NCBI RefSeq assembly: GCF_000143415.4
Contig: NW_003314275.1
Coordinates: 1,965,419-2,029,418, forward strand
Reading direction: 5' to 3'
DNA: 64,000 nucleotides
DNA from: Selaginella moellendorffii
Lineage: Eukaryota > Plantae > Lycopodiophyta
The notes below the pieces were generated by a model. It searched no databases. It saw only the letters and a list, made by a program, of their open reading frames with translations, and was not told the origin of the DNA. Shown one piece after another: positions 1 to 64,000 of the stretch. Position 1 is the stretch's first letter. Each line of letters opens with the position of its first letter. The position numbers and the translations under genes were made by a program.

Positions 1-177
1 TAAGTGGGGAGATGCCCCCAGAAACATGGTCAACAAGTCGTAAGATTAAAAAGAGGCATTTGATGTGGGTATCGAACTTCTTCTATAGGTGGTGGAGTTG
101 TAAGGAACCAACTCCCTAAGGTGTCGAAGGCTAAAGGATCCTTGAAGGCATGACCAAAATGATAAAAAGTTCATCAG

Positions 178-385
178 ATGAGACCGAGTTCAAGATTGAG
201 TCCGAGACCAACTTCGAGACCGAGTTCGAGACCGAGTCCAAGACCGAGTTCGAGACCGAGTTCGAGATCTGATATCGAATTTGAGACCAAGTTCGAGATC
301 CAGTCTGAGGTTGGGTCCAAGATCGAATCCGAGACCGAGTCTGAAGTCGAGTCCAAGATCGAGTCCAAGACCGAGTCCAAATACT
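178..385. repeat. Degenerate 12-bp tandem repeat (consensus about GAGACCGAGTTC)
   Basis: About 17 imperfect units are visible. They generate the low-complexity ORFs at 131-397. Confidence 0.9.
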
Positions 386-399
386 AATACAGGTCATGG

Positions 400-1700
400 G
401 TGAAAGCTCAAAGCGTGTGTCTCCCAGGGGGGGCTGTAGGGGGTTCCAAAAGTATAGTAGGGATAGTGAGGTCTAGGAACCAGTCTTGAAGGAACTCTTC
501 AGTGGTGCTTCCAAACTGACTTGAGGTTGAGACTGGGGCCGAGGGGCCTTGGGTGGGAGTGAGCATAGACTCGGATGGTGCCAGAGGGGCCACCCAAGGA
601 AATGCTCAAGAGTAACTCCCACTCCTGGAAAGGAAACCGACTGCAGTGCTCCCGGCTCATGTGGAGTGGTGCCCCACTTGAGTACCTTGCAACTCATTGG
701 TCCTCGCCCTTCTTAGGGACTTGAGCCTTCCCTTTGGGATGGAAGTGGGGGAGTAGGGGTACCCATACCGGGCCGTTAGGCGATGGTGTTTTTCCCCGGT
801 GTTCCGAAGCAAGTGTTGCACCCAAAGCTTGGGATTTAGAAGGTCCTATAATCAAATCTTGTTGTACCAAAGAATGTAAGGAACCTGGTGGCTTAGTGTA
901 CTTGGTTGCTTGTGTCTGCAGGGAGTGTAGCCGAACCTTAAGTCCAGTTTAACCTGGGGAGGGGGATTGGGAGAGATTTGGGAATCCGTGGATGGATGGC
1001 TAACACTCCATTACTCGTGTAGTGAATAGTTGAAACCAAATAGGACCAAGTAAGAGTTGGTAGAATAGGTGGGAACCTTGGCGAAGGAACTTAGCTAAGG
1101 CCAAGGCAGTGTTAGTTAGATAGATGAGGTAAACTGGCAAATTGGAAAGGAAAAATTTGTGGCTTACAATGGCAAGGACATCCTAGAGGATAATGGAACT
1201 TAGTGGTCGGGCTTGTGGGCCTTGTCCTAGTGGTAATGTTGGCGAACACAGCCATAGATAGAAAAGGGACTTAATAGGGACTATAAAAAGGATGTTGGGA
1301 AAGGTTTTTCTCCATGTTTATGGGCATCCTAAGGATGCTAAGGAGTGGATCTGGGATGATCACTCATGGATGGATGGCCTAGTCTTTGAAAGACAGGATT
1401 GTGATGCAGATGGTGTTGAATCACCGATATGACAAAGGTGAATAGGCATAGCTTTAGCATAACGGGCTAATATGTTAATGGTACCTTTGGGTGTCAATCA
1501 TGGGATCAGACACATGGAGCACTTAGACCAAGTGCAAAGGTTGAGTGGCATGGATGTCATTCTCAGGGCTAGCATGTCCCCAAATCTAGAATAAGACTTA
1601 TGGAGGTTGTGAGTGAGACTCCTCGAAGTGGTCAAAGATATGGTTAAGTGACTAAAGTAAAATGGAAAATTTAGTCGCTTACACAATCCCTTATGTAATA
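400..1700 (-). mobile_element. Degenerate retroelement-like remnant (class uncertain)
   Basis: Broken Pro/Ser-rich minus-strand reading frames with many stops, next to a minisatellite. No diagnostic RT or integrase motif recognised. Confidence 0.25.
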
Positions 1701-2557
1701 CTTTTGCAATTTATGGCAACATTAGTGCAGACATAATGGAACATCTTTGATGGTGGATCCTATTGTATATGCCTCTCTAGTTTATATTAATGAACCTCAT
1801 ATATTTGTACAGTGTTGGCTTTGAAATCTATAGATAAGATGTCAAGTAATCCATTAAATCTTCAAGTGCATCTATAAATAAAAAACAGTTGAATTGCTAA
1901 AACCTCTAAAATCTAGAAATATTTGAATTCCTACAATGAGATATGTAAGAATTTACTCTAAACTTGAAATTATATATTTGTGTACTCTTTATTATCACTC
2001 TCAAATGTTGAAGAAGAGTTTGAATCATATGGGATAAACTGTCCATTTATACCATTTTGCTTTTCTATGAGACCTGGCAAAATTCTCAAGCAAAAATGTC
2101 ATTATCTATAGCAAAGAAGTTTGAAATTGATAATAGAAACTTACTTATATTTCTTACACCTAATTGTGTATACTATATGTCAAAACCTTCGTACAAATCC
2201 TATCATCAAAAGAGAATAGGACTATTTAACTATTTCAATTATGAATCACTTTGCTATTGCTTTTGATTTTTCAGTACCAATACCCACCCAACGACAAGCA
2301 ATCCTCACCTAAAAAATGACCCTAATCAAAGGATGAGTATAGATATGCTATGGGCCATAACATGGGATGTGCATAATAGGTATGTATGCTTGACCATTAA
2401 AATCATCTCATCACATTGGATGCCCATCAAATGTGCATCATAGCAACATAATTATGTTGGGCCAACCAAATGTCACCACATGGCAGATGTAATATCATGT
2501 GGTACATGCTTTTTTCACGAAGCACCAGTTTACAAATAACACACCATACAATAAAGG

Positions 2558-2930
2558 AATCGCATCCCAAGCTCAAGGGCAAGGATAATCACTAATTATC
2601 TACTATATTGAAGGTCCTTTGAAGTCGCAAACTCATAGCTTGGCTGGGGGGAATGGATCTATTGCAAGGACGATTCACGGAGATTAGATCTCTTGATGGC
2701 CTCACCATGACGGCATGGCATGTGTACCATGTCATTGCCTCTAAGGGAGCTTGTTAACTTGAGCAAGGGTTAGTGGGCCTTGTATGTCAATTGGGACCTT
2801 TCTTTTGCTGAAATCAGAAGATGGACACACGCTATGTTTAATAGCCAGTTCGCCACAAGGATTGGGGAATTTCATTTGGATATGATTATGGTGATCAAGT
2901 ACATTGGCGGTGAAGCTATTGCTTAAAGTT
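2558..2930 (+). pseudogene. Aegerolysin-like pseudogene, copy A
   Basis: Translation across frameshifts gives KLKGKD...EVANS*LGWGEWIYCKDDSREIRSLDGLTMTAWHVYHVIAS, resembling the aegerolysin N-x-x-L-x-W-G-K...D-K-D-x-E-I stretch. DNA is colinear with 35283-35700. Confidence 0.6.
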
Positions 2931-4282
2931 TATTCATCTTGTATTACTATGATCTAGCTTTATCCCACATTTATCAGGTTGAATAAAATTGAGATTTGAT
3001 TTCATCAACAAATAGAAGAGGATCATGTCAAGGAAGGATGTGACAAGAGGAGTGGCAAATAGATCCAAAGGTGGAAGAACTAGAGGAGTTTAGCAAACGA
3101 ATGGCTCAAGAGGGGTATATTGTAATCCATAAGTTTCGTGCTTCTTGGTGAGTGCTATAAAACCCCATAAACATTTAATGAATGAATGATTCTTGCAACC
3201 ACTATAAATTATTTGATTTGTCTTGATTAATGGTGGCTGGGATCAGTGAATGTAATTGCCTTGGATAAATAAGGTTCTTGAGAAAGGAGCAACCTTTAAG
3301 TCTGATATTGGAAGTTAAAAGCAATTGGTTGATTTTGAGGAAGTTTAGTCCATCAATTAAGCTCTGAGCAATTGAGTTGAGCTCTTGTTATTTCGATTTT
3401 GCAATAGCATAGTGAAAAAGGGAAAGGGAAAGTGTAGTACCTGAATGAATGTGTGTCTGTTTGCTGAAGGAGGAGGAGGATGTACCCCACTGCCAGCACT
3501 ATAAAGGTAGACTTGTCCAGAACACACCAAAGCTGCTGCTTATTCCTCCCCAACTAGGATACTTTCTCTGACGCTATTATGGTTCCATTAGCAAGTGTTT
3601 CACTCCAATCTTGCTCATCTTCACTATGTGACCCAAGCTCTCCATAAGCTGATTTTTCTGTGCAGTTTTACTTGCTCCTCCAATGATAATTAGCTTCTAC
3701 CTGGTATAGGAGAGAAATTAGAATGCAAAGTTGAAGGAATTTTGAAAACCACATACTTGGCCTCTGTAAGGGATCGTAAGCACCACTCCAAGTCCTTTTC
3801 TCTTTGAGCTGCTTGACAACCATAAGCGCGTGACAACCAAGTAATCCAAAATTCACTACTAAACAAAAGTCATGCCAAGGCCTCATTTTCTACCATCGAC
3901 AGATCCTTTCTCAAGTCTGCAGCCTTTTTTTGCCACTTTACCTGCGCTATAATGGCACACATCTATCATAGCATCTCATAGCATCATGGAGGCAAGTTTA
4001 TTACCTCTTCATCTCTCAATGATTGAAGCTCACTTAGAATTTCATCCCAAAAAGTTGATGTTTTATAATGCCCCCTTTTTTTTCTTCAGTTCACCTGCAA
4101 ACTCTCATACATTAGTGCACTTGACCAAACTTGCCAAACCATACCAGAGCTATTTCATTGGTGTCACTGTCGACTTTGTCCTCAAACGACAAACGGGAAA
4201 AGCCTTTCACTGGAGTATATTTCTATATATGTAATCTAGATAGTAGATCACAACAAAAGGGCAGGACCATAAAAACCTAATA

Positions 4283-4288
<6 letters not shown>

Positions 4289-4312
<24 letters not shown>
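4289..4312. repeat. (GA)n microsatellite
   Basis: Read directly from the sequence. Confidence 0.95.
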
Positions 4313-4313
<1 letters not shown>

Positions 4314-5039
4314 CACTTGTCCAATTGATTACAAATTATCATGCCAATCCACAAAAAGCAAGAATCATGCCACTATAATTTTGCAAACATAAAACTCTCA
4401 GATATGAATAACCATAACCATTTCTAAGAGATACATCTAAACCTTGAATTTCACAAATTGAAGGGTAAGAGAATATCTATCCCCCGATGCCAATAGCACT
4501 TTTAAATAAAGAAGTATGATAACAACCATTTCAAGTCATGAGGACCCACAAAGGGCATCATACCATCCTATTTACTGCTGGTGCGAAGTTAGACATGTAG
4601 GTTCAAAGATGGCAAGTAGTTCATCACAAAGGTTTGTGGTGGCAGTGAGGTACTCACAAAGTCATTAGTGTTGCCATTACTAGAAGAAGAGAGGGAAGGG
4701 CAGCTCAAAATTGAAAAGTGGTTTTTTGTCCCATTGTTGTTTGTATGTAGTGTAGTGTAGAGTGAAGTGTAGGACAGTTTCAATGCACATAAGTAACAAA
4801 TCATATCCTCCTAGGGTAGTTTACATCCTTCCCAATTACCAACTTTTGAGTGCAAGTGATGTTGTTCTGTTTGATAGCATGCCAGGATTTTGTGATGGTG
4901 GTGTCCCAAGATAGCAATATCAATAAGCTGTTTGTGGGTTGATGGCTAGTAAATTGTGTTGGAATTTTGGATCATGTTAAGCCCCTTAAAGCCACCATTA
5001 GAAAGACAATTCACAAATATTAGATCTATGGGGTACCAT

Positions 5040-5280
5040 AGATCCACATCACTGCCTCTGGGTAGGAGCTGGTAACTCCCTTATGCAAGCACTGGCTCGA
5101 AGGTAGTGTATGTCTACTTGGACATTCTTATGTTGGAATGACACCATGGAAGAAAACCACTCATGATAGCTGGTTCAACGTGATGGCCATAAGGATTAGA
5201 GAATCTAGTATAGATGTCATCAATTACATTAGCATTGAGGCCATTGAAGAAGTTATTGCTTGAAAGTTTGTGTTTGAGCA
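5040..5280 (+). pseudogene. Aegerolysin-like pseudogene, copy B (3' part only)
   Basis: gaaggtagtgtatgtctacttggacattcttatgttggaatg...ttgcttgaaagtttgtgtttgag aligns with 35535-35704 and translates as KVVYVYLDILMLE/SYVGMTPWKKTTHDSWFNV. Confidence 0.55.
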
Positions 5281-5424
5281 ACAAGGATAACTTAATTGCT
5301 GATCAAATGTAAAACAACTCTCGCAAAAGCCATCTCTTAGTGTTATCATATTGTAAGCATAATTATTTTGCAAACAATTGTTTTAGCTATTGTCAAGAGC
5401 TTGTGCAAAATCAGCTTTTTTTTT

Positions 5425-5644
5425 ATCATGGAATCAAGAAATTGTGAGGACTACCACTGTTTGAGGTATAAACACTAGGCTTATACCTATTATTAGCAAA
5501 TTTGTCCCATACTTTCCAAGAGCAATGGCAGATTCATTGAGCATTTTAAAACTCTTATGGCATTCTTTGATTGCCTTGTTAGAGTAAGTAAGTGATAGTT
5601 TGAATGAATGAGTAAAAAAGTAAAAAAACAAAGAGAAGAAGCAT
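5425..5644 (-). pseudogene. Small secreted Cys-protein family (SSP), decayed copy 1
   Basis: Hydrophobic N-terminus, then SLTYSNKAIKEC and, after a frameshift, ICHCSWKVWDKFANNRYKPSVYT. Homologous to the 30857 protein (SLAYSGEVIKEC...FCDCLWDIWGEFGDARAPGVYI). Confidence 0.7.
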
Positions 5645-5934
5645 TTAGGATATCTATCTAGCCCTCAAATATTGACTCTGCACTTTTAAATAATGTCAAC
5701 TTTGTGGCTTGTTTTCATTTGAACTAAAGTCAATATGGTACCTTGAAATTGAAAATCTGTCATTATTTCCAAAGCTTGAAATGTTATTGTATCAATTGTA
5801 CACTTGTACCAAACCATGGAAGAATGAAAAAGCTATTCCTATTGAGACATTGATTTTGCCCTGGGATAGCACTTGCAAGTCTCTTAGCACTTCTCAAAAT
5901 GCCAAAAAAATATGGGTTAGCTAACAATCCCAAC

Positions 5935-6316
5935 CCAAGATTAATTTAAAGGATGTCCAAAAGTTGCTTGACTAAAAGGATAAATGATCCAACAAAGTTT
6001 TTGAAAAAATCCACCTTTCTATATTGTGGCAAATAAAGTAAAACAAAGCTTTGATAATTCTTTAATAGGGGGTTGACATTCCAATGCAACCTTTGGAGGA
6101 AAAACCAATCACTATCTGTTTTATTGCTCATTTTTCAAGATACCAAATTGACTTAGTTTTAAACTAAAACAAGTTGCAAACTTGAAATATATTGATGGAA
6201 GGATAAGTTCAACTTGAGCAAATCTCAATGCTTTTCATTTTATTAGCAGCTTTACTCTTTAGCTCATTTAGACCATCACTTACATACTCTAGTGAGGTGA
6301 TTAAAGAATGTGATGA

Positions 6317-6347
<31 letters not shown>

Positions 6348-6650
6348 ACAATTATGAGACTTTCTATGATTGCTTTTAGGACATTTGGGGAGTGTTTGGT
6401 AATGCACGGGCTACTAGTATTTATATTGCAAGACCAGGAGCATTTTTTATGATCCTCACCATTTAGAATCTATGATTATATAGAAGATGATATTTGTCAA
6501 GCTCTTGAGGATAGTTGGCGTGATTGTTTGCAGTTTAACTATGGTGATAGTAAGATAACAATGAGGGATGGTTCCATGCACAAAACTCACAATGACAACT
6601 ATTTTGTGTGGAATAACAATTAAGATATCCTTATTGCCTTTAAATTATCA
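5935..6650 (+). repeat. Segmental duplicate of about 30610-31280 (SSP gene plus about 250 bp upstream)
   Basis: Shared ttaaaggatgtccaaa...accaatcact...aaattgacttagttt...tatccttattgcctttaaatt. Confidence 0.85.
6228..6643 (+). pseudogene. SSP family, decayed copy 2 (frameshifted at a (TA)n tract)
   Basis: MLFILLAALLFSSFRPSLTYSSEVIKECDET is followed by a (TA)n run at about 6320-6347 that breaks the frame. Downstream DNA closely matches 30970-31270. Confidence 0.85.
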
Positions 6651-9600
6651 AAATTATATATTAATTAATCTTAATCAGATGCAATTCTTTACACACGGGT
6701 AAAGAGAGGAGGTTAATCATGATATTCTTTTGGAATTCAATCCAATTTAGGGAGATTTAATTGGGAGTAAGAGATAAAAGGAGGAGGACATTGACAAAGA
6801 GGGTTAGGCTGGGCTTCACCCTTTCTTTACAATGATTAAAAGTGTCTAAAAGTGTTCTTGGAATGTTCTTGAGTGAGCATTGATGAGATTGTGAGTGCTT
6901 TGTTTCTAATGTGATTTGAAGAGTTTTGTTTATAGCTCATGATTGGCCACTTAAAACAAGACACTTTTGAGAATTTCTAGCAATTGTAAAGGAATCTATG
7001 CTACAGGGCTCTATTGGATCGAAACAACTGAGGTTAGCTAAGATTCAATTTTTGTGGGTTAGGAACAAGGTACAATTTTTATATTTTTTTTAAAATATTT
7101 TTTTGGCTAAAACAAGTCTCATTGAATAGGGTCTAAAGATCTTCATGTGGGGAGATTTTGACCAATATGAAATTGAGGAAGTGTTCAATTGAGTTGTTGA
7201 ATCTATTTTTGAACTATTGCTAATTTTGTGCTCCATGTTCTTGGGTGTGCTTCCAGCCACAGCAGATTAATTCACTAATGATTAAAGTGAGTTTTATTAT
7301 AGAATTACAAATTTCTCACTTAGTTTGAATAGCAAGCCCATTGATGTAGTTGTTCAAAAATTAACTATATAAAACACTTGATGAGATAATAGGACTTCAA
7401 ATATCAGAAAACTATATAGGACAAAATTACATCATTTACTTTGGTATATAGTTTTATAATATAGGGTCCAAAATAATTTTCTAATGGTTTTTATAAAAGT
7501 TTTTAGATATATATTTTATACAATTTAAATATTAGTGTGACAAATACTTTTTAGTATAGTGTCTTCTATGGTTTTAAGAAAGATGTTACTCTGTTTTTCC
7601 ATCAAATATTGTATATAATTTTTCATATGGTAGAATGTCTAGGATTTTGTATATATATGTGTTTAAGATATGTTAATTATATACTTAAATATAAATGTCA
7701 AAATATATTTTTGGTTTGCTTAAGCAAACTCATAGGGGGACTGGGATGGTAGTGGATATACCTAGAATAACCTTGGATATTCTAGGATATTCTACCATCT
7801 AATGGTTGTTATTCATTTAGATTAATCTTGTATTTATAATTTATAAACTTTCTTAAACCCTCTCTAGTATATTCTTTTTTATTCTAAATGGTTGATATGC
7901 AATAAGATTAATCTTATGTTTATAAATTACAAACATGCTTATAATTGTAAGCTTTATTTGATCAATTAGATTAAAAGTAGGAACAACACTATTATTAAGC
8001 AAACCAAGAATTGCTTCATGGCAATGCATAGCAAATTATTCCATATAGTTTATAAAAATAGTTATATAGTTTTTCCTATGGTTTTACATGCATTTATGAT
8101 TTAATTTGATTATATAGTTTTTACATCTTTCAACCTCCTAAATGATTAATGTACTTTCATCCCATATATTTATCAACTAAGTCCCCAACCTTTAAAGTAT
8201 GTCCAATAACTTATTTTAAGGTCTTTTCTGTTTTGTTTTTTACTTTCCACTAGGCAAATAGTAAAACTGGTTTTTTATCCTGCAAACTCAATTTGTAAAA
8301 GATCCATCTCTTGTAGTGGACACAAGGATTCATTGCAAATATCCCTTACACCCTAAGGGGGCAATTAGGCAAAAAAGAGATAGAGGGTAGCTGGAGAAGG
8401 CATGGGGTATAGTGGGAACTCATGGGCAGCAAGGACTTGGTGATATGAAGAAGTGTGTCAGTTGGACTGGTTTGGTTGTGGGGAAAGGTGTAGGGGTTTT
8501 TAGAGGTGCAGTCCAAGTGGGGCAGCATGATGGTGCGAACCATACGTACCATCAAACGAGATTGGGAAGGAACTGGGAGCACAGTAATTACCTTGGTTTA
8601 TAGGAGGAACGTCCACATATCCATCTCATATCCTTGCATCTAATGTGGCAAGGAATGTGATCGAGAGGAGAGCAATGCACTATTATCTTAGCCCGATTTA
8701 TTTTGTTTTTTGCGATGGAAATCTTTGACCTCGTGCTGACTAACAGTTATTATAACCGGCTGGGCAGTGGAGAAGTTCGCCACTCACAATCGTTGAAGAG
8801 AAATGGCAGAGGAGTGGTGGCACGTCGGCTTGTTGCAGTACTGTATTTGGTGCTTCACTGTGGCAGTTTTGTTGAGGTGGCAGAGGGTGATTCTACGACT
8901 GGGTTGCAGTTGGTTGGGGTGGGATCCAAGTCATTGAAACTGTATTCCCTATGGATGCAGAGTTCACGTCTTCAGATTCCTTCTTGGAAATTCACCTGGA
9001 TCCTCTCTTGTTGGGCTGGTGTGAAGCAATTGTGGGTGGCTGGATAGGCGCTTGACTGCTGGATGTGACGGTGTCAGCAGTCTAAGGCTATGTGACGATT
9101 GCAAGCCATACGTCTATGAGACGTTGCAGGGAGCTGAGGAGCTGGAGGACTTGAAGGAATTTGCAGTTGAGTGCTGTGTGTGTCTTCATCTGCGAGGGCA
9201 ACTTCAATGGCTCCAGCGACATCAGTAGCTAACAGCGTTGGTGGTGTGTTTGTAGAGTGTCTTTACATTCACTTATGTTTTGGTGGCTTTTGGGGCTGTA
9301 TATGGGCAAGAGTTTGTACCGCTTAACAGGATGGTTGATCCATTTATTGCAACGGATTAAGAGCCAGCTGTCCCCACTAGGCTGACTCTCTCTCGGACCT
9401 TGTCCATCTCGTTCCCAGCTTCCCTCATGCAGCAAGACTACTGCCCACTGCCTCGTTGATGCTCTGCGCAGCAGCTCTGCAGATTCTCTGGCTCTCCCAG
9501 CTCCCTGGCTGCTCTAGACCGGCTGCCAATGCTCCACCTTCCTTCCCTTCCTTCTTCATTCCTGCTCCATTCCTGCAGAAACCAGGCCATCTGTTGCAAG

Positions 9601-10382
9601 TGGCAACAATCCCGGAGCAGGGAGACATGATCCTGCTCGTGCCAGGGAAGTGCAGTCTAGTTGCTGGAAACAAGGGCATTGGTAGAGGACGTGGAAGACA
9701 TCCTCCACTTGTCCCAGGGTACACTATTTGCATAGCTGTTTCTCCCATGGGATGCGCAGTCTACAGTGACGCCCCCTTTCCACCTCGAGCCTATGGCAAC
9801 GGTAGCGAGCCCGGGTGGTGCAGACCCATGGTGCAGCACTGGAAAGTCGAAGCGGCACCGTGGCTAGGTATATGTCGTATTTGGTGGCCACTCCGGACCT
9901 GTCCTCTATCCAGCGATCACTGCTGTGTTCATGGAGTAGTCATCGAGGGGGTCTGATACAATGAGTTCCAGGTCTTGGCTCAGCCGCATTGTATGGCTAT
10001 AAGAGAGCGAACAGATTAAAGAATGCCACGTTTACAGTAAATGAAAAGTGGCAAAAATCAGAACCACGTTAAATATTCTTGGCACCATAAAATTAAACGC
10101 ACACGCTGTTATGCGTTAGAGTCAACTCAAGTCACTCGAGGTCAATGGCCCGGTCAGAGCTAGCAGCCCGCCATCGTATCTTGGTTGAATATAGGTATCT
10201 GCATGAATCTTCCACGTGCCACATGTACTATTTGTACTATTTCTAACCGTCACCCACCCAATCCGCATTAGTTCAAATATTTTATTATCATCAATATTCT
10301 TGGAATGAAGCACATTAAAATAAATAAATAAATAAATATATATAAATATATAAAGGATAAAGATGTAAATTTATTTAACTTA

Positions 10383-11264
10383 ATGTTTTTCATCTTAATC
10401 AATACAATAATAGTTTTAGATATGGGTTATAATACAAATATAAATTGGGGAATTAATAATACTTTACTTTATCATGAAGTTAGAGATATTATTGATGGAA
10501 TTCAACGAATTGAAACTAGAGTTAATAGATCTAATTATGATTATCCCCCTAATTATGAGGATTGGGAATCTGTGAATCTTGGTAGAGGATCTGCTCTAAT
10601 ATTGTTTGAACGTTTAGGTGGAAATCCTCCAAATTGCTTAGTAGGTAATGTTTTCAATGATAAAATTAGTGGTAATACTCTTAAATCTGGTATTCAATAT
10701 TTAAAAAATATGTATAAAAATGAAATAATTACTGCATGCTCTAGCATGTGTGATATTAAATCTAGAAATTATAGACTAAGATATGTTATTGATGAATGGT
10801 GGAACAATAGCTATTTGATAAAACCTTTATCAAAAGATAATCCAAATTCTTTATATATTAATTGTGATAATACTCAAAGTACATTATATGCTAAATTTCC
10901 AAGAGATCATTTACTAACTAATGAGTTTTTAGTGTCACCAAATGGGAAAAATATACTTTATATATTATCAAATTGTAAAATTGCATTATATTCTGGAAAA
11001 AACCGTTTATGGATTTCAGATAATGTAAATATTTATTGGGGATTATGTAAACTTATACTCCAAGGAGATGCTAATCTTGTACTATATACAGAAAAAAAAA
11101 CAAAAATGTGGTCTATAAATAAATATTGTGTAAATTCACATTGTAAACTTCTTACATTTATTACTGTTCAAAATGATTGTAACCTTGTAATTTACTCATC
11201 TAGTCCATTAAAGGAAGTGTGGTGGGCAACAAATACACATACTCATCCAGGTTGTATTAAATAA
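10383..11264 (+). CDS. Intronless 293-aa protein: hydrophobic N-terminus, unknown domain and C-terminal bulb-type (GNA/B-) mannose-binding lectin
   Basis: Intact ORF with two QxDxNxVxY motifs (QGDANLVLY, QNDCNLVIY), an LVSPNG start and a WATNT end, all typical of B-lectin domains. Confidence 0.8.
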   Translation: MFFILINTIIVLDMGYNTNINWGINNTLLYHEVRDIIDGIQRIETRVNRSNYDYPPNYEDWESVNLGRGSALILFERLGGNPPNCLVGNVFNDKISGNTLKSGIQYLKNMYKNEIITACSSMCDIKSRNYRLRYVIDEWWNNSYLIKPLSKDNPNSLYINCDNTQSTLYAKFPRDHLLTNEFLVSPNGKNILYILSNCKIALYSGKNRLWISDNVNIYWGLCKLILQGDANLVLYTEKKTKMWSINKYCVNSHCKLLTFITVQNDCNLVIYSSSPLKEVWWATNTHTHPGCIK

Positions 11265-11698
11265 AATTTAAAATAAATAACAACTTTTGAATAAAAAATT
11301 TTAATTGAATTTTTTTAAGTCACATATAACACCTTTATATTAAATTGTAGCCATGGTGAAGTATTAAACTTAATCTAAAAACTTATATTCTAATATTGTT
11401 GTATGATGTCAGTTTGTTTGCAGCTGGGAAAGAGGCCCACAGGAATTTAGGCTCATGTATACTATCGTGATATTTAGAGGCTCAAGTATTCTTATTTTAT
11501 CATTTTCCAATTATTTAGAATTTTTATATTATACAAAGCAAACCAAGAGTTGCACAGAATAGCAAACTAAATCTTCCAGCATGCATTAGCATGATTTGTC
11601 AATTCCATTTTTCTCTACAACGACATCAAGATTCACAGCCCTTTGCATGATAACCTTTGGCCCGTACTAAATGAGAGGAGGCTATGGAAACCTCCAAG

Positions 11699-13478
11699 TC
11701 ATTGTACCTCGGGAAGCTGGTTCACGGGAGCTTTCAAGAGATTGGGATAGGCAGCCAGGATAACTGCCAGGTACTCTGGATTCATCTGAAGAAATTTCTT
11801 GAACTCGGCCCAGCTGATAACACCATCGTGATCCATGTCCAGACTGTTAAAGAGATGCTCGATCTGCGAAGGATTCTATTAGACTCGGCTCGTAGAAGAT
11901 AAATAGGTCACCTGGATGGCCCCCAAGCTTGGGAACGTCTGCACCAAGGCCTGCTCAACTTCTTTTCTGGAGAGAAACCCATCCTTGTCTTGGTCGCACG
12001 CATAAAATGCAGCTTCGATTGTAGAAGAGAAAGCCGTGTGCGTGGAGATGAAAGCCAACCCTGCCATGAACTACAAAAGGAGAAAGTGTACTATTGGATG
12101 AAATGGAGAAGCTATACCTCTCTGAAGTTGACGTAATTTTTCTCGGAAGTGTCGAACATCTGGAAGACTTGCATGGTATATGGTGTAAGAGGAAGATCCA
12201 GCGCCTTGAGGAAATCCACAATGTGCAGAAGACCGCTGGTAGAAGTGTCAGAGAACTGTTAGCAGCGGAAAATTCTAGTAAAATGCGAAACCATGTACCT
12301 GTGAGTTGTATCCATTGCGCTGAATTTCTTGAGATATGCTTCGGCAGTCTCGTAGTCAATATGGAACAGCTTTTCCATCCGAGAAAGCTCGGGTAGCTGC
12401 CCCGGAGGCAGATGCAGTTTCTTTGCCATGACCGCCAGTTTCATGTCCAAGAAAGTATGCTCCGTGCATGGAACGCCCAACGAAGCAGCCATCATATGCC
12501 GCACCGTCTCGGTGAAGTGGCGAGGGTCTTTGAGATCTCGGAGGCCGGGTTCCACCACTGGAAGGTATTGCACCTGATAAGTAAATCGCTTCCAAAAGGT
12601 TTGAGGAAAGAAACAAAGCAAAACTCTTACCTCCATGAAGTTGACGAGCTGCGTCATCAAACGAAACATGACATACGGCAGGCTTCGATTCACCCATGCC
12701 GGACTGATGCACTTGTGAGGATATCGTATGCACATCGGCTGGATTGGCAGGCCTTGAGCGAACGCCCCCGTCTTGAACGATATCAAGGCCTTTCCATTAG
12801 TCGTAGTTCCTTCTGGAAAGATGAGTACGTGAGGCCACTTGTTATCGATGGCGCGTCGCCGGATTTGAGCTGCTGCGTCCCTTCTCGACCTGCGAATGGC
12901 TCTGTCCACTGGAATGATCTGCGAAAAATGAAAGTTCATGGAAGTTCTTCGCTTTAAAGCTTTAAGTTCTTTACCTGGAGCGCTGTAAGAAAGAGACCCA
13001 CGATTGGAAGCTTGGCATTCTCCTTGGCGCTCAAGATCACTGGCATGTGTGAGAAAAATATGTAGACCGGATCCAAGAAAGATACGTGATTGGAGACGAC
13101 GATGGGGGCCACGTCCCGAGGAGCCGGAGTTCCTTTGATCGAAATCCAGACGTAACCGAATGCGAACATCGCGATCCTTGCACAGATTCTCAGGGGCCAG
13201 AGGAGAATCCTTCTCCAGCGCGAGAATGGCTTGTAAAGAGGATCTTCGACGCCGATGAGTGCGCACCTCACCGAGCAGTAGGCCAAGATCAATGCCGCCG
13301 CGAGAATTGCCAGCCGGAGGAGAAAGATTGGAAGCATGACGATCGTCTTGAAAATCTCCGATGGACTAAAACCCAAAGACTCCCCCTGGAACGGATTCAC
13401 GACCGCCTCGGGGCCGATCGGTGGCCGCTTGCCAAGGGGAAATGCGTCGGCGGCATCCCGCTGCCGATCTTGGGCCAT
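11699..13478 (-). CDS. LPEAT2: Lysophospholipid acyltransferase with C-terminal EF-hands (LPEAT2/LPCAT-like), multi-exon
   Basis: Acyltransferase motifs SNHVSFLD and IFPEGTTTNG. EF-hands DQDKDGFLS and DMDHDGVISWAEF. Short GT-AG introns. Stop TGA at 11699-11701. Confidence 0.9.
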
Positions 13479-13784
13479 GGATCGATCCCTAGAGTGGAAA
13501 ATCTACCTGTTCAAAGCCAGAAGAGATTCAGCTGCCGCGCACCATAGATCACCCGCCGCAATGCCACTGCGCATCCCTGGAGAGAAGAGGACGATCGAGC
13601 ACGATCGATGAGAATCTCGCTATGGCGCTCAACGCAAGCCACGAATCACAAAAAATTAAAAAAACTTTGCTTTGCAATTAACGCTGTCTTTACATCTACC
13701 GTCGAATTTCAACGATGAGATTCGTTTTGCCGTTAGACGAATAGACCCCCGGGATCCTTGTTCAAAGAAATATACTCCCCAGCG

Positions 13785-13880
13785 ATACGTATTACCGCAA
13801 ACATCGCGACACATTGGCGATTTCTTTATTCGACACATAGCGCCGGGTTCTGCCACGTGTCGTATTTGCTAGTATAAATT
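13785..13880 (+). promoter_or_regulatory. ELIP proximal promoter with G-box/ABRE GCCACGTGTC (13852-13861) and TATA box (13873-13878)
   Basis: The same block recurs before ELIP copy 2 (21456-21465, TATA 21477) and copy 3 (23566-23575, TATA 23587). Confidence 0.75.
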
Positions 13881-13975
13881 CTCGAGTCCCGTAGTGGAGG
13901 AAATATCATAGCATACACGCATTTTCTAGCGATTTTCTTGGCGATCCTTCAATCTTCTGAGGCTTTTCTAGCAAG

Positions 13976-14736
13976 ATGGCACTCGCAGTAGGCACTAGCA
14001 TTGCAGCAATCCCTTCCTCGCTCTCAAAATCCTCTCTAGGAGCGGCCGCTCACAAGTCTCGATCCAATCGCTCCTTGACCTTCCTGCCAGTGAGAGCTTC
14101 GTCGGATAATGGCCGACGAACCCCTGGAGGAGGCGATGGGATCAGCAGCGTTCTGGACCAGACCAAGAAGGAGATCACCCGCGAGGACGTGCTCAAGAAC
14201 CAGGCCGAGAATGAGTCGGAGAAGAAGTCCGTGTTTGGAGCGGTGCCATCGTCCGGAGCATTGTGGCCTAGGCCTGAGATTGAGAGGCGGCCAGAGACGG
14301 GCGATCGATCATTTGCGAGCTTGATGGCATTCGATGGCGCTGGCCCAGAGACGATCAACGGCAGACTGGTAAGTCCCTCCCTTCTCCAAAGTTCAGGATC
14401 CGTGGAGTCCGTTGTTCTAAGTTTATTTTTCCATTGATACAGGCTATGGTTGGAATCTTGTGGGCATTTGCTGTGGAGAGAATGACGGGACAGACGGTGG
14501 CCGAGCAGCTCTACACGCCAGGCAACTTCGGCTTGTTTAACTTCTTGGCGGTCGCACAGCTCTTTGCATACGCGTCACTGGTTCCCATGTTTAAGGGAGA
14601 GAGCCCCGATAGCCGATCCTTGGGCCCGTTTAGAGCCATGGCGGAGCGCTGGAATGGGCGGACTGCCATGCTTGGCTTCCTCGCTCTGGTGCTCACGGAA
14701 TTCTTCACCAAGACCCCAGTTTTTCACATGATGTGA
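13976..14736 (+). CDS. ELIP: Early light-induced protein, copy 1 (exons 13976-14368 and 14443-14736)
   Basis: Transit peptide and LHC motifs ETINGRLAMVG and AERWNGRTAMLG, with one GT-AG intron. Confidence 0.92.
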
Positions 14737-15149
14737 GTGACCTGAGAGTCTGTAAATTTTTGTTCATTAAATTTTTGTTAATATTTTTAAACATAGTTCT
14801 GTAATGGTGCTTTGATCGTGATCTCCCTTCCCCTCTCAATCTGATTACTCTTGCTAAAGCGCTCAAACTGCTGCATTATGATTTGTCTTTGCGAGATGTT
14901 GACTGCTCGGCTGGCTGTTCTGGCAATCTGCTCAGCGGGCTAGAAATCTCAGTGGATTTCACCTTTTTCGGACTCACACAACGCACTAAAAACTTCCATC
15001 ACCATGATCGAGCACTGGGCGCGTTGATAGTGGAGTAGCCAACTGTAAATCTTTGATTTCTGCAAAATAGATGGCTTTAAGAGATCGAACGTAATAAAAA
15101 ATGCCACGTTTACAGTAAATGGAAATTGACAAGAACATCAGAAGCATGT

Positions 15150-18100
15150 GTTTATCTACTACCTCCTGTTAAAATTTGTTCTGATTTGCAATATAGAGTC
15201 CTATGTGGCAAGAAAAAAAGATGATGTGGCAGAGAGGGGCAAATAGTAGAAAATTTCCAAAGTATGAAAGCCCATCATACTTGTTTACTTAAAAGTGCTA
15301 TTGGCATTGGGGGATAGATATCTTGTTACCCTTGGATTTTTAGAAGGATGTCTTAGATGTATAGTTAGGAGTTTTATGTTGTCATTGTGCAGCATTGGGA
15401 ATGAAACAAAGAGAGCTAGCCCCTTGAAAATACCATTTTCCTTAATTTGGTACCCAAATCTTTTGTTTCAGATACAACATGGTGGCTTGATTCTTCACTT
15501 ATGATAAGTTTCTTTCTTGCAAGTGGAGACATTCGTATGATTCTAGCGCTTACATGTACCAATATACTTTTGTGTTTGTTCCTTTCTTCATTATTACGAG
15601 TGGAACCTCTATTTTTTTCAAAGAAAGCCAGTGATTATTTTGGGATACAGGAAATCATGGTGCTTTTTATCTTTTGCTACCAGAGTTAAAATAAGTTCTT
15701 TGGTTAGGGTATATTTTTGTGTCACAACTTTTAATGGTAGTATGTTAATGGCTGTCTAGAAGAACCAATTTCATGTTCCAGGTAAGTTGGAATCACAGCA
15801 GCAGCAGCAGTAGCAACATCACTAGCGAGATGCACTCAAGGCTGCACAAAAATTCTCCACTAGTATTTTGGGAACAGTCACATGTACATAGTGGCAATGG
15901 CCAGCATCATTGAGTAGGTTGGTGAGAGGGACAAAGACAAAAATCTCACAAAGGACAGGAAAAAAGATCTTGTGGGATTGCCCACAAACAGTGAAATATG
16001 TTTTAAAAGCTTTATGGAAGAAGACTCACAATCTGGAAAAAAAAATGGTAAAAAAGCTTTCTTTCAGAGGTGGAAGGATTAAAAAGGAAGCTCATGAGCA
16101 AGGTTGTTAGCTTCAATTTAACCCAATTGACAAGTATGATGGAAATACATGAAAATATAAAGGAAGAAATTTAGTTTCATTTGTTTCCATTTCTTCCAAT
16201 TTGAAGAGTTTATGGTGATTTGGTAGAGATTAAACTTTGAGATATTATCTTTACTACCCTCCTCACATCACTAAACCAAAGGTATCAATTTTTGTTCTTT
16301 GTTACTCATAACTCTTTGGTATAATATTCTCTTTTTTAATATTATTTTTTGTGTCTGAGGTGTAAGAAGTTCTATAAGGTTCTCTTCTTTGAAAGACAAT
16401 ACTTTGTTGTTTTAGAAAATCTCAAATTACTAACAGTTCTATTGTTTGTTTGGTAGTTCCATTTTTTTTTTCTTTTTTTCTTCTTTTTTCTTCTTTTCTT
16501 CCATTAACTCACTATGAGTGGCTCTTTTTCATTTCAAATGTTTTGTCATTGATATTTAAATACACTCCCTCAGCTGGATAAAAGTGTGGGAGAATCAAAA
16601 AATAAAAAAAATAAAACAAACCATATACATTAATCAAAATGTCAATAAAATGGCGTCAATAGTTAACCAAAGTTTTGCTGTTGGTCAAAGCCCAAGAGCT
16701 GATACAAATTCTTCACTACAATTAGATTACAAAGCATATGATTTTCAAGTGAAGCCATTTTAAAAAAAGGACTACTCACATTAAATAATAATAAAGAGCT
16801 TAACAACATGTTTTGTAATAGATTTGTGCATATTATGCAAGAATCATACACTATATAGTGTTGTCTATATATATGCTGCCAAAGTCATCCTTGCTCATCC
16901 TCTTGCTCACTACTGCCTTGAACAACACTTTTGTTGAACTCGTTAAACAATTATATGATGCTATTGATGCTGAAGCTGTCATTTAAAAAAATATCGCACT
17001 AGTGCTGAAGCTGTCATCCAAAAGAATGTCACCACCCCTATTTGATCAAAGAGTTTGATAAAAAAAGTTTAATGTAAGTGAATGAGGATATAACACCTAA
17101 GTATTGCATTTGAAACTTTGATTAGCTACCATAGAAAACATTATTATAAAATCGTTGGTGAGCAACTGTTAGGTATTTTGCTTGAAGAATATTCAATATC
17201 ATTACCTTATACTGGCTGGCTAAAAGTAAATAAAGCTTAGATGCTCAGATAGAGAATTATAATGGTTTGTCTTTACTGCACTTCATCCAAGCAATCAACA
17301 GTATTGGATGTTTTCCTACTTAATATCTAAAACTTTATTTCATAATGGAACTACAATTCATTACTACAATCAATATAAAATTTTTCTACAAAATCTAACT
17401 CTTCTTGCATAGCAATCCTGTTTATCTAAAAATACAGAAAATTAAAAAAAGACAAAAATTACTCAATTGTTGAATCATTCTATTGAAGCTACCTCACAAA
17501 TCCAAGCCAATGATATAAAATTTCATCTTCTTAGAGTCATGGTAACTTTCACGTTTACAACGAACCTTGAGGATATAAATTTTTGAACACACAGCATCCA
17601 AATATGCTAAAAAAATGTCATAATTCTCATCACGCATAAATGCCATGCTAGTAAATTAGTTATTTCTCAAGCAGCCTCCTAAACGTAACTGCCTAAACAT
17701 ACTGATTTTCAATATTCTCGATACACACATGCAATGTATACTTATGATCAACCTTCTAAATCTTTGAATCACATAAATTACACAACCAAACATCTTCACT
17801 TGCACTTAAGACTTTTTTGCCATATTGTCTACCATTAACAACTTTTGTACAAACTAGATAAGAAAAATTATTTATGCAAATATCTCTGATGTTAGCAATA
17901 ATTCAGTAACTATTTGAACTCTCTATAACCTTGAGATTAAGTCCTATCATTTCTGATATTGTTGTTATGTGAACAGTTAAATTAAAGCCTAATGACCCAG
18001 TGATATGGATGAAACTAGTGGAATCTAATATTACTAAATACCATACACGTAATCAAGCTACAATCCCTAGATTAGCATCAAATAAAACTATTGAAGCTTC

Positions 18101-20860
18101 TATAATAGATATTGACTTCCCATTGTATTCTGATATTTTACCATCTTTTACACAAGAATTGTTTCTCTCCTCTTTCAAACTTTTCATATATTGTTTACCC
18201 TTTGTTTTCAACTTTGAAGTCCCAAAGACAAACATCAATGCTCCTTCCTGATTTATCACTAAGATATACTATCCTCTTCTTAATGAGAGCCCCAAAAGCC
18301 TTGCATATAACATTTGTCAATTCAACCAATGTAACAACATCAATCACATTCATAAAAGCATCTAGTTCTATATATAATACTTCCAAAATAGTTTTTCTAT
18401 CCAAAACAATCTTTGGAAATCCTACATCATCAAGTTGAATATTGTACACCATACTCTTACTTACCAACATTGCCCATTTTGATTTAAAAGGAGTATATTG
18501 ATTTTTCGAAGGTTGTATGCCACCACTACTAGAAAACATGTAAACCTTATCCTAAATGATATTTGAATGTAGTGATTTTACAACTACACCAAAACAAACG
18601 ACACAAATTTTTAAAAACTTAATGGCGACAATATCAAATGAGAATACAAATTTGCCAAGACTATATTTTATAAGTCTTTCCTTGTGAGTCACTCTTCTAA
18701 GTATTTTTTATCTCTCTTATGAGGGACTCTTTCATTCCATGCCTCCTAGAATTTTCTCCCTATAATAAATTGGATGTAACACAATTAATATTTTAATGAC
18801 ACAAACATGAACTTTTTTGAATTCCATCATACATATATTTTTTCATCTGAAATTCTAGACTCTTAAAGAAATGAAAATTACACTCACTCCTTTATACTCC
18901 TTTATAGCAATAGCTTTGTCAAGGATATGCTTTCAAACCCCACATTCCATGTAAAAACATTGGAAATTATCAAAGAATAAATAGTTAATGGAAAAAAAAA
19001 AAAACAAACATATACTTACTGTTTATTGTCAATCTCACAAAATGCATAATCAATAAGTTTTATGAGGCTTTTTTCTCGAATAGACCAAAAACTAATTGCA
19101 TTTGTTATATAAAATGATACATATACTTCCATAACTTCATTTCTATCAGTTATACAAGTTTTTCCCACAATAGCATCAGGTTTGGAATCTAATTTTGTAA
19201 TCCTCAAAACAATTTCCTCCTCTAGTTTTTCTCTGATATTTTTCAGCCCATCCACTATACACTTTATTCTTCAACATGAACTCAAAAACCTAATATGAAC
19301 AAAACTACTTGTTATAACAAAATTAAATCTTCAAGAATAAAAACATGGAGTTATGCATCCAAGTTAATTATGAGAACTGCTCATCCTTTGTTGAGTATGG
19401 CAAAATCTCTCGATTCAAAGTTCTCTTTGTTCAATATCTTTTACTAGGTTGTAAGTTTCATGGTGCAATGCTCTTGGTTGCCATGGAATCAGGGCATGCT
19501 GGTTGTGTCCTTTGCTCTCTATACAAGGATATCAAGAATGTTTTTAAACTTATAGTATGGCTAAAAATAAATGTGTCTCATACTTTGTCATGATCTTTGT
19601 TAACTCAATACAAATATATAGTGTATATGATCATGGGATAAAATTTGAATATACTGTCACTGTGGATCCTTAGAACTTTAGGGGATAAATGGGGATAAAA
19701 TAGCCATTAAAGATTCTTTCATCAAGCAATTGGCTAAAGGGGAGAGAAATAAGGTGCGCTACATGTGGTATTGGAACAAATAGCATGCGTTCGATTCCCA
19801 TTAATTAGTAGCTATTTAAAAATATAATATACCCTTGAGCAAAGTATATTCATACCCTTAAATTTAAAATTGTACATATTGGGCATTTATGTGTGTGTCT
19901 TTCTTCTTATGTGGAGTATCCATGAACGAAGGTATCCACCATAGAACTGCAGTATGAGTGGATAACTAATTGCCCCATATGGAATAACTTGTCTACATAA
20001 TAAATGTTAGTTTCTCTAGGCTCAATAAAAAGTTGTTAGTCAATAGTCAATAAAAACATTGACATCTCTAAAAAGGGGGTGAGTATAACACATATGATCA
20101 TATGACCAATTTTTGTTGTGTATACCCCTCTCCACCATATCATTTTTTTCTCTTGCCATGTGGGTATCCATGTTATCTAGGAGGCTAATCAACCCTAGCC
20201 CCTCTTGCTCAAAGTCTTTGCAAACAAGCCAATTCATCAATTATTTGAGTGGGGTGATAAAATAATGAATTCACATGTTATTATAGCAAATGTTGATGAG
20301 GGCACTAACCATCCCCATTCACCCATATGTCTTGCAAAATATCCCAAATCTACCATATGGCCTGCCTAGGCAAATCCCTCTAAAAAACATGAAAGTGGCT
20401 ACAATAGGGGAGGCTAAGAAATCCAAGGCTACTAGCTAAAAAGACTAACCAATTTAGCTTAGAACCCTAATTCTTTATTGCATTGCAAAAGTGTGAGAGA
20501 GGATGATGCAATGTGCTTAGAGAGTTGGGGATGATCATGTTTCCACTGCAAGCCACTCAAACACTCTTTATTGCTCAGCTTTGTTTGGGGCCATAGCAGG
20601 CTGTCCTACTCCAGAAATCTCTCATCTCTCAATCCTCTCAAAAGAACATTATGATTCCTAACTTCTCAAGATTCAATATTACTATTTTAGGGCTACTATT
20701 CACTATACTTAACATATATTTTCTACTCCTAGCTAAATCTCCTAAAATAGGATTGCAAATCATCCACACTTTTGGGCACCCAAATCACAGGAATATTTCA
20801 GTGGATCTCCTCTCGCCCTAGTGCCACATGTGTCTGACTTTCTATGGATGATACTTCTTC
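15150..20860. mobile_element. Degenerate AT-rich insertion (Helitron-like) inside the ELIP array
   Basis: Flanking sequences that are nearly adjacent between ELIP2 and ELIP3 (about 22700-22900) are separated here by about 5.7 kb. The insert carries an RPA70-like pseudogene. Termini not identified. Confidence 0.5.
17480..18650 (-). pseudogene. RPA70 (replication protein A large subunit)-like pseudogene, apparently intronless
   Basis: OB-fold-like NVIDVVTLVE...KKRIVYLSDKSGRSIDVCLW and Zn-ribbon-like NFSYLVCTKVVNGRQYGKKV...WLCNLCD..*KVDHKYTL, with in-frame stops. Confidence 0.7.
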
Positions 20861-21590
20861 TCTTTTTGGTTTTCCCTAGAGTTTTCTTCTTTCTTCTAAA
20901 AATCTCCATGTATGTGAGTGAGTTGAGATACTACATTTTTGCGCCTCAGCATGGTTTCAATGAATTCACCACAGCTGAATCATCTGATTTTGCTAGCTAG
21001 CAAAAGGTGGAAATGTCAAGTGGCAAGCCCTCAGCTGAATGATGAGTTTAAGGGTTCATGGTAAAGGTAAATATTGTAAGTTTCTCATGCTTCAACACTG
21101 TAAACTACTATACCTGGTTGTCTCCAAGGCCCCAGGACTCAGTAAGACATGGGAACATGTCAAGAGCACCAAGAGCTGCAGGTCATGCCTGTTAGCAAAG
21201 ACTTGGCAGTGAGGCTTGGTTTGTCGGAGAAAGTATGAACACAGCATTAAAAGAGAAGAAACAAATACCTACTACTTTCTCAAGAGGCCAGTCTGAGTTT
21301 TCAACAATGAGAATGTTTTGCCGTTAAAAGAATATACCCCCACGATTTTATGTGTTAGAAGAAATATACTCCGATGGTCCTCCCAGGGATACGTATTACC
21401 GCAAACATCGCGACACATTGCGAATTTCCATATTCGACACATAGGGCCCGATTCAGCCACGTGTCGTATTTACAAGTATAAATTCACGAGTCCCATAATG
21501 GAGGAAGTATCACAGCATAGCTCTAGACATCTACCAAAGCTCACACAACGCCTTTTCTATCTTTCAATCTCCTGAGGCTTTTCTAGCAAG

Positions 21591-22345
21591 ATGGCACTCG
21601 CGGTAGGCAGTGGCATTGCAGCAATCCCTTCCTCGCTCTCAAAATCCTCCCTAGGAGCGGCCGCTCCCAAGTCTCGATCCAATCGCTCCTTGGCCTTCCT
21701 GCCAGTGAGAGCTTCGTCGGACAATGGCCGACGAACCCCCGGCGGAGGCGATGGGATCAGCAGCGTACTGGACCAGACCAAGAAGGAGATCACCCGAGAG
21801 GATGTGCTCAAGAACCAGGCCGAGAACGAGGCGGAGAAGAGGTCCGTGTTTGGAGCGGTGCCATCGTCCGGAGCAATGTGGCCGAGGCCGGAGATCGAGA
21901 GACGGCCAGAAACGGGCGATCGATCATTCGCGAGCTTGATGGCATTCGATGGCGCTGGCCCAGAGACGATCAACGGCAGACTGGTAAGTCCCTCCCTTCT
22001 CCAAAGTTCAGGATCCGTGGAGTCCGTTGTTCTAAGTTTATTTTTCCATTGATACAGGCAATGGTTGGAATCTTGTGGGCCTTTGCAGTGGAGAGAATGA
22101 CGGGACAAACGGTGGCCGAGCAGCTCTACACGCCAGGCAACTTCGGCTTGTTTAACTTCTTGGCGGTGGCACAGCTCTTTGCTTACGCGTCGCTGGTTCC
22201 CATGTTTAAGGGGGAGAGCCCCGATAGCCGATCTTTGGGCCCGTTTAGAGCCATGGCGGAGCGCTGGAATGGGCGGACTGCCATGCTTGGCTTCCTCGCT
22301 CTGGTGCTCACGGAATTCTTCACCAAGACCCCAGTTTTTCAGTGA
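21591..22345 (+). CDS. ELIP: Early light-induced protein, copy 2 (2 exons)
   Basis: Near-identical to copy 1. Ends in VFQ* because of a 6-nt deletion. Confidence 0.92.
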
Positions 22346-23709
22346 GTGACCTGAGAGTCTGTAAATTTTTGTTCATTAAATTTTTGTTAATATTCTTAAA
22401 TTTAGTTTTAGATCGTGATCTCCCTTTCCCCTTTAATCTGATTACTTTCGGATCCTTGCTAGAGCGCTCAAACTGCTGCATTATGATTTGCTTTGCGAGA
22501 AGATCAACCATGTTGACTGCTCGGCTGGCTGTTTTGGCAATCTGCTCTCAGTGGATTTCACCTTTTACGTACTCACACAACAGGAGGTCATGAGCTGCAC
22601 TAAAACCTTCTAGCATTCGGGCAATGCTCTCGATTTATCTGTACCATCACAGTACTGGGTGAGTAGCCAACTGCAAATCTTTGTTTTGTGCCGAATAGAT
22701 TATCGAACGGATTAAAATATGCCACGTTTACAGTAATGAAAAGTGGCAAAAAAACGGCGTCTGGCTAATCCAAAGCCTTTGCGAGCTATAGCCAGTTCAT
22801 TGGTTATTCGGGTGGAGATAAAATAATAAACGCACATGCTGTTATATTATGTTTGAGCAAATGTGATGGGATTTGAATGTCGAAGAAGATTACCTAGGGG
22901 GTTCTCTTCTTGTTTTCTCTTTGTTCTCCCTGGAGTTTCTTCTTTCTTCTAAGGATCATCACGTACGTGAGCGACTTGAGATCACAGGTACTACTTTTGC
23001 GCTCAGCATGGTTTCGATGAATTCACCGCCACCACCAGGCTCAATCGTCTGATTTGGCTAGCTAGCAAAAAGTGGAGATGTTAAGTGGCAAGCCGTATTT
23101 GGTTTTCAACTGAACGATAAGATGTTCATGGTAAAGGCAAATATTGATAAGTTTCTCATGCTTCAATGGTAAGGAATTCGGACAATTCACCAGCAAGAAA
23201 CAGCGAAACAACGACTGGAAGGAAGTAATCGGGAACAGTAAGAGATAGGATTCACTTGGTTGTCTCCAAGGCCCAGTAAGCCATGGGAACATGTCAAGAG
23301 CGCCAAGAGCTGCCGGTCAGCAAAGACTTGGCAGTGAGGCTTGGTTCGTCTGAAAAAGTATTAACATAGCATTATAAACAGGGGACAAGAAACAAATACC
23401 CGCTAACTTCTCAAGAGTTCTTGTAAACCGTTGCAAATCGCATATTTCAACAATGAGACTATAAACGAATATGCATACTTCGATGATCCTTCCCATGGAT
23501 ACGTACTACCGCAAACATCGCGACACATTGGCGATTTCTTTAATCGACACATAGCCCCTGGTTCTGCCACGTGTCGTATTTGCTAGTATAAATTCTCGAG
23601 TCCCGTAGTGGAGCAAGTATTACAGCGTAGCTCTAGACTTCTACCAAAGCTCACACAAATTCTTCCACGCTTTGTCTATCTTTCAATCTTCTGAGGCTTT
23701 TCTAGTAAG

Positions 23710-24466
23710 ATGGCACTCGCCATAGGCAGTGGCATTGCAGCAATCCCTTCCTCGCTCTCAAAATCCTCCCTAGGAGCGGCCGCTCCCAAGTCTCGATCCA
23801 ATCGCTCCTTGGCCTTCCTGCCAGTGAGAGCTTCGTCGGACAATGGCCGACGAACCCCTGGAGGAGGTGATGGGATCAGCAGCGTACTGGACCAGACCAA
23901 GAAGGAGATCACCCGCGAGGATGTGCTCAAGAACCAGGCCGAGAATGAGTCGGAGAAGAAGTCCGTGTTTGGAGCGGTGCCATCGTCCGGAGCATTGTGG
24001 CCTAGGCCTGAGATTGAGAGGCGGCCAGAGACGGGCGATCGATCATTTGCGAGCTTGATGGCATTCGATGGCGCTGGCCCAGAGACGATCAACGGCAGAC
24101 TGGTAAGTCCCTCCCTTCTCCAAAGTTCCTGGTTAGTCCCTTGTGCTAAGTTTTATTTTTCCATTGATACAGGCAATGGTTGGAATCTTGTGGGCCTTTG
24201 CAGTGGAGAGAATGACGGGACAAACGGTGGCCGAGCAGCTCTACACGCCAGGCAACTTCGGCTTGTTTAACTTCTTGGCGGTGGCACAGCTCTTTGCATA
24301 CGCGTCGCTGGTTCCCATGTTTAAGGGAGAGAGCCCCGATAGCCGATCCTTGGGCCCGTTTAGAGCCATGGCGGAGCGCTGGAATGGGCGGACTGCCATG
24401 CTTGGCTTCCTCGCTCTGGTGCTCACGGAATTCTTCACCAAGACCCCAGTTTTTCACATGATGTAA
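23710..24466 (+). CDS. ELIP: Early light-induced protein, copy 3 (2 exons)
   Basis: Near-identical to copies 1 and 2, with a slightly shorter intron. Confidence 0.92.
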
Positions 24467-24667
24467 GAGGTAGAAATTTGTTGATTTGTAAATTTTGGCC
24501 AGTACTTAAATAGATATTAAATTCTACATGGTAAACGAAAAACGGTTTGGATCCCCTTAACACTATCAATGAGATTTTCTAGAAACACTTTGAAAAAGTT
24601 GATTTAGAAAAAGCGTTGTTCAAGATTTGATAACAAAAAATTTGATAGAGAGAGGGCGGGCTTATTC

Positions 24668-25709
24668 TTATTCCAGAGCCGCCCAAATAGCTGGATCATC
24701 GTAGTTTTTGGCCAGAAACGTTGCGCCGGCTTCACGAAGAGCAGCCTCAGGATTCCCCGTTGTCAATCCCACCACTGCCATGCCCGCGGCGACGCCTGCT
24801 TTGATTCCAGATGGCGAGTCCTACGATCATCCACGAGAATCGTTAGTCAAAAGAAAAGTCGTGATAAAACTAGCAAAAGAACGTAAGAAATAAGAAGAGA
24901 GGTCCAAAGAAAGACGTCGAGAATTTGATCACCTCAAAGACGAAGGCATTGTCTGCCGTGATGCCGAAATGATCCAGAGCCTTGAGGTACGGATCTGGGA
25001 ATGGCTTTGCTCGAGCGCAATCGCTCCCCAGGATCACCGTCTCGAAGAAACCTTCCAGCCCGACCTGGGAGATCATAAACTCGACGTTCTCCTTTGGAGC
25101 ATTGCTCACGGCAGCGCGACGCAGGCCTTTCTCTTTGATCCACTTGCACAGCTTGTGGAGGCCGGGTAGCGCCTTGAGATCCTTTGCCGCGAGCCTGCAA
25201 ATCTAGACGGAAGAATCACGGCGAATTCTTCCAAGAGAAGGGAAAGGATCGATCTTTGTACCCGCGAAAGTATGCCTCTTTGTCATCGAAGAACTTGGAG
25301 CGCTTGGCTTCGTCCCAGTCTGGAAAGAGGAGCAGCCCGATATCGCGATTGTGCTTGCCGCTAATGTGGCCACAGAAATACTCCCGCGTGATCGGAGCTC
25401 CTCCCTGGAATCCGACCTAAAATCGCAGCGAGGGGTGTGAAATCGGGGAATCCAATCGGAAAGAGAGGCGACGCTCGGGCAAGATCGATCGGCGTACCTC
25501 CTGGAGCATATCGCGAAACGCCTGGTAATGCACCGGATCGGAATCGCACAGCGTCCCATCGACATCGAACAGGATCGCTCGCAGCGATTGTGGCGATGGA
25601 AGCGATCTCCGCCTGCCCGCCGCAGCATCTGTGCAGAGATAGCGATTCCACGATCAGAGATCTAAGATTCATTGGCGCTCTTCGTACCGCCATTGGAGCT
25701 ATGCGACAT
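24668..25709 (-). CDS. HAD-superfamily hydrolase/phosphatase (CbbY/Sgpp-like), multi-exon
   Basis: Motif I LFDVDGTL, motif II VSNAP, motif III KPFPDPY and motif IV FEDSPSGIKAG, joined across short introns. Confidence 0.88.
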
Positions 25710-26147
25710 TGGCGACGAGACCGATTCCCCCCTTCTTCTTTTTTTCTTCTCGGGGCCTTTTCTTTCAAGAACAAAAGCAACGGGGAGTGTGCTGCCACGT
25801 GTCTGACATCCAGGCCGTCGGGATGGCTACCGTGGTTTGAATCCATGACGTTGTTTCTGGTACATCACGCGTTTGGCTTCGAAAGGTACTCCGTACAAGC
25901 GCATCCCAGAACATTCCAAGGAAGATCCTAGCGTTCTAATCTCCAAATCTCTCAATGTTAATAAATTTGTCTTAGAGCCACAATTAAATGAAAGTTAAAA
26001 CAGTTCTTACTATAGTAAAAAAAGAGTTCACAGTTAAGCTCGCCACCTTCTGTCCAAAACCCAGAACTGAAGGCGACGAGCATACTGCATCCTGCAATCC
26101 AAAACCACAACAGCAACAAACTTATCTCTCCAGCTCCAAAGAACTAG

Positions 26148-27667
<1,520 letters not shown>

Positions 27668-27759
27668 TTAGAGCAACGAAATTGAAGAAAAGAAGCACTA
27701 GATCTAGAATTCTCGGCGCTAGAGTACCTGCGCAGAAGACGAAAGAAGGGCCGAGGAAC

Positions 27760-27965
27760 CCTAGCCGCCTCAAGAGGGTTTCTCTCAAGTGAAGACCACA
27801 AACTTATATTCTTTCCATCCGGGTTAGGGGTTTGACACTAGCCGTGCGATCGCTATCCGACGGCCAGGACAGTTTCCTCATTGCAAAGCTAACTTACCGT
27901 GCCAAATTAAGCCCAATCTCGTACGGATGGAAATGCCAAGTAACGGGGCGTTTTAGGGTTTATTG
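27760..27965. promoter_or_regulatory. Bidirectional promoter of EF1A and SSB, with telo-box (TTAGGGTTT 27953-27961) and site-II-like GCCCA (27911)
   Basis: Head-to-head genes. Telo-box plus site II is the established motif pair for plant translation-machinery promoters. Confidence 0.6.
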
Positions 27966-27973
27966 CTTTGGCG

Positions 27974-28879
27974 ATGGCGTTTTCCTCTCTGCGCTCTTCT
28001 TTGCTGCGCGCGCTTGGTAAGCCGTGCGCTCGATCGCCGGAATATCATGCTTTGGCTGTGTAGGCGCCACGAAATGCAGCAGTGAATCGGCGAGATTGGG
28101 GCGTGTAATGTGTCGTGGCTGCTCCGACGAGGCCTCGGCCTCGGACATCGAGGAATCGGTAGCCAAGGACGGTGATCAATCGGGGCGGAAGCTCCGTGCG
28201 CCTGCATTCCAGGGAGTGTACAAGGTATTGAAATCCTTCGTGCTTGAACCAGTCCTTTTTTCTTCTTTTACGTTGAACGATCACAGCTAGAAAGTTCTTC
28301 CAGCTCTCGTTCTATCTAGTTCATTGAAGTCAGCGTAGATTGAAAGTATCGAGGTTTTCTTTTCTTGTGAATGTAGGCTGTGATCGTGGGAGAACTTACG
28401 CAGCCACCAGCCGAGCTCGTTCTCAAGAATGGAAACGCGATCGTCACGCTGATGGTCGCGACTGGAGGGCTGCGCGTGCAAAAGAAGTTGAATGCTCCAA
28501 CGAAGCAAATCCACAAGGTGGTCGTTTACCATCGGCGGCTCAAGGATCTGGCGACGCAGATAAAAAAGGGGTGAGTGGAGTTCTTGGTGTTCGTCCTTTT
28601 TCTTTCCAAGATGTGTTTGTGCGAATCGCCCAGGCAGCAGATCTATCTAGAAGGCAACATGGAGTCGAGGGTCTTCAATGATCCTGTTACTGGCGCCGTC
28701 AAGCTATCGCGAGAGATCTCCGTGAGACAAAATGGTAAGCATGGTTTCTTCTCATTGCCTTAGAACTTGGTCCTTGTGGTTCCTTCTTTTTCTCTCTAGG
28801 ACGTTTGTTTATGCTGGACGATCTGGAATTGAGGGGGGTCAATCTCAAAGCTCCTAAAGTGGAGGAAGGAAATCGATGA
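27974..28879 (+). CDS. SSB: Organellar (probably mitochondrial) single-stranded DNA-binding protein, multi-exon
   Basis: Presequence MAFSSLRSSLLRAL. OB-fold GVYK-AVIVGE...VATGG...HKVVVY...IYLEGNMESRVFNDPVTG...REISVRQNG matches plant mitochondrial SSB. Confidence 0.85.
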
Positions 28880-30856
28880 AAACAAACGAAAAGGTAGTGT
28901 TTTTTTGTAACATAAAAACCTTTCTCAAAATGACTGTAAATCTTTTAGCTAGGGTTTTTTAGCCAAGTAAAATTTGTTAAAATGCTTTCATTCAATTTAA
29001 ACCGGATTTTTTAATGCTAAAATTTAATGCAACCACCCATTAGTTTAAATAAATGTTTAAAATAACACACTTTTTATTCTTCAGAAGTTTGCAATGTATT
29101 GCAAAACAAAAGCTGGACAAACGTTTATCCAAGCCAAATCTTTGTTGTAGATGATTGGTTGCATTAAGAATTTATAATATATTGCAAAAAAAAAAAGCTA
29201 GACATACCTTTATGCAAGTCAAATCCTTGCTGTGATGATTGGTTACATTGAGATTTTCTGATCATCAAAATGACATCATGATCATGGGTAACCTTTTTCA
29301 CCAAGGAGGTAAGGTGACAACACAATAGGATTTGGACAAGCTTGATTAGGAATTTCTATTATTGAAGTTTACATGATCTCTTTCCATTGAAGATGGCTGC
29401 AAAATCTTGAATTTCACCATACTTGAGTGGCCACAGCAAATGTATAAAAACTGTTTTTTACTGTTAACAATTGTAAAGATGATAAATTGATGGTGCTTGA
29501 AATATACACCAGGATCTTCAGTTGGCTGCATGATCTCAAACTGTGTATAGTTGAAGCATCCTGCAAAATCTTGCTCTAGATAAACCCAACTAATCTTTTA
29601 GGAACTTGATTGAATCTCTAAGTGTATTGATAATTGCTTTGCAAATCTCATACACAATCCCAACTACCGTACTCTCATCAATCCTAAAGAGCTCTAAGAG
29701 TGTTATATACTTAACTACATTTCTTAGGTCATACAAGGTACAAATTACTTTGACTTGCACCAAAACTACTCTCTGATAGTTGGTAGATCATACAAGAGAA
29801 GATCAACAAAACGAATGAAAGTTAGCTTTCCCATGCCAAAGTTCTACTTCTAATGAGTGTTGTCATAAACTTACTCAATGAATCTGTTAAACTATAATGT
29901 TGAGTTGGCTTCACCCACCACAAGCCATACAGATCAACTCAAGAAGCAGCCCTTACTATTAGCAAAGAAACTTATTGAACAATATAACTACTCTAATTGA
30001 TCCTCAAATTCCCAATCTAGATCCTAAACTTTATCTAAGTAATTACACCTTTTTCTACCTTTGATAAGTAGTTTGCATGAACCATAATGCCTTCTGAATA
30101 ACCAGTAACTTGGCCAATTTGATCATGCTCTTGATGCAACAGATGTTTCTGTAGCTTGCATTGTCATATAGTTCCTTTTAAAATATTTTTGTTTCTATTT
30201 TTGAACTTTGCTTTTTCTTGTAGGTTCTCATTGAAAACCATGAAGCTCAAGCTGTTCAGAAGTCAGAAGGCATTGTGTAACATGGATTCCTTTACAATGG
30301 CCCTGACTAGAATCTAGTGAGTAGAAATAAAAACTAATTAGGTGGAAATGCTTAGAAACACTTTATTCCAGTGGCAGACAGTGAGCTACAAACAAAGGTT
30401 TCTAATAAAAAAACTAAGCAAAATTACACATCTTTTAAACATTGTTAATCATAAGCTCTTAAATGGGATTGTAAATCCTCGTCACCCTTTGTCTTGTAAT
30501 GAAGATTTTATGCACGCAAATCCATGATAAATCTCCTCTCCTTGCCCTAGTGTTGATTAAACATCGGTTTGGATTGCAAGGCATATGAGAATCTTGCAAC
30601 AATCAGATCCTTTAGATTAAAGGATGTCCAAAGTATTGGAATGTTAACTAAGAGGATAAGTGATCCAAAAAAGTAAAACAAGCTTTGACAGTTATTTCAT
30701 AGGCATTGACATTCCAATGTAATCTTTTGAAGAAAAAACCAATCACTGTCTGTTTTATTGCTTATTTTTCAAGGTATGAAATTGACTTAGTTTCAAACAA
30801 AACAAGTTGCAAATTTGAAATATATTGATGAAAGGACAAGTTCAACTTGGATCTCA

Positions 30857-31270
30857 ATGTTTTTCATTTTCTTGGTGGCTTCACTCTTTAGCTCATTTTT
30901 ATCATCACTTGCATACTCTGGTGAGGTGATCAAAGAATGCGATGAAACTGAACATGCATATAATAGTCATGAGACTTTCTGTGACTGCCTTTGGGATATT
31001 TGGGGAGAGTTTGGTGATGCACGGGCACCTGGTGTTTATATTGCAAGACAAGGAGCATTTATAATGATCCTCACCATTAGTAGAATCCATGATTATATAG
31101 AAGATGATATTCGTCAAGCTCTCGAGGATAGTTGGCGTGATTGTTTACAGTTTAACCATGGCACCAGTAAGATAACAATGAGGGATGCTTCTATGCGCTT
31201 GTTTATCCAGAACTCACGACGAGACCTATTTTACGTGGAACAACAGTTAAGTTATCCTTATTGCCTTTAA
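30857..31270 (+). CDS. SSP family, intact copy 3 (137 aa, signal peptide, 5 Cys, intronless)
   Basis: Intact ORF MFFIFLVASLFSSFLSSLAYS-GEVIKEC...YPYCL. Paralogous to 38013-38444. Confidence 0.8.
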   Translation: MFFIFLVASLFSSFLSSLAYSGEVIKECDETEHAYNSHETFCDCLWDIWGEFGDARAPGVYIARQGAFIMILTISRIHDYIEDDIRQALEDSWRDCLQFNHGTSKITMRDASMRLFIQNSRRDLFYVEQQLSYPYCL

Positions 31271-31599
31271 ATTGACAAAATATATAAAGTGATTATATGG
31301 TCATTAATATTAATATTTATGGCAAGTTTATCCTAGGGTGAGATCGGAATAATGCCTCAATAGAAACAGCTTCTTCAATCTTCTTCTATGGTTTGGACTC
31401 AAAGCCCTAGGCGAGAGCTCAATCCCGTAGCCACCTTTGTCCTCTGATCCTCTTGTCAGGTGAAGTGTCTCACAGCATGTTACTGGTATGATATATTGAT
31501 TGAAGAAATATTTCAAGCTTTGGAAATAAAGACGGATTCACAATTTCAAGGTACCATATTTCAGCCACAAAGTTGATACTACTTAAAAAGTGCAGAAGG

Positions 31600-31745
31600 G
31601 CTAGACAGATTTATGAGAGTTTCAGAATACATACCGAGCACGATGAATCTGCCATTGCTCTCGGAAAGTATGGGAGAAATTTACTAATAACAGGCACGGG
31701 CCTGATGTTTATACCTCGAACAGTATAGAATACTTTCCTCCTCGT
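31600..31745 (+). pseudogene. SSP family fragment, copy 4
   Basis: Encodes ICHCSRKVWEKFTNNRHGPDVYT. Closest to the 5425-5644 copy. Confidence 0.6.
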
Positions 31746-32260
31746 GTGTGTGTGCGTCTCTATCGGGCATCATCTCTCAGGTAGGTTTTACAGTACCAAC
31801 AGTTTCTACATTTCAGATAGACTCATTTAATCGTTTGTTGTAACAGGCACACCACCAGGAGTTTTCTTATCCTTTCATCATTAAGTAACAGCTCCTTACT
31901 AGTGGACGAGTTTCAGGAGATAATTCAAGCTCTTGGAAGCGCTTTCTACCAGCCACTTACAGTCGACCAGCAGATTTATTCCTGGAGAGGAGCTGCCGGA
32001 TCCAAAACTTTGCCAGCTTTTCGTTGTCGTAAAATGATCGTGAGAATCCACATTCTTTTCAAAAATCCACACGCAGTTCATGGCGGACAGTCTCTTCCAT
32101 CTCGAATTTATCTTGCCCTTATTTGTTTTTCGTTCCATCGCGTCCAGTGGTGCTCCCTTCCCTTCGTGTTGTGTCCTTTGTGGCTGTAACGTTGATGCGC
32201 CCTAAACCCTAATCAAGAATATTCGCTTAGGGCTCTAAGGTTTGTTGTTGCGGGAAGGGA

Positions 32261-33521
32261 ATGCTGCTGCAGCCCACGCGATGGCGGCAGCTAATGGATG
32301 GGATCGGGCGTGCGGGGCGTCAGGTCGATTCGGCATTCTCTTGGCGGCAGCCGATCCATGGCGCTGGAGGGCCTGGGCCTCGGATCGAGCCGGCATTCTC
32401 TTGCCCGCGCCGGTTTTACGCAATCCTCACCATGGATGACTGCATTCCCAAGCCGCGGCCCATCGTGGAGGCCGTTCCCAAGCCCATGGACAGGACGTCG
32501 AGGAGGACGGGTCTCATTGCTGTGAAATGCGGCATGACCGCGGTCTGGGACAAATGGGGGCGGAGGATTCCAATCACTGTGCTATGGGCCGATGATAACC
32601 AGGTTGTCCAAGTGAAGACAGTGGATCACGAAGGATTCAACGCTCTCCAGGTAAGTTTTGTTTTCTCTTGCAAAGCTTTGCTCGACTATTTGGTTTTTTT
32701 TGTGTGTGTTTTTCTGGCTTCTTAGGTGGGATGTGGCCAGAAGAAGCCCAAGCAGCTGAGCATACCAGAGCTCGGCCATTTCCGATCGAAAGGCGTGCCG
32801 ATCAAGCGAAAGCTCAAAGAGTTTCAAGTCTCCGAAGACGCGCTCCTCCCGGTCGGGACTCCACTTACCGTGAGGCATTTTGTTCCTGGCCAGTTCTTGG
32901 ACGTCACCGGCGTCAGCATAGGAAAAGGATTCCAGGTTTTTGTTGCTTCTAGTTTGGATCTTGTTTGATGTTACTTTGTTTATGTATCAGGGTCCGATGA
33001 AAAGATGGGGTTTTGCTGGAATGCCTGCGTCCCACGGAGCCTCGCTTTCTCACAGAAGCCATGGAGCCACTGGAGGAAGAAAATCACCAGGCAAAGTAAA
33101 CATGACGATGCCATAGAAGTCGATGCTGTTGCTAAGTTTCTTTCTCTCTTTCAGGTTTTCAAGAATAAAAAGATGGCAGGACAAATGGGAAACCGGAAGG
33201 CCACTGTGTTTTGCGTCTGGGTTTACAAAGTGGAGCCGCAGCGAGATCTTATATGGGTCAAAGGACAGGTACTCACTCACGAGAAAATTTGGTTTCTCTT
33301 GTCTTTCTTTCAGTTAGAAATGCGAGCTCTCTCTACAGGTACCGGGTTGCAAAGGAAATTTTGTCTACATCAGAGACTCTTGGAACAAGCCGCCAGACGT
33401 TTCGCTCACTCCTTTTCCGACACATTTCGCTCCTCCTGACGAAGATCCTGCGACTCTAGAGGCACTGATCGCAGATGTAGGAGCCGAAGATCCTTTCCAA
33501 GTTGATGAAGAGAAGAAGTGA
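32261..33521 (+). CDS. RPL3: 50S-type ribosomal protein L3, mitochondrial-type, multi-exon
   Basis: [41 protein letters not shown] and VKGQVPG. Telo-box AAACCCTAA at 32204-32212. Confidence 0.92.
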
Positions 33522-33681
33522 TCATAGCACAAAGTTTTGGAATAATCCGCATTTCTAACTTATTCCAAATCACGATTCTGGGCTTGACATTCACCAATTA
33601 CTGTTTGCTACCAATTTCAACATACCAAATCTGACGTAGTTTCAAATGAAAACAATATATATATTCGCAAAAGACCTCAAA

Positions 33682-33950
33682 ATGGTTCGTGTTTTCACGG
33701 TTGCTCTACTCTTGAGCTCATTTGGTACCGAGGCTATTGTAGAATGTGATCGAAGTGAAAGTGTATGTAACGATCTCTTTTCATATTTCGGATGACCTTA
33801 ACGATGCACAGGCGCCTGATGTCACAAGATTTGGTCTGTAATGATCCTCACAACCATGATCGAATGGTGAGCGATTTTGAGGAAGCTATCTGTGACATCT
33901 GGGAGGATTGTTTGCATGACAGAGTAGCATAGAGAGATAGTTCCATGCCC
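33682..33950 (+). pseudogene. SSP family, decayed copy 5
   Basis: MVRVFTVALLLSSFG...VECD, then DFEEAICDIWEDCL and DSSM, matching the 38013 copy (DFEEAIDDIWENCL, DGSM). Contains deletions and stops. Confidence 0.7.
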
Positions 33951-35103
33951 CTCATGAAGTGGACAACAGTTATGTTTTAATGGTAGGTAAATTAATAATT
34001 TTTCTAAAAAAAACTTAAAAGATGATAAGAGCTTCTCTAAAGGTAATATTGTGCAGACATGGAACCATATGTTTTTATTCTTGACAACTTTCAAGGTACT
34101 AATTCTATATAATGCCTTCCATGCACCTTTAACCTCAAAGATGTTTATCACTTGGAGCATTTGAACTTGAAAAAGTTTTCAACTATGAATGATGTTTTGT
34201 TTTGAGGATGATTGGGATGGCAGATGATCAGGATAAGGATGGCAAATGGAGGTGATTCAATATTGCACACATAACATTGGAAAAGAAATATATAGATCCC
34301 TTAGTTTCAGAGGAAATTCATGATATTTCTCTACTCCTTGTAGCAACAATATGACTTTTTTTAAGATAAGCCAATGCATTTATCTCATGTGAGAGGTAAA
34401 ATAGCACATTTTAGCCTTGTGTTATAGGATGTTCACACCTCACTTAAAGTGATGAGTTGGAGTATGTTGCAATCTGACATTATTTTGGCATCATAAACAC
34501 ATTAGTGGTGGAGTGTTCTGTGACAAGTTTTGTGCATTACAGAGCATAGCAGGTGGCTTTAAGTCCTGCAGTGGAGTCATTTCAGAAGCAAACAAAAACA
34601 ATGTTAAGTGTTCATGCTTATGGTTTTGCTTGACATGAATAATTTGAGTAATCAATACTTATAAGGGTATCTTCTTAAATTTTATTAAGCCAAGGTTGTT
34701 TATTCTTATTTTTTATTTCAGTGAATCCAAGCTTTTTAGTAGAGGTTTTTATATCAAAACTTCAAGAATTCTTAAATAATTTTTGTTGAACCTTTTAAAG
34801 CTTTATCAGATTATTTTTTGTTGAGAATTATTGAGATTTATTCTTGCACAGTGTCTGAGGTGTATGTTCCATTTTGCATCGTGAGGGACTGTTGATACTC
34901 TATTGTCTGCTTGCGAACTTTAGAAACGCATCACCAACATCCTTGAATCCATGGGCTCCATCATTTTCATTTATTTAAATTTGTCATCAGAGTGGTTAAT
35001 GTGTCATTGTTGAAGCATATTTCTGCTGGAGGCTGGAAAGCTCCATGTACGCCCATCTTTTCACAAGCTTTAAGGGCTCTCATCTTTTCCAGAGGTTCAA
35101 GCC

Positions 35104-35720
35104 ATGGCAAAGCTTGGAGCTCTCATAGTTTTCCTTTCCTTCTTCTTCTTCTTTGCTCTTTCCTTGGCTTGTGAACTCCCTCGAGTTCCTATGCATCTCA
35201 GCAACATGGCACTGATTTGATCCAAGCATCATCTCTCTTTCGGTTTTGATCTTGTGTAACATTTTCTTTTTGTTGATTTATAGAATCCCAGTCCAAGCTC
35301 AAGGGCGAGGGCAACTACTCTGTACTGAGAATCTTCTACACGAAAGGTCCCTTAACACTCGAAGTCAAAAAGTCGTGGCTCTACTTTGGAAAATGGGTCG
35401 ATGGAATCACTGATTTCACAGTTGGATCTCCTGATGGCCTCAAGATGACTGCGTGGGGCGAATCTATGCCAGTGAGAGGTCCGCGTCCCCCACCGGTACC
35501 CAGGGCTCCTTTGATATTCACGGGACCGATGGCCGGAAGGTAGTATATGTCTACTGGTACGTTTCTTATGGTGGAATGGAAGTATACCGCACGAGATAGC
35601 CGGTTCAAGGTGACGACCACAAGGATTGGAGAATCTTATCTGGACGTGACTATGGTGATCACATACATTGCCAAGAAGCTATTGCTTGAAACTTTGTGTT
35701 TGAGTAAGAGTTCCTTATGA
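35104..35720 (+). pseudogene. Aegerolysin-like gene with putative signal-peptide exon, copy C (two frameshifts)
   Basis: MAKLGALIVFLSFFFFFALSLA, a probable intron, then SKLKGEGNYSVLRIFYTKGPLTLEVKKSWLYFGKWVDGITDFTVGSPDGLKMTAW / RIYASERSASPTGTQGSFDIHGTDGRKVVYVYWYVSYGG / WKYTARDSRFKVTTTRIGESYLDVTMVITY. Matches the aegerolysin pattern WGK...I-x-A-x-x-R...GT-x-G-x-FD...K-V-x-x-x-YW. Confidence 0.7.
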
Positions 35721-36234
35721 TAAAAAGCTTTGTTGAGCTTGTGATGTATGGCGCAGCGAATTTTGGTATTTTTGAGCTTCGCATCTCCCACAGTTCCATT
35801 CCAAGAGTCAATTAAATGGCTTGAAGTTAGAAAGTGACTATCGTGATCGCCGTTAGATTTGAAACTATCTCAAAACTCTCATCCAAGGACGAAACCACCT
35901 GCTAAAAACAGGCAAAGGAAAAAAAACTCGTTGGAAATCAACAAAGCCAAGAAGAAGACAATTTATAACTTTGTAAATCAAATGAAGAATGCAATAAGTC
36001 CAGTTTTTAATTAGTGCAATTATCCTAGGCTTGACATGCTCGCGTTATTAGAGTTTTCACTCCACAGAACGTCTCCTCAACTTAAGATGCTGAGAGTCAA
36101 ATAATGTGGTGTCCCACATACACGTATCTCGCTTGTTTTTTCGCTGTCTATTCATGCCTTGGTGGTTGTAATGTTAATACAGTCCTCTTTGCATAACAAG
36201 ATACAAAAAAATTAATGTGGAGAGCGAGTGATTG

Positions 36235-36356
36235 ATTGTCTCCAAATCCATGGCTGGTGGCAGCAGTGGCAAGGATAAGGACGGGGTAGAGGGGAATTGT
36301 CTCCAAATCCATGGCTGGCGGCGGCAGTGGCAAGGATAGGGACGGGGTAGAGGGGA
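36235..36356. repeat. Tandem duplication, 2 x about 61 bp
   Basis: attgtctccaaatccatggctgg...ggacggggtagagggga occurs twice. Confidence 0.9.
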
Positions 36357-36624
36357 TATCTGATATCTATTTTGTGTAATAAGGTTTGGCCAAGTGGAAT
36401 ATGGTTATTGCATGAAACATTTGGTGGAGTGATCATTTTGGCCGAGCTGGGATGTGGAGCGGTCTTGATGTTAAAGGGCTCTTCAACGTGCTGAATAAGA
36501 GCTTGCTGCCCACTGTCCTTCATAAGATACGTGATATGCATGTGAATTCTACAGGAACAAAATGGGAGTCCCGCATCTAAGATTCCGAGACTTGAAACTC
36601 TTCAAGCTTTCTCTTAATCGTACA

Positions 36625-36900
36625 CGGAAATGGCCGAGCTGTGGCAAGCTAAGCTGCCTGGGCACAGCCCACCTAACGAGCCAGGAAAAAAAGAGCAATA
36701 GAAAACAAAAGAACAAACACTTACCTGGAGAGCCTTGAATGTTTCGTGATCCACGGTCTTCACCTGGACAACCTGGTTATCATCGGCCCATAGTACAGTG
36801 ATTGGAATCCTCCGCCCCCATTTGTCCCACACCGCGGTACTGGTCATGCCGCATTTCACACCTGTCCTTCTAGCCATGAGCTTGGGAATGATAGCCATGA
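36625..36900 (-). pseudogene. Inverted fragment of RPL3 (end of exon 1, intron 1 and start of exon 2)
   Basis: [46 protein letters not shown], followed by a GTAAGT intron and [10 protein letters not shown]. Confidence 0.88.
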
Positions 36901-37324
36901 GTGAGCTTATCGAGGGAGCAGCTGCGACAACAAGGAAACGTCCACGGACGGGACACCAAGAAGAAACAGGAAGGCTTGCTTGCAAGAAAGTGAAGCCAAA
37001 GTAGAACAATGTTGCTCGACGAAGCTCGTCTTAACGGACTGTGGCTCGTCTGTTAACTTGATCTAGCTGTTGGCAGCCGTTGGATGAAGTCAGGTTCTCA
37101 GCGAGAACGTGGCTGACAACTGCCAGGTTCAGCTATCAACTGCCAATTCTAGAGAACCCTCTCATCCTCGAATAACGTTATTCCACGTGTTCGCTAATGG
37201 TCTCGCCACAGCTAAGGCCATTCCCCGGGCACGGGCTCGCTCGTTCCCTCCAGAACGCGCTCGCCGGGCTAACGCCCGGCTTGCCCGTTCTGGGCGGGAA
37301 CGTGCTCGCCTTACCCGGGAACTC

Positions 37325-37715
37325 CTTCATCATTCGGATGTGCTCCCAGTCAGAAGGCCGATAAGCTGGCTGGAGATCTCTTTTCTACCGGACAATTCGA
37401 TTGTCTTCAAGCCGGAAGAGCTGTCGAGCGCGCCTGCTGAAGTTCTCGGTCGTAGTAGCCATGGTGCTTCAGATGGACGGCGAGAAGGACTCGCCAAGGA
37501 CAAAGCAGCGTTCACTAGAAACTTTTGTTCCATTCAACTTCCAAGCATACTTCCTCTCTGAGGCCAGTACCGCCCGGGGGGGGGTGGGAGGGGGTGGGGA
37601 CGAGAGAACACGAGAAGCTCGCGTCATATCGGACTCCTCACCTTTGGAAGTTTATCTGATCGCCTTACATCCATTTCTTCTCCGCAGAGAGAAGTGGTCG
37701 AAGATTTCCACCGTT
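37325..37715 (+). pseudogene. Inverted, deleted fragment of the neighbouring LRR-RLK kinase region
   Basis: DNSIVFKPEELSSAPAEVLGRSSHG...REGLAKDKAAFTR matches the reverse complement of about 39490-39960. Confidence 0.88.
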
Positions 37716-37830
37716 TTGCTCACTCCTTTTCCGACACATTCGCTCTTCCTGCGACTCTCGAGGCGTTGACCGCAGGTGTCCCAGCCCACGAAGAGAAGAA
37801 GAAATGATCAGAGCACAACCAAAGTTTGGA
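37716..37830 (+). pseudogene. Fragment of the last RPL3 exon and 3' UTR
   Basis: gctcactccttttccgacacatt...gaagagaagaag...atcagagcacaa matches about 33404-33540. Confidence 0.8.
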
Positions 37831-38012
37831 CCAGTGGGCCCTTTTAACTTCTTGTGAAACGAAGTCTTGACGATTCTTCCACGGGGGCTTTACATTTCAA
37901 GCTTTGGAGGAAAGACCGATCACTCTTAGTTTTATTGCTCGACTTTTCAACACAGCAAAGTTGACAAAAGTGATATATATCTTCAAAATCTTCTCTTTGC
38001 AAATGTATAGAG

Positions 38013-38444
38013 ATGTTTTTTATTTTTTTTATTGCTTTGTTCTTCAGCTCATTTGATTCATCGCTGGCATACTCGAGTTTGGTGATGCAGGAGTGCGATC
38101 CACAACCAAGAGTATACATCCACAACGAGGATTTTTGCTCTTGCTATTACGAGGTTTCGGATATCTTTCTTGAGCATCAGATACCTGGAGTTTACGCCCA
38201 CAGACGGGGTCCGTTATTGATGGTCCTCACTGTCTCTAGATTCCATGCTGGAACGGAGAGGGATTTTGAGGAAGCTATCGATGATATCTGGGAGAATTGC
38301 TTGGAGTTGGGGTATGGCAGCAGTAAGATAACGCTGATGGATGGTTCCATGCGCCTCTCTGTGGTGTTTCGTCGAGATGAACTGTTAAACGTTGAGCCGA
38401 CCACAAAACAATTTAGTTATCCTTATTGCCGTCAGTTTCACTGA
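38013..38444 (+). CDS. SSP family, intact copy 6 (143 aa, signal peptide, 5 Cys, intronless)
   Basis: Intact ORF with the same Cys spacing as the 30857 copy and shared PGVY, MxLTxS, SKIT, SMRL and SYPYC blocks. Confidence 0.8.
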   Translation: MFFIFFIALFFSSFDSSLAYSSLVMQECDPQPRVYIHNEDFCSCYYEVSDIFLEHQIPGVYAHRRGPLLMVLTVSRFHAGTERDFEEAIDDIWENCLELGYGSSKITLMDGSMRLSVVFRRDELLNVEPTTKQFSYPYCRQFH

Positions 38445-38514
38445 TTGTTTGAGCTGTGACAACGAATTTGCGGTGAAAAGTTATCTAGAATTAACTACGT
38501 TGTGATGCAACTTG

Positions 38515-38630
38515 TGATGAAAGATGGGGTTAATGCTTGCGTCTCACGGAGCCTCGCTTTCTCACACAAGCCACGGAGACTAAATCTCCAGCCAAAGTAA
38601 TGCTTGATACTGTTGCAAAGTTTCTATATA
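38515..38630 (+). pseudogene. Fragment of RPL3 exon 3 and intron 3
   Basis: gatgaaagatggggt...cacggagcctcgctttctcaca matches about 32996-33070. Confidence 0.7.
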
Positions 38631-38919
38631 TTTCTAAAATTTTTAACAAGCTAAAATGTTGTGGGAGTTTAGAAATGTCAATCTGTGGGAGATCTCTCAA
38701 ATGTTTTTTTTTTCTTGTTGGATCTCATTTTTCTCATTTAGATCTTCATTCTACAAGACTTCTCAAATGCTAGGTTTTCCAATGGTTGGATTATTATTCT
38801 TTTCACTTGCATGCTCTAGTGTTCACTTTCTTCCTCCACACATAACAAGATTTATTATGTGCATCAAATAATGAGCATGGAAAACCTATAAAAATCTTAC
38901 AACGAGAAAAAGCGTCCTG

Positions 38920-41900
38920 TCAGTTCTTCTCTGGACAAGCAGCACGCAAGTCTTCCTGGACCACTTTGATACTCGGCCTCTCCGAGCGCTCCAAAATGCA
39001 ACTTAGCGCCAGAGCCAAAACATCGTCGATCCCCTGCGGTGGCTCTTGATCCCTGTCGTAGCCAACTAGTGCCTGATCGTAGCACTCCGGACCCCTGCCC
39101 TCCGAGACGAGCAGCTTCACCCAGTCGGTGAGGTCCACAGCTCCAGAGTTTCCAGAGATGATGTCTCCGGCACCTTTGCCCGTGACAATCTCCATCAGGA
39201 TCACACCGAAGGCGTATATGTCCGCCTTGAGAGTTGGCTTTGGCTTCCTGGCGTGTGCAAGCTCGGGAGCGCGGTATCCCAGCGCTCCCGCGTTGAGAAT
39301 CTGGTTGGCTGTTCCAGCGGGTGTCATGAGCCGGTGAATGCTGTAGTCGGACAGCCGCGCTACGAGAGAAGATCCATCCAGTAGGACGTTGCTAGCTTTC
39401 AAGTTGCCGTGAGGGAGCTTGTGCTTGGTGTGCAGATACGAAAGTCCGCGCGTAATATCGACTGCAATGCGCACTCGCTGTGACCATTCTAGTGGTGGAA
39501 ATCTTCGACCACTTCTTTCTGCGTAGAAGAAATGGATAGGTAAGGAAATGCGTAGAAAGGGAAAGGCGGAACTTTTACCTGTAAGTCGATCAGATAAACT
39601 TCCAAAGCTGAGGTAGTCCGATATGACGAGCTTCTCGTGTTCTCTCGGCCCCCAGTAATAGCCTCGGAGAGGAAGTATGTTTGGATGTTGAATGGAACCA
39701 AACTTTCTAGCTTCACGAGTGAACGCTGCTTTGTTCTTGGCGAGTCCTTCTCGCAGCCACTTGACTGCCAGCATGTGTCCATTTTCGAGCGTTGCCTTGT
39801 ACGAAGTACCATGGCTACTGCGACCGAGAACTTCAGCAGGCGCACTCGACAGCTCTTCCGGCGTGAAAACAATCGAACTGTCAAGTAGAAAGAGATCTCC
39901 AGCCAGCTTATCGGGAGAACGGACCTTCTGACTGGGAGCACGTTCGAGTGATGACGGACCTTCGTCGAGCAGCGTTGTTCTACTCTTGCTTCGCTTTCTT
40001 GTGAGCAAGCCTTCCTGTTTCTTCTTGGTGTCCCGTCCGTCACCTTGCTCCGGAGAGCCAGGGACGTTTCCTTGTTGAGGTAGAAGCTGCTCCCTCGATA
40101 AGCTCACTGAAGCACCAGCTTTAGCCGCAGATGGAGGCCCGAACTCCAACCGATGAGGACTTTTTACCACGTCACGTTCATCCGAAGAATTTTTGTCAGC
40201 TGCTTGCAATCTGGAGTAGACGAACAGAGCGATCGCAATGATGATGACTGTTGCTGCTACACACCCCCCAATCAAGCCGGCCTTCACTGCGGATGATAAT
40301 CCTTTGCCCCGCCTGGACCGCAAGGACGGGATTCCAGCCCCGCTGCTTCCAGGTACTACAAGTCCGGCATTGCCCGGGAAAAAAGACGACAGTGGGAATC
40401 TTGATAGCAAGTTTGCTGGTAAATGTCCCGACAAGTCGTTGTTTGTCAGGTTCAACGTCTGTAATGAAGATGGAAGCTGTGCTGGAATCCGGCCACGAAG
40501 ATGGTTAGACGAAAGATCCAAATTCTCCAAGTACCTCAACCGTGAGAGCTGACTGGGAATGCCTCCAGTGAAGTCGTTTCCTCCCAGGTTAAGGACGACT
40601 AGTCCCGATAGAGAAGCAATTTCTTGGGGGATGGAACCATTGAGACTGTTGAAAGATAAGTCAAGGACTTGTAACGGGGAGAACAAAACCGCTGGGGGAG
40701 TGGAAGAGATGGAGGTGGGCGACAAGAGCTCACCGGGGATGGCGGAAGAGGAAAGGAAGCTCACGACTGGAATCCCACCCACGAGATTATTGTTTGCGAC
40801 TCTGAAAATGGTTAGAGACGGGGAGTGAAAAAAATCACCAGGGATTTCACCGTCGAGATTGTTGGAGCTGAGGTCTAGCGCGGTCAGTTTGCGGAGGGAT
40901 GCGAGAGTACCGGGAATAGGACCAGACAAGGCGTTGTGAGATACGTTGAGGTACATGAGTCGGAGGAGGTGTGCTGTTTCGTTGGAGAGAACGCCGTCAA
41001 AAGAGTTGCCGCTGAGGTCGAGAACCTGTAAGCTGTCCCTCCAGTCTTTCATCACGTCCAAGTTCCCGGAAAAATGATTGTTGCTGAAGTCTACTATGGC
41101 GCAGCTTCCCAGTCTTATCGGCAAAGTACCCGAGAAGTTATTCGACGCTAGCCTTAAGATCGATAGACTGGTGGCTGCCACCATTCCAATAGTACCTGCA
41201 AGAAAGAGAAGAGTGAGAAATATAAGCGACAGAAGAGAAGCAAACAACGTAAACACTTACCGGAAAGATTGTTGAAGCTGATGTCAAGCTCCTCCAGCAC
41301 AGATTCCGTGGCGAGAAGCGCCGGAGGTACATATCCCACGAAGGAATTGTTCTGGAGTTTCAAGACACGTAGCGAGAAGACAAACGAAAACGACGGAAGC
41401 TTCCCCGACAACAAGTTGCTGCTCACGTCCAGGATTTGCAGCTCGCTCGCAAACAAGCTCGCCGCGTTCTCGGGAGCCAGCTCGCCAGTAAACCTGTTGG
41501 AGCTGAGATTTACCGAGCTGATGCCTTGCGGGAAAACAAATGGAGCACCCTGCTGCCACGGGAGCAACCCCGAGAGCTCGTTGCAGCTCATGTCGATCAC
41601 TTCCATGCGGCTGAGACCCATGAGCACGGGATCCACCTCTCCGGAGAGCCTGTTCTGGCGAAGATCCAGCCGGTGCAAGCTTTCCAAGCTGCTCATCTCT
41701 CTCGGGATCACACCGCTAAACGCGTTCCACGAGAGGTTGAGCGAGACCAGCTGCCGCAACGAAGTGATCGATGGAGGGATGCCACCCGAGAGCGAATTGC
41801 CGCTTAAGTCGAGATCTCCGAGCCGGATCATGCTCGCAAACATATCCGGGACCGGCCCCTCGAGCTTGTTTGACGAGAGAGAAAAGTTTACCACGCTGCG

Positions 41901-42332
41901 CAGGCCGGCAAAGGAGCTCGGGATGGATCCCACGAACTGGTTGGCCGACAGATCCAAAAACTGGAGAGCATGGAGCTCGCCCAGATCCTCTGGAAGCTTT
42001 CCACCCAGAGAATTGTTGCCGAGAAGCAGCGACGTGAGCCTGGACAGCCTGCCGATCGTTCCAGGAGAGATTTCCCCCTGGAGCTGGAGATCGCCCAGTG
42101 CCAAACCAGTGACGCTGCCATTGGAGCACACTACCCCGTGCCACTGCGAGGGGCAGCCCGACGGATCCACCCTGTTGGCAACCCAGCTGCTCCTGATCAG
42201 CCCCCCTGGATCGCCAGTGACCCCATCCCGAAATTTCAGCAGCGCCGAGGCATCGTCCGCCAAGGAATCCGCCCGCCAGGAGCTCGACAAGACGAGAATT
42301 CCCACGACGAGCACCAGCATTATCCTTCCCAT
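38920..42332 (-). CDS. LRR-III receptor-like pseudokinase (GHR1/SIRK1 clade), 3 exons
   Basis: Signal peptide, CPSQWHGVVC cap, many LxxLDLSxNxLSGxIP repeats and a TM helix. SPDKLAGDL..EELSSAPAEVLGRSSHGTSYKA clade signature. HGNLK and SDYS replace HRD and DFG. Confidence 0.92.
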
Positions 42333-43123
42333 CGCCCCGAGCTGCTGCCTTCCAGCCAGATTTTCACCTCATCTTCTCCCAGCTCCAGAAATCATGAGCC
42401 CACAACACTGGAGAAAATGGGGCCCCTGGGCGTGCGCCGGGGCCCCATCCGCTTGAATCTAGTGCCCGCTCCTCATTGCCGATCGAAGAACACACCCCCA
42501 GCTCGGGAATTTCGGCGGATTCTAAGCCGAATCGCGACCTACATTGCATCCTAGATCCAAGCCAGCTCCACAATCCATACCGGGGAGGAAGAACAGCGGC
42601 ACCTCCTCGCGCGCCACGGCTCCAGCCCTAACCCTCCCAGAGCTTCGAAGCCGGGAATATTCGTTGCCACTGTTGGAATATGCTCTGAAAGCGACCAATC
42701 CCTTTGGAGGTTGGAGCGCATTTCTTTCTTAACAGCTAGATGGCAACTGAGGATGTTGATGTGCTTATTCTTTTTACGATGCTATTCTCGCGAGTTCATT
42801 CAATGCATCGCATGATAGATGGAACGATAGAAATTTGTTTAGATTGGTCGTGGTAGTTTTCTTTGGAAGAATTTGACGATCACGATGTTCTTCCTGTTCT
42901 TCACTTGGAGGCGTGATGGCACGGTGCAAATTATATCACGCAGAAGTAGAGGTCGATCTATATATAACTTTCGTTTAGATTTCTCTTCTCGTATGTGCTG
43001 TCACTGGAGTGAGTGATGAGTAATTGGTTCCTGTAACGTTTTGAGAGATCTCTCTCCAAAATGCTTTCGCTCGCCAGTAAGTTGGTAAAATGTGCTGAGA
43101 GTTTGGAAGAACCTTGCCTTAGA

Positions 43124-45436
43124 TCACCAGATCGGCTGCTGGTGCTGGGGCGGAGGCAGCCACGATTCCATCTCTTCCTTGTGTATCATCCTGTTGTAGG
43201 TTTGAGTCTCTGCGTTCCAGCTGCAAATCGGGCACTCGTCACTCGGGGCACCCTGGAGGATCTGGCACAAACATCCCAAAGTTACTCGAGAGTTTCGAGG
43301 GAAAAAGTCAAGAGATAATAAACGAACCCTGAGAACACACTGCTCGCAAAACGCATGGTTGCATTCCAGGCGAATGGGATCCACGACGAGACCTGTAAAG
43401 TGAAAAACAAAAAGTGAAACGTTGGGACCGGTAATAAAGCGGAGTAACTTTTTACACTTACGAAAGCAGATGCAGCAGTTGCCAGAAGCGTCGTACTGTC
43501 CATTCGCAATCAACGATGAATTCGGAGGCAATCCCAAACTGTTTCGAAGCTGAGATTCCAGGAAACGTTTCTTCATCACTTCTGGATCGCTGTCAAAAGA
43601 ACCATCTGATCTGAGTAAACGTTCACAGTACATATAAATGCTTGTACCAGTCACGGGTATAATCGAGAGGAAAGTCCGGTGAGAGCGGTTTAGTCATGTA
43701 TCCCCCTCCTAAACACACAAGAACAAAAATATTACGAACTAACACCAGAAAGAAGCTGCCAATCAAACCTCGAGGGAACACTTTGAGCTCTCGCAGTGGT
43801 ACCGCCAAGTCCGGATCATTAAAGAACTGCTTCGTAGTATTCTCGGGTGAAAGTAGATCGGAAACGGCTTGCGCCTCCAATTTGGCACGAGTTTTGGCTC
43901 GGACTTCGGCCATTAGCATCTCAAGCTTCTTCATAGCCTTTTTTTCTTCCTCGAGTCTCCGATCCGCATCACTGCCTATAATGCTCGGAGCTGGATCACA
44001 GAGTGCACGGTCACATATCAGTCCTTGAGCCGAAGAAAACAAATACTTAACGTTTAGCTTCGTCCTTGGCTGGATGAAGCAGTTTCTCCATCTGCTTCCT
44101 GTGAAGTCAAGTTTCATTAGCTTCGAGCTGGAGAAGAGACAATTTCAACTGGAGAATTTACGTACTTGTTCATAGGCTTGGATTTCTCGCGGTATGGTTT
44201 GACGAGCACCCGCGCACCACAGACATGGTGAGGATTTCCTTCGGCCAGAATCATCCTCACCGTCTCAGCGTACGTGAACGTCACAAACCCAAACATTCGC
44301 TTGTGCTGGGTTGGAATTCTCACGTCTTCCACGGGACCGTAAGCTCTGCACAGTAAAGTTTCGTATCGCTCCTCTTGTAGCGAAGGAATTAAACACAACG
44401 TACCGGAAGTGTGTCGCGACGTCCTCCTCGGAGAAATTGCTATCGCATGGAAACGTGAGATAGATTTGTCTGGAGCAAGGGCTTGGATCGTTACATTCGT
44501 CCAGATCCACCTTGTGAGCGCTGTATTTTGGAACATCCTCCGCGAGCATGAGAGCGTGCTGCCGATGGGGCCTGGGAAAGGAAAGAAAGAAGTGATAGAG
44601 ACTGACGCTCGCAAAGGAGGAAGAAGAAAATGCCCCAAGCAAACAAGAAATTGCGAAGAATCGAGGACTGGATGAAAACTAAGCTACGATTAGAGAAAGA
44701 AGCATACCTAGCAACAATGGCGCTAACAAGAAATGCGAAGAATCGAGAAGGAATGGATGAAAACTGTGAAAACTAAGCTACGATCGAAGAAAGAAGCATA
44801 CCTCTCGACGACGGTGACGCTCTGGAACTTGCTAAGAAGCTTTGTGAGGGTGTAGCCCGGCTTCGCGTGGCGCTGGCTCTCGGAGACATAGCCATCGGCT
44901 TCCAGCCAGCGGCCATACTTCTCGAAGTAAATCTGCGGCAGCGAGGAGACGGAGATGGGAACGCCTTTGCGCGAGCGCAAGAGCTCCTGGAGCTGGAATT
45001 CCAGGCGCTCCATCGACAAGAACTGATCTTTCGGCGGGGAATCCGACTGGAGCAGCGCGGAATCGTGGATGAAGCGGCAGCTGCTCCCGTTCTTGCAAAA
45101 TCCCTTGGCAAAATACATGCATGGCTTGGGGGGATCCTCGTCGGGCGCCGGAACCGCGATCTTGGCTGGAGCTTTGCTTCTGAAACCATTGGCCTTGGTA
45201 GCCGATGATCCACCGAACTCGCCGATGCCACCGATCGTTGCCAGATGATTCTCGTTGCAGAAGAGCTCCTTCTTGGCCTTGGCGACGGTCGATTTGAGCT
45301 CCGGATCCGTGCTAAAGGCGAGGCTAAACATATCCGAGTTCTTGAGCAGCAGATACCCCATCACTCGATTCACATTCTCCGCATCGATCGCCTTGACCCT
45401 GGCGAACACGATCTGAGCCGCCTCGCACGAATCCAT
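43124..45436 (-). CDS. CCCH zinc finger, OST-HTH/LOTUS and RRM protein (AtC3H18/46/55-like) with an apparent C-terminal C3HC4 RING
   Basis: [19 protein letters not shown]; [30 protein letters not shown]; RQIYLTFP...RMFGFVTF. Downstream exons give [23 protein letters not shown]...CPIC. The join to the RING exons is inferred. Confidence 0.78.
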
Positions 45437-45866
45437 CGCTCGATCGCTGGAGGAGAGGAGCACGCGCCGCTGCTACTGCGATGGCGCCGTCGATCAATCC
45501 GCTCCTGGAGCTCGAGCCTCGAAATATTTCGATCGATCGATCGAAATAATCACCCCTCCTTCCTATCACTCCGCAAGAACAAGAACGATCGCTCTGACAA
45601 AGCTGCGCGTACAGACATAATGAAACGAGGTCGTGCGTAGCGTGTTAACAAAACCACCGCTACCTCTAGATTTGGCGGGACTTTTAAAACTACTAAAATA
45701 ACCTAATATTCAAATAAATAATAGGAAAGAAGAATGCAAACAGCGTGCCTACAAAACTGCTAACTAGAAGATCCACAACAAAAAAGAAAACTCCGACAAA
45801 ACGAGGACGTCCAAATAGTTGTACGGTGAAATAACTCGGTGGTACGGCATTAGAACTTCTCCCTCT

Positions 45867-47521
<1,655 letters not shown>

Positions 47522-47535
47522 CTAGGTTTCTTTTC

Positions 47536-47627
47536 GTACACGGAAATGTCCGTACGCAAATATTCGCGTCCGTACTTAGAACCGTCGTAGTACGGAAATT
47601 AGCGTACGTACTAGACCATGTTGGTAC
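47536..47627. promoter_or_regulatory. Cluster of 7 GTAC cores (SBP/SPL-binding, CuRE-like) upstream of EF1A copy 2
   Basis: GTAC at 47536, 47552, 47572, 47590, 47604, 47608 and 47624, mostly as CGTAC or GTACG. Confidence 0.5.
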
Positions 47628-47664
47628 GAAACAAGTGTTTCTCACGAAAGTATGAATTGTTCTC

Positions 47665-50600
47665 TCACGAAGTTTGCCTGGAGATGTGCGTTGGCCAGAA
47701 CGTAGTCAGAGAGAACTTGATGGCGGCGTCGCGGTTGAAAGGATGGTAGCACGGGCCAAGCCGGACGCGATAGAACGGGCCATAGACCTCGCCATCCAGC
47801 ACCACGTCGAAGGCTTTGCCGGGCTCCCCAGCCTCCACGACCAGCTTCCTCGTCCGGAACGTACACATATCGCCCATGAGCTCCTCCAGCGCTCGCAGCC
47901 TCCTCCTCTTGGAGTCCGCGGCCTGGAGCACGCAAACGTTGAGCACCTCGTCGCTCGGGTTACACTCGAGGCGCCTCTCCGCCGGCTTTGGAACGTTGAT
48001 CGCCATGAGCGCTACCAGCGAGAGTGGGATGTTCCGCTCGCCTCTCTCGGACCCGTCCAAGCCGGCTGGCCGGTATCTAAGTCGGGCTTTGAGTGTGTAG
48101 CTCGAGACGAGGTCCTCGAGCCGGTCGGCGTCCTCCAAGTGGTCTTTGGCTGGGCTGCGGGGAACGCACTGCTGGTGGAGCACCTTCTTGTGGGACTCGG
48201 ACGAGACTGCCACTGCTGGAACTCCAATCTCAGCTCGCGTGCAAAATGGTATCGTGGTGAGGAACTTGTTGCCTTTGTCGTCCCTGTACCAGGCCTCGCA
48301 GTTGAAGACCGTGAGCTTTAGAACGCAGCCAGCTTCCAGGACGTAGTTTTCGATCTGTCGAGTGAGCATCGAGCTTGGAAGCGCTTCCGACCTGTGAACT
48401 AAGTTGCTGCTACTGCTGCTTTTCTCTGGAAGTTGAGCCAGAAATTTGTGCTCGCTTTCAGAGACATGAGGAACGACTGGAAGCTTGCTCTTTATGGCTC
48501 TGTAGATCATAGCATCGTACCACAAGTCGCGCTGAGCAATGTACGTTGCCAAGAGGTTGGATCTCCCGGCAGGCAGGATGCAAAAGAGAACGTCGAGCAT
48601 CTGTGCCGAGCTGCTTGTTTGCTGTCCTCCTGCTAGAACACCTGCTACTACCAAGTTGACGTATCCAAGAAGCGTGGAGTGTATGGTTCCGTCGCCACCT
48701 CCGACTAGAATTCTCACGACCTCTGAGGTGCTTCTGACTGACTGCAAAGACTTTCCTTTGCTGCCGAAGGGACTTGTATCCAAAGCTTCTCTGATTGCTA
48801 TTTCCACTGCTGATCGAGAATACTGCGCTGGCATTGGACCTGGTGCATCGGACGTCTCGTGTACTTCGAGAGGATTAGGCCTCCATTTTGGCTCAGTATG
48901 TAATATGAAAAACTCGAGAGGGAGAAGCCTGAGAAAAAAACAACAGCACAAAACAGGATTATTTGAGAGAGATTGAAAATGTTAAGTTTTACCTGGCGGC
49001 TGTAAAATCGCCAACTTCTTCTTTCCAGCTCATAGTCGCTGCGGAGATCTGTCCCGATTTACAGGCTTGAACGATTTCATTCCACGCATCCGCCATCGTC
49101 TGCCTTCTGTGCTTTACTGCGTTCTCTACTTCCATTTGGCTGGCTTCTTCTTGAACTTCTATAAGCCGGTCATGAAGCGTTGATATCGTAGAAACCGGCA
49201 GCTTGCACACCATCTCCTTGACGTGAACACCAGAAGTTTTCAGCATCTGGCACGCTTGAAGAACTTTCAAGAAGTGCAGCCTAGCAGCGTCATCCTCCGA
49301 ACTTAGAGTTTCTGCTCTCTTGCAGTCCACCAAGCTCTGCAGGGCGAAGCTTCTAGCGCTTTGAGGATTGAGAAGCAGATAAATACGGCCCCTTGACTCA
49401 GTATTCGAGCGGCTCCCTCCAGACTGCGAGGAGAGTCGGATGTCATTTAACAAGCACCGTTTGTTCATGGCATGACCTGCAACACGCTTTTTGAATTTGA
49501 CAAAAAAAACTATCCAGGAAACCAAAAACTTACCAGGAGCTTTCTTTTCCAGAAAAATGCTATTCAGCGTTTGTAAGGCATGGTATCCCACTGGATATGA
49601 CCAGAACGTGAAACACTGGACGACGTCTTCCAGCTTCTTCAGCGGCTCTTCAGGAACCAGCGTCTGTCAGCACTGCTATATAAAAACGATAAATCTCAAA
49701 AACGTAAAGCGCAAAAACTAGATGCAAGCAGACCAACGATGAGAAAGAGTTGACGAACCAGAGACAGTACTTGGCGGAGCACAAACAGTAAGCACAAGAC
49801 TTGAAGCTCGTGAGCAGGGGTCACTATAGTGGTCTTGTCAATTGCAATTATTTCCAGGCACTTAAACAAGGCTTTATGCAACTTTTTAGCGCGGCCATGC
49901 AATGCATGATCTTGCAACCACAGGTAAATCCATCCGGAAGCTGTGCTGTGCAAGGCTTTCAGAAAAAACTTGGCAGGAAAAAAAAAAGAAAAAGAGCTTA
50001 CCAATCAAGCTGTTGTCGGAAGCACACATGCTACTTGACATAAAAGCAGCACACAAAGCAAGTATTGTAGAAATACTTTTCGTGCGGCTCGTTTTCAGCA
50101 ACTTCAATATGTGTGTAACCTGGACAAAGAGAAAAAAAAAACATTGAGATAAAAAACCTCGACCTCTAAACTCACTGTGTGTCTCCAGCTTTCTGCCGCG
50201 CTCTTCAAATGCTCGGGAACATAATCTATCGCTTCGACGATCCCCGGCTTTTCAAAATCAACATCCTGGAACAAAGCTAGCAGTAGAGCTGTGTTTAACA
50301 AAGCAGCCATTCCGTTGTCTTTGATCTCTGAAAAAAAAAAACAGAAGAAGTGACACACAGTCAAAAGAAAAAAAAAAAGTGAAACAATGAGACAATCGAA
50401 GTCTCTTACTGACCGAAAGATGGTGGTCTTTGAGGCGGCGTTTTAAACGATCTTGTGAGCTGAGGAGAGCCAGGAGAGACTAACTTTCCCTCACTTGTGC
50501 GATACTGTAGGCCATACGTCCACGATCTTCGCGAAGTACGCCTCTTTCCAATGCGTTGGCCATCACCAGCCCTTTCATCCGGCTCCAGCTCGGCGACCCT

Positions 50601-50928
50601 TTTGAAGAGAGCTTCCAGATAGTCTGTGGCGGCATTGGGCTGGCTCAGTGCTTTCCAGAACGCAAAATACCTATGCTCCGTCACGAGAGGAAGAGGCGGC
50701 CTCTCAGATCTTCCCCAGTGAAACAAACCCTTGTGATGATCTGCACTGGCGAGAGAGGAAATTCGAGAAATCCACGAGCAAAAGAAAAGAACCTTTATCA
50801 TCCGTGACGAGCTTGAGAATGGCGTCTACTTCGCCGCCGCCGAGAGCGTGATGCGAGTGCTCGTGCCCCAGAATCTTTGCAAATGCCTGAAAGCTGTCAT
50901 GAAAACTCCGCCATGGAATGGACGCCAT
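47665..50928 (-). CDS. Diacylglycerol/sphingosine kinase-like protein with a long uncharacterised N-terminal region, multi-exon
   Basis: LLNPQS, VGGGDGT, ILPAGRSNLLA and VLDGE motifs of the DAGK catalytic fold. Upstream short exons are bounded by GT-AG introns. Start codon tentative. Confidence 0.68.
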
Positions 50929-51094
50929 AGCCTACCTTCGCCATTTTGGCGCGAGCTCGAATTTGAAAATTTAGGGCAAGAGAAATAAGAACGTGGTCGT
51001 TTTATTTGAGCCACATGGCCCAGACAAATGGGATCCAAGGACACAACCATTATTTACCGTACAGTGTGTGATCCTTGTTCTTAAGATCACTCAA

Positions 51095-52773
51095 CTATAT
51101 CATATCGTGCTCGGACGAATGCGTTGAAGCGCTTGAGAAAAACTCGAGAGAGCCTCGCCGGCTGAGAATCAAAGCCAAGAGCAACGCGATGAGAATGATC
51201 CACAGAATCACAACAGTCCTCCAGCCTGAAAGAACAGAAAAAAAGAGATGATCCCATAATCGAAGAGCTAGAAGAACAAGAGCAGACCTTGTGGTGTTTG
51301 ACAAGGTGTTACGCGAGCACTCGAGTCTCCAGAAACCGAGAGTAAAGCCCTGAGAAGAAGAAAACTTGATAGAAAGAAAGCAAAAACAAGAGGGATACCT
51401 GTTATCGGGAGAGAAATCCAATGCCGTGACGAAGACCATATGTGCACGCTTGATCCGCTGTAGAACGCTCAGCTTGCTCGCGCTCAGGATAAACACCTCA
51501 CCTTCGGAGCTTCCACTGCAAAAGAAAACAGGAACAAAAACATTAGCAGTACTGAAGAAGCTTGAAACAACGTTACATTGCCAAGAGCTTCCCGTCGGGA
51601 CTGATCGTCAGAGCTGATATGGGTTCATTCGCTAGTTTCCTCGATCCAACTTTTTTCCACTTCGTATTCCAGGTTGTTATGTAGCCTTTGAAATCTGCCC
51701 TGAACAGAAATTCGAGCTCTATCAACCAGAGAGCAACGAGGAAACAAGAAAAGCTTATGAAAGAGAAAAGCCACCTTCAGCTGAAGTAACGTAAAGGCAA
51801 GGCCTCGCTCCGTCTCTGGAGAAGCAGCAGAATCCAGCTTTGTTTAGAGGAAGCGCAGCAGCAGGAGATGCCGTTTTCAAATCCCAGATGCGGGAGGGAC
51901 CAACGTCATCGGTAGCTGCTAAAAACGAGCCATCCAAGCTGAAACACAAAACACAGAGAAAAAGAGTTAAGCAGCTACAAATACAATCGACCAAAACCTT
52001 ACCTGAAATCCAAGTCCTTGATCGATCGGTGCGCGTCAGATCTATCAAGAACAACTTCCAGAGACGGCCACTTGAGAACTTTTAAGTGTCCATCCTGTAC
52101 AAGTTCGACTTAGAATCCTTCAGTTAAAAGCTTAGCAGCTTCTTACCTGACCCCCCACCGCAAGCAATTTCCCATCGGCACTAAACTTCACGGTTCGCTG
52201 CTCGCCTAGATCTTGCAATGGCTTCAGCTCCCGCTCGACATTTTCTAATCGCAAGTTCTTTCCACCAGTCAGCCTCAGAAGCCTCAATTTTCCATTATGC
52301 CTTTAAAGGAGAAAAACGTGAATTAAGCTCAGTAGCAAGGAAAAACTCCAGGAAACGCTAAGAACTTTCTAAGAACTAAACGAAGAAGAGCGAGCAAAGT
52401 ACCTCTCGGTCGCTGGAAACGTGCAGATAAACTCCTTGCGATTGGGATGCATAGCCATGGCGCAGGCCGTATCATCGTCCGTGAAGAGCGTATCGAGCTA
52501 CACAGACGAAGCAAAGAGCTAAGAGAAAATGCCACAAATTTTGGATCGATCTGAGGAGCTACTAACCGGCTCACTGAGCTCTCTGGAATCGGCATCGTAT
52601 CGAGCGAGAACCAGAGTGTTGCGCAAGCCAGAGGACGAATCTCCACCTCCGCCGCCGCAGATCGCATACGAGATCCCATGCGCGACGGATGCATCTGTGC
52701 TGTCGGCGCTCGCCCAGGCCGCGCAGAAGAGCGGCGTACCAAATTTCCTCGCCTTGTTGCTCGTGGAAGCCAT
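51095..52773 (-). CDS. SEC12: SEC12-like WD40 GEF with C-terminal transmembrane anchor, multi-exon
   Basis: GGGGGDSSSGLRN K-loop, WD repeats (DLDFSLDGSFLA, AHMVFVTALDFSPD) and a C-terminal hydrophobic helix. Confidence 0.85.
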
Positions 52774-53142
52774 CGCTACGAAGAACCCTAGCCCTAAAAC
52801 CTTGTTTATTTTTTTATTTTGTTTGCAGCGTGTCGTCGTGTCGTCTATGGCGCTCGATGGCGGCACTGTGCCATCGATCATGGAGCGACATTTTGGTTGG
52901 CTAGATCGATATTTCACATTGTTCTTGCGATCCAGAGATATCAATTGTGTTCGCGAGAATGCTGCTCAGCGCATTGGACATGGACACGAAAACGATTTTT
53001 TTCGCGAATTCCTGGTTTTGTATGTAGCCCTTTCCCTTTCCTCCACTGATCGTCGCAATGTGTCTCAGTTTTTCACTGGATTCATGACTGATTTCTTACT
53101 TGCTTGTCATCAGACGAAAGGAACGACTTCTTCCAAACGAAA

Positions 53143-53676
53143 ACTGTTGATCGATGAATGAGTCCTGAAAGATCATCCAGAAAGAAGACCATCTTAAGCA
53201 AGAATTTCCACGGCAGAGTCGCACTTACCAGAAAGCTTAGAAGAATTGCAAATCATATTTTCCACGAGTTCTTCACTGGCGCATTGATCGAAAAATGGTC
53301 GAATCAAGGATGACCACTATCTTCTTCTTCGAATACCATCATCTCCAGGAAAGCTGCAATCACTTCCACTGTAGAATACTCTTCAAACACATAGCATGAA
53401 GATCCACAAGGAAACATTGGGGGATCTGCATGTTCATAGGTGTCGTTCTTTTTTCTTTTTACAAAAGCGTGAAACAGGAATCAGTGCGTTCTTCACAAGA
53501 TGGTCATCCTTGATTCCCTAGCGGCCATTTTAGATCAATGCCCCCACAAAGAACTCGTGGAAGATATGACTTGCAATTCCTTTTTAAGTGTTCTGGTAAG
53601 TGGGACTTAGTGGAGTTCTTTGTTAAAATGTCTTCTTGCTAGATGACTTCCAGGAATTCATTCATCAATCAATAGT
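53143..53676. repeat. Long imperfect inverted repeat (arms about 53143-53323 and 53497-53676)
   Basis: Left arm cacttaccagaa..gaattgcaaatcatattttccacgagttctt..gaatcaaggatgacca is the reverse complement of right arm tggtcatccttgattc..aagaactcgtggaagatatgacttgcaattc..ttctggtaagtg. Confidence 0.9.
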
Positions 53677-54088
53677 GCCAAAACCTTTGTTATCAATTTC
53701 ACTTAAAAGTCATTCCTCTGAAGTAAGCTAACATCAGGTTTTCTTGCTATTTCTTTTACAAAAGCGTCCTTCTCCGGGATGAAACAGCAATCAGTGCGTT
53801 CTTCTGTCCATGGTTACGAACAAGAGACAAGTAAGCAATCAATCTCTAGAAGGTTCTATATTCCTTGCTCAGGAATTTCCTTTTCAAAATCATAGGTACC
53901 GTTCAACTTCTGAAAAACTGAAAGGCCGGTGTCATGTACATCACAAAGCCCTCCACGATTCCATGGCCATGCACGACTGGCCAGCAACCACTTGTTCCAA
54001 ATTAGAAGCTGCCACGGCAGCACCAGGGCTACGATTGGGGATTTTAAGCTTCGAAGCTTGAAAGTTTTCGCGGAGTTTGGATCACTTC

Positions 54089-56476
54089 ATGGCCAACGTG
54101 AGCAGTATCGTAGATGGTTTGCGGCGGAGCGAACGCAAACAAATTCCCTTCTATCTGCTCTACGATCACAGGGGCTCGGAGCTCTACAAGAAGATCACGG
54201 AGCTGAAGAGCTACTACCCTTTCGAGGCTGAGAAGGCTTTGTTCCAGAAGCATGCACTCGACATTGCTGGACAGATTGCCCCCGGCAGCCTGATTGTCGA
54301 ATTGGGATGTGGTGTTGCTGACAAGACCGCTCTTCTCCTCAATGCGATCCTCTCCAAGCATCAGAGGTTTGAGTTTTCTTTGTTTTCTTTGTAACGTTCC
54401 TATCTTTTTCTTCTTGCTGTTCTTGATCGTCCTTGGCCTTTGTGCTTGCTTCTCCAGGTGCCATTACGTTGGTATCGATGTCTCCCGGGCTGCGCTGGAC
54501 GAGGCCGAGACTTCAATGGAAAAGAGCGATGATCTCGAGCTGGAGCTTGTTCATGCCGATTACTTGGAAGGGCTGGAGATGGTTCGAAAGAAGTATCCAG
54601 ACAGACTCATTTGCATCCTCTGGCTTGGAAGTAGCATCGGGAACCTCTCGCAATCCGAAAGCGGCGACTTCGTTGGTCGAATGCTCAAGATAGTTGGGTT
54701 CCGGTGCCAGTTTTTTCTCTGCGTCGGTGAGTACTTCTCTCTCTTCTCTAATTTGATCACGGTACGTTTCCTCCATTTGTCCAGACCTGTGGAAAGATGA
54801 GGCCACTCTGCGAGCAGCTTACGAGGATAAGCAAGGCGTTACTGGAAGTTTTATAAAAAATGGCATGAAGCACGGGCTGGAGCTTCTCGGGCATTCCGTA
54901 TCTGACGACGAGGTTCACGAAGATTGGGAATATGAGGTACAGATCAATAGCATGTCCCGGCAAGTTGAGATGTACGTTCGTTTTCTCCGATCACTCTGCC
55001 TAGTCGATCACGACATCGAAATAAGGTTCGCAACTCGACACTCGCTAAGTTGACATGTGTCGTCGGTTCTTTTTCCATATTTGTTTTCTTCCTGGCAGTA
55101 AAAACGAGAGAGTCCTCGTCGAGATCTCGAGAAAGTTTACAGTAGAGGACGTATTACAGCTCGTCAGTCAGCTCGGCTTTGTTTGCCACGCCAGGTGGAC
55201 GTCGAAAAGCTATGGCTGCTTTATGATGCTTTCTTGTGAGGAGGCCGCAATCAGGTGTTGGACGGACACAGACAAGCTTTTCAAAGGCGTCGGTGATTGG
55301 ATGTCCCAACCGATCCCATATCGTCACCCATATTGTTTCTACTAGTAAGTGGCGAGTCGTGAATGATTTGTGGTTGACAAATACTTTTGGTGTTGCAGTG
55401 GCCACGTAACAGCTTTCACCATTATCAAGCTGCTCAAGGACGAGTCGGACACGGGTCTCAACCGTGTCTTCTCGCGCGGAATAGATCCTTTCATGTTGGA
55501 CCCCAGCCGCTGTCATAAGCATCCAGAAACTCCAGCCCAGTGGCCAGACAAGGAGACGCTCAGAAAATATACCATGGATGGCCGAGCCCGAGTCCTGGAG
55601 TACCTGAGAGACGGCAACCCGGACATGCGACGCCTCTGCCTCGTCCTCGAGCACGAGCGAATGCATCAGGAAACCATGGCCTACATGCTAGCCCAGGAAC
55701 GCAAGCTCCAGTTCGAAGCTCCTGTTCTCACTTCTCCTCACGAGCTCGGGCTCGCGGACGGGAACGGGACTTCAAAGCCGGCAGCTACCGACGTCTTCTT
55801 CACCAGAGGCACCGTTGTGCTGGGAAGTGATCCAATTCCCAGTGTCTTCCGCTTCGACAACGAGGAGCCGTCTTACAAGACTCAAGTGGAGCACGACTTC
55901 TGCATCAGTTCCATGCCAGTTTCGATCGGGGAGTTTATGGTCTTCGTCCAGGACGGGTGCTACAACAAGAGAGAACTCTGGCAGGAAGACGATTTTACGT
56001 TCCTGGAGAGGAGTGGTCACAAGTTTCCTGCAACGTGGTCCTGCTCCCAGGGGGACTATTACGTACACTTTCCAGACAAGACGCTCTCCTGGATCGAAGC
56101 TCGTCACCAGCCTGTTTACGTGAGCCTGATGGAGGCCGAGGCTTTTTCCAAGTGGATGTGTTCCAGAGTGATGACCGAGGTTGAGTATCAGCGAGTTTTG
56201 GACGAGGAGTTTGCGAGGGAGGAGCAGAGGGTGAAGCATTTGAAGGATGGAGGATGGGAGTGGACGAGTTCGCTACTAGCACCGTTTGAAGGGTTCACGA
56301 GCATGGAAGAGTACCCGGAGTATTCGACGGACTTCTTTGACGGCTTGCACTACGTCCTCAAGGGGTCATCTCCAGCAACACATGTCTCACTGCTGCGGGA
56401 TTCCTTCCGAAATTTTTATCAGCGGCAGTACCCGTATGCTTTTGCCAAATTTCGGCTGTGCAAATCGTCACAGTGA
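54089..56476 (+). CDS. EGT1: Egt1-type bifunctional ergothioneine biosynthesis protein (EgtD histidine methyltransferase, DinB/FGE-like sulfoxide synthase), 5 exons
   Basis: EgtD motifs LYDHRGSELY..IT..YYP, VELGCG, WLGSSIGN and EISRKF. Sulfoxide-synthase motifs RHPYCFYYGH, FSRGIDP...CHKH..WP, EHERMHQET, GGWEWTSS, YSTDFFDG and FRNFYQ. Four short GT-AG introns restore the frame. Confidence 0.88.
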
Positions 56477-57165
56477 TTCCTCCTATAAAATTACTCCTAT
56501 AAAATAAAGGAAGAAGTTTTCCTGTTTATATTTTATTTTTTATGCAAAAAACAAAATAAAATAAAATATTTTAGAATCACGAAACTTTAAAAACTTTTAC
56601 AATATTATTTTAACTTTTACATTGAAAACCTTTATTAGATGTTAGATAAATAACAAAATGTTAACTTCCTTTTCTCGTAATTGTATAAGTAACATTGTGA
56701 ATGCATAAAATATGAAAATAGAATATAGAAATAAAACTTTAACCTATATATAAAAGTGAGTGGTACGGATTAAAACCAATCCAACTGCTCTACACTAATA
56801 TTAATATATAGCATCATAGCTGTACAATGTAAAATAAAAAAATGTAACTTTTAATATAATTTAATAGCAATATATTTGTGATAGTTTTTTTCAGCCAAGC
56901 TACCCGACTATCCAATTCACTGCTTTGTCAACAAAATGAACAGGTCTTGGCAAGCAAGGTCACCACCATAAACGTAGTGTGTTTCGTGTCCCTTGCCATA
57001 ACTCAAATCCAAATAGCACCTCAAGAGAAACTCCGAACTCCATCAATCTTCCAGCCAGACGAGCTTCGGCACCCTGCAGTGTGAACTTGTTGGGGATTGA
57101 CGTAATCATCGTGGCTGAGCCTCTTCAAGTCTTCCCAGTCCCGGAGGAACTTCCACAAGCCTTTG

Positions 57166-60100
57166 TCACACTTTTAAACTTCGTTACCAACCAAAAAAAT
57201 GAGGACTCTATGAACAAACCGCTATGAACAAAAAACAAACGACGCAACGAACCGCCACTCAAACCCACCTTTTCGACAGCTTCCCAACACCAGCGCCATT
57301 TTGGATCAGAATCCCCGACTGTCGAATAGAGCTCGGCTTGGAACCTGCCAACTCCAAAGACACGAAAACGATTACCAATGCAGCTAAGTACAAACATGGA
57401 AAAGCTTACCTCGCTTCGCAAGTTCCTCCGAAGCCACCGCCGCCAGCGGAATATCCGACAATCTCCGTAATCCAGCCATTGACACTGCGCTGGGGAGCTT
57501 CTTCTCACTTCGTGGAGGCCGAGGTATTTGAGACAATGAGCTACAAAAAAAGAGAAAGCAGTGTTGCCAAAGATCAAAACAAGCTACTGTAAGGCTCACC
57601 GTAGCTCGTTGGCATTGAGACCTGGCCTTGAGCTGTTTGTTGCTGCTCTCATGGTCTGAGATTGGTCGCTGGCCACCGTGAAAGAATCCTGGGACGCCTC
57701 TCCTTCAGACAAGTCCTCGTAGTTATTCTCCATAGCTGGCCAGTCCCCCGGTACGTTGTTCTCAAAAACTACGAAGGCGTCGCCGTCCACGGACCTGCGA
57801 GGCGTTTCCGGCAAAGTAACATCCGGTATATCTTCGGCAGCAGTTTCATCTTGACTCGGAGCACGACCAGCCTGTCAAAAGTAGATTAAGGATGGCAGCC
57901 ACTCCCAGCTTCAATTACCTCCATACTGCGCAATTCGACAGATCTCCTACTCCGGGCATCAATGGAGCGAGTGGACTGAGACACTCTCAGTTTCTGTTTT
58001 TCCACCTCCATGCTGCTACGAAGGACCCTCGAAGCTTGCAAGCGCTCTATTTCTGCATCCTTTTTGGCCAGTATCTCTTTCAAGGACATTATCTGAAAAT
58101 ATCAACCGTGAACCAAACTCTATTCATCTGGTTTGCCAAGAATGTACCTGCTCCTTGTATTCTCGAATTCCGCTCGCTTCTCTATTCGAACGTGCGGCAC
58201 CAAGCTCAACACTTGACACCCTCTCTGCAAACTTCAATGTACTTATTGTCTCCCCGTATGAATCATTGTCCGGGTTTATATGGACAAACATCAGAGCTTT
58301 TGCTTGACCACCTGTTCACGTCGGATATACATATAGATATCAGCAACCATGAGAACCTTACCCAGAGAATGCTGAAGGAGTTGTGTTAGCTTGCTATTTC
58401 GGTAAGGGATGTGCGTCTGCTTTTGAGCCAAAGCTGCAATAACATCCCCTAAAGCCGATAAAGACTTGTTGATATGTTGCGCCTCCTTCAATCTGTCTCC
58501 AGTCGCCTCTGACTTCTCCACTCGCTCACTTCCCGCGAGATCAACTAAGTGGAGACAGCCACGAAGAATGCAGCCCTTTGCAAGATCTGTGCCTTGCACA
58601 TGCACAGTCAGCACACTGCATAGAAAGAACCACGGGAAAGGTTATATTTCATTACAAAAACGAATAAAAACACTGACCTGTGAGATCGACTGCTGCGTTC
58701 ATTAAGAGCTGTAGCTCCTACAGCACGGTTCCTCTGTCCGACAGCCATGATTTCTAGCACATCTGAGCTATTTGCAACGGGGATCATAACAGCATCAGGT
58801 ACGTGGACGCCATTAAGTGACGAAGAGCTTCTTATGCCAAGTCTCTTGCTCACACCATCAGCAGCCAGGAGATCTCTCACTTGTTCATTGTAAATCTCAA
58901 TCATTTGCACCCCAACTTCGTAGGCAAAAGCGTCCCTCCTGCTTTGACATAATTGAAAAAGATCGTTTAGTGCTCGGTAGTTAACCCCCCAATCTTGTTT
59001 TGCAGTTGAACTTGGCCCTGTCTGCATCAATAGACGTTAATACACAAATCCTAACGGAGCTCACAGCTTACCATAGTATATGTTTTTCCAGAACCAGTCT
59101 GTCCATACGCAAAAATACAGACGTTGAAACCATCAAGCACCGATCGAATCAAAGGCTGCGCATCCAGAAAAACCTCGTCTGCATGCACGTGTCATTGTGA
59201 CTATTGGAGCAAAATATAGAACGTACCTTGTGGAGCTTGAGGGCCATAGACCTTGTTAAAATTAAACATCTTATAAGAGTCTTTTCCCTTTGTCGAATTT
59301 GCGACCATGATTTCCCCGTTTTGACCAACAAAATCAACGCAAGTCCCTTGATCTTTCTGACCAACAAGAAAAGGTCTAACTCGGCAGTAAACACGAATAT
59401 TTCCTGCAGGTAAATGGTATTAGAAGAGAACTAATGGAGCACTGTATACCCTTCAAGTCCTGTACTTCATTATACAGCTTGCGATTCTCTGCAAGAACGT
59501 CGTGGTACGCTTGAGCGGCTTCTGTTAGTCCTGTTAACTCATTTTCTGAAAGGGAACTAATGTCAGAAACAAGAAAGATTTTAAAAACTCATTACCAAGT
59601 CTAATAAGCTGATCTTGCCAACATTTCTGCATTTCGAGCGTTCCTGTTCTGATAAGTCCAGAGGTATGCTTCAGATTCTGAAAACAGACGTAATCGGAAG
59701 ATACAATCACCAGCTATTAATTTGACGTACCTGAAGTGCATTGGACTGGAAAGAGATTATTTGTTTGTACCGATCTTCGCGATTCTTGAACTCATTTCGT
59801 TCAAGAGACACACTGGCTTCAAAACTCCGCATCTGACTGAAAGAATCTTCAAGTTTCGCATCCATTTCCGAAAGCTTTCGCTTATATTCCTCCATTAACT
59901 TCTCATTTTCAATCTCCATTTCGTACTTCTTCCTCTGATCAGCTTTCATGACTTGAAGTTCATTTGTAAGAATCTCGATTGTGGTCTGCTTTTGATCTCT
60001 GTCCAGTACCAGCTTCTCGGTGTCACTTTCGTGTATCCGTTTCTCTTCCTCAAGTCTTTTGTTCTCCATCTGCGGAGCAAATTTGAGACGGTACGTAAAA

Positions 60101-61822
60101 GCTATACATAATTACCTTGGTTTGCTGCAATTGTTGAGTAACAAGCTGTCACAATAAACAACTCAGTAGGCTTGCACAGCAGTAAGCATATACAAACCTT
60201 TATTTCCTCGCCTGAACCTGCAGCTAATGCCTCCAGCACCTTAGCCCTCGATGACAGCTTACATTCTCGCGCCATCAGATCTTTGTGCAAAGATTTTAGC
60301 TACAAAAAATGATGGTTACTTAAACACTAAGAAAACTGCGGCTGTCTTACCTTCTTTACTTGCTCTCCCTGTAAACGAAGCCGCCGTTCAAATTCATCCG
60401 TCACCTTTTTTATCATATACTCGACGAGCTGAATGAACGAAGATTATCATCATGAAACGGACGTCAGCAGCTCTTTTAAACACTTACGACTGGGACTTCA
60501 TCAGGTTGCTTGTCACTAATAATAGACTTAACCAGGCTCGGAAGTGACTGCACGGGTTGGCCCTGAATCGTAAAGTTTGTCAACGAGGGAAACAAAATGG
60601 CAGCGCATGAACCTTCAAATTAGGATTAGTATCCAGATCCGATGCCTGAATATCTTGCACTCTCTTCACTTGAAGAACTTCTCGGAACCTTTGGCCAATC
60701 TGTTGTAAACGAGCGGCAGTGGAATCTGTAAACAACGAATATATTAAATTCCAATAACCCAGAACGTTACTCACCTGGCGAAGCAAAGGCTGACATCAGA
60801 TTTTCGGAGTCCAAGCCAGTATCATATCCTTGGTAGAAACCATTGAGTGAGGGAGATCTATCTCGGTGACCAATAGGAGAGCCTGCCTCGTATGCTACAG
60901 AAATATCAGTAGCCTCCGGTACATCTGCGCCAGGAATTGCCCAACGTTTCCTCGTATGGCTGCTTTTCGGTGTTATCGCAGGCTCGTACATGTCTTCCAG
61001 CCCCTTCACCGGACTCTTTGTACCAGAAAGCTTGTGAACACCATACTTCCAAGGACTAAATCCCTTGCCCTCTCTCTGGTCGTGATATGCCTTGAGCGCC
61101 AAAATGCAGTCCACCACTTTCGACAACGTCCCAGACGATAAACTACCCTGAAAGAATCCCCGATAGCACGTGACTAACAGGCATGCTTAAACAAACACAC
61201 AAACAAAGAACGCACGATCACAAACCTCAGCTAAGTCGGATGCTTCAAAACTTGGTAGCCGGAGATCTTCCACAGCAACCAGAAAGTTTCTCACGTTTTC
61301 AAAATACTGATACGCTGACAGGGCAGCATCGGGTGGGCTGGATGGAGGAGGACTCTCCACAATCTGGCACGCGAAGCGTGTGTTAGCTAAACAATGTATA
61401 AGATCCACGCACGATATAAAATCACCTTTGGAATAATGCCCGGATGTATCTTATTGAGAAGGTTGCAAAGCACCATTCCATTCCTCAAGGAAAACTTGAG
61501 CTCTTCTTCGCTAGGCTCATTGGAAATGCCCAGCCCCCCAAGCATCTCGTGTAGCCATCGCGCAGCTAAGAATCGCCTATGCGCTGCGACAAACAAGAAA
61601 GAATGAGTCATGCATGAGAAGTCTATAGCACCAAACGTTCTTACCTGCCTCCTCCGCTCTGCGCGATGCCATATGGATGTCGCTCAATCCCTCTTCCATC
61701 GGATCCTCCACGAAGAAATCTCGCGACTGCTGTCTGGAAATCTCCCTTTCCGAAACCACATTTCCACTGCGAGGGGAAGCTCCGCCAAACAATCGCCTCT
61801 CCGGTGCCATGGCTGGAAACAT
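57166..61822 (-). CDS. Kinesin-14 with N-terminal calponin-homology domain (KCH), multi-exon
   Basis: CH domain [26 protein letters not shown], a coiled coil, and motor motifs [28 protein letters not shown] and [10 protein letters not shown]. Ends approximate. Confidence 0.92.
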
Positions 61823-62328
61823 CCGAGCTGATCACAGCATGCCCCGGTGTGTCCTTCGCCAAATCACGGCATACCTTGCAGCAGCTGGAATCCGTGGAAA
61901 AGCCGCCGGCCAATTCAACAGCGCTCCAGCGGATCCCTGTCCCGCGGATTCAAACCCTAGGAGACCGGCCGCTACGATCACACCACAATTGCCGCTCGAC
62001 TCGTCGCCTGCTGAGAATGCACCTCCTTCCCCCTCGATCGACAGGCGCTAGGGCTTTTCCCGGCGCAACGGCAAACTTCTCCTCCCATGAAGAACTCAAA
62101 CCATCATCGACAGTCCCTCTTCTTCGTTCTCGAGACAGGCTCGGTCCCGGACCAAGAGCGTACGGAGCCACTTTCTAGGTCTGGTAGATTTACTAGAACG
62201 TACGGCTCGTCTGCCGAACCTGCTAAGCGCCGCCCGTTGGCCGCTTTTAAATTTATGCCGCTATTTCGTCACGGGAATATTCGCCGAGAGAAAGTGGGAG
62301 ATGCTCGTGAATTAAAAATCTCTTCATC

Positions 62329-63894
62329 TCACGAGAGTTCATTATAGATTCTCTGGCACTTCGCTGAGAGGATTTTCACCGCTTCTGTGAAGAGAACCTC
62401 GGGTGGAAGAGCTCCAGTCGATTCAACAGTGACTGGAGGAGCAGCAAAAACTTTGGCATCAGATCAAGCAGAAAAAAACGATCGCGTGACCAAAAACTTA
62501 CAGATGAAATGATCTTTCACACGCCTGAGCTGAACTCGCTTCTCCCAATCGTCTCCTCGTATACACTCCCTACACAGCGTGCAGCTCCTCGGTGCCGCTA
62601 CTCTGGCTCGTTTTCCTGGCAAGAAGAACATCAGCTAGAGACTAGAGACGAGCTTATAAAACAACACAAATACCTCCCATGATGTCCTCTATGTCAAACA
62701 CTTTCATGGGACATTTCTGGACCAGCTCTTCCGCAAGTTCGTCTTCGATCTCTTCTAGCAAGACAACCTGTTAAAACACTTGTTAGAAAATTATGGTCGT
62801 GATCATGTAAGCAAGTAGCTGTATACCTCCGGAAGCATCCTGTACGCGGCTGTAGCAACGGGCGACCACTTCGCGTGCGTTTTCCCGATTCCTTTGACGG
62901 CGTGAGCTTCCAATTCAATAGCCTACGAAAGCATTGTCATCCAAAACTGAGAATAAAAAACACGCACGAAGCAAGAATACTTTACCTGACCTGGTCTAAG
63001 CTTTGCCAATAAAATGTCCTTGTACCTTGGAGCGATATCGTTTTGAATCGTATCCTGCCGGCAGCTAAACGATGTGTAAGTTTTGTTTGAGTCGTCAGTC
63101 ATAGAATATAAGCTTCCTCCAGGAAGCCATTTGAGCTGGTCAGACTTTACTGCAACCGGAAATTAATCAATCACAGCGAGAGGAGATACGAAAGTAAAAA
63201 AAAACCTGAAGCATTGATCATGCGATCTCCCTGTCGCGTGCACTTCACTTCTAAGGAGAAAACAATAGTATTCTTCTCGGTCGCTACATCTTCGTCTGGA
63301 AAAATACTTTGCGTTACGAAGAAGAAAAGAGAAGCAAAAACGTACTAGTTTTCTCGTTGAAAAGTCTTGGATCGGCCTTGATGGGAACCAAACCCAGGCG
63401 ATGAGCGAAGACCTCGTCTTGAATCACCGACGTGTTATCTTTGATGAGAACTTTCTCAATAGCCATGGTTGGAACCTACAAAAGAAGGAGAGAAAAAAAA
63501 AACAGTTCCACAGACTGTGCTCGAGAAAATATTAGAAGAGAGTATTTCTCTTACCTCCGCGATCAAAATCCTCCGAAAGGCATTCGCAAGCGCGGCATCG
63601 ATTCCAATCATATCAAACTCGAGATCGTCCTCCGTCAGAGACTTGATCTCCACATGGAAGTTCCGCCGGAAATCGCCGAGCCGGAGGCTGTTGTCATAGT
63701 TGATCGAAGAATACGCCCCAGAGTACTGGACAGTCTCTGTCTATCGGTGGATCGATCGATCAATGCAAGAAAAATGGCTAAGCAAATCTGCCTAGAGAGA
63801 AGCAGCGACTTACATACGAAGGCGCATCCGAAGCGCAGATGACGCGAGTGCGCTGGAGCTCCAAATGCGCGGGCAGCCCTCCGCCTTCCCCCAT
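62329..63894 (-). CDS. RPAC1: RNA polymerase I/III shared subunit AC40, multi-exon
   Basis: [47 protein letters not shown] and [14 protein letters not shown]. Telo-box-like TTAGGGTT at about 63904. Confidence 0.93.
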
Positions 63895-64000
63895 TTGTGG
63901 GGTTTAGGGTTCTTCACAATACTCTGTTTTCTAGGGTTCTTGGGAAGCAAGGAGAAATGTCAGTGGCAGATCTTGCAGGATGCTCCATGCGAACAAGTCG

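Follow-up and report, generated by a model that had tools for sequence, protein, structure and literature searches.

The analysed stretch (the window) comprised 64,000 nt of the genome of Selaginella moellendorffii and contained a gene, EGT1, at 54089-56476 on the forward strand. Five exons join into an open frame of 2112 nt (703 codons and the stop TGA) and are separated by introns 1-4 of 91, 58, 73 and 54 nt, with GT-AG ends in all four. The joined model showed 0 differences from SELMODRAFT_441187 (P0175), an NCBI hypothetical protein of S. moellendorffii, which establishes the lycophyte host that the sequence-only reading had thought probable. The transcript, exons and catalytic motifs were positioned as follows.

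53913..56526, +, transcript, minimum extent (5' UTR, CDS and short 3' UTR), from spliced contigs X4 and X11
54089..54366, +, exon 1, start ATG, N-terminal part of the EgtD-type methyltransferase with Y25, Y33, Y42 and the SAM motif ELGCG (E71-G75); PF10017 8e-25
54458..54726, +, exon 2, methyltransferase core with LGSSIGN (S152, N155); PF10017 1.5e-13
54785..55025, +, exon 3, methyltransferase with AYEDKQGVT (Y195, T202) and M245; PF10017 5.9e-11
55099..55344, +, exon 4, end of the methyltransferase (E271, S273), short linker and start of the DinB-like part up to FY(Y)
55399..56476, +, exon 5, sulfoxide synthase domain (remaining DinB-like part and FGE-like part) and stop TGA; EgtB 4x8b 5.4e-25
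55403..55405, +, codon of H347 (FYYGH), first Fe ligand, invariant in 72/72 aligned sulfoxide synthases
55475..55546, +, RGIDPFMLDPSRCHKHPETPAQWP segment, RGIDP...CHKHP...WP, residues 371-394, common to red-alga-like and some bacterial EgtB
55652..55666, +, codons of H430-E-R-M-H434 (HERMH), second and third Fe ligands, aligned to HEHQH of M. thermoresistibile EgtB and invariant in the 72
56312..56323, +, codons of Y650-P-E-Y653 of EEYPEYSTDFF, aligned to the MIYQRYS stretch of EgtB

Public RNA data were compared with the locus. Two contigs covered the whole spliced mRNA (X4, 53913-56461; X11, 54037-56526), and a further contig (X3) extended to 53900, the edge of the stretch compared. In contigs from four runs belonging to four studies, gaps of exactly 91, 58, 73 and 54 nt, each with GT..AG ends, fell at the junctions of the model, and single spliced transcripts ran across both domains. 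Because such spliced forms come only from RNA, the locus is transcribed and its introns are removed as the model predicts. Between 60 and 79% of the words sampled from 53900-56700 were present in 20 public runs (one organism, six studies), which is about the exonic share. Transcript contigs of run X1 carried a second set of single-base variants at 53942-54960, which fits an expressed second EGT1 allele or haplotype.

Neighbouring genes were read from the larger ORFs of the window.

26152-27598 and 45871-47293, -, two eEF1A copies
38920-42332, -, LRR receptor-like kinase with a plant LRRNT_2 cap, many LRRs and a kinase domain, as two long ORFs with probably an intron between them
about 43100-45463, -, AtC3H46-type PABC/CCCH/RRM zinc-finger protein
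58608-59030, -, kinesin motor fragment
within the window, an acyltransferase ORF

The surroundings of EGT1 are ordinary plant gene space. The plant neighbours and host-like introns described from the sequence alone are seen in the LRR kinase, the AtC3H46-type, eEF1A and kinesin genes and in the short GT-AG introns. The scan of the larger ORFs of the window showed no PLP C-S lyase (Egt2/EGT2). The eEF1A copies lie ∼19.7 kb apart with DNA 97-98% identical over at least 1.4 kb, which looks like a recent segmental duplication. A tandem duplication was also present at 21381-22336 and 23491-24451 (∼2.1 kb spacing, 87-99% identity).

The whole protein was searched against Pfam and matched Methyltransf_33 (PF10017, the histidine-specific SAM methyltransferase domain IPR019257) at residues 6-300 (4.4e-73, profile positions 4-294 of 304); exons 1-4 taken singly matched successive parts of the same profile. 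DinB_2 matched residues 315-444 at 21 bits, under the cutoff of 24.8, and an FGE-sulfatase match started from residue 476 (6.4e-18). The order within one polypeptide is methyltransferase, DinB-like, FGE-sulfatase-like. The intact five-exon gene joining an EgtD-type methyltransferase to a sulfoxide synthase, as first proposed from the sequence, is thus borne out by the 703-aa frame, the Pfam order and the spliced contigs. Gene structure and expression are confirmed: the locus is a real, intact and expressed S. moellendorffii gene for a two-domain enzyme that is predicted to start ergothioneine synthesis. A pseudogene reading was rejected.

The nearest solved structure in the PDB for the full-length protein was mycobacterial EgtD (2.4e-27). 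For the synthase part it was M. thermoresistibile EgtB (4x8b, 5.4e-25), followed by EgtB-IV, OvsA, OvoA and SenA. PDB searches with exons 2, 3 and 4 singly gave no useful match, the pieces being too short. The methyltransferase was aligned to M. tuberculosis EgtD (7scf, in which chain numbers equal native numbers), and the residues contacting L-histidine were taken from PMC8593015.

M. tuberculosis EgtD Y39, Selaginella EGT1 Y25, identical
M. tuberculosis EgtD F47, Selaginella EGT1 Y33, conservative change
M. tuberculosis EgtD Y56, Selaginella EGT1 Y42, identical
M. tuberculosis EgtD T163, Selaginella EGT1 S152, conservative change
M. tuberculosis EgtD N166, Selaginella EGT1 N155, identical
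M. tuberculosis EgtD Y206, Selaginella EGT1 Y195, identical
M. tuberculosis EgtD T213, Selaginella EGT1 T202, identical
M. tuberculosis EgtD E282, Selaginella EGT1 E271, identical
M. tuberculosis EgtD S284, Selaginella EGT1 S273, identical

The glycine-rich SAM motif is ELGCG. In the synthase domain the three-His iron site (H347, H430 and H434) was unchanged across the 72 aligned homologues, so that the retention of the Fe-binding histidines noted in FYYGH and HERMH holds; the FYYGH motif itself is interrupted by intron 4. The motif Y-x-x-Y-S-x-D-F-F-D-G-x-H was conserved across the same 72 homologues, with its two Tyr in nearly all rows. In the alignment, Y650 and Y653 stand opposite the two tyrosines of EgtB MIYQRYS, one of which should be MthEgtB Tyr377, a residue with a catalytic role (PMC10903977). 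The segment RGIDP...CH.H..WP had been taken as fungal Egt1-like. It is present, but red-alga-like standalone enzymes and the EgtB proteins of Methylomirabilota, Planctomycetota and Dormibacterota have it too, and so it does not mark the gene as fungal. Green-lineage proteins carry S-RGIDP...CHxHP versus E-RGIDP...CHxHS in fungi.

NCBIfam searches returned the egtD, SenA, EasF, EgtB and OvoA models, all under the bacterial equivalog cutoffs. The EgtB equivalog TIGR03440 scored 167.8 bits against a cutoff of 360 (match 22-412 of 413), SenA NF041186 188.2 bits against 420, and OvoA TIGR04344 139 bits against 400, with the domain order of EGT1 reversed relative to OvoA; the methyltransferase was likewise under the bacterial TIGR03438 equivalog cutoff. 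With EgtB, SenA and OvoA all scoring below cutoff, the sequence models alone leave the regiochemistry and the donor (Cys, gamma-Glu-Cys or selenium) unfixed.

Bacterial EgtD (M. smegmatis and M. tuberculosis; 4pim, 7scf) and EgtB (4x8b) share both folds and the catalytic residues with Selaginella EGT1. The bacterial enzymes are encoded by two separate, usually adjacent genes, whereas EGT1 is one fused protein, and mycobacterial EgtB takes gamma-Glu-Cys (PMC10903977). OvoA (5-histidylcysteine sulfoxide synthase, 8khq) and SenA/OvsA have a homologous sulfoxide/selenoxide synthase domain. In OvoA, however, the synthase is N-terminal and acts at histidine C5, whereas Selaginella EGT1 has the opposite order and an EgtD-type methyltransferase. 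Fungal Egt1 (S. pombe SPBC1604.01, N. crassa Egt1 and early-diverging fungi) resembles EGT1 in the order of PF10017 followed by DinB/FGE, in the Fe ligands and in the Tyr motif. Overall identity to the fungal proteins is only about 26-29%, and the 703 aa of the Selaginella protein, in which the interdomain linker is very short, compare with 758-931 aa in ten sampled fungal-clade homologues. The motifs differ as well, with FYYGH, S-RGIDP...HP and GGWEWT in green-lineage proteins and FYLGH, E-RGIDP...HS and GNGWEWT in fungi.

Fused homologues at 40-53% identity were found in mosses (Ceratodon, Sphagnum), liverworts (Marchantia, Riccia, Calypogeia), ferns (Adiantum), gymnosperms (Cryptomeria, Taxus), zygnematophytes (Closterium, Spirogloea, Mesotaenium), Chara and trebouxiophytes. 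A tree of the synthase domain (SX) was computed in IQ-TREE under LG+C20+F+G4 from 72 rows and 419 columns, and a second tree, also under LG+C20, was obtained for the methyltransferase domain (MT). Both trees are unrooted, leave out Dikarya Egt1 and an OvoA outgroup, and contain several rows with deviant composition. The green lineage formed a clade at 100/100 in both trees, with the streptophytes at 100/92 in the synthase tree. Fungi formed a separate clade at 100/100 (SX) and 99/88 (MT); in the synthase tree it included chytrids, Blastocladiomycota, Mortierellomycota and Hyaloraphidium. In the synthase tree a branch at 98/94 divided the green lineage, a further fused MT-SX group and the fungi from the red-alga-like, bacterial and reversed-order proteins. 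The methyltransferase tree was congruent and gave the same split at 96/92. In these unrooted trees, with Dikarya absent, both EGT1 domains thus lie on the fungal Egt1 side and not with bacterial EgtB/EgtD, and the Egt1-type assignment made from the sequence stands on both domains. Within the green clade the methyltransferase tree tracked plant phylogeny (chlorophytes first, then zygnematophytes, bryophytes and vascular plants in that order) and placed Selaginella, Adiantum and Cryptomeria together at 100/83.

The trees argue that plant EGT1 truly belongs to the Egt1-type fusion family, in which it is a sister lineage of fungal Egt1 that is old and has been inherited vertically. The label 'fungal-type' first given to the gene can accordingly be kept for the architecture and the deep family; it fails as a statement of lineage, the gene lying in a separate green-lineage clade.

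Two other origins were weighed against descent as an old sister lineage. The locus could be fungal or bacterial contamination of the assembly, or could have been acquired by recent horizontal transfer from a fungus to Selaginella. The methyltransferase-synthase architecture is classically known from fungi, and plant metabolism was long believed to be without ergothioneine (PMC13358676), both of which would suit such an origin. It is nevertheless extremely improbable: the same 64-kb window holds the LRR receptor kinase, the AtC3H46-type gene, the eEF1A genes and the kinesin, EGT1 has four short GT-AG introns, and its spliced transcripts occur in same-organism runs of four studies. Moreover, the Selaginella protein falls among streptophytes, apart from the fungal clade, and the highest fungal identity seen was ∼29%. 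A green clade at 100/100, within which the methyltransferase tree tracks the plants and which is not nested in fungi, argues against contamination or recent transfer.

Alternatively, a standalone EgtB of red-alga-like or bacterial type might have joined an EgtD in a plant fusion separate from that of fungi, so that the plant protein would be Egt1-like by convergence only. A FastTree analysis of 187 synthase domains put the green clade beside standalone enzymes, one named relative of which comes from the red alga Chondrus crispus; had this position held, the plant and fungal fusions would have been separate events. The green S-RGIDP...CHxHP segment also resembles red-alga-like and bacterial proteins and not the fungal E-RGIDP...CHxHS, and fusion would be easy given that bacterial egtD and egtB are usually adjacent and that reversed-order fusions exist. 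The mixture-model maximum-likelihood tree, however, holds the green lineage, the fungi and another fused group on one side of its 98/94 branch, and the methyltransferase tree agrees (96/92). An AU test, for which the red-alga-like group was defined only after viewing a tree, rejected a clade of green and red-alga-like proteins (delta lnL 27.4, p 0.0046). Independent fusion is therefore regarded as quite unlikely, and plant EGT1 as an old sister of fungal Egt1 is the reading preferred here. A wider proposal is offered tentatively, at somewhat less than even odds. Fungi, all of the green lineage and one or more additional eukaryotic groups would share a single, very old eukaryotic Egt1-type fusion, which would have passed vertically as far as gymnosperms and been lost in angiosperms, with red algae having a standalone bacterial-like EgtB. 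On this view the plant enzymes (FYYGH, S-RGIDP...HP) could prefer another thiol or selenium donor than fungal Egt1 does.

Humans and animals aside, synthesis of the diet-derived antioxidant ergothioneine was for a long time credited to fungi and some bacteria alone. With a probability of about 0.88, the locus is the native EGT1 of S. moellendorffii (SELMODRAFT_441187), a two-domain enzyme that would form hercynine and then hercynylcysteine sulfoxide, from which an EGT2 encoded elsewhere would yield ergothioneine; the reactions, the Cys donor and the end product are predictions. By homology, L-histidine would be methylated three times on its alpha-amino group by the N-terminal EgtD-type domain, with SAM as methyl donor, to form hercynine. 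In the C-terminal non-heme-iron domain, which combines a three-His site in a DinB-like part with an FGE-like part, an O2-dependent reaction would then attach cysteine at C2 of hercynine and so produce hercynylcysteine sulfoxide. Release of ergothioneine would fall to EGT2, a PLP C-S lyase whose gene lies elsewhere in the genome. Cysteine as the thiol donor of the Selaginella enzyme is presumed by analogy with the fungal pathway (PMC10903977), and ergothioneine would be the end product in Selaginella.

The enzyme could also be active with a main product other than ergothioneine, by stopping at hercynine, by making a selenoneine-type analogue or by using gamma-Glu-Cys. The SenA model slightly outscored the EgtB model, all under cutoff, and S. 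pombe egt1/egt2 can support selenoneine synthesis (PMC10903977). Thuja callus, in which both genes are present, gave no detectable ergothioneine (PMC13358676). Such an outcome is unlikely, since the synthase is fused to a hercynine-forming domain and lies on the Egt1 side of the tree, and the only plants and algae in which ergothioneine was detected have both EGT1 and EGT2 (PMC13358676). Synthesis of ergothioneine through hercynine and its cysteine sulfoxide remains the preferred assignment for EGT1.

The possibility raised from the sequence, that homologues had already been reported, proved correct. EGT1 and EGT2 were described in streptophyte algae, bryophytes, lycophytes, ferns and gymnosperms by Kock et al. 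2026 (Plant Biol 28:1343, PMC13358676; April 2026), together with the lack of EGT1 in angiosperms and measurements of ergothioneine in sterile cultures of several EGT1/EGT2-bearing species other than Selaginella. Dataset S1 of that paper (PMC13358676) lists Smoe_440291 as EGT1 and Smoe_232064 as EGT2 of S. moellendorffii. No other paper on the subject came up in an additional search of the literature library consulted. Smoe_440291 shares species, architecture and exon junctions with the gene in the window and is roughly 98% identical to it, with 9 differing positions in the first ∼400 residues printed in Dataset S1; the window copy, SELMODRAFT_441187, is absent from that listing. Because Smoe_440291 differs at 9 positions with the same exon junctions, SELMODRAFT_441187 is judged from the sequences to be most likely its allelic or haplotype partner, from the second haplotype of the assembly.

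EGT1 in Selaginella is thus already known, and ergothioneine synthesis in non-flowering plants is published. With the finding in print for this species too, the locus adds little that is new. An expressed, native lycophyte EGT1 fits the 2026 revision, in which non-flowering plants make ergothioneine and angiosperms have lost the gene. Added here are the RNA-verified coordinates of the Selaginella copy not yet listed, an examination of the two EGT1 active sites residue by residue, and congruent trees of the two domains with the plant gene as an old sister of fungal Egt1.

Other arrangements of the two domains were seen among the homologues collected. A fused MT-SX clade of proteins from run assemblies (P0031, P0037, P0039, P0055 and P0099; 750-850 aa) was the nearest outgroup of the green clade in the synthase tree (99/96). 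Red-alga-like standalone synthases of ∼450 aa were found in Chondrus crispus L086 (HG001854.1, 8001-9356) and in L001 and L003; no EgtD-type domain lay near these three within the flanks fetched. A bacterial origin of the standalone sister group was considered and rejected: the scan of bacterial genomes gave identities of at most 42%, and the contexts of P0027 and P0021 looked eukaryotic, with no methyltransferase near.

On two green-alga-like metagenome contigs (L084 6001-8591 and L085 6001-8811) the methyltransferase and the synthase were adjacent ORFs, 300-430 nt apart, with E2F, Tom37 and GH77/CBM20 as neighbours. Each ORF pair may be either one intron-bearing gene or a truly split EGT1. 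The standalone methyltransferases P0349 and P0350 (41-42% identity) were rejected as bacterial EgtD, each being the first ORF of a green-alga-like metagenome contig with a synthase ORF immediately 3'. Reversed-order fusions (P0213, P0045, P0052, P0053, P0061, P0079 and P0090), with the synthase first and the EgtD-type methyltransferase last, formed their own clade in both trees. One of them, P0213 (EukProt, 1208 aa), carries an aminotransferase (PF00155) between synthase and methyltransferase and may be a three-step fusion.
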